Below are positions 1-64,000 of a stretch of DNA of 64,000 bases, in pieces (position 1 is the first letter of the stretch; each line of letters opens with the position of its first letter). The DNA is from Sphyrna mokarran. Taxonomy: Eukaryota. The notes beneath the pieces are model-generated. The model did not search any database, was not told the origin of the DNA, and was given only the letters and a program-made list of their open reading frames with translations. A program made the position numbers and the translations under genes. The stretch covers positions 104,346,001 through 104,410,000 of the forward strand of contig JAGIQG010000007.1 of the NCBI GenBank assembly GCA_024679065.1. The letters run 5' to 3'.

Positions 1-214
1 TTTGTGGCATATTCAAAGCACTGAGGCTGATTTTTAGTTGATTGTTAATGTATCCATCTAATATATTCCTATCAGAAACAGCTGAGACCTTTTCAAAATA
101 TTTATGCGGTGATGTTGTCAGGTCCTTCAATACTATTTTTATATCATTCAGTGGTGTCACTTCCTCAACTCACCATGAGTAGTTTCGATTGGAAAGTGAT
201 TGTTTATGCCATCT

Positions 215-470
215 AGTCACAGAGATATATAGCACAGAAGCAAGCCCTTCAACTCAACTTGTCCATGCTGACCAGATTTCCTTATATTTGGCCAATTCCT
301 TCTAAAGCTTTTTCATCCATTGTACCTGTCGAAATGTATTTTAAATGTTGTAATTGTACCTACCTCTCCCAACTCCCCTGGCAGCTGATTCCATATAAGT
401 ACTACCCTCTACCTGAAGAAGTTGCCCCTCAGATTCCTTTTAAATCTTCTACCTCTCGCCTTATCATTTA
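215..470 (-). mobile_element. CR1 LINE 3' fragment
   Basis: Reverse of the CR1 3' end (gaagggc..ctgtgcta tail; FFR.RVV..WN.LP-like coding remnant). Confidence 0.6.
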
Positions 471-3030
471 AAGGAATACTGAGCTGTGATAAGACAAAGC
501 TAGAAATATAGCAAACCTCATTTGCTGCTTCAGTCTTTAGGAAATTTTGAGCCTGAAAATTTTTCATTAGTTATGTAATTGATGCTATCTGATCTAATAA
601 CATTTCTTCATTAATGAAATATGATTGTCCATTTAACCTTGGATACCAGTCCTGCTCTTTTAAGGGTTAATAATTAGTATCTATCACCTTAGATCTCTTG
701 CTCTCCCAGAGTCATGCTGCCTGTAAGCAGCATGATTAGCACTGGTGACTCACTTGATGTGTTTAAATGAAGCTCAACCAGAAACTTCAAATGGCCCTGC
801 TGCTTGCGTAATTGGGTGAACAAAATGAATCACTCATGCACTGCCTGCCTGATCTGCACTCTGCATGAAAATTGACCCAATAACCTGCTTTGACAAAAAG
901 TCTATAACATTATACAATGGAAAAAAAAATAAGAAAATGTGAGTTAAAATCACTCAGCAATTGCATTATTCAATCAGTGTCTTCCTAATGTGTGCCTCCA
1001 CTCACTTTAATAATATAGTGGAGGGAGGGAAATTGGGAACATGATATATTGTAAAACTGGGAGAGCTATTCAAGGTGTCTGTTATGGAAAAAATTGAGCT
1101 AAAGTACATAGTATAAGGCTTAATAACAACTGTATTGATTGGCTGACTGCCAAGTACAACAGTATTATGATTATGTTTCTGGACTGATATTCTGAAGATC
1201 ACTTCAAAAAATCTATCAATTAAATAAAGAACTACCAAAAGTATCAATGACCATGACACTGTTGGATTATCATAAAAAAAACAATGTGCTTTGGGAAAGA
1301 AGATCTGGTGTCCTTATCAATCTGGTCTTTATATGACTCCAGTCCAGAGCTAATTTAGTTAATATAAAAACAAACTACTGCGCATTCAGGAAGCTGAAAC
1401 AAAAACAGAAAATGCTGAAAATTTAAACTAATCTGACAGCATTTGTGGAAAGATTTTCTTGCATTTTCTAATTTGGTTAATGCTTAATTGATATCTGAAG
1501 TGGCCAAGCAAGAGATCTATTTGTATGAAATGTCTACAAGGAATAAAACAAGGTAGGACTAGCTTTCTAGTTAAAAGAATTATGGAAGCATCTTAGCCAT
1601 TTGGACTGCAGCAATCAAAAATAAAGCCTACCACCCTCATAAAGTTTAAAAGATTCCAGTTATAAGAAGAATCCAATGAAGTGGGGATTGAAAGTAAATA
1701 AAATCAGAGTTCATCTGCTTTAAGAGGGTAAGAGAAGTTCAGAAACATGCCTTACTACATTTGTATGCTCACAGATATGTAATGGCACAAAATAAAGCAT
1801 ATTCTCTAACGCAAGGTCAGTCCATAAAAAAAAAATGACCTGACTCCTGACAAATACAGATAATCACCTCAATAAAGCATTGATAAATTCTAAATTACCA
1901 CAATCTAATAATTTATTTCCTAAGGATACTCTTAAGTCATTTGCCGACTGAATCTGGGAAACTGAGCTCTAATCATAAGGGATAAATTTTGTTGCTTGGG
2001 AGTTATTACTATTTGCAGCCCTCACCATGTTGTCCAGCACAACATGTGCCTACTAGATGAGCCTTTTTTTTATAAATCAAATACATTGGATTTTAACTAG
2101 AAATCGAAAGTTGTATATGACTTATTTGGGAATAAAATTCAAGGCGTAACACCCCGCATTTGTAAAAAAAGAACAATGCAGCCGAGAAACAATATCAATA
2201 TTGGAACCATAAAGTAGAGTTTTAGATTTGTTGAATTTGTTCTACAGTCTCTCGTGGCAAATGTACAACTACTGTACTGCATTGATAAATAGTTCTCTCT
2301 TTGTCTGGGAGAGAGGTATCTCAAACTCTAGCTTTCTATGTGGGGATTTAAGGAAATGATGGATCTTTAAATAACTTATTGTAACATTATTTAGACTTAA
2401 AACCTGAATTCCCCATTGGAAAAGAAATGATAACAGCTATGATTCTCCCAAATTTGGATGAAATGCCCATGCACACTAACCAGGGGAGCACCACCAACCT
2501 CACACCATAGAGTGGTATCCTCCCCTCCACCAACAAATAATGGGTGACACCCTACCCCCCCCCTCACCTCACACAACATGCAGGCAGGAGAGTGACCTGA
2601 TGCAAACACTCCAAGAGCCCTCACTCAGCCTCCCCTTCCCTTTCACATCTCAGCCCCTTGCCCTTCAAATTCCCTACTCAGATTCCTCTGACCCCAGACC
2701 CTTCACTCACACTGCTCAGATCTCCAGTCAGCCCACTCCCTCCTCAGAACCCTCGACTCAGACTTCCAATACAGGTCACGTGCCTTGATAGTGGCAATAC
2801 TCCATTGCCCCCTGACACCTCTTCACTGACATCCTGGCTTAGTGCCTTAGGCCCAAGGAGGTGAAGGAATTAGATCCAATAGTCAGTTGCCTCTCTGCTG
2901 CTGCTTGGCTGCAAAGAAAGAGTTCCAGAAAGATATTGTGGGTTGGGTGGGCTCAGGCTGGGGTCAAGGGGTTGATCTCACGCTCTCTCCTGGGATGGTG
3001 CCTCATGGCTAGTCTGCTTATTTTAGATCC

Positions 3031-3165
3031 TGATGTAAAGATGCCGGCGTTGGATTGGGGTGGTAAGAACTCAGTAAGAACTTAGCAACACCAATTTTTA
3101 ATCCAACCGATTTATTTGATAGTAAAGTTGCGAGCTTTCAACACTCCGTGTCTTCCTCAGGCAAA
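3031..3165 (-). mobile_element. Penelope-like element terminal fragment
   Basis: Reverse complement of the family at 32813-33048 (gatgccggcgttggattgggg...caacacc...tttatttgatagtaaa); carries the hammerhead motif. Confidence 0.6.
3128..3164 (-). ncRNA. Minimal type I hammerhead ribozyme motif (Penelope-like)
   Basis: Minus strand: UUGC-CUGAGGA-A-GACAC(GGA)GUGUU-GAAA-GC-UC^-GCAA. Full catalytic core, stem I UUGC/GCAA, 5-bp stem II, palindromic AGCU in place of stem III. Confidence 0.75.
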
Positions 3166-3596
3166 TGCAGTGTTCTGGTCTGCAATAGCACACATCAGCA
3201 CAGACAGTCAGAGGCTGACAGACAGAAAGACTACCCTTGGCCTGGGTGTTTTAGGCAGTCCTATGATCCACATCTAATTCCAGCTGTGAAAATTCTGAAG
3301 TTACCAGGTCACTTTAATCTCTATACCCCCTAGTCACCAGCCAGGTTTTTAAATCACTATAATACTCCATTCTGCAGCAGACGTTTCCTTTTCTCCCTGT
3401 CAGAAACTGCAGACATAAGCAGCTTTGAAGTCCTCTGACAGACAGGACATGTAAGTCTTATATAGGGCAGTTGGGTAGGAGGGGGGAGCAGTGGGTTCCA
3501 TTCTGCAAAGCTGTGCATTCAGCCCCAATGTATACATGCAGCTTTGATTTGATGTTTATAAAGCATCCCAACAAGCTGAAACACTCTCTATTCCAT

Positions 3597-3993
3597 TGGA
3601 AACCTTGGATCTCTTTTAATTTTGAAGTACAGTGCTTTGAGAAAGACCTTCACTGAGAGCTCAGTGAATTTCTACTCCTGCTCCAGTTAGCTGTGTTGAG
3701 TTGAATTTCTCTTCATGCTTGAATGCATCTCAAGTACCTCCATTGATCCTAACCACAATGTTTACAAAGATTCTGAGCCTGATTGACAATCTGTGGTTTT
3801 TAAAAGACGAAATTACATCATTTATTCCTTTTGAAGAAACCGCAGGCTGTCAATCGGGGTTAGAGTGAGTGTCAACGTTGTGGTTAGGATCAGTGGGTAA
3901 TGCATTCAAGCATAAATGGAAATGAAAATAAACACAGCTGTCAACGAGGCTTCTCTCAAAGCACTGAACTTTGTAATTGATCAAGGCTTTTCT
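3597..3993. repeat. Diverged long inverted repeat
   Basis: Arms at about 3597-3805 and 3827-3993 share blocks such as cagtgctttgaga, atgcttgaatgcat, tgatcctaaccacaa and gattgaca. Confidence 0.8.
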
Positions 3994-5334
3994 AAATATC
4001 AGTTAGAAAATATACTTCAATGAGAGATACATTATTGAAGAGAGATGCCTGGATCCCTATAAAATCTGGGTTGTTATAATCTTGTTAAAGCATGTTAAAC
4101 ACCTGTCTGGTGCACTGTAATATACCCTGCTGATCCTGTTCCTTTAAGAAGAGAGAGATCAGTTGTTCAAGCCCATTCAAGTGTCTGTCTTCTCAACCTT
4201 AAGTGAAAATGATCATCTCAGGAGTATGCCTGATCTGGAATAATCCCAAAAAAGAGCTTGGATTACACTCCACTTCAAGGGCAACTGGGGATGCACAATA
4301 AATTCCAGCCTTGCCAGCATCTCAATAATGCATAAATTGAAATGCACCCACAGTGACTTAAAGCTTAAGCCATCATTTGCCACCATATCAGTTTTTTATC
4401 TAACAGCACTATGTATTAGATAACATTGATTAGATTTTTAACTGGTATTTCACTAGGTTCAAATGTAAGGAACTACACTTCAGAAACTATTACTTGTTGA
4501 TCATGATTATCAAAATGGAAGATCTAATTATTGAGGTATGTTGATAAGAAGCTGAACTATTACATTTTAGCAGTAGAACTGTTAGTAATTACCTCAACTG
4601 CTGTAACAACATCCCACAGCATATATCAAATACTTCTCCTATAGTAAAATAATGGGTAGTCACTGATGACGCACATACTGATTGCGTTGTTGTTTTCCAG
4701 GTATTATAGAGTGATTTTTCATATGTCAAGATTAAACAGTGATAGACAAAGGCAAGTTAGCATGGGGACAATCAGGAATGGTGACTGACTATCTGGGAAT
4801 ACTTAACATAAATGAAGTATGCTTGGCTTGACTGTATGAGATGTAATACTTCAAATCGCTTAACAGCAAAGCAGGTTATTCTACAATAAAATTCCTCACC
4901 AGACCACCAGTAATATCTGGGGGGGAATCATCAGAGAAAGTGAGAAACAAAGGAGTATTTCAGTAGGAGCAATGATAGAGGATACTTATTCAAAAGCAGC
5001 TCGGACCAAGAAAAGTGTATTATATTTATTTTTATCTTCTGAAAAGGTTAATACAAAAGTATGAATCAATAGAATTCAGGATATTATTCTGTTAAACTGA
5101 TATCTAGCTGTCCTCAAATTTTCTAATCAAGTTTATCATGAATTGTGTTAAGCAACTCATTTTTTCTAATCCTGAATGTAAAACAAGAGCATGTTATTTC
5201 AAAATTGAATAAAAATAACATTAGAAGTTCTAAAAAAAACTCTTCAAAGAGCATTATGGAAGACAAGCACCATGCAATTGATGTAAATACAACTGCCAAT
5301 TTGATTAAGCAAAATGAACTGGGTACCAGGTGAT

Positions 5335-5600
5335 GCAATGTGTTCGCATGAGTCCTTTCAACTTTTGGACCTGGATTCAGATAATGAGCAGAATGTTTGC
5401 CATATCATATGTGAATTGAAATTGGGTGGTTCCAATTTAGTTTCTAGTCAGCATTCTCAGGAAACGGAAGTGACCCATAAGCAATAAAGGGTGATATCTG
5501 AATTGTTAGAGCAGAGCAACTGGCTATGCTAACGAGTACTACTTAAGCTTAGTGGAAATGAGGAACATACCATTCCAACTTGCTGACACCCTCAGCAGTA
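5335..5600 (+). mobile_element. Ancient LF-SINE-like remnant
   Basis: cctttcaacttttggacctggattca and tatgtgaattgaaattgggtggttccaatttagtttctagt resemble the recalled LF-SINE head and core. Confidence 0.4.
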
Positions 5601-6885
5601 AAACTCACAGATACATCACCAAAAGCTTAATACCAGTAAAATTTTGCTTTCAAATTCCAATACTAATATTTTTTATTTCTACTACAATGTCTAGCTTTTG
5701 ACGGGCATTGTTTTATTTTAATTGAGAAATGGAGGGCCTCTGTCAATTTGTAATTTCTTACAAAGTGTGCACACAGTAATTGCAAACAATGCAAAATCTA
5801 TAAGCGCTGTCAGGACCTTGGCTGAATGAGTGAAGTATCACTGATTGCTCTCTGGACATTGTTTAAATGTAGACGTTCATTGTATCAGTGTGGACTGAGA
5901 GATGAGCAGAAATCCTAAGGCAATAACACTGAAGTCTCTGAACTGCACTCACAGAACAATAGACAGTAAAATTGTAAGTAATCATGTTATGTTATTTGGC
6001 AGATTGCCAAAATACTCTTCAGTGCTTAATAATGAAAAATTTTATTCAGTAATGATCATTGAAGCAAAACAAACCTTTTATTTTAACAGAATAATTTTAC
6101 AAAACCTGCAAACTGAAGGTGAAGTCTGTGTTAAATTTAACACATTTGGAGAATGCATTTGCCCAACCAAAATGTCAAAGCATTGCATTATTAAAATGGA
6201 CTATTAACACAAAAACATTCTGCTAGGTATTGATGTGATTTAACTTGTGGATTTCTCCCCGGCATTGAATGTGGTATTTCTTAACAAATCCTATGAAGAT
6301 ATTTGAATACTCACAAACACACAACCCATAAGGAATTGTTAATGCGAGAGGTTATGTCCTCTGATATCTTACAATACAAATCAGATTAAAGGTAGAAAGG
6401 ATTGTGTTCCTTTTTCAGAATGAAATATATTAAACTGATTTACATTCTAAAGCTAGATAAGTTAGACTTATCCTAAATGCGAGAGCCTTAGTTGGAGCTG
6501 CATGCATATGTTCACATCTAGTCACACTTTGCACAGACTGCACATCTAGCAAATATCTTGATCAGGAGGAGGAGAAAATATATAATCAGCATGTTTCATA
6601 ATCTGCTGGAAAGAATAAGTAATCACATATTTTGAGTTGTTTGAAAATAGTTTTCAGTAACTATAATGCCATAACTATACTGGCTGGATGATGAAGATAG
6701 CTATATAAATTCTTTAATCACAGAGATGTTTTGTATTTGATCTAGAATCCATATCTGAAACCATTTTGCGGTCAAATGCTAATAATAAGGAAGCAGAGAC
6801 AGAAAATAATTAAAAATTGTTGAGGGCAAGGGAAGTTTCAGAGATAAGACATCAGAATTGATTCAAATCTGGAACTAAGATTACA

Positions 6886-6990
6886 CTAAAACAGAAAATG
6901 CAGGAAAATCTCAGCAGGTCACACCTGCTGAGATTTTTTAGCATGTCTTCTTCTCTCAGATTCCAGCATCCACAATATTTTGCTTTTATA
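6886..6990. mobile_element. Short inverted remnant of the same Penelope-like family
   Basis: aaaatctcagcaggt cac acctgctgagatttt hairpin with family flanks. Confidence 0.5.
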
Positions 6991-8328
6991 TTAAAGATTA
7001 ACTATACACTGCATTACTTTTGAAATCCTATTTCTAAGTCTTGTTCTCTTCAAAGGAATCATCTCCTTATAGTACATAAATATTAGCTATAAAGTTCTTA
7101 AAGCGGCCAAAAAGCAGAGGAATTTCAAGCGGGTTTTTTTTCCCCCATTGTCATGTTGGCAACTAGTTTGAAGCCGAAGTGTGAAATCACACATGCCAAA
7201 AAAATCAAGAGAATTTGTCACTTTAACTGGCTGCACGTTGAATGTGTTTGAATGTGTGCTACAACAAGTTAGCACGTGTCTACAAAGTCCCCTACATATA
7301 AAGGCATATAAATCAATAGTATGATGCGAATCAAACCCATACCCTGGTGTCCACCTTCCTGCGCCGAATTCTTCTGATCATGTAAATATTTTGTTAGAGT
7401 AACTCCTTACCTTAAACCTCACGTGGTTCTCAACGAAAGCCAGCTGAGGTATTCATCCTGAACGATTCTGGGCAGGGAATGAGTTAAGCTGCTCCAAATG
7501 TTATGATAGGCATTACAAAATATTTAAATGGCGAGTTTCCATCACGTTTTATGATCTGCAACGCACCTCGACTTTCTAAGAGACCTGGAGCACAAAAAAT
7601 TTGTTTGCTATAGTAAAATACAGTGAAGTAAGAATTTTATGATTTCCTGAAGCGGTCGAATGGCTGGCAATGTATCGGATTCACCGTGATTGGGGCCGCG
7701 CAGTTTGTAAACAGCAGAACTGTGCTTTGAAGGCATAACCGTGCCAGATTCAAAGCTTCAAACAGGACCGAGAACGGAAATTATTCATTTCAACCACAGA
7801 AGGAGATTATTTGCAAACAGAACCGGTTTCCATTGCCGAAAATGAATACATAATAGACTGGTGGGGTGGCGACCACATTCAGACTTTAGTTGGTTGAATG
7901 GTAAATAGATGGCAGTGAGGATACAGCGGGGCGGGGGGTGGGGACTTGTTGCCAATGCCAGGAATCTCTGTGGGAAATGAGCGGGAGGATTCTGTTAATT
8001 ACATGTTTTAGTCTAGTGGCGGCCACCTCCAATGCAGGTACTTTTTACTGCTTAAGAACCTTCAGCAAATAGCCTCAACTCTGAGCACCTGTAACTAAAA
8101 GAATTAGAGACCGCGAAGTTCTGATAAATTCGATTACGTTAAAAACCCAGATGAAAATATAGTGAGAATTGACACCAATTTTGTAACGGTCTAAAAGTTG
8201 GACGCTTTTGTGTGTTATAGCTGTTATTCACTGAATAGGTATTTGGAAATATTGAATATATATTGCCTCGTCAGTAGTTTTTTTATATTCATTTGTGGGA
8301 TATGGACGTTGCTGCTTAGCCATTTATT

Positions 8329-8648
8329 GGGTGACATGGTGATATTGTGGTTACCATTGCTGCCTCACAGCACCAGGGACCTGTATTCAATTTCATCCTG
8401 GGGTCACTGTCTGTGCAGAGTCTGCACGTTCTCCCTGTGTCTGTGTGGGTTTCCTCTGGGTGCTCTGGTTTCCTCCCACAATCCAAAGATGGCCAGGTTA
8501 GGAACATTGGCCATGATAAACAAACCCTAGTGTCAGGGGATTATCATGCTAAATGTGAGGGGTTACCAAAATTGGGCTTGGGTGGGATTATGGTCCATGA
8601 AGCCTGGATGGGTTAAACAATCTCCTTCAGTATTGTAGGGATTCTCTA
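8329..8648 (+). mobile_element. HE1-like tRNA-derived V-SINE with CR1-type tail
   Basis: tRNA-like head (tggttaccattgctgcctcacag..ttcaatt), V domain (tgggtttcctctgggtgctctggtttcctcccaca), tail gtagggattctcta. Confidence 0.8.
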
Positions 8649-8659
8649 ACCCGATCTCT

Positions 8660-8945
8660 AGTTGACTTGGAGGGAGGCCAGCTGAGACTCAACCACATTG
8701 CTGTGGCACTGGGGTCACATGTAGGCTAGAATTCTTTCCCTAGAGGACATGAGTGAACCAGGTAGCTTTTTTTCAGACAATCCACAATGGTTTCATGGGT
8801 ATCAGCATTCTTAATTCTAGATTTTTTTAAATTGAATTCAAATTCCATATCTAGCAGGATTCGAACCTGGGTTCCCCGGAACTGAATTTAGCTGAGTTTC
8901 TGAATTGATAGTCTAGCCATAATGCTACTAGGCCATCGCCTCTCC
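8660..8945 (-). mobile_element. Deu-domain SINE (SacSINE1-like)
   Basis: Reverse complement of the 19224-19570 family. Confidence 0.7.
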
Positions 8946-9071
8946 TTAGCAAGCAGTGCAAAACTTTAAAACAAAATGGAGAGAGAGATGTGTAAGTTCC
9001 AGTGTACGCATCAGAGATAAATTGACAAATCTGAACAAATAAAAATAGCACTCAATCAATAATTGGGTCCA

Positions 9072-9077
9072 TTTATT
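9072..9077 (-). terminator. Putative CBLN2 polyadenylation signal
   Basis: AATAAA on the minus strand with overlapping TGTA upstream and U/GU-rich sequence downstream (gtgctatttttatttgttc); about 680 nt after the stop. Confidence 0.6.
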
Positions 9078-9754
9078 ACAATCATTCGTGGTATGCTTCG
9101 TGTTATTAATCTATAGGTTACTCTTTCTGCACCCGAAGAACACCAACCACAACACAAAGAAGGATAGGAGCTGCGTTCAATTCGTGCAAAGAAACCTTTT
9201 GTGATAAAACACTTCTTCAAAACCAGCTCACCCACAGAAACGATACATAAATTTCCCCAAATTTAAAAAAAAACACGCCACTGAATTTGGACTTGTTCTT
9301 TACTTAAGGCTATATACGAACACGAAAGAAAGCATTGCTAGAACATTTAAATCAAAACCCTAACTTGTTACTCTTTTTTTTGTTTAAATTACGCGGTTTT
9401 TGAGCTGTCACTTGCGAGTTACTCTCTTCGTCCGCCCAAGGTTCGGTTCGTTCAATCAAAGAAAAAATCCGCCCGTAAGAAAATCCAGCTTCTATTGTCT
9501 CGCCAGAAATTGTCCTTGTCAATAAATTCACTTGATATCCTAAAGAGCACTGTCACCAGAGCTACTTAGAACCACATTGGCCAAGGCAATTGTCAGGAAT
9601 TCGAAGGAATTATTCTAATCGGTAGGTAATGACTCTGCTCCTACTCAGCAGTTAGGTGGTTTTGGCATTAATAATCTTGTTCTGTTGCAATATCGATTAA
9701 TGTACATGGCGACTTAGTCCTCAGCGAAGGGTTACGACCAGTATTGGTGTCCCT

Positions 9755-10033
<279 letters not shown>

Positions 10034-10150
10034 CTAACACCCCCCTCCCCCCCCCCGCCCCTCCACTGTTACAACACAATGCTCCCCGCGTTAGACTGGC
10101 ACTACCATTCTGTACCTGTACCCGGGCAATCCCCCTTCCCCTTTTTTTCT

Positions 10151-10350
10151 AAAAGCAAAACACTCCAGATGCTGGAAATCTGATATAAAAACAGAAAATA
10201 CTGCATAAACTCAGCAGGTCTGCTAGCAGCTATGGAGAGAGAAACAGAGTTAATGGAGAGAGAAACAGAGTTAATGTTTCGAGTCCAATATGACCCTTCT
10301 ACATGTAACTATATTCTGAGACCTGGCGAGTTTTTCCAGCGTGCTTTGTT
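10151..10350 (-). mobile_element. Penelope-like terminal fragment in CBLN2 last intron
   Basis: Same family as 32201-32612 (aaacagaaaat..ctcagcaggtctg..gtttcgagtcc..gaccctt); contains a 21-bp internal tandem duplication. Confidence 0.6.
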
Positions 10351-10418
10351 CCTTTCTATCATACCTGCCTATATATTACACTTCTTCCCTACTCTCTCTC
10401 TCTGTTCGTCTTTTTTTA

Positions 10419-10685
<267 letters not shown>

Positions 10686-11439
10686 TTAACGCGCGCGAAA
10701 ACTTGCGGAGCGGGGCTGGTGGTGAGGCTAAAGGGAGGGAGGGGAGGTGGGCAACAAGGTTCGCCTGGAGATTTGAGATGCAGTGGCCGGACATGGGATT
10801 CGACAAGTTCCCCGGGTCCGTTCCGTGCACTAGGAACAGGCTGAGAGTGAAGGCTAACCCAGCGGTTCGGGAGTATTGTAACCAGAAGAAAGAGACTTTC
10901 TCTCTCACACACACATGCACAGCCAGTGGAAATGATATTAAATCATCCAGAATGTGAGAAGCCACACAACGCGGGGCAAATATCTGGGAAGCAAATTGCT
11001 GAAAGTTCACATTTAATAAAATGTGTAAAATAAAATAAAGGGCAAAGTTGAACAGATAAAGGGTAATTTTTGGCTACAGATAGGTGTGTGCATAAGGCGG
11101 CCAAAGTTAACCACTTAAGTAAGATTGTATGAACGGATCTCCAATCTGTAAAAATGTGCAAACAACAGATAATATGATCGAACTGAGTGAAAAGGGGATG
11201 GGGGTCATTTCGCCCCAGTTCCAGTCTCAGTTTTTATTACCCCATTACACCCCCCCCCCAACTTTTTACAGGTTTTTATACGAAATGCAAGATTGGAGAA
11301 AGTGAGCGAGATATTAACAGAGGGAGCTGGGGTTGGGGTAGGGGAGCGGGTGGGTTGATAGGGGGAACTATGTGTGTATGTAGGGAAGGGGAGGCAAGTG
11401 GAGACACGGGGAGTTGGAGGAGACGGATACAAGGGGACA

Positions 11440-12050
11440 GAGGAAAACAAGGGGCTGGGGGAAGGGGAGACAGGGAGCTGGGGGAAGGGGAGACAGGGAG
11501 CTGGGGCAAGGGGAGATAGGGAGCTGGGGCAAGGGGAGACAGGGAGCAGGGGGCAAGGGGAGACAGGGAGCTGGGGCAAGGGAGACAGAGGGGGAGACAG
11601 GGGCTGGGGCAAGGGGAGACAGGGAGCTGGGGGAAGGGGAGACAGGGAGCTGGGGCAAAGGGGAGACTTGGGGCAAGTGGGGAGGGGACTGGGAAGGGGA
11701 GACAGGGAGCTGGGGGAAGGGGAGACTGGGGAAGGGGAGACTGGGGGAAGGGGAGACAGGGAGCTGGGGGAAGGGGAGACTGGGGGAAGGGGAGACTGGG
11801 GAAGGGGAGACTGGGGGAAGGGGAGACTGGGGGAAGGGGAGACAGGGAGGGGGAAGGGGAGACAGGGGGGGGGTGGGGGGGGGAGACTGGGGCTGGGGGA
11901 AGGGAGACTGGGGGAAGGGAGACAGGGAGTTGGGGCAAGGGGAGACAGGGAGTTGGGGCAAGGGAGACAGGGAGCTGGGGGGGGGGAACCGGGGGAAAAG
12001 GAGGCAAGAGGAGCTGGGGAAAGGGAGCTGGGGGAAAGGGAGACGGGGGA
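11440..12050 (+). repeat. G-rich minisatellite (approx. 22-bp unit ggggaaggggagacagggagct with shorter variants) in CBLN2 intron
   Basis: Tandem units directly visible; source of spurious Pro/Gly-rich ORFs. Confidence 0.9.
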
Positions 12051-12315
12051 AGACAAAAGGAGCTAGCGGAAAGGGTGAGGGGGAGCTGCGAGGAGGGGAA
12101 AGGGAGAGCGGGAGGGAGATAGGGAAGGCAAAAGGAGCTGGGCGGGGGGGGGGGGGGGAAGGGAAAGGGAAGGAGTTGGCGGCAAGGGTGAGGAGGAGCT
12201 GGGGGGGGGGGTGGAGGGAAACCTGGGGGAGCGGCAGAGAGATAGGGAAAGGCAGAAGGAGCTGGCGGAGAAAGGGGGACCGGGGGAAAAGGAGAAAGGG
12301 GATCTGGGATGATTA

Positions 12316-13124
<809 letters not shown>

Positions 13125-13254
13125 CTGTAACAAGACAAAATCAATGCAAAAAACACAAGATCCGATGCAGATTGAATGGATAGCTGACATCCTGATAGAA
13201 TAAGACCTCTACTCTGACATTCTCAAGATTGTATTCACCATCCCACCACCCCTC

Positions 13255-13420
13255 ATTTTAATCTCAATCCTCCAGTTCCCCCCCCCCACTTTAATCTCAA
13301 TACTCCAGTCTCTCCCCCCATTTAATCTCAATCTCTAGTCTTTTTCCCCCCCCCAAATTTAATCTCAAACCTCCAACTCCCCCCCACTTTAATCCAATCC
13401 TCCAGTCTTTTTCCCCCCCC
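13255..13420 (+). repeat. Five-copy approx. 30-38 bp tandem repeat (tttaatctcaatcctccagt...Cn)
   Basis: tttaatctcaa-type unit recurs about five times, each followed by a C run. Confidence 0.8.
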
Positions 13421-13734
13421 CCCACCCCACCCCCGCTCCCTTTACTGATGAAGGAATTCTACAATTGAACTTGACTTTGCGTTCTCCTTCTCCCTGAAGT
13501 TGTCTTCATTGTCTTCAGCCCCTTGAAACCCAGCCGGCCTCACAGACAACTTCACTGCCCCCCCCCCCCCGCCAATGTCCCGCCTCTCTGCAATTCATCC
13601 GCCAACCCCCTCTCCCCACACACAAAAAAAATAAAGTTGCCCATTCTCCAGCAAAAAGGAAAGAGGGAGAAAAAAATCATCAGAGAAGCTGGCAGGCGCG
13701 TTAAATAGGAGCTCGCAGCCAAGGTAGCTCTTAC

Positions 13735-14100
13735 CGTTTTAATTGCGAAGAGATCTCCAAGTTAGATAAAATATTTACCGCTGTTCTCCAGCTCAATGCC
13801 TCCCTTCTACTAAGCCCGCGTGCTAGTTTGCTAACGCTTTAACATTACGTTTGCAGTGTGATGCCCCACGTTGGTGATGGTGTTACCTGGCAGATCCATG
13901 GTGGCATGACAGTGTGATCACACTATCCCTCTCTCAAGCTGTGGTGTTAGGGTAATGAGCTGGGAATCTGTTGGCAGAAAGGAAGCGCAGAGTCGCCTTT
14001 CCCTCCCCCGCCAGGAGTTCATTCTCTCACTCACTCTCTCTCTCTCTCTCACACACACACACAGCACAAGTGACCGGGGCTCAGGTATCGCGCACCGAAT
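13735..14100 (-). other. CBLN2: Putative non-coding first exon of CBLN2 (ends uncertain)
   Basis: Candidate donors ACG|GTAAGA (13734), GCG|GTAAAT (13778), CAG|GTAACA (13886); CpG-rich; lies just downstream of a TATA-like box. Confidence 0.45.
14022..14062 (+). repeat. (CT)n(CA)n microsatellite in putative 5' UTR exon
   Basis: Directly visible. Confidence 0.85.
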
Positions 14101-14128
14101 CAAAGCGAGCCGGTAATACACGGCAGTC

Positions 14129-14145
14129 TTTTAAACCCCCGCCCC
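14129..14145 (-). promoter_or_regulatory. Putative CBLN2 core promoter: GC box plus TATA-like box
   Basis: Minus strand reads GGGGCGGGGG-TTTAAAAG in a CpG-rich segment; implies a TSS near 14100. Confidence 0.5.
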
Positions 14146-14332
14146 GATTCGCGGCTCATCGTCGAACTGAGGTGTGGGCTTGTCCCACGGCTCTCTCGCT
14201 CAGATCTATGGTCACGCTTTCCTTTCCTGCATGATGTATAATTTTCAGATAATCATTCAAGATTTCCAGCCCATACCAGCAGGGATGCAAATACCCTACA
14301 AGCAAGCAGACTTCTTTAATCTTACCTCAACA

Positions 14333-14412
14333 TCTATATAATATCTATCTATCTATCTATATATATATATATATGTCCTGAAAGCTATATATATATATGT
14401 GTGTATATATTT
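14333..14412 (+). repeat. (TATC)n/(TA)n microsatellite
   Basis: Directly visible. Confidence 0.85.
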
Positions 14413-15100
14413 GTATCTAATGTAAACACGCAAAAACATATATATGAATATTATTTATATATGGATATGAAACTATATTCAGTCACACATATGCAATGTG
14501 TACATGTACACATCGAGATAGAATAGATACAAATAGAAACGTGTGATTAAAAACAATGTTCCACTTTTTTTAAAAAAGAAATCTAATTGCAAATATTTCC
14601 AACGACCGATTTTTTTTGTGTGTGTGGCGATGTAAATTACTGACAATTGTAATCACAAGACGGAATTTTAAAATAAAAGTGGTAATGGTGGTACTGGGGA
14701 GGGGGGGGGGGGTCACTAGATTAGAAACATCAAAGGTTTTTCAAGTGCAATAAATTCCAATCTGCGAGGTTGTAATTGACTGGGTTCATTTCGTTGCCCA
14801 GCTTTGCAGCATACACCACCGCCATCATGTGGCTAAATATTGAACTTCTAAATGGTACAATTGTACAAAATCCCCGATTGCTCAGAGCGGCGAGACGGTC
14901 GACAGTTGCCGTCGTCACTGTGAAAGCCACAGCAATTTCTGGCGTGCACACGTGTGCAGTTAAACGCAGAGATCTGCAAGTTGTTACCAATGTTGCTCCC
15001 TTACAGATTGCACTGCCGACATTCCCACGGATGGAAATCAATTAAGAGTCAGCGAATTGAGGTGCACTTTGGCCTTTAGTCTTATTGTAGGCAACATTCC

Positions 15101-15420
15101 CATAAAATCATAGAATCCTGCAGTGCAGAAGGAGGCCATTCTGCCCACCGAGTCTCTACCGGCCTCAATCCCACCCAGGCCCCCTTCCCCCTAGTCCTAT
15201 GCATTTATCCTAGCTCGGCCCCCTGACACTAAGAGGCAATTTAGCATGGCCAATCTACCTAACCCGCACATATTGGACTGTGGGAGGAAACAGGAAAACT
15301 CACGCAGATACGGGGAAAATGTGCAAACTCCACACAGAAAGTGATCCAACTCAGGAATCCAACCCAGGCTTCTGATGCTGTGAGGTAGCAGTGCTAACCA
15401 CTGTGCCACTATGCTGCCCC
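15101..15420 (-). mobile_element. HE1-like V-SINE
   Basis: Reverse complement of the HE1 head, V domain and tail. Confidence 0.8.
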
Positions 15421-16004
15421 CATTAGAAAAGTTACATCTTGTTGGACAAGAGTATGGTAATGATGTTGGGCTATGGGGGTTATGGAGGTGGAGTTTATCA
15501 GTGATTTCAAAAGACTATTAGATGGATGTTTGAGGGAAATGCATTTGAACTGTTGTTCAAATGGAGTGGGAGGATGCGATTGGACTGCCATGCAGAGAAC
15601 AGATGTAATAAATGGCATTTTTTCTGTGCCATTATGACTCTGAATTTTAGTGACATGGTTACTTTTAACCAACGTTTTGGATTTGACAACCTAATTTTAC
15701 ATTTGTGCCCAATGGTAAATTTCTCCATTTCACAATAACTTCCCCTAATTTAAAATAAAATTAAAATTAAAAATTGTTTTTGATATTTCATTTTCTACAT
15801 GAGTCCCATATGTATGTCCCATCTTTATTTCATCTCCTAAATCAGGAAACAAATTAAGGCTAATCAGAGCTTTTGAGTGTCTGGTTTGTTGTCTGTGAAA
15901 ATTGGTCAAGGTGATTGGTTACTCAGCCTGTGTGGTTGCATCACTGTCATTGGACACCAGCGATCTCCTGCAGCTGGCACCAAAATTAGATTTTTTGAAA
16001 ATTC

Positions 16005-16505
16005 ATACATGGGATATGGGTATCACTGGCTGACCACCATTTATTGCCCATCTCTGGTTGCCTGAGGGCAGTTGAGAATCTTTGTACTGAACCTTTTAAA
16101 TATTTCATAAGAATAGATGCTGTTATACACATACACACTCCTAATATTGGAAATTAGCAATGCAGGGACCCAAGAACTCCCTAAATCTTCAGACACGCAT
16201 GTACAGCTTTCCTTAAGGTCTGATCTGATCTACATTGCTGTGGCTTTGGAGACACATATAGGCCAGACCAGGTAAAGTCAGTAGATTTCCTTCTCCAAAG
16301 GACATTAGTGCATCAGATGGATTTTTCTGAAAATCAACAATAATTTCATGGTCATCAGTAGATTGTTAATTCCAGATATTTTTAATTGAGTTCAAATTCC
16401 AGTATCTGCTGTGGCGCGATTCAAATCCATGTCCCCAGAACATTAACTGAGTTTCTGGATGAATACTCATTGGAAATTGCTAATACCACTAAACCATCAC
16501 ATCCC
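16005..16505 (-). mobile_element. Deu-domain SINE interrupted by a templated insertion at 16077-16225
   Basis: SINE sequence ...gagggcagttgagaatc breaks off and resumes at acattgctgtggc. Confidence 0.7.
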
Positions 16506-16924
16506 CTAAGGCAATTAGCATTGGGAAAGGTGAAATTTATGCTAGACAGCTCACTAAATGTTTGTATACAGCTTTCTTCAAAGTTAATGGAAAATGCCAT
16601 CACTTTGCTATTAATTGCAAAATGTCACTCAGGTATATTCATTTCAGAGAACCATGATGTAAAAAAAATGCATCCAACTAAGTATTATTTTTCCATTCTA
16701 CTGCAATGTTATTGAGCTTATGGGTTTCCTTGCTAAAAAAAAAATCACCTTTACCAAATGGTGACATCTTACAATCTACTTGTTCTGTTCCAAAGTGTGG
16801 GATTGACGTTGGTCATATTGCACACCTTGTATTCTGTGCAAAGTGCATTGCTTACAAAAGGAACAGTGATGATGCTCCAGAAGCAATTTATTGGCTATGA
16901 AGTGTTTTTCACCTCAAGAGGGTG

Positions 16925-17215
16925 CTTATGTTACTGAACCAGACATCACAAGGAATCCAAGCTCAAATCCAACCCCCAGCAGCTTGAGAATTTGAATTCA
17001 CTTTAAAACCTCAGGAAACTGATGTCAATAAAAGTGACCACAAATGTAGAGTTGGATTATCATTAGAAAAAAATCCAATTGATTTACGAATGTCCTTTTG
17101 GGGAGGAAATCCACTATCCTTCGTTGAAGTGGCCTTAAAGTGAATCCAGTCATGAAGCAATATTGTTGACTCTTAGCTGTCCAAGAGACAGCTCAGCAAA
17201 CCAATCTGTAGCAAT
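16925..17215 (+). mobile_element. Degenerate Deu-domain SINE
   Basis: gaatttgaattca..aatgtccttttggggaggaaatcc..gttgactctta. Confidence 0.55.
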
Positions 17216-17987
17216 TGAAGAAAGCCCACATCTCTATGTTTTCAGAATTACTAGAGATCAACAGTAACTGCCAGCCCAGGCTGCAAAATCCGCTCTACAA
17301 AGTTGTTTTTCTTTTTTTAACATTGGGCTTCATATTGACATATACTAAGGTTGTTGATATATTTACCTATACAGTCCAAAAGTTTTCAATGCTCATCAAT
17401 GCATACCATCCACTGAGCTGACTTCAAAATGTATTGGAGCCAAGAAACATTTTTGTGTAGGATGGAGTATAAATCCATCCATGTGTGAAATTATAAGTGC
17501 ACAGATGGCCCACTGAATCAAGTAGAAAGTTGTAAATCTTTCTACTGAATCTTTTTTTAATATTTCATAAGAATAGATGCTGCCACACTTACACATTTCG
17601 AACACTGGAAATTAGCAAAGCAGGGACCCAACACTGCCTTAAATCTCCAGACAGGCATGCACAACTTTCCTGTAACAACTGATTTGGAGTAATATAGACT
17701 TGCTGCATGGCCTCACTGAATTGCACTTCGTATTATCATAGGAAGTAAGTAGGTAAGGAGACCAACTGATCCAGCAAACCACACCAGCCACAGCATCATG
17801 ACTAAATACTGCTTTTTTCTACCTACCCTCGGAGCCATGTAATCTCCCAGGAGAGACAAATAAACTCGATGTCAATAATGGAAAAATAGTTCCATTCCAT
17901 CACATGTGCCAAGTAATATCCATAAAGCCACTTACTTTCTATGCAATGCAATCTTCAACGAAGTCAGGAACTTTAATATAGCTATGC

Positions 17988-18262
17988 AGGGCACAGTAGC
18001 ACAGTGGTTAGCACTGCTGCTTCACTGCGCCAGGGGCCTGGTTTCGATTCCCGGTTTCAGTCACTGTCTGTGTGAAGTTTGCACATTCTTCCCATGTTTG
18101 CATGAATTTCCTCCAGGTGCTCCGGTTTTCTCCCACATTCCGAAAGACGTGCTGGTTAGTTGCATTGACATGAACAGGCGCCAGACTGTAGCAACGAGGG
18201 GAATTTTGCAGTGTCTTCATTGCAGTGTAAATGTAAGCTTACTTGTGACTAATAAATAAATT
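17988..18262 (+). mobile_element. V-SINE subfamily with alternative tail
   Basis: tRNA head and V domain, then ...cttcattgcagtgtaaatgtaagcttacttgtgactaataaataaa. Confidence 0.75.
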
Positions 18263-19035
18263 TTTAACTTAGAGATCAAGCCAACAGCAAGCTGATAATG
18301 CACTTCAGAGATTCAATTCCCTCTTGGTAACCTCATAGACACTAACCTCAAGTCAATATTTTGAATATCACTGCAGTCTAACTGAAAAGTAAAGTTTGTC
18401 CCTAATGGTTTCCAAATTGTGAAAAGATTAATGCTGGCATATTTTGATTTATTGATTTTCTTATTGTGCACACCAATATCATTTCATTTGATGAGGTTAT
18501 CAACAGCAAGATCACTCTTGAGGATCATTAAAATTTACAAAAAATTATTATTAATTTTCCAAAGATGCGGGGAATAAGGCCCTTTGATATTCATTCCACA
18601 GCTCTTCCATTCCTAACATTATGCAATGAAAATCCCAACTCAAATTTCAATGAGATAGAATGGTGAACAGTGTGGGAACATCTGAAGAAGTTCAAACTGG
18701 TAGGGCAAGACATTTAAAATTTTCTTTTAAAGACATATAATGCTAGCAAATAATTTACTGTCCATCAGTTCTTTGCTAATATTTAATTTAACAAGAGTTT
18801 AAATGTAAATGAATAGAACTTTGTCATCACAGTATAACTTGGAATTATCATCTCTGGATTACTCTAAGAAGGTACTGATCTCAGATTTGTAATATGCAGA
18901 ATTATTATAGAGGCACAGTCACTTGAGAAGTACAAGATTAAAATATAATTTTTATTAAAATCACATGCCAAGTAAGTGGTTTGGGAAAAGCTCTGCAATT
19001 AAATGACTTGTAATGATGCCATTTGTTTTACTGTA

Positions 19036-19126
19036 TGGTAACAATTGATATAAACATATCACATTCAGTCCATAAAAGATAATCTTTTATAGACTGAATG
19101 TGATGTGTTTATATCAATTGTTATCA
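19036..19126. repeat. 91-bp near-perfect palindrome
   Basis: 45-bp arms, 3 mismatches, 1-nt spacer. Confidence 0.95.
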
Positions 19127-19223
19127 ATTATCCATTATGAACTCCTCTGTCCACACTGATCATGAAAACTTGTCATGTTGTTGTTACAACTTTCCACCAC
19201 TGGTGACATTATAATGAAGGATA

Positions 19224-19570
19224 GGCAAAGGCCTTGTGGTATAATGGCTAGACTATTAATCCAGAAGTTCAGCTAATGTTCTGGGGACTTGGGTTTGAAC
19301 CTTGTCACAGCAAATGGTGGAATTTGAATTCAGTAAAAATATCTGCAATTATGTATCTACTGATGATCATGAAACCATTGCCAATTGTCAGGAAAACCCA
19401 TCTGGTTCACTAATGTCCTTTAGGGAAGGAATTCTGCCATCCTTTCCTGGTCTGGCATACATGTGACTTCAGATCCACAGCAATGTGGTTGACTTGCAAC
19501 TTCCCTCTGAAATGGTGTGACAAGCCACTCAATTCACGTGCAACTAAGACAATAAATGCTGCCCAGGCAG
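19224..19570 (+). mobile_element. Deu-domain tRNA SINE (SacSINE1-like)
   Basis: tRNA-like head, core cccatctggttcactaatgtcctttagggaagg..cacagcaatgtggttgact, tail aataaatgctg. Confidence 0.7.
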
Positions 19571-19904
19571 TAAAGTTCAAGACTCAGGATCAGAAAGAAA
19601 GTTGATTTGAGATCATGCAGCTCTTCTGCCTGTACCCCTTACTCCCACACAAACCACTTCTCTGCTTCTCAAATTGCCAGAATGTCTTCATCATTTGACA
19701 TGAATAATAATATCTAAAGTACTAAAAGCAAAATATTCTACAAAGATAAGGATGCCTTTAAAATAGACTCCAACTCTGCTGACCTGAAGAACATATTTGG
19801 CTAACACTCCCATGTTATGGATTAACTATGTTACAGTAAAAGAAAATGGAGAAATGTATTCGATAAAAATAATGGTAAATGCTAAATATTAGAATTTGTA
19901 ATTG

Positions 19905-20130
19905 TAAGTTGCCTTGGCCCCAGGTGATCATAGGCTACTCTCCCCTTTGAGAGGGAAAATTGACTGGAGGTAATTCAACTTGAGGGTCACCACACCTCAG
20001 GCGAGAGGCAAGGTTGAAAAGATGGACCTTCATGAATAACCTCAGTCAGTAGGTGAATATATCCACTGTGGTTAGTGTCACTCTGCATCATTAACCAGCC
20101 ATCCATCCAAATGAACTAAACTAACCCCCA
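19905..20130 (-). mobile_element. tRNA-derived SINE (third family)
   Basis: Minus strand begins ggggttagtttagttcatttggatggatggctgg..gatgcagagtgac (tRNA-like A box region); approx. 225 bp. Confidence 0.5.
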
Positions 20131-23100
20131 AATATTATAAAACAAGTGGAAATGTGCTTATGGAAGGAATATTTAACAATTCTACAGCGAAGTAATCACA
20201 ACTAACTAGAAAACAGTCTGTGTAATGGAATATTAGTTTACAGTTTACTGTTTGGCATTCTGAGTTACTTGGTCAGTTGCCATTTGTTGTTGCTCAGTTA
20301 AAATTTTCATTTTATTTTATTGCATTGTATAATGGATGGAAATGTACAAGGTTAGGAAAGAAAGTGTTGTAGAATGGATCTCAAAGGGTCATATTCTTCT
20401 CCATTTTGGAAATAATATTACATTTTTGCAGATTTTCATGAGTCTTAAATCTGATCTTCCTGTTGGATAATTTCACTTAATGAGATTTTATTAGTGAGAA
20501 CAGTAAGAAAGTCAATAAAGTACAACATATCAACATTAATCCTCTATCAATATTTTGGAAGCAATTCAACTAAGTTGCTACTTACCTGGCATGAACCATG
20601 TATAGTTCTCTTGTGCTATGTATAATCTTTAGAAATATGTAATAAAAGTGAAGGAAATCCTTAATTTTATCCTGCATTTGATAAAAATTACTGTTGAATC
20701 GTTGAATGGCCAAGTGCTTATGTTTGCAATAGATTAGAAAGCAGTCACATTAATTTTAATCAGAACATGCACCATATATGTTGGAGGCAATTATATAATT
20801 AATGTTCCAGGAATGCACACATCGAAAGTTAGAGAATGTAATTTTGACGGTCAAATTCATTAAATTCACTCAATTTCTTTAAAAGGCAATGAAGCATTCA
20901 TTGTTCAAAGATTCCACTAACAATTATATTAGCTCCACATACTCTATATGTCCATGAAAGTTAAAATTAACATAGAACATAGGAGCAGGTGTGGGGGTAG
21001 AGTGTGTCCCACCTTGTCTCCATTCCATTGAGTATCCTGGTATGAGGTCTTTCCATGAAATGCGGTGCTGTCTTCTTGGCTGCCATCTCCTGCAGTCGTT
21101 GTGGAACAAGTGCTGGGGAGCTGTTTATATGGCTTGCAGCAGTTAAGCCATTGAAGGGTGGGTGAATCTAAAGGAACCTCACTGCTGGAGGGGCATGAAA
21201 ATTGTTGCGAATGAGGTAGCAGATTTGGCCCAAAAACACGTTGGTGCTGTCAAGGAGAAACACTGGTGCTGGAATCAATACACTTCTATTTTTAGTAAGA
21301 CTTTGCCTTGAGTGTCCTCTTTGTCATTTTGGGTGAGAAAATCAGTGTTTTCCAAATAATCTGCAGTTTTCCTACAAAGTCATGTTTTGGGAAGGTGGGG
21401 TTCTGAGAAAGGCAAGGCCTGAACATGACTTCACAGAGAGGGGAAAAAAAAAAGTGCTTATTCTCATATTGAAATTAAGGATTCCCCCAGTCCCCAGGGG
21501 CACCAGGAACCTCTCCTTCCTTTCATTGAAGGGATGTTTACCCACCCCTCCCCAACAAAGATTTCAGTTATTAGGCCATTGGACTCATTCCAATCGGTCA
21601 CCCCTTCATGACCCTCATCTTGAACCTTGTCTCTTCATGCTCCTCTTTGTGTGACTCCCCACTTGATGAAGTTGCCTCCTTGACCTCCAATTCATGCCAC
21701 CCCTATTTCATGACCCCCTTCTTCATGAACTACACTTAGAAACCCTCCCTTCATGACCACCCACCCATGATCCCCCCCCCAAACCATAACAACCTTGATT
21801 ATGACCACTACCCCTCCCCTTTATTCCACCCTCATGCCACAGCCCTCTCAGGCTCCACCCTCTTCATGTTCCAGCATGCCAGGGACAGTGCCCCCTTGGC
21901 ACTGTTCCAACACCTAGGCAGTGATGGCTGTGTACTTCACGGAAATGCCCAGCCCTATCCCTGACCGCCAGGGGCTTCAATGGTCTCTGAGCACTATCTT
22001 CCCCCCTCTACCTCCTGCTATAACCATCATGCCTGGTCCCCACAAGTGATTCTTGCTGGGCTTGTGCCCGAGGGTGGGAACATCCCAGCAGCAGGGTAGA
22101 TCCAATCTTGAGTGGACTCAGCGTATTTAAATGTTCATTTAAATATATTGATGTTGTTCTCACATTTACGAGGTGGGAAGCAGATTACATCGGGGAGCAG
22201 CGGATGGGAAGATCCCAATGAGGTTTGGCATTGGCACAGAATGTGCTAAACCATCCGCTTGCAATTCCCCGGCTTCACTCTAACGCATTCTGCACTGGGC
22301 AAGATGCAGCTGGAAATTTGCAGTCAATATGTTCCGATGAACCTCTGAAAGCTAGCAAGTGTTTATGTGTTCAGTTGTCATTTTACCATTGACCAGCTGG
22401 TAACTGCTTGGTAAGCAGGCTCTCTTTGAGTTTCAGTGGCAGTGAAAGCACCAAATCAAACCTGTGGCAACTGAAATCTCAGGTACCCGAGAGAGATGGA
22501 AACACCAAACTCAAGAGCACAATTGATGAATGAGCAGCCAGTCTGGTTCACAAATTGAACCTGAGGGGTGAATGGTGCTGCTGAAGGCTAGGCTCTTTCC
22601 AATTGGCTTTTACTAAAACTCATTCTCACAAAGTGCATATCAGTGGCAAAGCTGAAATTTATTGTCAACCTCTGATTGTCCTTGAGTAGGTAACGGTGAG
22701 TCTTTGTCTTGAATTGCTGCAGTCTGTATGGTGAAAGGTAAGATGCTTATACAGTGTTTTATGGTAGGGAGCTCCAGGATTTTGACTCAATGATCATGAA
22801 GGAACAGATGACTACCTATGACCAAATATGTGACTTGGAGAAAAATGTTTATTTGGTTGTATTCCTATGCACTGACCTCCCTTGCTTATTTAGGTGTTGG
22901 TGCTCGTCATTTCGGGATGTGTCTCAAAGAAACCTCTTTAGTTTGCTACAGTATGTTCTGTGGATAGCACACACTGCAGTCACAGTATATCTGCAGACTG
23001 CAGAGGGAATGGACATTATAACAGCGGATGGATGCAAATCACATGGAACGCTTCATCCTGAACAGTGTCAAGCTTCTTGAGAGTTGTTGGATCTGTATAT

Positions 23101-23339
23101 AATACCTCACGCTATTAAGCTGCAAGGTTTCAGCTGGTTAAATTTCAGAGCGCTCCTGTACATACGCAGCCTTTGCCAAATTTGGTCAATATACACCTGA
23201 GAAAGTAAGACATGCCTCTGTGGGCACTTTCGTGAAATGTAAGCAAAAACTCAGCTTCTTGGTAGAGCTTTGAAAGAATTTAAACATAGTGATCAGTCTC
23301 TTTGTGTGACAGATGTTGGTTGAAGATAAAACATTATTT

Positions 23340-23585
23340 GGGAAGATTGTAAATTCATATCAGTGGAGTTTACTTCACACCTTTGGAAATCATGTTTTAG
23401 ACTTAGTCTACACCAATGACACACTCCATCTAATAGATTTGAAGGTTATGTATGAAATTAATGTGGGCAGTTTCATCTGAATTACTAGTGCGTATGGGCT
23501 CCAGGACTAAATCTGACCACAAGCCAACAGAAATTGGCATTAATTCAGCACTCTGGCAAAGGGAAACTTTAGGCATAATGGATGT
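23340..23585 (+). mobile_element. Ancient LF-SINE-like remnant
   Basis: tatgaaattaatgtgggcagtttcatctgaattactagtg..aaattggcattaattcagcac resembles the recalled LF-SINE core and the copy at 5335. Confidence 0.4.
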
Positions 23586-24421
23586 AGCAGCTGAAAAAAT
23601 TCAAACATCTTTCAAACAATGGCACACACTGGTTTTGCAAAGTAAAGAGATATTTGCTCTCTATCTAGCAGTTTCACACTTGGTTCAGAGTACTTGGCAG
23701 CAACATTGAGGGCTCATCTTTCAAGGAATGTCAATGCATTTAGCCATGTCTCCAGGTTTGTCATTATTCTTTTCATTTTTATGTTTCAGAAGAGGTAATT
23801 TGTTATGGGTAGTGGATTTCCTGTAGGATTCAGGACACCTGGAGAGAGCCAGCCACTGTAAGGGGATGATATTCAGGCAATTTGTAAAGCAATACAGACA
23901 ACTGGGTATTTAAAAAGACAGAGGAGCCTGAAAGAGAAGGGAAACTCTTTGTTGGCATCTAGGCCACTGGAACAAAATAAGAACAGTAGATTTCTATAGA
24001 CACTCCAGTCTAAACTTGAACACTTTGTAGCTGTTATTGCCACACTATCTTGGATTTATTATGGCTTTTCACCTGGGACCAGTAATTAAAAACAGCAAAC
24101 ACAGAGGATGAGAGACTTTAGTTCCCCTGTTGACCTTTAGATGTGTTAGGCAGTGTTAACCACAGGGGAGAAGGGAAAGTTCAAGCATATGACGGTTGGA
24201 CTGAGCCAATTTTTCTGCTGTATCCTATAGTATTTGGGTAGGATTATAGAGCAAATTTCAGCCCTTGGTATCCAAAATAGATACCATTTGATACCTCACT
24301 ATGGTCAATATGTACCTGAGAGAGTATTCTAAGTATACTTAGGTCAATATGCTAAGTATTCATAAAAACCTGCTAGCTTATTGCTGAAACAAGCAAAATT
24401 GTGGATGAGATTGGCTCTGGG

Positions 24422-24710
24422 AACATAGAACATGGAACATAAAACATAGAACAGTACAGCACAATACAGGCCCTTCGACATTCTATGTTGTGCCGAGCTA
24501 TGTCCAAACCCAAGATCAAGCTATCCCACTCTCCATCATTCTGGTTTGCTCCTCGTGCCTTTCCAATAACTTGAAAATTCCTAAAGTGTCCGACTCCACT
24601 ATCACAACAGGCAGTGCATTCCACATTCCAACCGCTCTGAGTAAAGAATCTACCTCGGGCATCCCTTCTAAATATCCCACCATGAACCTTAAAGTTATGC
24701 CCCTTAGTAC
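24422..24710 (-). mobile_element. CR1 LINE 3' fragment
   Basis: (aacatag)n tail plus acagcacaatacaggcccttcg; cagtgcattccac. Confidence 0.75.
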
Positions 24711-25399
24711 TGGTTTAGAATTTTTTCAGAATGTTGGTCAATCACATCTAGAAACTTATCCAAATGTTCTGTCATTGTTGCAAAAGAGATCTTTTGAATG
24801 AGCTTTTTTGACTATTCATTTGAATGGATTCAAAAATCCATTTGAGTGCGTTATAGAATTTAATTTAGCGTCATGAATGCTTTACATGTGAAAACTATTT
24901 TGCAATTCAAAAACTTTAATTTGAACTTCTACTTTGTTTACACAGTCCTGAAACTGTATTCCATCCATCAGCCTCATTTCTGAAGTCTACAAATTGTTTG
25001 AACATTACTAATTATTAAACAAATGGTAAAGATAAAGGGAAAAGAAGAACTTTCATTTTTATTGTGCTTTTCATAAACACCCTGAAGAGCTTGTCAGAAA
25101 ATAAAGCATTTTTAAAGTTGCACATCTATTAGTCATACGCATGGATTTTTGGAAAATTAAACACTTAAACAAAGTGGAGAATGAACATTATGGCTGGAAT
25201 TTTATTGGCACACCCATCCCAGAATTGGGGCAGGTGAGACTCATATATACAACACATGGTAGCATACAAAGTTGGAAGCGAGTTTGCTTATCTGGACAGG
25301 ACACTGAAATGCAAATGACTTTTTTGGGACATTTCATTGAGAAGCTTAAAATGCAACAAATCTTTCTTGTGGAATATTCTTCACTTGCTTAGATTAGTG

Positions 25400-25845
25400 G
25401 AACTCCCAAAACACTCATGAAAATCAATACCATCCAAGACAAAGTAGCCTGCTTAATTGGCACCCCTTCCACAAACATTCATTCTCTCCACCACTGATGC
25501 ACAGTGGCAGCTGTATTTACTATCTACAAAATGCACTGCAGGAACTCACCAAACCTCCTCATGCAGCACATTTCAACCACTCCCATCTATAAGGACAAAG
25601 GCATCAGACACTTGGGAACACCAACACCTAGAAGTTCCTTTCCAAACCACTCACCACTGTGATTTGAAAATGTAATCTGTTGTTGGAACTCCTTCCTTAT
25701 CCACACTGTGGATGTGCCTGCACTACATGGATAGCAGGGATTCAAGAAAGCAGCTCATTACTACTTTCTCAAGATCAGTTAGGGACAGGAAATAGATGCT
25801 GGCCTAACCAGTGATGCTCACATTCCAAGAACAGATTTTAAAAAC
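25400..25845 (+). mobile_element. CR1/L2-group LINE 3' fragment sharing its tail with the Deu-SINEs
   Basis: TIQDKVACLIGTPSTNIHSLHH..TVAAVFTIYKMHCRNSP remnant; tail tagggacaggaaatagatgctggcc. Opposite-strand relative at about 22630-23090. Confidence 0.55.
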
Positions 25846-26491
25846 AATAATGGTTGCCATTATCCAATTGCTTACAGAATCCAGTTCAAAATATGCTCAC
25901 AGAATAGAATTACACATAATGGATTTGGGAAGGAACCAATCCTATCAGAAGGAGATGCAAATTGGTGAAAGTCAAGCACCATTGTGCATTGATGCTAAAG
26001 TCAATAAGAAACCATTTGAGTGAATATGGAAAACAGATATATGTCATCTTATAGTAACCACGTTATGATAACTTGGTGTCTATTGACATAGTTTGAGAAC
26101 AATCCAAGTCAATATGTAAGACATAGAGTCTCTGAGGGAATAGATTCAAGCCTGCAAAGGAAAGATCCTGCCTAAGCTTTACCAATGCACAGCGAATGGA
26201 GACCAACACTTTTACCTACCAATTTGAAAAATCAAACTAGATTTTCCCTATGTGATCAAATGCGCTTGAACTGGAATGAAGCCTTAAAGCTGCTGTTGCA
26301 AGCAATGAGTTATTGCGACTCTATCACTGGAAAATTCCACTCTCTATTCCTTCAGTGTACCAAAAGGGAATGATGAGCTCTGCATGATTTCAAGATTCCA
26401 CCTTGAGGGAAACAATTTTAACAGTGAACCTTTGGAGTTTTAAAACTCCAAAGGTAGCGCATGCTACCTCTTTTGTAATCAACTTTTATCG

Positions 26492-26580
26492 TGTGTATAT
26501 GTGTGTTTATGTATGTGTGTGTTTATGTGTGTGTGTGTGTGTATGTGTGTGTTTATGTGTGTGTGTGTGTGTGTGTGTAT
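26492..26580 (+). repeat. Imperfect (TG)n microsatellite
   Basis: Directly visible. Confidence 0.9.
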
Positions 26581-27427
26581 GAATTAGTGCTGTTCTGTGT
26601 ATATCCAGCTGTTGAGAAATAAACATTTTATGATGCTTTTAAAAAATGAGAAAACTTGTCTTCTCTTGACAGTCACAGCATTTAAGGAATAAAAAATATC
26701 TTTTAAAGCACAGCTGTATCCAACTAGTCAAGAGGTGGAAAAAGTAGGAAATATCCTATCATTTCTCTTCTGTCTGTAATGATGCATAGTCCTTGTTTTT
26801 TTTGGCTCATTTTGCACAAGCCATATAATCTAATTAAGGTCAGAAATTATCTTGTTTGAATAGTTAAAGCAATTCAGAAGAGAAAGCAGTGCCAGAAAAT
26901 TTATTATTATTTATATTGCAGCTACAAGGGTTTTCTTTAAGAAGCTAGCCACTGCAGAGTTTCAAGGATCTTGTTGTATGAAAACATTACTTAGTTGAGA
27001 AATTAGACTTTGTTCTTTGACATAAAAAATGTGTTCATCTACTGATGGCACAATAACTTTGAAATTACAAATGCAATAGTCTTTAGTGCAGTACTAACGC
27101 AGCCTTGATAGCAACTCCATCAGGTCTTTCACTTCATTATGTCAAATGTTTACAAGTTACAAAACATTGATAGAGAGTTGTTTCTGCAGAACTGTGAATG
27201 CTCAAACTGAATCTGTTTTAGTTACCCACACACTTATGTAAGTGACCTTATATTGATGAAGCAACCCTATCAAAGGGGGACTCAGTAGAAAATCCACCTC
27301 AGACTATCAATTTTACATCGGTCGTTCAGCATAATGTATTTGGAACCTATCAAACTGATGTCAGCTAACATTTGGGCCCAGTGAAATATTGGTTTTAAAA
27401 CACCTAACCGGCAGGTAGTGTGAGCAT

Positions 27428-27752
27428 GGGCAGCACTGTGTCACAGTTGTTAGCAGCGCTGCCTCACAGTGCTGGGGATCCAGGTTCAATTCTGGCCTCG
27501 GGTGATGTTGACGCATGTTTGCATATTCTCCCCATCTATGCGAGGGTTTCCTTTGAGTTTTCTGGTTTCCTCCCACAATCAAAAAATGCGTGGGTTAGAT
27601 TGATTGGTCATGCTAAATTGCCCCCTGGTGTCAAGGTGACTAGCAGGATAAATACATCGGGTTGCAGCTATAGGGCCTGGCTGGGATTGTTGTGGCTGAA
27701 GGTGGGAAGGGCCAAATGGCCTCCTTCTGCACTACAGGGGTTCTGTGATTCA
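27428..27752 (+). mobile_element. HE1-like V-SINE
   Basis: Head, V domain and CR1-type tail (gggccaaatggcctccttctgcact). Confidence 0.8.
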
Positions 27753-28699
27753 AAGTAATCTGATATCATACCATGGACATTCATAAAGTGGAAGAGGAAA
27801 ATGTTTGCCAGTCTACATCGGTGGTATGCATGCAGAAACAACACCCATAATTCAGAAGGTTGAACTTATTTGCGAATAGCCTCAGTATAATTAGATTTGA
27901 TATGTTCCTATAAACTAAAATAGATTAAAATCCTTGACATTAATTGGATCCTTATGATTCTCATAACAGAATTGCTAAATATGTAACTTCTGTTTTAGTG
28001 TTCTGCTTTACTGTATATAAAATCGAGAAAAAGAATTACAACACTCTTCATATCATGGACTGTCTGAGTTTGGCAAGGGTTCCTATTATTATGGAAATAA
28101 AGAGTTGTTTAAAGCAGCATCATTCCTGTTTCCAGCTGCTTTCCTGTTTGACTGGTCTGCACAGAGGGAAAACAAAGTGCGAATGGACCTTATTCAACAG
28201 CACTTCGTGTTACCTTGTGTAAAATATATGTCATTTTTAATTGGGGAAAGAAAGCTTTCCAACACAGATTTGATGGCTTTATTACTTTTGTTTTCAAAGT
28301 AGGATTTTTCTTTGTTTTACAATCTGACTCTAATAAACTGACAGCTTGGGAAGGAGATTTCTTGTGTGTGATAGGTGTAGCAAAATTGTGAACTCATTTA
28401 TAAAGAATAAGCTCAGCATGTCATTGAACTCTTTCCCCTTAGTGATCCATCAGAATCTTGTTCAAGCTCTGTCTTAAATAATTAGTCAATGTCAAAAGAA
28501 GTTGACAGAATGCAGTTGCAAAGTAGTGAACAACAAAATGACTTGTGATGAAAAGCTAGCAGCATCTATTCACGTAATATGAAATCAGAAATACTTTTCA
28601 TTCCAGATAGACCCAATTCATAGCTTATAAGGGCATCTGCCATGATAAATCATTCTTGCTTTGCGTTGTGAGCTTTTTTTAGGCTAACATACAACATTC

Positions 28700-29075
28700 A
28701 TCCATACAACCATGGAATCTCTGCTGTGCAGGAAGAGGCCATTTGGCCCAATGAGTCAGCACCAACTCTCTGAAAGAGCATCTTACCCAGGCCAATGCCT
28801 TCTGGCCCCCACCCTAACCCCATAATTCACACACATACTGTGGCTAATCTACCTAATCTACACATCTTTGGATGCCAAAAGACAATTCTTTTAATATAAA
28901 GGCATTTGTTGGAATCTGAAATGGAAAGAGAAAACGCTGGAAAATCTCAGGAAGTCGAACAGCATCTGTGGAAAAAGAGCAGAGGCAACATTTCAAGTCA
29001 GGATGACCCTTCGTCAGAGCTGACAATGCTTTTTGCATGATTAATCCATCTAACCAGCACATCTTTGGACTGTGT
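28700..29075 (-). mobile_element. HE1-like V-SINE 3' part, interrupted by a Penelope fragment
   Basis: Tail at 28700-28890 resumes at about 29030 (atctaaccagcacatctttggactgtg). Confidence 0.6.
28903..29022 (-). mobile_element. Penelope-like terminal fragment inserted in a V-SINE
   Basis: Same family; hammerhead-like agct-ctgacga-a-gggtc-atcct-gactt-gaaa-tgtt at 29021-28987; host SINE resumes on both sides. Confidence 0.6.
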
Positions 29076-32000
29076 GTTTATATGATGACAGCCTTTTTAT
29101 TTTGTAAATTTGTAATAAAAACTATTAAAAAAGTGACCTGGCAACATGACATGAAGAGTTAGAGACTCTGAAATTAAGATACTTGACCAAGGGTGACTCT
29201 GAAATTTATTTTCTGTTTATATTGATAAAATGTAGGACCATTACTAAATTTATTAATTTACAAGGAGCTAGTTCTGCAACAAGTTTTCAACGGTTCAGGT
29301 ACATTTTTATGGTACATTTATAACAAAAATCATATCCTGCAATACAAAAGAATGACCACAAATGACAAAAATCACAATACATAATGAAAGTATTTGTGAA
29401 ACAATACAAGAAAACATATTCAATGCAAAGAACTTTTCCTTATTTTAATTTAAAATGAACTGCCTCCACTCTAAAAACAAACTTTAATGTTGTGTGCCTG
29501 CTTGTAGTAATGGGGTGGGAACAGCAAGGGTAGTGGAGTTAAAAGGTTAAATTTTACAAGGGGTTTTGGTACCCTCATGTTGGCTTAAACGGTGGATACC
29601 AAGCTCACACTTGTCAGGGTGGGAATAGAGGGACAATTTTGGCCACAGATAGTTTTCCAATTGTCCACCTGTGGGCTAGTCATCAAATAAAGGAAGAGTG
29701 GACGGGTTCCTGATGTTGCTGGCCCAATGTGGTGGCTAGGAGCTCTGAAGCTTCAGCAATGCCATGGAGAAAGATGGCCACTATAGACGAAGGCGGGAGA
29801 ACAGGAAACTCCAAGATGCAAACTAAGAAAAAGAATTCACGGGCCTGAGTACTGGTATAGCCACCCCTTAGGAATGTCGATGGAATCACAGATCCTTTCT
29901 ATTTAGGATCTTTTCTTTAGCCCATGGAGCCTTGTCTGATGGACTATAGCAGGAATGCTACCTCCATTTGGCTGGCAGTCAGCCCCCATGGCAGGAGCGT
30001 TTGCCATGCTATCAGCAAAATGTTAACGGGCAGTATAGAATGACCGCTATTTAGACCTTTAATTGTGAAAATCAGCTGCTACTCTTTGGAGCTGCTACTC
30101 CACACATGATTCTGCCATTAATTGGCATGTCCCTTGCTACCTGCAATTTTACCCATCCTGGCATCTCACACCTCAGTTGTCAGACGCCATAATATCCTGG
30201 CCAAAATGGCGGCCTCTCTGCCCCTTATCCACTCGACTGGGCATTTTCTCCCCAGCCTTGTGTTTGCTCTGGCTGAGTCTGGCTGAAGCCTTATTAATGC
30301 ATGCAAATCAAGATCCTTGGAACATCTGCCTTGGAAATGGAGCTCAGTAAAATTTGACAACACCACCAGCTGAGACAAATAAAATGGTAGGAGTGTAAAT
30401 ATTTTTTTTTGTGTGTGATTAGGAAAAGCAGGGGTTTCCCACCTGTCTCAAATTTTTTGGTCTTGATAACAAAAAAGTAGATTGCAATTTCAATAGTGCC
30501 ATCACATTAAAGGTGAAAAACTCACAGTGTAAGCTTTCCCTTTTCATGGCTATTCATTTTTTTTCAGTTGCTATGACTTTATTTGGCTGAATAAAGTTTC
30601 CTGAATACGTTTGCATTCCTGAATGAAAAATCAATGCAGTCCAATTTTAATTATTTCTTCACTCTGGCTTGTCAAGTGAATATAATGAAACAAATTGAGA
30701 CTGAGAACAGCCTGGCTGGGATTTTCTGCTTCTGTTCTCACTAGCTTGCAATTTTCCATCCAATATCACAGCTGGCGAGCACTGAAGTGAAATATTCCAG
30801 CCACAGTGTTCCATCTAGATAATTTATCAAGCCCGGGAGTTGACATTCTCCAATTTCCTTTTCACTGTGACACTATGGGGTAGATTTTGCGACTTACTGC
30901 TTTCAATATAGAACTACACACAGCGGCGGAATATATCAGAAATTTAGCCATCAATATCAGTGCGGTCCATTTGCTGACCATGAAAATTTCTGTCGGCTAA
31001 TTATTTTAATTGGCAGTGCTTGCACTCTTTATTTTGAATCAGAATGCAGTCACAATGGTTGCAAGGTGTCCATTGTTTCTGGTGTAACAGGAATAATTTG
31101 TGGTGCAAAATTGCATCTATGGTGTACTGGCTTCCTCGCGGTTAGTGCAGGTGCAGGAACTGTGTATTGGAAATAGGTAAATTAGACAGATCATGTCTTA
31201 CGTGCTGACTTGATTCTATTTTGAAACACAACTTTCAAGCTCTACCCTTTCTTAAATTTACTCAGATAATTTTGCCTAATAAGCCACTTCCCACCATTAT
31301 CTCTCAAGGGCAACCAAGGACAGGCAAGGACAGCCAGCGAGGCCCATGTAACACGAATTAATAATAAAAAGGAATGTATCCAAACCCCCACTAATGCTTT
31401 TTTAAAGGGAACTTCGACTATTTTTAAGTTAACTGCTGATTGACTTCTATCTGCCTTTGCTGAGTTTGTAGAAATGATTCATAATTTCTACCGTTAATTA
31501 AATTTGCTGAGCACAGCAGGGATTTGTGCAGCAAACTTCAAGAATTCTGCTCAGATCAAATGCTCTGACATGGGTGCTGTAGTTTCAGCTGGTGGGATGA
31601 CTATTGGAATGAACAAAAAGTACCACTGAGGAAGACAAGTTGCTCGAACAGGAAGGATAAGGAGAGGGCTCCAAAAGGTGGCCATATCTACACAGGCTCT
31701 TCAAAGAGCAATTCTCATTGTATCGACAAAGGCAAGAGGGCAGCAGGGAGGAAGGCTGTGTTAGTGCCTATGAAGGTAACTTTTGTATATCTGGCTGTTT
31801 CCAGATTGGAGCAGGTGCCCTTTGCAAAATCTCTCACTTTGTTACTCACTGTTGCGTAAGGAAGATCATAGAGCTGTTATATGCAAATAGAGCTGAATAC
31901 TTTGTATTATTTTGCCAGCATAGGAAGTGCAGTGAATACATAATTTCACATGGATTGCATCTTCTTCCATTGCATAAGTTGTCATTTACTGTTCATCAAT

Positions 32001-32200
32001 TTGGAGGTGCTGGATGGCCAATTCTGAGATGGAATTCCACTCCCTCAACTTCCATATCACCATACTCAATATGTCCTGTGGGTCAATGTTCAATATCTGA
32101 ATTTGATACACAACAACAAACTTGAGGGTGACTAATGGATGACAAGGATAATGTGTTGATCACATGGCTTATGATTTTAGCACACAAGCCACATAAATGT

Positions 32201-32612
32201 AACCAAAAGAGAAAATGCTAGAAAATCTCAGCAGGTCTGACAGCATCTGTAAGGAGAGAAAAGGGCTGATGTTTTGAATCCAGATGACCCTCTGTCAAAG
32301 CTAAGAGGCATAGAAAGTGGAAGATATTTATACTGGAATGTGAGACAATGAAAGATAAGTCATAGCACAAAAACAAGGGGAAAGGCTAAGAGATGCTAAT
32401 GGTAGTCCGTAGAGAGAAAAGGTGTGAATAGCCTTATTCCTTCACATTTTAGTATAATTAGCTCACACTTTCTAAGCCTTTTAGCTTTGTCAAAAGGTCA
32501 TCTGGACTCGAAACATCAGCTTTTTTCTCTCCTGATAGACACTGCCAGACCTGATGAGATTTTCCAGCATTTTCTCTTTTGGTTTCAGACTCCAGCATCC
32601 ACAGTAATTTGC
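32201..32612. mobile_element. Penelope-like inverted terminal repeat element (second family)
   Basis: Approx. 118-bp inverted arms at 32201-32319 and 32466-32584; decayed hammerhead agct-ttgtcaa-aaggtc-atctg-gactc-gaaac-atc-agct at 32483-32521. Confidence 0.6.
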
Positions 32613-32812
32613 TTTAAACCAGGTAAATATAAGCAGCTCGCAAATATGAGGGCCCATGGTGTCACAGTAGTGGAGGAGCCCAGAAATCACTTCAATCTTA
32701 GGGGCTCTCTCAGACACAAGGATGACTTATTTCAACTCCAGTTCAATGGTTTCTGAGATGGCTGATAAGCTCATTGCACAATCTGCGGACCTACCACGTG
32801 CAGATTGGTTTG

Positions 32813-33048
32813 ACAACACCAAGTTAACATCCAACTAATTTATTTGATAATAATAATTTGATAATTTTGGAAACAGTGTTCCTTTGTCAGGTGTGTGGAA
32901 GATTCGAAACTTCCACACAACTGACACAGGAACACCGTTTCCAAAAGCTTATGAGTTTACTATCAAATAAACTGGTTGGACTTTAACCTGGTGTTGTGAG
33001 ACTTCTTACTGCATTTACCCCAGTCCAATGCCGGCATCTCTACATCAA
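32813..33048 (+). mobile_element. Short Penelope-derived foldback element with target-site duplication
   Basis: Imperfect palindrome 32813-32997; flanked by attggtttg at 32804-32812 and 33049-33057; decayed hammerhead in each arm. Confidence 0.7.
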
Positions 33049-33984
33049 ATTGGTTTGGGCAGTTGAGGTGTTTGAAGATTTGTTTGCTTATCCAGTGACC
33101 CGACTATGTGATATGTGTGTTCCCATTGAAATTTCTTGATGTGTTTGGCGCCATCCCGAATAAACCTTCTCCATTTTGGTCAACGTCAAGCCAGTTTCAA
33201 GGTTGATCTCCCTGTCACTATCGAATAACTTGGAAGTGTGTGGAAGCAATAAGCTGTGCAGCATTATTAAGCATATGAAAATGAGGTGAAGCTATGAATA
33301 TATAGGAGTCTTGTTCAATTGAGATTTTTGGCACCTAGATATTAATCTGCTTATTGACTATAAGAAGGTACAAAGAAGGTAGAAAAAACAGAGATGGAGC
33401 TCCAGTTTACCCCCTATTCATGCCCTTCTCGAAATTCTGTGGCCTGAGTCCAATACCAGCACTCAGTGGGAGCAGGAGAATCCATTGGGATGACTACTTT
33501 GCATCTTTGAAGGTCACAGAATCTTCAACTGCCAGGGGCTGATCCTGTCACATTACACCTCTGGCTGTTGGGTGCCAACAAGTCTGTCTAACATTCTTCC
33601 AACAAAGCAGGTTCATTGGAGGTGTAAACAACGGTTCATTCTGAAACTTTGTGGCCATTGGCACCCAGCCAGGTAGTTCCAGCCTGTCTGGTTTTGACGG
33701 GAAATTGATTATCTGAGGTCTAGAAGCATGAAAGCAATATGTTCCAGCTGTGCACTTTGCAAGTTGCAGAGTCTAGCTAACTTTAAACTTGGCCTCCACA
33801 TTTTGAGTTTTTGTCTGTGATAAAAATAGACATCAAAAATATCAATTTTTCTCTAATAATCCTGGAGGTCATGGATCATCTGGCCATACCAAGCTGGTAT
33901 CTTGTACAATGGGGCTAGGATGATTACACTAAAGAGAAGAGAAGAGTGAGGCTGAACTGCATCCACACTAATCATCAAGGAGTG

Positions 33985-34600
33985 GATAGAGCCTATAGTA
34001 TGTTAGCGTTTATTAACAGGTGTTTGAGTTTAAGAGCCATGGGATTATGCTACAATTGTACAGGAAATTGGTGAGACCACATTCGAAATACTGTGTGCAG
34101 TTCTGGTCACCTCACTAAAAGAAGGATGTGGAAGCTTTGGACAGAGTGCAGAGGAGATTTATCAGGATGCTGCTGGGTTTGGAGGTTAGGTGTTATGAGG
34201 AAAGATTGAGGGACTTAGGACTTTTCTCTTTAGAGTGGAGGAGGATGAGAGGTAACTTAATAGAGGTTTATAAGATGATGAGGGGGATAGATAGAGTGGA
34301 TATTCAGAGACTATTTCCTCAGGTGGATGTAGCTGTTACTAGGGGGCATAACTATAAGGTTCATGGGTGGGAGATGTAGGAGGAATGTCCGAGGTAAGTT
34401 CTTTACTCATCGAGTGGTTGGGATATGGAATGCACTGCCTGTTGTGATAGTGGAGTCGGACATTTTAGGAATTTTCAAGTAGTTATTGGATAGACACATG
34501 GAGCACTCAAGAATGATAGGGAGTGGGGTAACCTGACCTTGGTTTCGGACAAAGCTTGGCGCAACATCGAGGGCTGAAGAGCATGTATTGTGCTCTATGA
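33985..34600 (+). mobile_element. CR1 LINE 3' fragment
   Basis: EALDRVQRRFIRMLLGL..YEERLRDLGLFSLEWRRMRGNLIEVYKMM; CR1 tail. Confidence 0.85.
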
Positions 34601-35515
34601 ATTGAGTCTAGTCTGAGAAAGACAGGACAAGTGCTCCACTAGGCAAACAGAAGTAATGAGATTAAGGACGACATTGGCAACTACAATGCTTGTAATGAAC
34701 AGCAAGCTAAGCAAGCTAAAGAACTGCTTATAACTGATGATATCCCAGACAAACCATAGATGTAGCTTGGTGTAGAGTTCTTAGGGGAATGGATTATCTC
34801 ATCCTAGTCAATTACAATTCAAACTTCTTGTAGTTTGATAATAATGACTTACATTAGTGGCTACTAATGAGATGTTAGAATGGCTGAAATCACTTTTCAG
34901 TTATCATTCCTGCCATTCTGATGAGCTACAATGGTCCTTAATTCATGAGTGAAGAATTCAGATAAATTATGATCTGAAATTTCAACTTCATACATTTTCT
35001 TCACACTAGCCCCGTGACATGGAGGGGCTGAGGGAGGGGCAAAAATTGCCAAAGAGATCTAAAATAAAACAACTAGGTCCACAGGGATATGAGTGAGACA
35101 CAATTAGAATGGAGAAACACACCTACTGAAGGCATGGGAAACAGTCAGGCCGGGTCCTAACGTCACATCATACTCAGACTATTCTTCCAATCATCAAGAA
35201 ACTAACGAAGCCAAAAGTAGAAACCAGAGTGAATTATGAATCACAGAATTATAGAATTTCTAAAATGTAGAAGAAGGTCATTCAGTCAAACACATCCTCA
35301 CCAGCTCTCCAAATGAACAAATGATTAAGCATCATTATCTTGCCTTTTCCCCTTAACGTTGCACATTGTTTTTATTAAGAAGATCAAAGTGAAATGACCA
35401 AAATCCAAATTCCACTTTGGAAAATCTGCCAAATGATTACCAGAGTTGGAGAGTCAATCAGATTGCAAACGTTCAATGCATTCAACAAAAGTTGGTTCAC
35501 TTAGTAACTTGGGTC

Positions 35516-35537
35516 GGCGAAGATCAAGTGTAGTATC
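35516..35537 (+). pseudogene. U2 snRNA fragment (nt 19-40, including the GUAGUA branch-point recognition sequence)
   Basis: ggcgaagatcaagtgtagtatc versus U2 GGCTAAGATCAAGTGTAGTATC, 21/22. Confidence 0.6.
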
Positions 35538-35603
35538 AACATGTTGTGCTTGGTTGAAGTCATCAGGTTACATTTTAGCTTCACCTAAAGTAATTTTTAA
35601 AAG

Positions 35604-35793
35604 CGGCATCTCGGCCTTTTGGCTGAGATGCAAAAGAGGTCAAGTCTTGGAGGAGGAGCTATGCTTGGATCACGTAGATCAAGCCCAAGACAGGAGTTGA
35701 GAGCCCGGTCTTGGATCGAGAATGTCTCAACTTGTTGAGACTCTGAATTGGACTTGATTTAATAGAATTGAAATAAAAACAAAAAAAAAGAAA
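35604..35793 (+). mobile_element. Putative U2 snRNA-headed short retroposon
   Basis: 35609-35629 matches U2 nt 7-27 at 20/21; internal hairpins; 3' stem-loop gtctcaa-cttg-ttgagac; A-rich tail. Confidence 0.5.
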
Positions 35794-36349
35794 GTGAACA
35801 AATTGTTCTATCATCACAGTATTTCCAAATAAACAGACATTAAAAGAAACATTTCAAAGAAGGAATAACATTATGACCTCATAAACATGTTCCATTAACC
35901 TTGGTGCTCAGCCCAGATGTCTGATCATCTGTTTCTGTTGATGCAGTTTGTGGATTATATTATTATGAATGTCACAACATTCTACTCCAATACCTGTGAA
36001 CCATTTTCCAATTGGGTGGGAATGCAGGCATATGATTTCATTTTTATCTATGCAGTTGTAGCTAGAAAATCAAGACAACAAATTTCTCTACCTGCTCTCA
36101 TTCTGTTACCTCTGGTGCCTCTCAAGAATCTAACCTTGGCCCTCTTTCATTTCTCACTTCAAAGCTGACCCTCATCCAAAAACACAGCATGAGTTTTGAT
36201 TTGTAAGCTGTCAACACCTAGCTCTATCGCACCACTGCCTCACTGAAAGACATCTTGCCTTTAACATAATTAACTGCTCCAAAGTCCTTCCCTGTAGCCT
36301 TAAAATGCAAAATTTGATACTGAATCGCAAAAAGCAATATTAAGGACAC

Positions 36350-37830
36350 ATGAACAAGGAACAGGAGGAGGCTGTTTGACCTCTCAAGGCTACTCTACAA
36401 TCTCTCACCCCTTTGTTAAGCAAGAAAATATCGAGCTTAGTCTTAAAATTATTCTCTCAGCTGCCATTGTCTTTTCAGGTAGAAAGTTCCAAATAATCAC
36501 CATCAACCCAGAGACAAAATTTCACCTTTTTGTCATTTTAAATCTGTGACCTGATAATTTTAATCAGTGGCCCCTAATTCTAGGTTCACACACAAGAGGA
36601 CACAACCTCTTTACATTTACCCTTTAAAGACCTTTCGGGGTCTTATATATTTGAATCAAGTCAGCTTTTACTTTTCTAAACTCCAAGGGATGTAAGTCCA
36701 GTTTGTCCAACCTTTTCTCTTAAGACAACATGCCAATTCCAGACATAAGTCTGCTAAACATTTTCTGAACTGCTTCCAATGAATTTACATCCTTCCTTAA
36801 GAAAAGGTGACTAATACAGTACACAGTGCTCCAGATGTGCACTCATTACTGCTCTGTGAGACTGAAGCATAACCTCCCTATTCCTGTAATAAATTCCCTT
36901 CACAATAACTGATAACATTCAAATAGATAATTACTTGCTTTAACTGCATACTAGCCTTTTGTGATTTATGCACGCAGGAAACCAAGTTCCTCTGTATCTC
37001 AGAGCTCTGAAAACTCTTACTATTTAGATAAGATTCTTTTATTCTATCCTTCCTGTCAGAATGGAGAATTTAACATTTGCCCACCTTATACTCCATTTGC
37101 CAAATCTTTGCCCATTCACTTAAGTTACTTACATCTTCTTGTAGCCTCCTTATGTCAAAGAACAAAGAAAATTACAGCTCAGGAACAGCTCTCCAAGTCT
37201 GCATCGACCATGCTGCCGGATTGAAATAAAACCTCCTACCCTTCCGGGGACCATACCCCTTTCTGCCCATCCTATTCACGTATTTGTCCAGATGCCCCTT
37301 AGAAGTCGCTATCGTTTCTGCTTCCACTACCTTCCTCAGCAGCAAGTTCCAGGCACCTAACACCCTCTGTGTAAAAAAATTTGCCTCATACATTTCTTTT
37401 AAATTTTGCCCTCACCCTTTAAACCTATGCCTCTTAGTAATTTCCACCCTGGGAAAAAGCTTCTAACTATCCATACTGTCCATGCCCCTCATAATTGTAG
37501 ACTTCTATCAGATCACCTCCCAAACTCCATTATTCCACTAAGAACAAATCAAGTTTCTCCAATTCTTCTTGTAGCTAATGTTCTCTTCACAATTTACTTT
37601 CCTATCTTATCTTTGTGCCATCAGCAAATTTGGTAACCATCTCATCCAACCCCTTGTCCAAGTTATTTATGTAAATTGTAACAGTTCAGGTCCCAGCACT
37701 GATCCCTGTGGCCTACTACTCATTGCAACTTGCCAATCTGAAAATGATCCACTTATACCTACTTTCTGCTTCCTGTCAGCCAGTCAATCTTCTAATACCT
37801 CCATACCATGAGCTTTTATTTTCTACATAG
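36350..37830 (-). mobile_element. Old CR1 fragment with a younger nested CR1 3' end (about 37158-37576)
   Basis: FFTQRVLGAWNLL ORF in the nested part; older RT remnants on both sides (gtcccagcactgatccctgtgg = PQGSVLGP). Confidence 0.7.
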
Positions 37831-38130
37831 CCATGCTGCCAATTATAAAGGAGGTGGCTAAGATGGCACTGGGGGAGGTTGCAGTGATAGGGAGATGCAA
37901 AGCCATAGAGGGATTTGAAAACAAGGAGAATTTTAAAATTGAGGAGTTGCTTGCCTGGGAGTCAATGGATGTCAGTGAGCACAGGGTCATGGGTAAATGG
38001 CATATGGCCTGAGCAAGGAACCAGGCAATAGATTTTTTGCATGACCTCAAGTTTATTAAGGGTGAAATGGAAGGCTAGCTGGAAGGATGTTTAAGTAGTC
38101 AAGTCTAGGGAAAACAAAGGCATGAATGTG
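37830..38130 (-). mobile_element. L2-clade LINE fragment
   Basis: Frameshifted HITP.L..LHWLP..RI.FKILLLVFK.L.GLAP.YL-like remnant (aattttaaaattctccttgttttcaaatccctctatggc). Confidence 0.6.
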
Positions 38131-38351
38131 CTGTGACATGGATAGATGGATGAAGATGGAGGGTATCCTTTGTCCTGTCCACCTCCAGCACCAAGGCCTA
38201 TAATTCTGCATCTGTGAGCCCTTTGAACATTTTCTGATATAATCTCATAATTTCTGCCCCTGCCACTTGTAGTACCTTCCCAGCTAAAATGTACCCCTCC
38301 TTAAGGCCAGCTTGAGTGGTGCTAGCTTCACACAAACATTGACCCATTGCT

Positions 38352-39030
38352 GATTTTGATTTGATTTATTATTGTCACACGTATTGAGATACAATGAAAA
38401 GTATTGTTTCTTGTGTGTTACACAGACAAAACATACCATTCATAGAGTACACAGGGGAGATGGAAAGGAGAGGATACAGAATATAGCGTTATGGTCATAG
38501 GTGTACAGAAAGATCAGCTCAAAATATGGTTGATCCATTCGAAAGTCTGATAGCAGCAGGAAAGAAGCTGTTCCTGTCTCGGTTGTTATGTGACCCTCAG
38601 ACTTTTGTACCTCTTTCCTAGCAGAAGAAAGTGGAAGAGAGTACATCAGAGACCGTGGGGTTCTTGATTATGCTGGGTGCATTTCTGAAATAGTGGAAAA
38701 TGTAGACGGAGTCAATGGATGAGAAGTTGGTTTGCATGATGGACTGGGCTACATTTACAAACCTTTATAGATTCTTGCAGTCTTCATCAAAGCAGGAGCC
38801 ATACCAAGCAGTGATACATCCAGAAAGGATGCTTTCTATGGTGCATCTGTAAAAGTTGGCAAGAGTTGAAGTAGACATGCTGAATTTCCTTAGTCTCCTG
38901 AGAAAGTAGAGGTGTTAGTGGGATTTCTTAACTGTAGTGCTGATTAGGATAGGTTATTGGTGATCTTGACACCTAGAAACTTGAAGCTCTTGACCACTTC
39001 CACTTTATCCCCGTTGAGCAAGGCATGTTC
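38352..39030 (-). mobile_element. Rex1/Babar-like LINE 3' fragment
   Basis: gatttgatttattattgtcac tail; minus-strand remnant FYRCTIESIL.GCITAWYG and NSFFPAAIRL. Shorter copies at about 41105-41240 and 45632-45990. Confidence 0.6.
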
Positions 39031-41289
39031 TCCACTCTGCCCTACCTAACCTCTTTGGATAGACATAAAAAAATCCCCTGCCAATATTTTAAAGGCATCA
39101 GTTGTTCTCTGTAATACTCTGTCACTTTTTTTAAAATTTCCATGAATGTCATAAAATAGATTATTTAGACATAATCACGTTTCTGCTTGTGAAGCTCTGC
39201 TATATACAAATCAACTACCCACTGACTCCGCTTGCAAAAATAATTATTTGTCTCTGGATTGCTTCCTTCCTTATTTTTGTGCTTGTTTTATGCCATCAGG
39301 ATAAGCTTCTCCTTCTACGTTTTTCATGCCCACATTGACCCTTGATTAATTTTCTCATGGTAGCCCACAGGGGTCAGCAACATGCGATCACGAAAATGAG
39401 ATATTCTCTGATACTCTCGAGACATTCCCTAATTGTGCAATCCATAGTTAAATTGATGAACATGTGTATCTGTTCAGTGGTTAATTAGTTGCTTGTGAAA
39501 TGTGTAAGTATTATGATTGCAAATTGGTATTTTCTATTGCCAAGTCAGATTTTCAGATATTACATATTTCATTAACACAGTGTTCCTGTTATTTCTTTCA
39601 TGCTTTGTTAATCGTAGGAACAACAATGATGAGTGCTTTTATTTTTATCCCTGTAGGTGTTTCTAGGCATCAAGTTGTCAAGTCTGAAATCTTGAAGCAT
39701 GTTGTCCCTATTGGTAACCGTGAAGCATTGAACTGAAAAATGCACATACTATTTTCAAACATATTAGAAGTATATTGATGGTAGCTTACAGTATTAGTCA
39801 GAGAATCCTGGAGTCTGTTCACATTAAACACCTTCATAATTTTTTTTTGCTTATAGACTTCTATTTCTCCCCAAATCTTGGCTTGAAAATGACATTTTTG
39901 TCCAGAGCTATGAATTCCTGAGCTGTATTTCAGAACAGGGTCACTGGAGTCGGAACATAAGTAAGAAATGGAGGGGTGAATGAATGAGTGAGGAAAAAAC
40001 ACAAAGGCAAGTGAGAAAGAAAGAGACAGTTTGTGCTTTCACCATTTAGTATTATTTCAATCTTCAAAAAAAATTGAGATAATATCATTTGGGAACCCAC
40101 AACCTGTGGAACATCTTACTTCACCTTTTTGCCATTGAAATCAAAAAGAAGGATATAACATAGGCTATTTTAACATATTTGCATATTCTGTGGTAGGGTG
40201 GGCCTGATGGTGCATATCCTGCCATCATTCATTGGCAGCATATTTAAAAGGGTCCAAAATCAGTGACCCATTGTTAAATGGAAAGGATGAATTTCTGGAA
40301 GAAAGTAGTTGGATCTCCTCAAACACTCTGAAGCTAGAAGATGAGTTGTCTTGAAAACACTGAAGCTGGAGCATCTGCCTGATAGATACTCTCCTAAGCC
40401 AATGCTGCAGTGTTCCAGGATCCAGATCACTGAGCGCCTCCATCTAGCACTTCAGAGGTAACCCCAGAGCCTTTACAATTAAGTCCTGACTTTTGTGAAT
40501 TACCTCAATTCAGATGTATTCTGAGCCAGTGTGTGTTTTCCCACTGACATGACAGAATATTAAGCAGGGGGCAGGTGCTGGGGGGTAACATTCTGGTTGA
40601 ACCTTCATCTGTATCTGCATCATATCAATGAGATGTAAATTGGTTTCATACCATCACCCGGTGGGGTACTCAACCTGCCATGGACAATATCAGAAAATCT
40701 CGCTGTAACTTCATGCCAATGTGAAACCAATTTTTGGGCCTCCCACCAAATTCCCTCACCTCCTGCCTCTATCCATGATTGATACCATGAGAGGGAAAGC
40801 TCTGTCTAGGGAGAGGGAAACGCAGAATAGAGAAAAACACAGTCTGTTTCATTTCTCATTCTAATTTATTTTCTTGTATTGATTTCCATTCTGTGTTCAT
40901 GCTTTTGTTTGCCAGTCTCATTTGCCTCTTTATTTCTCCTCTTAACCTAACACACTCAACCTGCTTCTCTCTTGAAGAACTCACCTGACATGTATCAAAC
41001 ATCCCACTTTATTTGTTTCATGACAATCTTCATCTCCCTTGCTCGCTCGGCATAAGTTCAGAAGTTAGTGCCTCTTTCCTCACTACACTACATCTTACTG
41101 TTATAGATTGATTGATTTACTATTGTCACATATATTGGGATACATTGAAAAGTATTGTTTCCAGTGAGCTACACAGAAAAAACATATTGTTCATAGAGTA
41201 CATAGAGGAAAAAGAAAGGAAATAGTACAGAATATAGTGTTTCAGTTACCAATAGGGCAAAATAATGCTGGTTTAAACAATTAACATTT

Positions 41290-41590
41290 AAAGTTTTTGA
41301 AGTTTATGTATTAGTGTCACAAATAGGCTTACAATAACACTGTAATGAAATTACTATGAAAATCTCTAGTTGGCATATTCTGGCATCTGTTCGGGTACAC
41401 TGAGGGAGAATTTATCATGGCTAATGTACCTAACTTGCACATATTTGAACAATGGCAGGAAACCGGAGCACCCAGAGGAAACCCACGCAAACACGGAGAG
41501 AACATGCAAACTCTCCACAGTGATTCAAACTAGGAATTGAACCTGGGTCCCTGACACTGTGAGGAAGCAGTGCTAACCACTATGCTGCCA
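41290..41590 (-). mobile_element. V-SINE, alternative-tail subfamily
   Basis: Reverse complement of the 17988-18262 architecture. Confidence 0.75.
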
Positions 41591-42074
41591 ATTTGCATTT
41601 ATGCTGTGGGTATTATAAATAAGATATATGTTTATGTTTAATTTGGCTTTTGTTCTTGTGTGCTAAGGAAGGTAAACACGTCAGTTAGCTTCATGTTAAA
41701 CAAAGGTGCCTGTATGTCTATGGGTTCTAATTTCATTTTATACAGTGTCCGTTTTGTAAACAAATGTTTACAATATGAAAGTAGTTACAGGGATAAAATA
41801 AATTAAGCCATTTCTTAGTAACGAGAGATCCACTCCAAAGAGTACTTGGATATAGTTGGAACCAGGTTTCTGAGAATAAAGTAGCTGTTGCTGAATCTGT
41901 CACCACTGGCAAGGCAATGGGGTAAGGGGCAGAAAGCAGGTCTCAGAAACTAAAGAATAGATAGCTCCTGAACCCAGGGAATAAAAGAGAAATCCCAGGA
42001 AGAATGAAGACAAAGGGACAAAGAACTGCAACCCGCAGTTGGAATCCTCCTCCTGTGCTCTGTTTTCCCTGGCT

Positions 42075-43560
42075 GCCTTGTTATGCTCCCCAGTAAATTT
42101 CCCTTCCTTTCAGTACATTAGGAATGCAATTGTCAAGTCAATTCTGAGAATTTGGATGCAATTTAGACACCACTTTGACTTTCAGGCTTGATCGCTGGCC
42201 TCCCCAGTATCGGCTAAACGTTTCTTTCCTCCCACTGTTTTGGATGGTGCCTTCAACATATGGGCCAAGCACGGGATCAGAACATTCCGGGACGTATATG
42301 TGAACAGCACATTTGCGTCATTCCAGCAAGTAGTAGGTAAGTTTGCTTTACTTCCAACACACCTTTTCAGATATTTGTAAGTTCAAGACTTTGTGCAGAG
42401 GGCCGACACCCAATTTCCAACGCTCCCATCTCATGCCTCCATTGACATCTTCTTAATGCCTTCTATTATTATGCGTGGTATCATTTCTGTTCTTTATTCT
42501 CAAATTCAGTCATAACAGAACTCTCTATCGGTGGTTAAATCTTTATGGGAATGGGGAGGAGTTCTCAAAAGAGGATTGAGACAGGGTGCTGCATCGAGTA
42601 CACTCCTCCTCAATGTGTGCCAAGCTGGGTGTGATATAATGAAAGCTCCTTCACAGAGCATATCTAACTAGGGTCTGACTCTCTGGAATATAACCTGGAA
42701 CAAGCCTCATTTGCAAATATGCTGGCAAGTTCTGCCACTGTCTTACATATGTTCTGGGCTTGCTTATCACGGTATAACTACTGGACATCAATATTTGAGA
42801 TGATTGTGGCAATGCTAGATTGGGAGATACGTGCCAAACTGTCCTGATGGTGTTGTGCCTGTAAGTCCGCTACAACTGAAATTCCAAGTGGATTTCGCTA
42901 CACTCCTGGCAATATGACTAAATCTGTTTCAGTGGAAACCACATGCATCCTAATGCAGTCACAGTGGGTGAAGGAGGTGGTAGATATCATTAAACTGGAG
43001 AAGATGAGTTGCCCACTACATGAATCCACTGTTAAGTTCTATAAGACCTGGCAATCATTTATAGTGCATGTTGGGACACTGCAGTTGGAGTTGGGTGAGT
43101 GGATACCCAATGGCCCTAGGAGGTTTCCATAAAATCAACCGCCCTCCTCCCGGCAGTTGGTGGACGTGCTCTGTCCTGAATACACTCGCCCATCCTGCCG
43201 AGGTGTGGGGACCAACACGAGAACTTTTCTCTCTTCCCTCTCACTCTCTCTCCTCGATCTTCTTTGTTGTCTCTTTTCCCTTTCGCTGTTTGCTAATTTA
43301 CAGCCTGAGCTATTTGGCAGTCAGTTGGTTCTCCCGCAGTGTTCCTCTGCCTTTGTGTTTTTAAATTATCACCATCAGTACCAGTGCAATTGGATGGGAC
43401 TTGGGCCGTGTGGGTGCCAGGGGTACTAAGAGTTTGTCGGCTGGTCACGGAAAGCCTTGAGTCCAGTCGCATTGGAATATACACGTGAGCACTGCATGGA
43501 TCTGTATCTGTACTTACTGCGTAAAATATAAGAAAATTTTCAATAAACAGAAAAAAAGTG
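42075..43560 (+). mobile_element. L1-clade LINE 3' fragment (ORF2 C-terminus, 3' UTR, polyA)
   Basis: Decayed FPPTVLDGAFNIWAKHGIRTFRDVY..HLFRYL and C..C...HMFWAC zinc-knuckle region; ends aataaacagaaaaaaa. Confidence 0.7.
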
Positions 43561-45631
43561 CAACCTAAACAAGTTGCCGTTTATTGAAGTTAATAATGGC
43601 TGCCCTATAGCTTTGTTCATCTGTGCATTGAAATAAAAAAATAAAATTTACAACCTTGTGAACCAGAGTTCCACTCCGTGATCTGACTGTCCAGTCGTAA
43701 CCTCAGCTCGGATCAAAACAATACCATTCAGCACCTCCCACCCAGAAAGGAAAGCAAAGAAGTGAAAGACAGAGTGAAGGAAGCAGAAAAGATCTGAGAA
43801 AAAGTCAGAAGAATAGGGCTGGGGGGACAGAATGACCAAGATAATGACAGAAACCGGAAAGTAGAGAGTCCCCAAAACAAAGACTTATGAAGGAATTTTT
43901 CTACCGTGACATGCTTGGCAGTGGTGGGAGGTGGCACATTGCTTGCTGGCGATGGGATCTTATGGTCATGCTGTTGTCAATAAGGTTTCCTAATGAATAC
44001 ACCCTTGCCACCAGGAAACATGCCACAGAGGTGTGTTGTTAGTGGGAGTGTAAGATCCTGCTGGTGAGAATGGAAGCAAAATTTCAGTGTTAGAGGTGAA
44101 GATTATTGCAAATGAACAAGAGAGTAACTGATATATTCTCAAAATTGAATGGCCTATTACTTTCCACCACTTCCTCAGAACTTTCCGATATAAATTTTGT
44201 CTAATTGTCTATTATATTGGAGATTGCCCATTATGTAAATGATTCTCCAAAGATTTGTTTTTTTGCATTTAGACCATCACTTCTTTGTCACACTGTATAA
44301 TTGCTTGTCACTCTATGGTCTAGGTATTAGCTGGTCTTCCAGTAATTCTGCCCTCTCAAAGTTCTCTGTGGTAGATGTATTGGTTAAAAAAAAACAGATT
44401 GAGTTTTGAGTGTTTTTTATATCATATTTCTTATTGGAGCCTGAAAATTTTGAATTTTGTTTCTAATTTTGGCATCGTATTCCCCAGTAGTTGATTTTCA
44501 AACTTCCCATGTTCATTGCAAAGCAAGCTCTCCAGTTTCCTTTTTCCTGCTCACTTGACTCTCAGTTTCTCTTTGTCGGCTGCTCAATAGGTCAGTATGT
44601 AACTCAGCAATCAACTCCCATTGAATGTGGAATTGTCTTTAGAAAATAGGGCCCAATGCTCCAGAGAGTTATCTATCATGACCAATGGTGACTTAATCCC
44701 CTGATCCAGTTCTTCCACCCGCAACCAGGTCCCCCTGTGTGATCAATTTAGTGCTGGTGTCAAACACATATTGATTGATCTAACTCAAAAGGGGGCAATT
44801 CTTCCAGCCTACTATCCTCTTCTAGCAGTGCAATGGGCTGGGAGACATCAGCGAAGACAGTTTTACGGGCTTCCGCTGGGCAGCACAGCCTCCACATGTG
44901 AGCGATCAAGGGACAAGGGGGGAAAGCAGGATCAGTACTTTGAACTCGACGATCAGCAAGCTTGAATAGCTGAATGGCCTACTCCTGCTCCTAGTTTCTA
45001 CATTTCAATGTTTCTATGAAATGAAAGACCCAGAAGCCACTTGTTTGGCACCAGCTTATGTGCCGTCATAGCTCCTGAGATGGCTTTTTGTGGGACTCAG
45101 ATAAAGACATATGTTACTCCTGACTTCTCAGGTCTAATTTAGGATTGGATTATTTGAATCCTGTTAGTGTGTTGGAGAGTGTGTGGTACATGTTCTGTCT
45201 CCCAAAATGACAAACGTATGTGTAAGGGGTTTCATTTTTAAGTCAAAAGGAATTATTAACTGGGACAGAAACTGAAAGGTCAGTTTGACTGCTTAGTTAT
45301 AGATTTTGTTAAAACTGGCTGGTGCATTGGCATTATTCAGTCTAGGTTGGCTACACCTGAATCACTGTCAATTCAAATTCTGAAACCAAAACACATGAAG
45401 GATGTGAAAAATTCAAAAATAAAACATTGCAGTTTTTTCTTTGTAGGAAGCATTTATTATTCAAGCTGATAAGTTTAGATTATTGCTGATTGTGTCAGTA
45501 GAAGACATAAGGGCAAAATTTACTCATCCCGCCTGTCGTGGGAATCATAGCAGAACCATAATCATCCATTGACCCCAGCAGAGATTTTCTGGTTTTGGAG
45601 CAAACACAGCTGAAAATTGCTACCCACTTTG

Positions 45632-45990
45632 TTTTGATTTGATTTATTATTGTTACATGCATTAGTATACAGTGAAAAGTATTGTTTCTTGCACACTATA
45701 CAGATAAAGCATGTCATTCATAGAGAAGGAAAGGAGTGCAGAATATATTATTACAGTCATAGCTAGGGCGTAGAGAAAGAGCAACTTAATGTAAGGTAAG
45801 TCCGTTCAGAAGTCTGGCAGCAGCAGGGAAGAAGCTGTTCTTGAGTCAGTTGGTATGTGGATAAAAGAGAGAATGTCTGGGGTGCATGGGATCCTTAATT
45901 ATGCTAGCTGCTTTGCTGAGGCAGCGGGAAGAGTAAACAGAGTCAATGGATGGGAGGCTGATTTGCATGATCAATTGGGCTACATTCACT
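45632..45990 (-). mobile_element. Rex1/Babar-like LINE 3' fragment
   Basis: Same tail and coding remnant as 38352-39030. Confidence 0.6.
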
Positions 45991-47389
45991 GCATGCTGCA
46001 CTGACACTGGTATAAATTATATCGAATGTTTCAAGGAAGGTGGGGTATTTGAAAAAGGAATTTTATGACTGTCTAGGCTTTGCTAAACACTTGACCAGTG
46101 ACAGCAGCTCAGATCAAGCTGGTAGATCAGAAATCAACATCAGAATGTGGATTTGTACAAGTCAATGCAGTCATAAAGTGAATTAGATTTAAGAAAGGGT
46201 GCTTCTTACATGGATGTCAGAACAGCAAAAGCTGTTCCACAGAGGAGGGAGTTAGGGAGATGAAGACCAGATGGTATCTTTCTCTTTTTTTTTTAGCAAA
46301 TTTCTCCTGATTTATGGTGTAGTTTTCTATTAATTTTCTATTAATGCAGAGGCATTGACTTCACTGAAGCTGGATTTAACAGATCTTTGTGAACATTGAA
46401 CAAGTGTTAGTTAGGCCTACAATCGGTAGCCAAGGCCTGTGAGGAATCATTCCCCATTCTTGTTCAGGTTCAAGCAATGAAAGATTGGACAATGGCAGCA
46501 AGTAGAAATGGGAGTGCTTGCTTGATGCTATGTTAATTGTCACAGTCTAGAAGTTAATTGACAAAGTTGACTGCCTTGTGATTCATGAATGTGTACCATT
46601 GTGAGCAAGAGCATGCAGCTGTAGACAAAAATAAGGACCCTCTTCAGCAATTTCTGTGAAGAGTGGGAACAATACTGTTGAAGTTAAAACAAGGTTTACT
46701 CTATCATACAAGTCTATATTTGTATGGGCTTTCGTTTGTTATATTTTATGTATTTGCCGGTTTGCTTTATACCAGAGATATCTGAATTATTTCAATGCAA
46801 TGCAGAGATGAGAACAGGTATACTGCGCTCATAAATATCTCAGAATGTACAGGATTATCTGCTGATATGTCGAAGTTCCCAGATCTTTCCAGAACTATCT
46901 CTCCGATATCACTTATTTCTCCAATTCTACCCACAATCTTAAGAAATCAAGTGCAGTTAACATAGATCAGATAACCAATCAACACAATCAGACCCAGAAC
47001 AATCAAACCATTGAACACTTCATCTTTCCCTCCTTTTAATTAAAGACATTATTTTCAATTAAATTATTTTAAATATTGGATACAGATATATATTAAGCAA
47101 TTTTTTAGGATTCAACTTGTCTGTTTGTTCTAAATAAAAAAAAATGATCTTTCAGATACAAAGACCTCTTCAAACTGTGATCAGGCCTCAAAATTGGTAT
47201 TTCTTCGTGATCAACTTTAGGAGATGAATATCAACATCATTCACTATAAAAGGAAATGTATGCTCATAATCTCAGTCCCCAAAATATCCCACTTTGTTCA
47301 CTATCAAGCACTTCATTTTCCACTAGGTGCAGTCATTCAACAGGTAAACATTGGGACTAAGCCAATGATTCTACCATACAAGTCCATAG

Positions 47390-50300
47390 TCCGAGGGACA
47401 GGACTGGCAGCTTAACGTTCCTGGGTACAGATGCTATAGGAAAGATGGAACAGGAGATAAGGGAGGTGGGGGAGTTGTACTTTTGATTAGGGAAAGCATC
47501 ACTGCCGTACTGAGAGGGGATATGTCCGAGGGTTCGGCCACTGTGTCTATACGGGTAGAACTGAAAAAAAAGAAGGTGGAACTCACTTTGATAGACTTGT
47601 TCTTTAGGCCCCAAAGTCAGCGGGAAGTTGAGGAGCAAATATCTAAGGCAATTACAGTTTGCTCCAAGAAAAATACTGTCGTATTAGTCGGAGATTTAAA
47701 TTTTTCCAACGTTGATTGGGACAGCCATAATATTAGAGGGTTGGATGGAGAGAAATTTGTTGAGTGTATTCAGGAGGAATTTCTCAATCAGTATGTGGAT
47801 GGCTTGACTAGAGAGGGGGCAGAACTTGACCTCCTCTTGGGAAATAAGGAAGGACAAGTGACAGAAGTATTAGTGAGGGATTACTTTGGGACCAGTGACC
47901 ATAATTCTATTAGTTTTAAGATAGCTACGGAGAATGATAGGTCTGTCCCAAAAGTTAAAATTCTAAATGTGGGCAAGGCCAATTTTGATCATATCAGGCA
48001 GGAACTTTCAAAAGTTAATTGGGGGAGTCTGTGGGAAGAAAAAGGGACATCTGGTAAGTGGCATGCTTTCAAAAGTGTGTTATCCAGGGTTCATAGTAAA
48101 CACATTCCTCTTGGAGTGAAGGGCAAGGTGGCAGAACAAAGAACAAAGATCAAAACAGCACAGGAAACAGGCCCTTCGGCCCAACGAGCCTGCGCCGCCA
48201 CCTCGATGTTCCCACTTCTACCTATGATCCCTATCTATGTTTATAGATCTATGCATTCGATCCAAATTTGAGACAATTTAGGGAGAATTTGTTCTGCCAA
48301 TCAGCCTAAGAGCACATCTTTGGGATGTGGGAGGAAATCGGAGCACCCGGAGAAAACCCACGCAAGCACGGGGAGAATGCACAAACTCCCATAGACAAAG
48401 GCCCAAATCCATGTATCTGCACAGCACAGCGATAGTCACTGAGTTGTCTTGTTGCCCATTAAATGGTCCAGGTCAAGCGTACACTAACGACGTGAAGCAC
48501 TTGGATGCTCTTGAAAAACAAAATCCAAGAGCAGCGCTCCCACGACCCATCGCGTGTATGCCCCTTGTTAGACAACAAGGTGGACCAAAGTATCTGTAGG
48601 ATAAAAACAAGTCGGGAACTCTGGATGACTCAGGATATTGAGGCCCTGATCAAAAAGAAGAAAAAGACACATGACATGCATAGGAAGCTGGGATCAAGTG
48701 AATTTCTTGAAGAGAATAGGGGTGTAGGAGGAGAGTTAAGAGAAGAATCAGGGGGGCAAAAAGGGGATCATGAAATTGTTTTGGCAGATAAGGAAAAGGA
48801 GAATCCAAAGATCTTCTACAAATACATAAAGGGCAATAGCGTAACAAGGGAGAGGGTAGGGCCACATAATGATCAACAAGATCATCTATGTGCAGATCTA
48901 TGAGAGATGGGTGAAATCCTAAATGAATATTTCTCATCAATGTTTACTATTGAGAAAAGCATGTATGTTAGGGAACTTGGGAAAATAAATAGTGATATCT
49001 TGAGAGGCGTACATATTACAGAAAAGGAGGTGCTGGAAATCTTAAAGCACATCAAAGTAGATAAATACCTGGGAATTGATGAAATATAATCCCAAGACGT
49101 CATGGGAGGCTAGGGGGGAAATTGCGCATCGCCTAGCCAAGATATTTGAATCATCAAGAGTCATGGGTGAGGTGCCTGAAGATGGGAGATTGGCAAATGT
49201 TGTACCTTTGTTTAAAAAGGGCTGCAGAAAAAAGCCTTGGAACTACAGGCCAATAAGCCTCACATCTGTAGTGGGTAAATTGTTAGAAGGTGTTTTGACA
49301 GACAGAATCTACAGACATTTAGAAATGCAAGGACTGATGAGGGACAGTCAGCATGGTTTTGTGAATGGAAAATCATGTCTCAAAAGTTGACAGTTTTTTG
49401 GAGAGGTAGCCAAGAAGGTAGATGAGGGCAGTGTTGTTGATGTTACCTACATGGACTTTAGCAAGGCCTTTGACAAGATACCACATGGTAGGTTGTTGCA
49501 TAAAGTTAAATCTCACAGGATCCAGGATAAAGTATCTAAATGGATACAAAATTGGCTTCTTGATTGAAAGAGGTGGATGTAGAGGGTTGTTTTTTAAATT
49601 GGAGGCCTGTGACCAGCAGTGTGCGTCAGGAATCAGTACTGGGCCCTCTCTTATTTGTCATTTACATTAACGATTTGGATGAGAATATAGGGGCATGGTT
49701 AGTAAGTTTGCAGATAACACCAAGATTAGTGGACAGTGAAGGAAGTTACTTCTAATTACAACAGGATCTTGATCAAGTGGGTCAGTGGGCTGTCAAATGG
49801 CAGATAGAGGTTAATTTAGACAAATGTGATGTGATGCATTTTGGTAGATTGAATCAGGGTAGGACTTACCCAGTTAATGGTAGAGCATTGGGGAGAATTA
49901 CAGAACAAAGAGAACTAGATCTACAATGGGTAGCCATGGCCTGTGAGGAATCATTCCCCATTCTTGTTCAGGTTCAAGCAATGAAAGATTGGATAATGGC
50001 AGCAAGTAGAAATGGGGAGTGATTGTTTGATGTTACGTTGATGGTCACAGTCTCAAAGTTAAATGAATTGAATGCCTTAGAGTCACAGGTGGACACATTG
50101 ATGAAGAAGGCATTCAACATGCTCGGTTTCATCGGTCAGAAGATTGAATACAAAAGTTGAAACGTCTTGTTGAAGTTTTACAAGTCGTCAGTAAGGCCAC
50201 ACTTGGAATACTGTGTGCTATTCTGGTCATCCCATTATAAAAAGGAAAGAGAGCAGAAAAGATTTACTCGGACTCTACCAGGACTTGATGGATTGAGTTA

Positions 50301-50727
50301 AAAGGAGAGACTGAATAGACTGGGACATTTTTCTCTGAAGTTCAGGGGGCTGACGGGTGACCTTACAGAGGTCTATAAAATAATGTGGAGCATAGAAAGG
50401 TAGATAGTCAATAACTTTTCTCAAAGGTAGGGGAGACTAAAACTGGAAGGTATTGGTTTAAGGTGAGAGAGAAGAGATACAAAAGTGTTCAGGGGGCAAT
50501 TTTTTTCACACAGAGGCTGCTGAGTGTCTACAACAAGCTGCCAGAAGTAGTAATAGATGCAGGTACAATTTTATTTTTTAAAAAGCATTTAGATAATTAT
50601 ATGGGTATGAAAGGTATAGAGGATATGGGCCAAATACGGGAAATTGGGATCAGCTTAGGGGTTTTGAAAAAAAAGGGTGGGATGGACAAGTTGGGCCAGA
50701 GGGTCTGTTTCATGCTGTAAACCTCTA
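47390..50727 (+). mobile_element. 5'-truncated CR1 LINE (ORF2 APE-RT, decayed) with two internal insertions
   Basis: VVLVGDLNF, LDLLLGN, SDHNSI (APE); [36 protein letters not shown] (RT); CR1 tail; interrupted at 48134-48609 and 49921-50078. Confidence 0.9.
48134..48609 (-). mobile_element. SINE-like retroposon: unidentified head, V domain, CR1 tail (copy 1)
   Basis: Aligns along its length with 53777-53797 plus 57163-57594; no tRNA head. Confidence 0.75.
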
Positions 50728-51039
50728 CAATTTTGTGGTTGCAATTTGGCCATTTGATTTGCACTGAATCTCTTACCTTAACTCATGGGTGCTTTATGTA
50801 TTTTTGTCAAAATATGTTTTTAATTTTATTTTGTTGCTTTGAGATTCATCTGCTTTTGCTCTGATATTCTCATTAACTGATGGCTTAAGAATGGTCAGGC
50901 ACATGCAAAAGCCAGGTCATATCATAGGTATGGCTGGCGTCTTTCCATTCAGAAAGTGTCAGATGTATCAATACCTGTGAAGTTGGATGTCAAACACTTG
51001 TCTGAATATTTTCCCCTCTAATGTACTAGCTCTCAGGCT

Positions 51040-51600
51040 ATTATACAACCACAGAAATATTATGACACAGAAAAGCATTAGATGTCCCAGTGTGGCTGTG
51101 CCAGTCGAAAAACGGACCACCCAACCTAATCCCACTTTTCAGCGTTTAGTCCATAGCCCTGCAGGTTATGACACTTCAAGAATATTTTCAGACATTTTTG
51201 GAATTAGTTCAGGTTTTCTGCCCCAAGAAAACTTTCAGACAATGTGTTCCAGACCCCTACTATCTTCTAAATGAAAAATAATTCCTCACCTTCCCTCTAA
51301 TCTTTCTAACAATCACTTTAGACTATTTATATTAGACCTCTCCACTAATGTAAATAGGGCCTTTGCAGCCCTTCTATTCAGGCCCATCATGACTCAATCA
51401 ATTCTCTCCTCAGCCTCCTCAGTTCAAAGAAGTGAAATCCCAGCCTACCCAATCTTTCCTCGTAGTTGCAATTTTCCTTATTGGCAACATTCTTGTAAAG
51501 TTTCTCTGTACCCTTTCTAACGTCATTGCATCCTGGTAATGGAATGGCCAAAACTGCACACCATACTCAAATGGTGACCTAACTGATGATTCATACAGTT
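51040..51600 (-). mobile_element. Degenerate CR1 3' fragment
   Basis: Reverse of EY.VQFW and RLRG.LI remnants (aaactgcacaccatactc; ctcagcctcctc). Confidence 0.55.
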
Positions 51601-52657
51601 ATACAGTCCCTTATCACCCCGTTGAATCATTCAACATCACCATTTGATTGCGGGTTGCAGTGCAGTGTCAAATAGTGACAAATTGTGTGACTTGCCAAGA
51701 ACTTTGTAAATAGACAGGAAACAAACTGTCCATAGTAATAACCTACGGCAAACTCCATCTCATAAAGAACTTGTCTGGAATCAATGACCTAAGTGATGGT
51801 TATGGACTTTGTTGCAGTGAACTTGATTATTTGTTATACAGAGCATGAATATCAATTAGGAAATGTTGATTCCCAAAGGCTGCTTGTATTTCTCCAAAAA
51901 AGAATCCACTTGACTTGTTACTGTCATTTTGTTGGTCATGTGGTTAATTGTAGAGGTGCAGGACATGATTTGACTGATTTCTCACTGAGTATACAAGCTA
52001 AGCGGTTTTTAATGAATTCTTCTGTGCAATGATGTATTGTTGGTCAAGAGGTTGTTTGGCAGAATTATTATTCTGTCTTAGCAACATCAAATGTTCTTCA
52101 TGTCTAAGATGCAATAAATATTTCCGTAGGGCTTTTTTGCTTGAGTTCCTTCATCACGAACCAATGTGTGTTCATTGAGTACTCTGTGTTTTCAGAATTA
52201 ATCCTTCCCCTATTTCATGAGGCCTTTTAGTTTTTAGACATTGGCATATTTTCTGCGGTACACTGTCCGTCATCGATTCTGGTCCAACTTCTTTATTTTG
52301 TTTCCAACCTCTCTTGTGTAACAGGGCTTGCATTTGTGTGTATATTCACTATAATCATGTAATTTTCAACATATGGCATGCTTGCCTTTATAGGTCAGGG
52401 CATTGAGTACAAGAGTCAGGATGTGAAATTAGGATTTTAGAATCACAGAACCATAGAACCCTACAGTGCAGAAAGGGGCCCTTTGGCCCATTAGACTGCA
52501 CCGAACACAATCCTACCAGGCCCTACCCCCATATCCCTGCACATTATACCCACTAATCCCTCTAACCTACGCATCCCCGGACACTAAGGGGCAATTTTTT
52601 AGCATGGCCAATCAACCTAATCCGCACATCTTTGGACTGTGGGAGGAAACCGGAGCA

Positions 52658-53724
52658 ACTCATGGGATGTTAGTCGAGAAGGTCAAGGCAAATGGGATAC
52701 AAGGACAGGTAGCTAGATGGATAAGTAACTGGCTTGGTAATAGGAGACAGAGAGTAATAGTAGAAGGGCATTTTTCTAGCTGGAGGTCGGTCACTAGTGG
52801 TGTGCCGTAGGGCTCAGTACTGGGACCTCTTCTATTTGTAATATATATAAATGACTTGGAAGAGGGAGTAAGTGGAGTGATCAGCAAGTTTGCAGACGAT
52901 ACAAAGATGGCTGGACTTGCGGATAGTGAGGAGCATTGTCAGGCGATGCAGCAGGACATAGATAGGCTGGTAGCTTGGGCAGATAGATGGCAGATGGAAT
53001 TCAATCCTGATAAATGTGAGGTGATGCATTTCGGAGAAAGAATGTAGTGGGGAGGTATATGATAAAGGGTAGACCTATTAAGAGTATAGAAACGCAGAGG
53101 GACCTGGGGGTACAGGTGAACAAGTCTCTGAAGTGGCAGAGCAAGTGGAGAAGGTTGTGAAGAAAGCATATAGTATGTTAGCCTTTATAGGAAGGGGTAT
53201 AGAGTACAAGAGCTGGCCTTTAATGTTGCAGTTGTATAAAACGCTGGTTAGATCTCATTTGGAATACTGCGTCCAGTTCTGGTCGCCTTACTATCGGAAG
53301 GACGTGGAGACTCTGGAGAGAGCGCAGAGGAGGTTTACCAGGATGCTGCCTGGTATGGAAGGTCTGAGTTATGAGGAGAGATTAGGCAAATTGGGACTGT
53401 TTTTCTTAGAAAGATGTAGACTTAGAGGAGATCTGATAGAGGTGTACAAGATTTTGAAGGCGATAGATAGAGTAAACAGGGTTAAGCTTTTTCCTAGGAT
53501 GGACTCAAATAGCACGAGGGGTCACTAGCTTAGGGTGAGGGGGGTAAGTATAATTTGGATGCTAGAGGGAGTTTTTTCACAGAGGGTGGTGGGGGTATGG
53601 AATGCACTGCCAAGTAAAGTGGTGGAGGCAGGTAGTCTGGGGTTATTTAAGAAATACTTAGATGGGCACATGAACAGAATGGGAATGGAGGGGTATAGAA
53701 AACTGATTTAAAATAGGGATCATG
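52658..53724 (+). mobile_element. Young CR1 3' fragment (CR1-A) lacking its own terminal tail
   Basis: ISKFADDTK, EYCVQFWSPYYRKDVETLERAQRRFTRM; joins directly to the SINE-like head at about 53725. Confidence 0.85.
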
Positions 53725-53797
53725 AGCCTTGGGAGTCCCTGGGAAGTGTGTAAATAGATGATGAGATTGATGTACATTTTTTTATCCTACAGGTGCT

Positions 53798-55727
53798 AAC
53801 CAACGACGACCTGAAGATCAGAGCCAGAGGCTCTGCAATCTCCTCTCTTGCCTCCCAGAGGATCCTAGGGTAAATCCCGTCTGGCCCAGGGGACTTATCC
53901 AACTTCAAACCCTCGAGAATATATAGCACATCCTCCCTATCTACATCGATACTTTCCAGTTTGCTACCCTGTACCTCAGTGTTCTCCATAATTACATTTA
54001 CATCACCCTGCGTGAATACCGAAGAGAAATATTTATTCAGTGCCTCTCCAATCTCTTCAGGCTCCACGCACAACTTCCCACTGCTGTCTATGACTGGCCC
54101 TAATCTTGTCCTAACCAATCTTCTATTCTTAACATATCTAAAGAAAGCTTTAGGATTCTCCTTAATCCTATCAGCCAAAGTCTTCTCGTGTCCTCTCTTA
54201 GCTCTCCTCAATTCACTCTTTAGCTCCCTCCTGGCTAATCTATAGCTATCCATTGCACTAACCGAGCCTTCAAGCCTCATCCTGACATAAGCCTCCTTTT
54301 TCCTTTTAACCAGCAAATCAACTTTTTTCGTACACCAAGGTTCTCTTACTCGACCATTTCCTCCTTGCCTGACAGGGACATACTTATCAAGGACTCGCAG
54401 CAGCTGCTCCTTGAATAAGCTCCACATTCCAGATGTTCCCAGTCCCTGTAGTTTCCTAGTCCAATCTATGCACCCTAATTCTCTCCTGATGGCCTCATAA
54501 TTACCCTTCCCCCAGCTATAACTACTGCCCCCAGCTTCATGCCTATCCCTATCCATCACTAAGGTGAACGTAACCGAATTGTGGTCACTATCACCAAAAT
54601 GTTCACTAACTTCCAAGCCTAACACCTGGTCTGGCTCATTGCCCAGCACCAAATCCAATGTAGCCTCACCTCTAGTTGGCCTATCCACATACTGAGTCAA
54701 AAAACCTTCCTGCACACTTTGTACGAAAACTGACCCCTCTAATGAGCTAGAGCTATAGCTATTCCAATCAATATTAGTAAAGTTAAACTCCCCCATAACA
54801 ATTACCCTATTACTTTCACTCCTGACCAGAATTGACTTTGCAATCCTTTCCTCTACCTCTCTAGAACTTTTAGGAGGTCTATAAAAGACTCCCAACAGGG
54901 TGACCTCTCCTTTCCTGTTTCTAATCTCAGCCCATACTACCTCAACAGACAAGTCCTCATCAAACTTCTTTTCTGTCACTGTGATACAGTCTTTGACTAA
55001 TAATGCCACTCCTCCCCCCCTTCTACCTCCTTCTCTACTCCGACTGAAGCATTTGAACCCCGGAACCTGCAACAATCATTCCTGTCCCTGCTCTATCCAT
55101 GTCTCTGAAATGGCCACAACATCGAAGTTCCAGGTACTGATCCAAGCTGCAAGTTCCTCCACCTTATTGCGAATACTTCTTGCATTAAAGTATACGCATT
55201 TCAAACCATGCCCTACCCCACCCGTACGCTGCTGTGTTTTACAGCTTTCCTCTATGACCCCCTTACTCTCATCCCTCTTAGCACCCCAACTACTTAGGAT
55301 CCCACCCCCCCCCCCCGAATCAGTTTAAAGCCCCCTGCATAGCCTTAGCAAATTTTCCCCCCAAGATATTAGTTCCCCTCTGGTTCAGGTGTTGACCATC
55401 TCTCTTGTAGAGGTCCCACCTATCCCAGAATGAATCCCAATTGTTCAGGAACCTGAACCCCTCCCTCCTGCACCATCCCTGCAGCCACGAGTTCAAACAT
55501 TCCCTCTCTCTATTCTTCTCCAAACTATCCCTTGGCACAGGCAAGAGTCCAGAGATAACCACTCTGCCAGTTTTGGCCCTAAGCTTCCACCCCAACTCCA
55601 TAAATTTCTGTTTAATATCCCCTTCCCTCGTCCTTCCTATATCATGCGTCCCTACATGAACTATGACTTGGGGTTGACTCCCCTCTCCCTTAAGAATCTT
55701 AAAAACCCGATCTGCGACATCCTGGAC
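53798..55727 (-). mobile_element. Inverted 5' segment of young CR1-B (ORF1 SGNH-esterase C-terminus, ORF2 APE and linker)
   Basis: ORF1 VIVHVGTHD..VVISGLLP..RDGQHLN; ORF2 CVYFNARSIRNK, ISETW, GVFYRPP, LDLVLGN, SDHNSV, KSPGPDGIYP; one TGA at 55078-55076. Confidence 0.92.
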
Positions 55728-57166
55728 GGAGGACTGGAGGATAGCGACTGTGGTCCCATTGTTCAAGAAGGGGAAGAGAGACCTTCCAGGGAATTATAGG
55801 CCAGTGAGTCTTACTTCTGTTGTGGGCAAAGTATTGGAGAGAATTATTCGGGATAGGATTTATAGTTATTTAGAGAGAAATGAATTGATTGGGGATAGTC
55901 AGCATGGTTTCGTGAAGGGTAGGTCATGCCTTCCTAACCTCATTGAGTTTTTTGAGAAAGTGACCAGAGAGGTGGATGGGGGTAAGGCGGTTGATGTAGT
56001 ATATATGGACTTTAGTAAGGCGTTTGCTAAGGTGGCCCATGGAAGACTTCTACAGAAAATGCAGATGTGTGGAATAGAGTGTGATTTAGCTAATTGGATT
56101 AGAAATTGGCTGGCAGATAGAAGACAGAGGGTGGTGGTTGATGGGAGATATTCATCGTGGAGTTCGGTGACAAGTGGTGTACCTCAGGGGTCTGTTTTGG
56201 GGGCCCCTGCTGTTTGTAATTTTTATAAATGATCTGGATGAGGGTATTGAAGGGTGGATTAGTAAATTTGCAGATGACACTAAAGTCGGTGGAGTGGTAG
56301 ATAGTGAAGAGGGGTGTTATAGTTTGCGGAGAGACTTGGACAAGTTGCAGAGCTGGGCCGAGAGGTGGCAAATGGAGTTTAATGTGGAAAAGTGCGAGGT
56401 AATGCGCTATGGCAGGAATAATAAATGTGTAGAGTATAGGGCTAATGGTAGGATTCTTAGTAGTCTTGATGAACAGACAGATCTTGGTGTGTATGTGCAT
56501 AGATCCCTGAAAGTAGGCAGTCAAGTCGAGAAGGTTGTTAAGAAAGCATATGGAGTCTTAGCTTTTATTGGTAGGGGGATTGAATTTCGGAGCCGCAACG
56601 TCATGTTGCAACTGTACAAAACTCTAGTGCGGCCGCACTTGGAGTATTGTGTACAGTTCTGGTCCCCGTATTATAAGAAAGATGTGGAAGCATTGGAGAG
56701 GGTACAGAGGAGGTTTACCAGGATGTTGCCTGGTATGGAGGGCAGGTCTTATGAAGAGAGGCTGAGGGATTTTGAGGTTGTTTTCGTTAGAAAGAAGGCG
56801 GCTAAGAGGAGACCTTATTGAAACATATAAGATGATTAGAGGTTTAGATAGGGTGGACAGTGATAGCCTTTTTCCTAGGATGGAGAAAGCTTGCACGAGG
56901 GGACACAGCTTTAAATTAAGGGGTGATAGTTATAGGATGGATATCAGAGGTAGGTTCTTTACCCAAAGGGTGGTTCGGGAATGGAATGCCCTGCCTGCAG
57001 CAGTTGTAGATGCGTCAAGTTTTGTGGTGTTTAAGAGGTTAGTTGATAAGTATATGGAAGAGAAGGGAATGGTTTAGTTTGGAGGGGCATTGCTTTTTAT
57101 ATTGGTCGGCGCAACATCGAAGGCCGAAGGGCCTGTTCTGTGCTGTAATGTTCTATGTTCTATGTT
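55727..57166 (+). mobile_element. Sense 3' segment of young CR1-B (RT domain and tail)
   Basis: EDWRIATVVPLFKKG..NYRPVSLTS..QHGF..PQGSVLG..FADD (56267-56278); two frameshifts; tail ttctatgttctatgtt. Confidence 0.92.
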
Positions 57167-57594
57167 GTCTAATGAGGGGCATACACGCGATGGGTCGTGA
57201 GAGGACTGCTCTTGGATCTTTTTCGAGAGTATCCTACTGCTTCACGTTGTTAGTGTATGCTTGACCTGGACCATTTGATGGACAACACGACTATCGCTGT
57301 GCTGTGCAGATACATGGATTTGGGCCTGTGTCTGTGGGAGTTTGCGCATTCTCCCTGTGCTTGCGTGGGTTTTCTCCAGGACCTCCGGTTTCCTCCCACA
57401 TCCCAAAGACGTGCTCTTAGGCTAATTGGCAAAACAAATTCTCCCTAAATTGTCTCAAATTTGGTTTTTAATCCATAGATCTATAAACATGGACAGGGAT
57501 CGCAGGTAGAGGTGGGAACATCGGGGTGGCGACGTGGGCTCATTGGGCTGAAGGGCCTGTTTCCCATGCTGTTTTGTTCTGTCTCTTCTCTCTT
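57163..57594 (+). mobile_element. SINE-like retroposon: unidentified head, V domain, CR1 tail (copy 2; 5' part displaced to 53725-53797)
   Basis: Inverted homologue of 48134-48609. Confidence 0.75.
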
Positions 57595-58723
57595 CACCCA
57601 GAGGAAACCCACGCAGACATGAGGAGAATGTGCAACACAGTCCACTGTCCACACAGACAGTGACCTGAGCCAGGAATTGAACCCAGGACCCTGGAGCTGT
57701 GAAGCAGCAGTGTTAACCACTGTGTTACCATGCCGCCTCATCATGTTACATCTTTGTATAACTTTGGTTAGACTGCACTGAGAGTATTGCATTCAATTCT
57801 GCTTACCAAATTACAGGAAAGATATGGAGAGGGGCAGAAGAGATTGACCAGGGTGCTACTTGTTAGAGGGTTTGAGCTATAATTGTTTTCTCTGGAGCAG
57901 AAGAGGCTGAGAGAAGATCTGATAGATGTCTGTAAAATTATGAGAGGCATAGATAGGGTTGACAATCAGAATATTCTTCCCAGAGTTGAAATGTCTAATA
58001 CTAGAGAGTATGCATTTAAAGTAAGAGGGGAAGTTCAAAGGGAATGTGAGGTGTTAGTTTTTTTCATAGAGAGCAGTAGGTATCTGGAACACGCTGCCTG
58101 GGGCAGTAGTGCAGGCAGATGCGATAATGGCATTTACGGGGCTTTAGATAAGCTCCTTAAATGAGCCTTTTTCCTGTGCTGTACTGTTCTACGTTCTACA
58201 ATGCTGTCTGCGATAATAGTGTGGCTCAGCATGTCAGCTACTTGGTTGGAAAAACCTGAAAGATACTTGACCTCTAAGTTATACAGATGAAGATCATCTG
58301 CCCATCTGTAGATGCATGGAAGTTGATGACCTTATTCTGATCTAGTTAACAATGTTGTCTGCAAGCTTGAATCTGCATTTCTTTCCACCTGTATTTGAAT
58401 TCTCCATCCCTCTCTAAACATCATTCCAAGTCTCTTATGCTGTTCCAAACAATCTTAATGTGAGCTTGAGAAAAGGCATGTGATCTTCCCAATAGGCACT
58501 TCAGCACATTCAGATTCAGCATTGACAATTGAATAATCTTCGTGTGCTTCATAAATAACTAACATTTTTTCAACAGCGCCCATTTACATGGGCATCACAT
58601 CCTATTGTGGATCCTGCATTGTTTCTGTACTTGCTCATTCAAGAACACAGAATGATATTGGTTTAGCAGAGGTACTAAATAATAAAACACTAGTGGGTGC
58701 AGTAAAGTTCCAATGCCTCAAAT

Positions 58724-59012
58724 AAAGTTTATTTATTAGTGTCATAAGTAGGCTTGCTTTAACAGTGCATTGAAGTTACTTTGAAAATCCACTAATCACC
58801 ACACTCTGGTGTCTGTTTGGGTATATAGAGGAAGAATTTAGCATGACCAAAGCACACAATCAGCAAGTCTTTTGGATCGGAGCACCCAGTGAAAACCTAC
58901 ACAGATATGGGGAGAAGATGCAGACTATGCACAGACTGTGATCCAAGGAATTGAACTCATATCGCTGATGCTCTGAGGCAGCAAAGTGGCACAGTGGAGT
59001 GCCACTTTGCCA
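58724..59012 (-). mobile_element. V-SINE, alternative-tail subfamily (degenerate)
   Basis: aagtttatttattagtgtcataagtaggctt tail; V-domain remnant. Confidence 0.65.
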
Positions 59013-61473
59013 CCCATAATTAATTGCTTCAGAGTATGCACCATTGAGGTCCTGCTTTCCAACAGAGGACATTGTAACATACGGGCAGTGTTGAACAAGC
59101 TCCAAAACTAGACAAAGCAAAATTGGGAGGATTCTTTGTACTCTGCTACCTCAAAGCAGGTTGTATCAAAAGTAGTGAGTGCATTGTCAATAATTGTTAC
59201 ACAGGCCATAGACACAGTGGACATGCCTCCGTAATATTTTCACAGTCATTACAAGAAGCAGCTCAGCTTCAGCTCATTTGGCTTATTGACAATGAGCAGG
59301 AAATCAAAGACTTAGCAAGGTGGCTGTGTTCTGTGCTTAGGTAAGTGTTTGGTCTGTATCATAGAGCGGTGCTGGCATTCTTGCAGATGCATGAAAGTTG
59401 GTCTCAGATGTAGGCAGTTTGCCAGTTGGCTGAGCAATCATTACTGCTGCTTCTTCTCAGGAGGAGCACTCAGAGCATGACGCATGACATGGAGGTGCAC
59501 GTATTGCAGGAGCTAATTTAAAACACTTTGTCAAAACACATTCAAGATTCATATAACACATTCACTCAAAAATCACTGTGTACTCATTAACAAAATAAAG
59601 TTATGACATTTGAGGAGAGCTCATCAAGCTCAAAGTTTGTCAATACCTTTTGGAGCAAGAATGAATGCAGCAGCTTTTGAATATAAACCACACTGAACTG
59701 AATCTGTTCTTAAGAATGAATACACAGGCAAAGTAACTTGTAATTCCATCAATGCAAATATGTTCAGTAGAAAGAATGCCAAGAGGATTAGTGAATGAGA
59801 CAATCATCCACCTGTCTTCCTGTCAGCTGGTATACTGGTTCATGTTGAGTTTTATAAGTAGATATGTGGTGAGACAGGACCCAGACTTCCTTCTGCATTG
59901 CCTTGATCTTGGCATTTTACTGGGTTGGGTTTCCATTCACCCACCACTGACCTCGATGAATTACCCTTGCCATCCCCATTAGCATTATCCAAGTAAAATC
60001 TTGACTGTTTTGCCGTGCACATTTGGACTCACCTCAAACAGCATGTGAACGATGACTGCTGCAAGCCTTAGGCAGGGCACTAAAAGAAAGAGAGCTTCTA
60101 AAGGTAACACATCAAATTTGCGAGTGAGCGAATCAACTGAACACCCTATTGCTAATCCATTCCTTGAGGAAAGGATTTAAAACTTCAATGGATCATGTGC
60201 AAGTCCACAGCAATGTTTAATATTGGTAAAATGGTGAAATCTCTGTCCAATGTGGCAATCATGGAAAAGAGTCTCTTTACCATGATTATTCACTTTTAAT
60301 ACCCAAAGATATTTTTATGGAAACCTTTGACATCAATTATTGCTTTCAATGGAAAATCCCAAAGTGATGATGATCAAAGGAACCTGACAAAATGGTTTCC
60401 TGGCACCATCGTACTACCCAAGATGTTCCAGTAACAGTGATAAAATGCAGACTCTAGATTTAATTTGACCAGACGTGAAAAAAGTATTGGCTCCTGAAAA
60501 CTTCCTTATGGATGACTTGGTGCATAACAATGAGGGCTATCAGTGAACAGGGCAGACAACAACTATAATTGAAGCAAATCCCTGAGGTTTCCTGGGTCAA
60601 CACAGTCTGTTCACATTCTTTTTCCACATTATGGGCTTTCAAATGTTGAGCATGAATATTTGAACCAAGATAGTCAACAATCAGATAACTGAATATGAAC
60701 ATGCTCCATTCTAATTCACTACGTTTCGAGAAATAATCATTTTTCTAAAAGCTCCTAATTTTAATGCATGAACATTCAAATTGGAAGTTGTCATTTTGCA
60801 GAGACTGCACCCCCTGCAACCCCCGCTGCAAACCCTATACACAACATTACTGCCCTTTGCGCTATTGAATACAGACTCCTAAACAGCTGGGAGTTGGTAG
60901 AATGATTGCTTCTTTATTCACCTCTCATACATAATGTTATCCATTCAGATTCCTACACAACTAACATACACAGTCTCTGCTGTATATATTCCATTGTTAG
61001 CTTTTTCTGACTTTTACTACTTTTTAATTGGCACTCATTTGCTGCAGTGTGGGAATGTCCGTGTTTCTATGTCAGTTGGTTGGCAAACTATTTTTGTATT
61101 TTGCTTCAAATTAAATGCATTAACCTTTACATTCCTACGGCACTAGATGGTTACTTCTGGTAGAAAGTTAGCCCTGGAAGGAGTTCATTTGTGTTGGAAT
61201 ATGTTGGAGTGGGATAAGTTGGGTTGAGGTACATTGAGTTGAAACTTGTAGGGTTGTATTCTGTCAATGGGAGCCAGGTTGTGACAAATAAGTTTTTTTT
61301 TGCCTCAGCTCTGGGTTCACAGAGGACCCAGATTAAAGCAGTTGCTGACAATTGTGTTAATATGGGGGATAAAACCTGAATGACCCAGCTCCCAACTCCA
61401 ACAAAATCCAATATAGCTTTACATTTATTAGTGCCCTAGAAATCTTGGCTTCCCACCCAATATCAGACTCAAA

Positions 61474-63151
61474 GGGCCCAATTTTAACATTTTGATTCTA
61501 AGTGCTGAATCTGGGCACAATTCAGACCCAATTTGGAAACCTCAATTGTGCTGTGGGCGGGACTTATCAGAGTCTGATGCTGCTCTGATCAGAGCTTTGA
61601 ACTGCAGTGAAAAAAGAATTGAAAATCACATCCCTGTCACATCGCTCCTCAATTATATAAAGCGGCTCAGGAGCGAAAAGTGAGAGCAGACCTCGCCCCA
61701 CCTCTACAACATAACTATTCCCCTTATCCACCCCCTGGCCCCAGATTGATCGCAACCCTCTGCCCCCCTTCCCCTCTGCTGATAGTCTGAAGAGTGGCAG
61801 TGATTCCCCCCTGCCCCCTCCGCACACCCCAACACAGATCCATCTAGCCACCTCTCCCCCCATCCAGAGAATGATTGGAACTCCCATCCCCCAATCCCCC
61901 CATGACCCTCAACAGAGAGCAATCTGGTCTCCTTCCCCTCCTCCCCAGCACCGGAGAATGCTCCGGCTTCCATCCTCCTCTCATCCCACCAGAGAATGAT
62001 CAGAGCCGCCTCCCTTCCCCCATATCACGGATCTGGGTTTGAGAGCCACTGGAATCTCTGAACTTACCTCTTCTGAACCTTTGCCAAGCTTGTCTATTTT
62101 GCACTGAACCTGAATGCACAAACTCGCTGGTAAAGGGGAAAGTGCTGGTAAAGTTGGATGGGCAGCCCATTAATTCAATGTAAGTGCATGCCTTGGTAAA
62201 AAGTGGACATTGCATGGACACAAGTGTGGATCATGCTAATCGTCTCATGCCTGACTTTACTAAATTTTCATGCCCATGCAATGTTAAAATCAGGTCCATT
62301 TTGGATCCTAAGTGCCGGCCGAATTTGAATCTGGGACTGTTTCAGATCTGACTTTTAGACCAGTTCTCAGGCTCTCTCATATGCATACTGCCTGAAAAAA
62401 TATCAGCAATTCCAAATCACACTGAGCAAGCCTGTGAGCGGTCTTATTGCATCCAAAATCCTGCTGCTCCAATCAGTGCTTCCAACTGCGCACGCGCCAA
62501 TGATAGAATGCAGCTCCCCTGCCACATTGCTCCTGGGCCAAATACTGCTTCCCCCGGGCCCTCACAAGCATTGCCCATCCCCACAAAATTACTGACCTCC
62601 TTATGTCCTCCCACTCCACCTTCATCCAAATCAATCACAAGCTCTTCCCTCTCATTGATCACACTCAGATGGCAGTGGACCCCTCCTTCACCCTCTCTGA
62701 ACACAGGCAGAGTGCCAGTGGACTTCCCCATCAATACCCCCAACTGATCTCAAACAGAGAACCGTCAGATCCACCTTCCCCACCACTCACCAATCTCAAG
62801 AGTCAGCCATTGGAAGGTCAGTGCTTACCTCCTCACCAACAGGAGTGCCTGAATTGGACTTTTGTGGGGTATGTCTGTTTTGCATCTATTCTAGATGGAC
62901 GATCATGGTGGAAAAGAGGGAAGTGCCGGTAAAGTTGGGTGTGTAGCCCATTAAGTATTTTAAATGCATGCAAATTCATTTAAATGGCCATCCTACCATT
63001 TTGGGTACGATCCCAATCGCGGCCATTTTCAAGACCTGGTAAAAGGGGAACCAACACGGAGATGGAGGTGGATCGCCCTACTCACCTTACGGCCAACCTT
63101 ACCAAGGTTTGTGTCCAAAAATGAGTGCAATGCAATGGTTAAATTGGATCC
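61474..63151. mobile_element. Two adjacent related putative non-autonomous DNA transposons (possibly PIF/Harbinger-like)
   Basis: Imperfect TIRs gggcccaattttaacatt (61474) / aatgttaaaatcaggtcc (62280-62297) / aatggttaaattggatcc (63134-63151); shared internal blocks (ctaagtgc..gaatctggg; ggtaaagttgg..gcccattaa). Confidence 0.45.
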
Positions 63152-64000
63152 ATAGTTTCACGATTGGTTAGGTTTTCCACAACCACAGGTAGGTACCATC
63201 ACGTACCAGAAATATATGAGTGTTTTGCTTTAAGTTATATTAGGTGGGAGGTTGCAAACAGATCTGATAGACTTTGGTTTGCAGATATTGGTCCAGACTT
63301 CGCAGTCAGTAATGAAGCAAAGACACATATCACTGACTTTGAAGAAAGTGTTGCACAAACCTCTTGTGATTTCTTAGGTAAGGTGTTTCCCCATTCCTGA
63401 CAACAGTTTAAACCTGGCTTGAAACCAAAAGAATAGCTTGGTGTGCTGCAGCAGAGACCTCAGCATTCAATCCCACAAAACCTCTGTTTTTGGTAAACAT
63501 ATTCCTTCACCTTTGTATGCGAGACCCGTGTTCAGAAATACCAGAGGGACAATTGTCCTCAAAAAAACCCAAGTGTCGAATTTGCATAAAAATTGGAGTA
63601 AATCCTGTTGTTTATTTCAACAAGAGTTTGTAAATTAATCTCCCAAATTCTGTGCGCTGCAGAGGGCACTATCATGAATCTCTGGAAAAATCAGTGGTCG
63701 GAGGCTATTCTTGCTGGAGAGACCGGCAGTATAGCACTGAGTGGGCCACTGCGCATACACCGATCTGTCAGTGCCGGGATTAACGTATGCTCAGTCATCT
63801 CGCACTTCCAGCCTCCCAATCACTAGCCAGCTCCATGAATCTGCATCGCTGGCACACAAACCCTCCCCATGGCCTGCTCATTGGCCCCTCCACAGACGTG
63901 TCCGAGCCAGCCTCGAACACTCCCCCCCCCCCCCCCCGCCCCCCCCACCCACCTCTGCTCAATTTCCACCCTCACTTCCACAGCCCTGCTGTCTTGATCC

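What the first reader, a model, noticed from the sequence alone, without database searches (positions are those of the whole stretch)
3128..3164. Essentially intact minimal hammerhead ribozyme downstream of CBLN2, on the gene's strand
Seen: the minus strand reads UUGC CUGAGGA A GACAC-GGA-GUGUU GAAA GC UC^ GCAA. All conserved core nucleotides, a 4-bp stem I and a 5-bp stem II are present, with a CUC cleavage triplet (predicted cut between 3132 and 3131). The only apparent decay is G-U in place of G-C at the base of stem II. Established: Penelope-like elements carry minimal type I hammerheads whose palindromic stem III (here AGCU) forms as a dimer. Inference: this copy may still cleave and lies about 6 kb past the CBLN2 polyA site in sense orientation, so read-through RNA would contain it.
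Basis: partly seen in the sequence, partly recalled or inferred. Interest (0 to 1): 0.7.

Follow-up and report, generated by a model that had tools for sequence, protein, structure and literature searches.

The report
Penelope retrotransposon stub with minimal hammerhead
The small self-cutting-RNA motif is real but belongs to a 185-base leftover end of a common jumping gene, with hundreds of identical copies elsewhere in the genome and no copy at this spot in a related organism, so it likely sits near the cerebellin gene by chance and likely does not cut on its own.

Summary
The motif is present exactly as described (3164-3128, minus strand). It lies in a 185-bp insertion (3030-3214) that is 98-99% identical to the terminal repeat (pLTR) and tail of a young Penelope-like retrotransposon with reverse transcriptase, GIY-YIG nuclease and a Neptune-type linker. 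The same 37 bases occur 385 times in the genome, the wider motif 10,611 times, without strand bias. The G-U pair is therefore the subfamily's fixed state, not decay. A contig from a related organism joins the two flanks without the insertion, so it is not a conserved cerebellin element; about 1-4% of genes should have a same-strand copy within 6 kb by chance. Cleavage of this lone copy is unlikely: published minimal Penelope hammerheads are inactive as monomers or need the element's protein, and this one is predicted to misfold. The polyA site and read-through RNA were not verified. Known kind; this scan has noted such motifs before (284 notes, at least 27 genomes).

The parts
3030..3214 (-). 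185-bp insertion: 5'-truncated pLTR end plus tail of a Penelope-like (Neptune-type) retrotransposon, including one copy of a 4-bp TCAG duplication
   Evidence: Aligns to the 5' pLTR of full-length copies L034 and L036 with 2 substitutions; one contig of run X7 joins 3029 to 3215
3128..3164 (-). Minimal type I hammerhead motif (37 nt)
   Evidence: 385 exact copies in the genome
3161..3164 (-). Stem I, 5' strand
   Evidence: pair probabilities 0.40-0.94 in the isolated 37-mer
3154..3160 (-). Core C3-A9 (CUGAGGA, N7 = G)
3153..3153 (-). Extra A between A9 and G10.1, typical of min-HHRs
   Evidence: A in 81 of 81 family copies; PMC4209133
3140..3152 (-). Stem II, 5 bp with G10.1-U11.1 base pair and 3-nt loop
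   Evidence: pair probabilities 0.97-1.0 in the 37-mer; G-U in 31 of 81, G-C in 46 of 81 family copies
3133..3139 (-). G12-A15.1 and loopless palindromic stem III (AGCU)
   Evidence: AGCU in 78 of 81 copies
3131..3132 (-). Predicted cleavage site after C17 (CUC triplet); untested
   Evidence: Hammerhead numbering applied
3128..3131 (-). Stem I, 3' strand
3031..3071 (-). Approximate 'tail': stretch between the two family 3'-end classes (about 60 and about 100 nt after the cut site); ends at the element's ORF start codon
3215..3218 (-). TCAG at the 5' junction, repeated at 3033-3030 (target duplication or microhomology)
9755..12933 (-). Context only: cerebellin gene, three coding exons (12933-12646, 10631-10512, 9952-9755)

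Best explanation
The motif is the minimal hammerhead of a Penelope-like retrotransposon's terminal repeat, carried in a 185-base truncated insertion that likely landed here recently and by chance and is likely inactive as a lone copy. Mechanism: the full element (about 3.0 kb, repeat-ORF-repeat) encodes a reverse transcriptase and GIY-YIG nuclease (shown). The protein would nick the target, start copying about 100 nt 3' of the hammerhead's cut site (inferred from family 3' ends and PMC11167929), copy through the uncut hammerhead (shown: the insertion spans the cut site) and stop about 50 nt 5' of it. In the element's own RNA the hammerhead would cut only as a dimer through AGCU or with the element's protein (inferred from published homologues). 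At this locus it has no free partner, is predicted to misfold, and lies in RNA that would be downstream of polyadenylation.
For: 39 other hits at 98-99% identity over the same ~174 bases among 40 scored of 1,135 candidates. 385 exact 37-mers, 193 forward and 192 reverse; 10,611 wider motifs; 35,083 exact copies of the downstream 25-mer. 2 of 8 extended loci hold two same-strand hammerheads 3,024 and 3,019 bp apart around the ORF; RVT_1 and GIY-YIG pass Pfam cut-offs. Window copy differs from these by 2 substitutions, both outside the motif. 23 of 30 query-selected copies end 98-104 nt after the cut site and 7 of 7 second, inverted copies end at 56-66 nt, the tail signature. Empty site in a contig of organism D. 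Monomer MFE -7.9 kcal/mol with core mispaired against -5.6 for the open core; active dimer fold -9.5 against -22.5 for the best two-strand fold. PMC4209133 and PMC11167929 on activity.
Against: No cleavage assay and no RNA data were available. The empty site rests on one contig of one run. Nearest-neighbour energies ignore the tertiary contacts of the core and any protein. The core is intact, so cleavage with the element's protein or in trans with abundant family transcripts is not excluded. Neptune assignment rests on one linker motif, no tree.
Confidence: 0.9

Rival explanations
1. Same transposon origin, but the copy is cleaved now and then in cerebellin read-through RNA, helped by the element's protein or by pairing in trans with other family transcripts, with no effect on the gene.
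For: All core bases intact; same strand as the gene; PMC11167929 shows protein-assisted cleavage of a Poseidon hammerhead; the AGCU palindrome is shared by 78 of 81 family copies, so partners could be abundant.
Against: PMC11167929 found no RNA-seq ends at the cut site; seven AATAAA hexamers lie between the stop codon and the motif; the nearest intact same-strand relative, about 5.3 kb further on, is locked in a ~200-nt hairpin; G-U and the G5A6G7 mispairing should lower activity (effect of G-U not found in the papers searched).
Confidence: 0.07
2. A domesticated ribozyme that helps end or destabilise cerebellin transcripts, like the rodent Clec2 3' UTR hammerhead.
For: Intact core, sense orientation, downstream of the gene.
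Against: Empty orthologous site; 2 substitutions from active-family copies; 44 of 81 family copies picked elsewhere are also intact; 1.1-3.7% of genes expected to have such a neighbour; about 6 kb beyond the first polyA hexamer.
Confidence: 0.02
3. A chance match to the hammerhead pattern.
For: No Rfam hit; the motif is short.
Against: 0 of 200 simulations; position in the pLTR; stem II covaries across 49 distinct variants.
Confidence: 0.01

Closest known systems
Minimal hammerheads (min-HHR) in pLTRs of metazoan Penelope-like elements (Cervera and De la Pena 2014, PMC4209133)
   Same: Type I, 4-bp stem I, extra base between 9 and 10.1, loopless palindromic 15.2-16.2, sits in both flanking repeats about 3 kb apart, mostly single truncated copies, pairs on opposite strands, many variable subfamilies.
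   Different: G10.1-U11.1 fixed in a large subfamily where the paper reports G10.1-C11.1 as highly conserved; stem II 5 bp (3-5 in the family); at least 10,611 motifs of one family group against about 4,000 and 9,000 in coelacanth and Xenopus.
Poseidon element of the green anole, PAc (Frangieh et al. 2024, PMC11167929)
   Same: pLTR hammerhead, RT plus C-terminal GIY-YIG, two 3'-end classes about 40 nt apart (tail), copies made through the uncut hammerhead.
   Different: Here the ORF starts 100 nt after the cut site rather than inside stem II, the copies end at the start codon, and the RT-EN linker has a CX4CxxC motif (Neptune/Nematis type, PMC8557442).
Animal non-LTR retrozymes (bioRxiv 10.64898/2026.07.22.740005; PMC7229834 seen in listing only)
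   Same: Short non-coding pLTR-related pieces with a type I hammerhead, mostly intergenic.
   Different: This copy is a single truncated end of an autonomous element, not a tandem array; no tandem repeat at the site.
Rodent Clec2 3' UTR hammerhead (named in PMC6155905 figure legend; details recalled)
   Same: Hammerhead 3' of a coding sequence in sense orientation.
   Different: That one lies inside the mRNA's 3' UTR; this one is a minimal motif about 6 kb beyond the first polyA hexamer and absent at the site in a related organism.

Membership tests
Minimal type I hammerhead of PLEs | Core C3 U4 G5 A6 N7 G8 A9, G12 A13 A14 A15.1, U16.1 H17 | tested here: met
Minimal type I hammerhead of PLEs | Open stem I of 4-5 bp and a stem II hairpin | tested here: met
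   stem II covariation (pair 2: 46 of 49 variants paired, shuffle mean 41.2; pair 4: 29 of 49, mean 19.2; relatedness not controlled)
Minimal type I hammerhead of PLEs | Unpaired base between 9 and 10.1 | tested here: met
   A3153; 81 of 81 copies
Minimal type I hammerhead of PLEs | Palindromic 15.2-16.2 | tested here: met
   AGCU; 78 of 81 copies; invariant, so no covariation evidence
Minimal type I hammerhead of PLEs | G10.1-C11.1 pair (highly conserved, not absolute) | tested here: inconclusive
   This copy has G-U; family G-C 46, G-U 31 of 81; effect on activity not found in print
Minimal type I hammerhead of PLEs | Located in the pLTRs of a PLE | tested here: met
Minimal type I hammerhead of PLEs | Self-cleavage as dimer or with protein | not testable with these tools
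   Needs an assay
EN+ Penelope-like element | Single ORF with RT and C-terminal GIY-YIG | tested here: met
   Family copies: RVT_1 39 bits, GIY-YIG 23.6-24 bits; ORF broken in all full-span copies seen; the window copy has no ORF
EN+ Penelope-like element | Direct pLTRs, inverted 5'-truncated partners, 30-40 bp tail, 5' truncation | tested here: met
   features as listed in PMC8557442
Neptune clade | CX2-5CxxC motif in the RT-EN linker | tested here: met
   CX4CxxC in P0001; shared with Nematis per PMC8557442
Neptune clade | RT phylogeny | not tested
   No reference PLE sequences held
Domesticated gene-regulatory hammerhead | Conserved at the orthologous site | tested here: not met
   Empty site in one contig of organism D
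Domesticated gene-regulatory hammerhead | Inside the gene's transcript | not tested
   No RNA data laid
Non-LTR retrozyme | Tandem head-to-tail array | tested here: not met
   No tandem repeat at the site; single copy in the window

The most novel reading that the evidence does not exclude
A young Penelope subfamily scatters intact, protein-gated hammerheads behind hundreds of genes; this one cuts cerebellin read-through RNA only when the element's protein or a sister transcript is present, giving a lineage-specific, transposon-switched aid to transcription termination.
Probability: 0.03. Interest if true: 0.65.

Novelty: new member of a known kind. Interest (0 to 1): 0.15.

Why it matters
As a single locus it matters little: it is one of thousands of retrotransposon ends. 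The family is of modest use for an open question, what the Penelope hammerhead does. A subfamily with G-U at the base of stem II and a predicted self-blocking G at position 7 has spread recently to hundreds of identical copies, which suggests that fast unaided cleavage is not needed for spreading, in line with the in vitro result in PMC11167929. Sister subfamilies with G-C and G-U give a natural matched set for an assay. If the copy did cut cerebellin read-through RNA, it would be a route by which transposons add cleavage sites behind genes.

Tried and rejected
Rfam scan of 1-12000: no hammerhead family at E<=10. Run search: no RNA holder listed; no RNA was laid, so the polyA site and read-through remain open. 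Test for family copies that begin exactly at the cut site: 185 matches at the cut site against 87 and 53 at two control positions (corrected about 515, 142, 103, at most 1.5% of 35,083 copies). Inspection of 30 of 185, 20 of 87 and 20 of 53 loci showed the classes are mixed: at the cut site 13 inverted junctions, 10 same-sense (mutated intact motifs, microhomology deletions) and 7 scored as flank, several of which still look element-derived by eye. Inconclusive; not used as evidence of cleavage. Scripts 33 (copy parsing) and 41 (3' ends) had offset errors and were redone. The exon-1 query was out of frame, so those blanks mean nothing; redone. The protein atlas gave no answer. Literature on G10.1-U11.1: two searches and passages of two papers gave no measurement. 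Literature on shark Penelope hammerheads: one search gave one review whose only 'shark' refers to the motif's shape; one search listed genome papers, none read. Considered and rejected: dimer with the neighbouring copy 5.3 kb away (hairpin-locked); retrozyme array.

Full report
Observation. It is the only match of my descriptor in the window; the strict form arose in 0 of 200 Markov simulations. Rfam has no hit. The nearby gene is a three-exon cerebellin on the same strand (stop at 9755). The first AATAAA after the stop is at 9077, 5,913 nt from the motif; six more AATAAA lie in between.

What it sits in. A search of the own genome with 3040-3260 gave 1,135 candidates; 40 were scored, and 39 other places match about 174 bases at 98-99%. 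The 37-mer itself occurs 385 times, the window's copy included, 193 forward and 192 reverse. A wider pattern that fixes the core, G10.1 and a pyrimidine at 11.1 gives 10,611 matches, and a 25-mer just downstream of the motif 35,083. I extended 8 of the 30 loci. Two hold same-strand hammerheads 3,024 and 3,019 bp apart around a broken ORF, and several carry an inverted truncated partner. ORF pieces pass the Pfam cut-offs for RVT_1 and GIY-YIG, and the linker has a CX4CxxC motif, which PMC8557442 (passages read) gives for Neptune and Nematis. No copy I saw had one unbroken ORF. The window copy matches the 5' repeat of these elements with 2 substitutions, both outside the motif. It ends 101 nt after the cut site, at the element's start codon. 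In loci L001-L030, 23 of 30 query-selected copies end at 98-104 nt, 4 run on into the ORF and 3 end at 95, 107 and 111; all 7 second, inverted copies end at 56-66 nt. The first class is favoured by my query, but two classes about 40 nt apart are the tail described in PMC11167929 (main text and part of the methods read; supplements not seen).

Age and specificity. In one search one 993-nt contig of run X7 (organism D) covers 2618-3029 and 3215-3700 without a break, so the site is empty there and the insertion is 3030-3214, with TCAG repeated at both junctions. A contig of run X2 also stops at 3215; X6 gave no informative piece among those shown. Run X1, possibly the assembly's own sample, has contigs across both junctions, so the insertion is not an assembly error. 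With the genome-wide densities, a same-strand copy within 6 kb is expected for 1.1% (wider motif) to 3.7% (downstream 25-mer) of genes, about 230-745 of an assumed 20,000.

The G-U pair and covariation. I took the first 100 matches of the downstream 25-mer (all from the first 5.2 Mb of one contig; arms of inverted pairs are not independent). 81 keep the motif region and 19 are truncated or rearranged; 44 of 81 are intact. Pair 10.1-11.1 is G-C in 46 and G-U in 31; copies with U11.1 are more often intact (25 of 33) than those with C11.1 (19 of 48). Of 32 core changes, 26 are G-to-A after a C, that is CpG decay; my filter allowed up to 3 mismatches per block, which favours conservation. Stem II covaries: pair 2 is A-U 51, G-U 14, G-C 13; pair 4 is A-U 40, U-A 8, C-G 6; among 49 distinct variants pairs 2 and 4 exceed letter shuffles (p 0.0004 each; relatedness not controlled). 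Pair 1 does not exceed shuffles, being nearly invariant, and stem III is invariant. So G-U is inherited from the source element, likely a fixed CpG transition (inference), and a lineage with it kept spreading.

Would this copy cut? PMC4209133 (parts 1-2 of 4 read; supplements not seen) found no cleavage of a single min-HHR and low cleavage of dimers and trimers. PMC11167929 found cleavage only with the element's protein, no need of cleavage for insertion in vitro, and no RNA-seq ends at the cut site. Here the monomer's best fold pairs G5-A6-G7 with C16.2-U16.1-C17 (-7.9 against -5.6 kcal/mol for the open core), and the double-hammerhead fold (-9.5) is far above the best two-strand fold (-22.5); these energies omit tertiary contacts and protein. 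The nearest intact same-strand relative lies about 2.1 kb beyond the window's left end, belongs to a G-C sister subfamily and is one arm of a ~200-nt hairpin that pairs its core. The insertion spans the cut site, so its template was uncut or religated. CUC fits the NUH rule (passage in PMC4191386). I found no measurement for G10.1-U11.1 (passages of PMC544870 and PMC2837043). Even if cut, RNA downstream of a used polyA site is already severed from the mRNA (established knowledge, recalled).

Family-level clues. A test for copies that begin at the cut site was inconclusive (see Tried and rejected). After reading earlier notes I mapped 5' ends: of 80 copies, 20 begin within 9 nt 5' of C3, then 7, 7, 3, 2 and 1 in the next 10-nt bins, and 40 extend 60 nt or more. 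Many of the 20 are inverted junctions, paired arms or sit at a TGCA palindrome, so this agrees only in part with notes e1-9271369 and e1-8024068. The window copy is not of that class: it begins 50 nt 5' of stem I.

Comparison and verdict. It works like, and is a member of, the min-HHRs of Penelope-like elements; activity is untested. It fails the tests for a domesticated regulatory hammerhead and for a tandem retrozyme (results section of bioRxiv 10.64898/2026.07.22.740005 read, part 1 of 2). Searches showed no paper on this family, but PMC6155905 (passages) says all available PLE sequences carry hammerheads. This scan holds 284 notes on such motifs in at least 27 genomes, none near this place. 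New member of a known kind; interest 0.15.

Noticed in passing
L039 7287-7485 (about 2.1 kb left of the window start): Hairpin insertion of a sister subfamily with two inverted hammerheads (G-C at stem II base in one arm), flanked by a 14-bp target duplication.
   Followed up: partly
window 29022-28980, minus strand: Decayed minimal hammerhead of another family, with the stem III palindrome broken.
   Followed up: partly
window 3618-3978: Nested inverted repeats (arms of 72, 40 and 32 nt), MITE-like.
   Followed up: no
window 1359-1489, 6873-6995, 10143-10276: Short inverted and direct repeats that resemble tails of other Penelope-type stubs (resemblance recalled).
   Followed up: no
window 11320-12611: Long G-rich tandem repeats in cerebellin intron 1.
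   Followed up: no
L010 around 1335-1690: Small inverted-pair insertion with an apparent 12-bp target duplication whose start resembles the element's 3' end.
   Followed up: no
family copies: Subfamilies with G at position 7 (16 of 81 copies) can pair G5-A6-G7 with the CUC triplet, a possible built-in off state.
   Followed up: partly
L171: A copy in which the whole hammerhead appears deleted between the two similar stem I strands.
   Followed up: no
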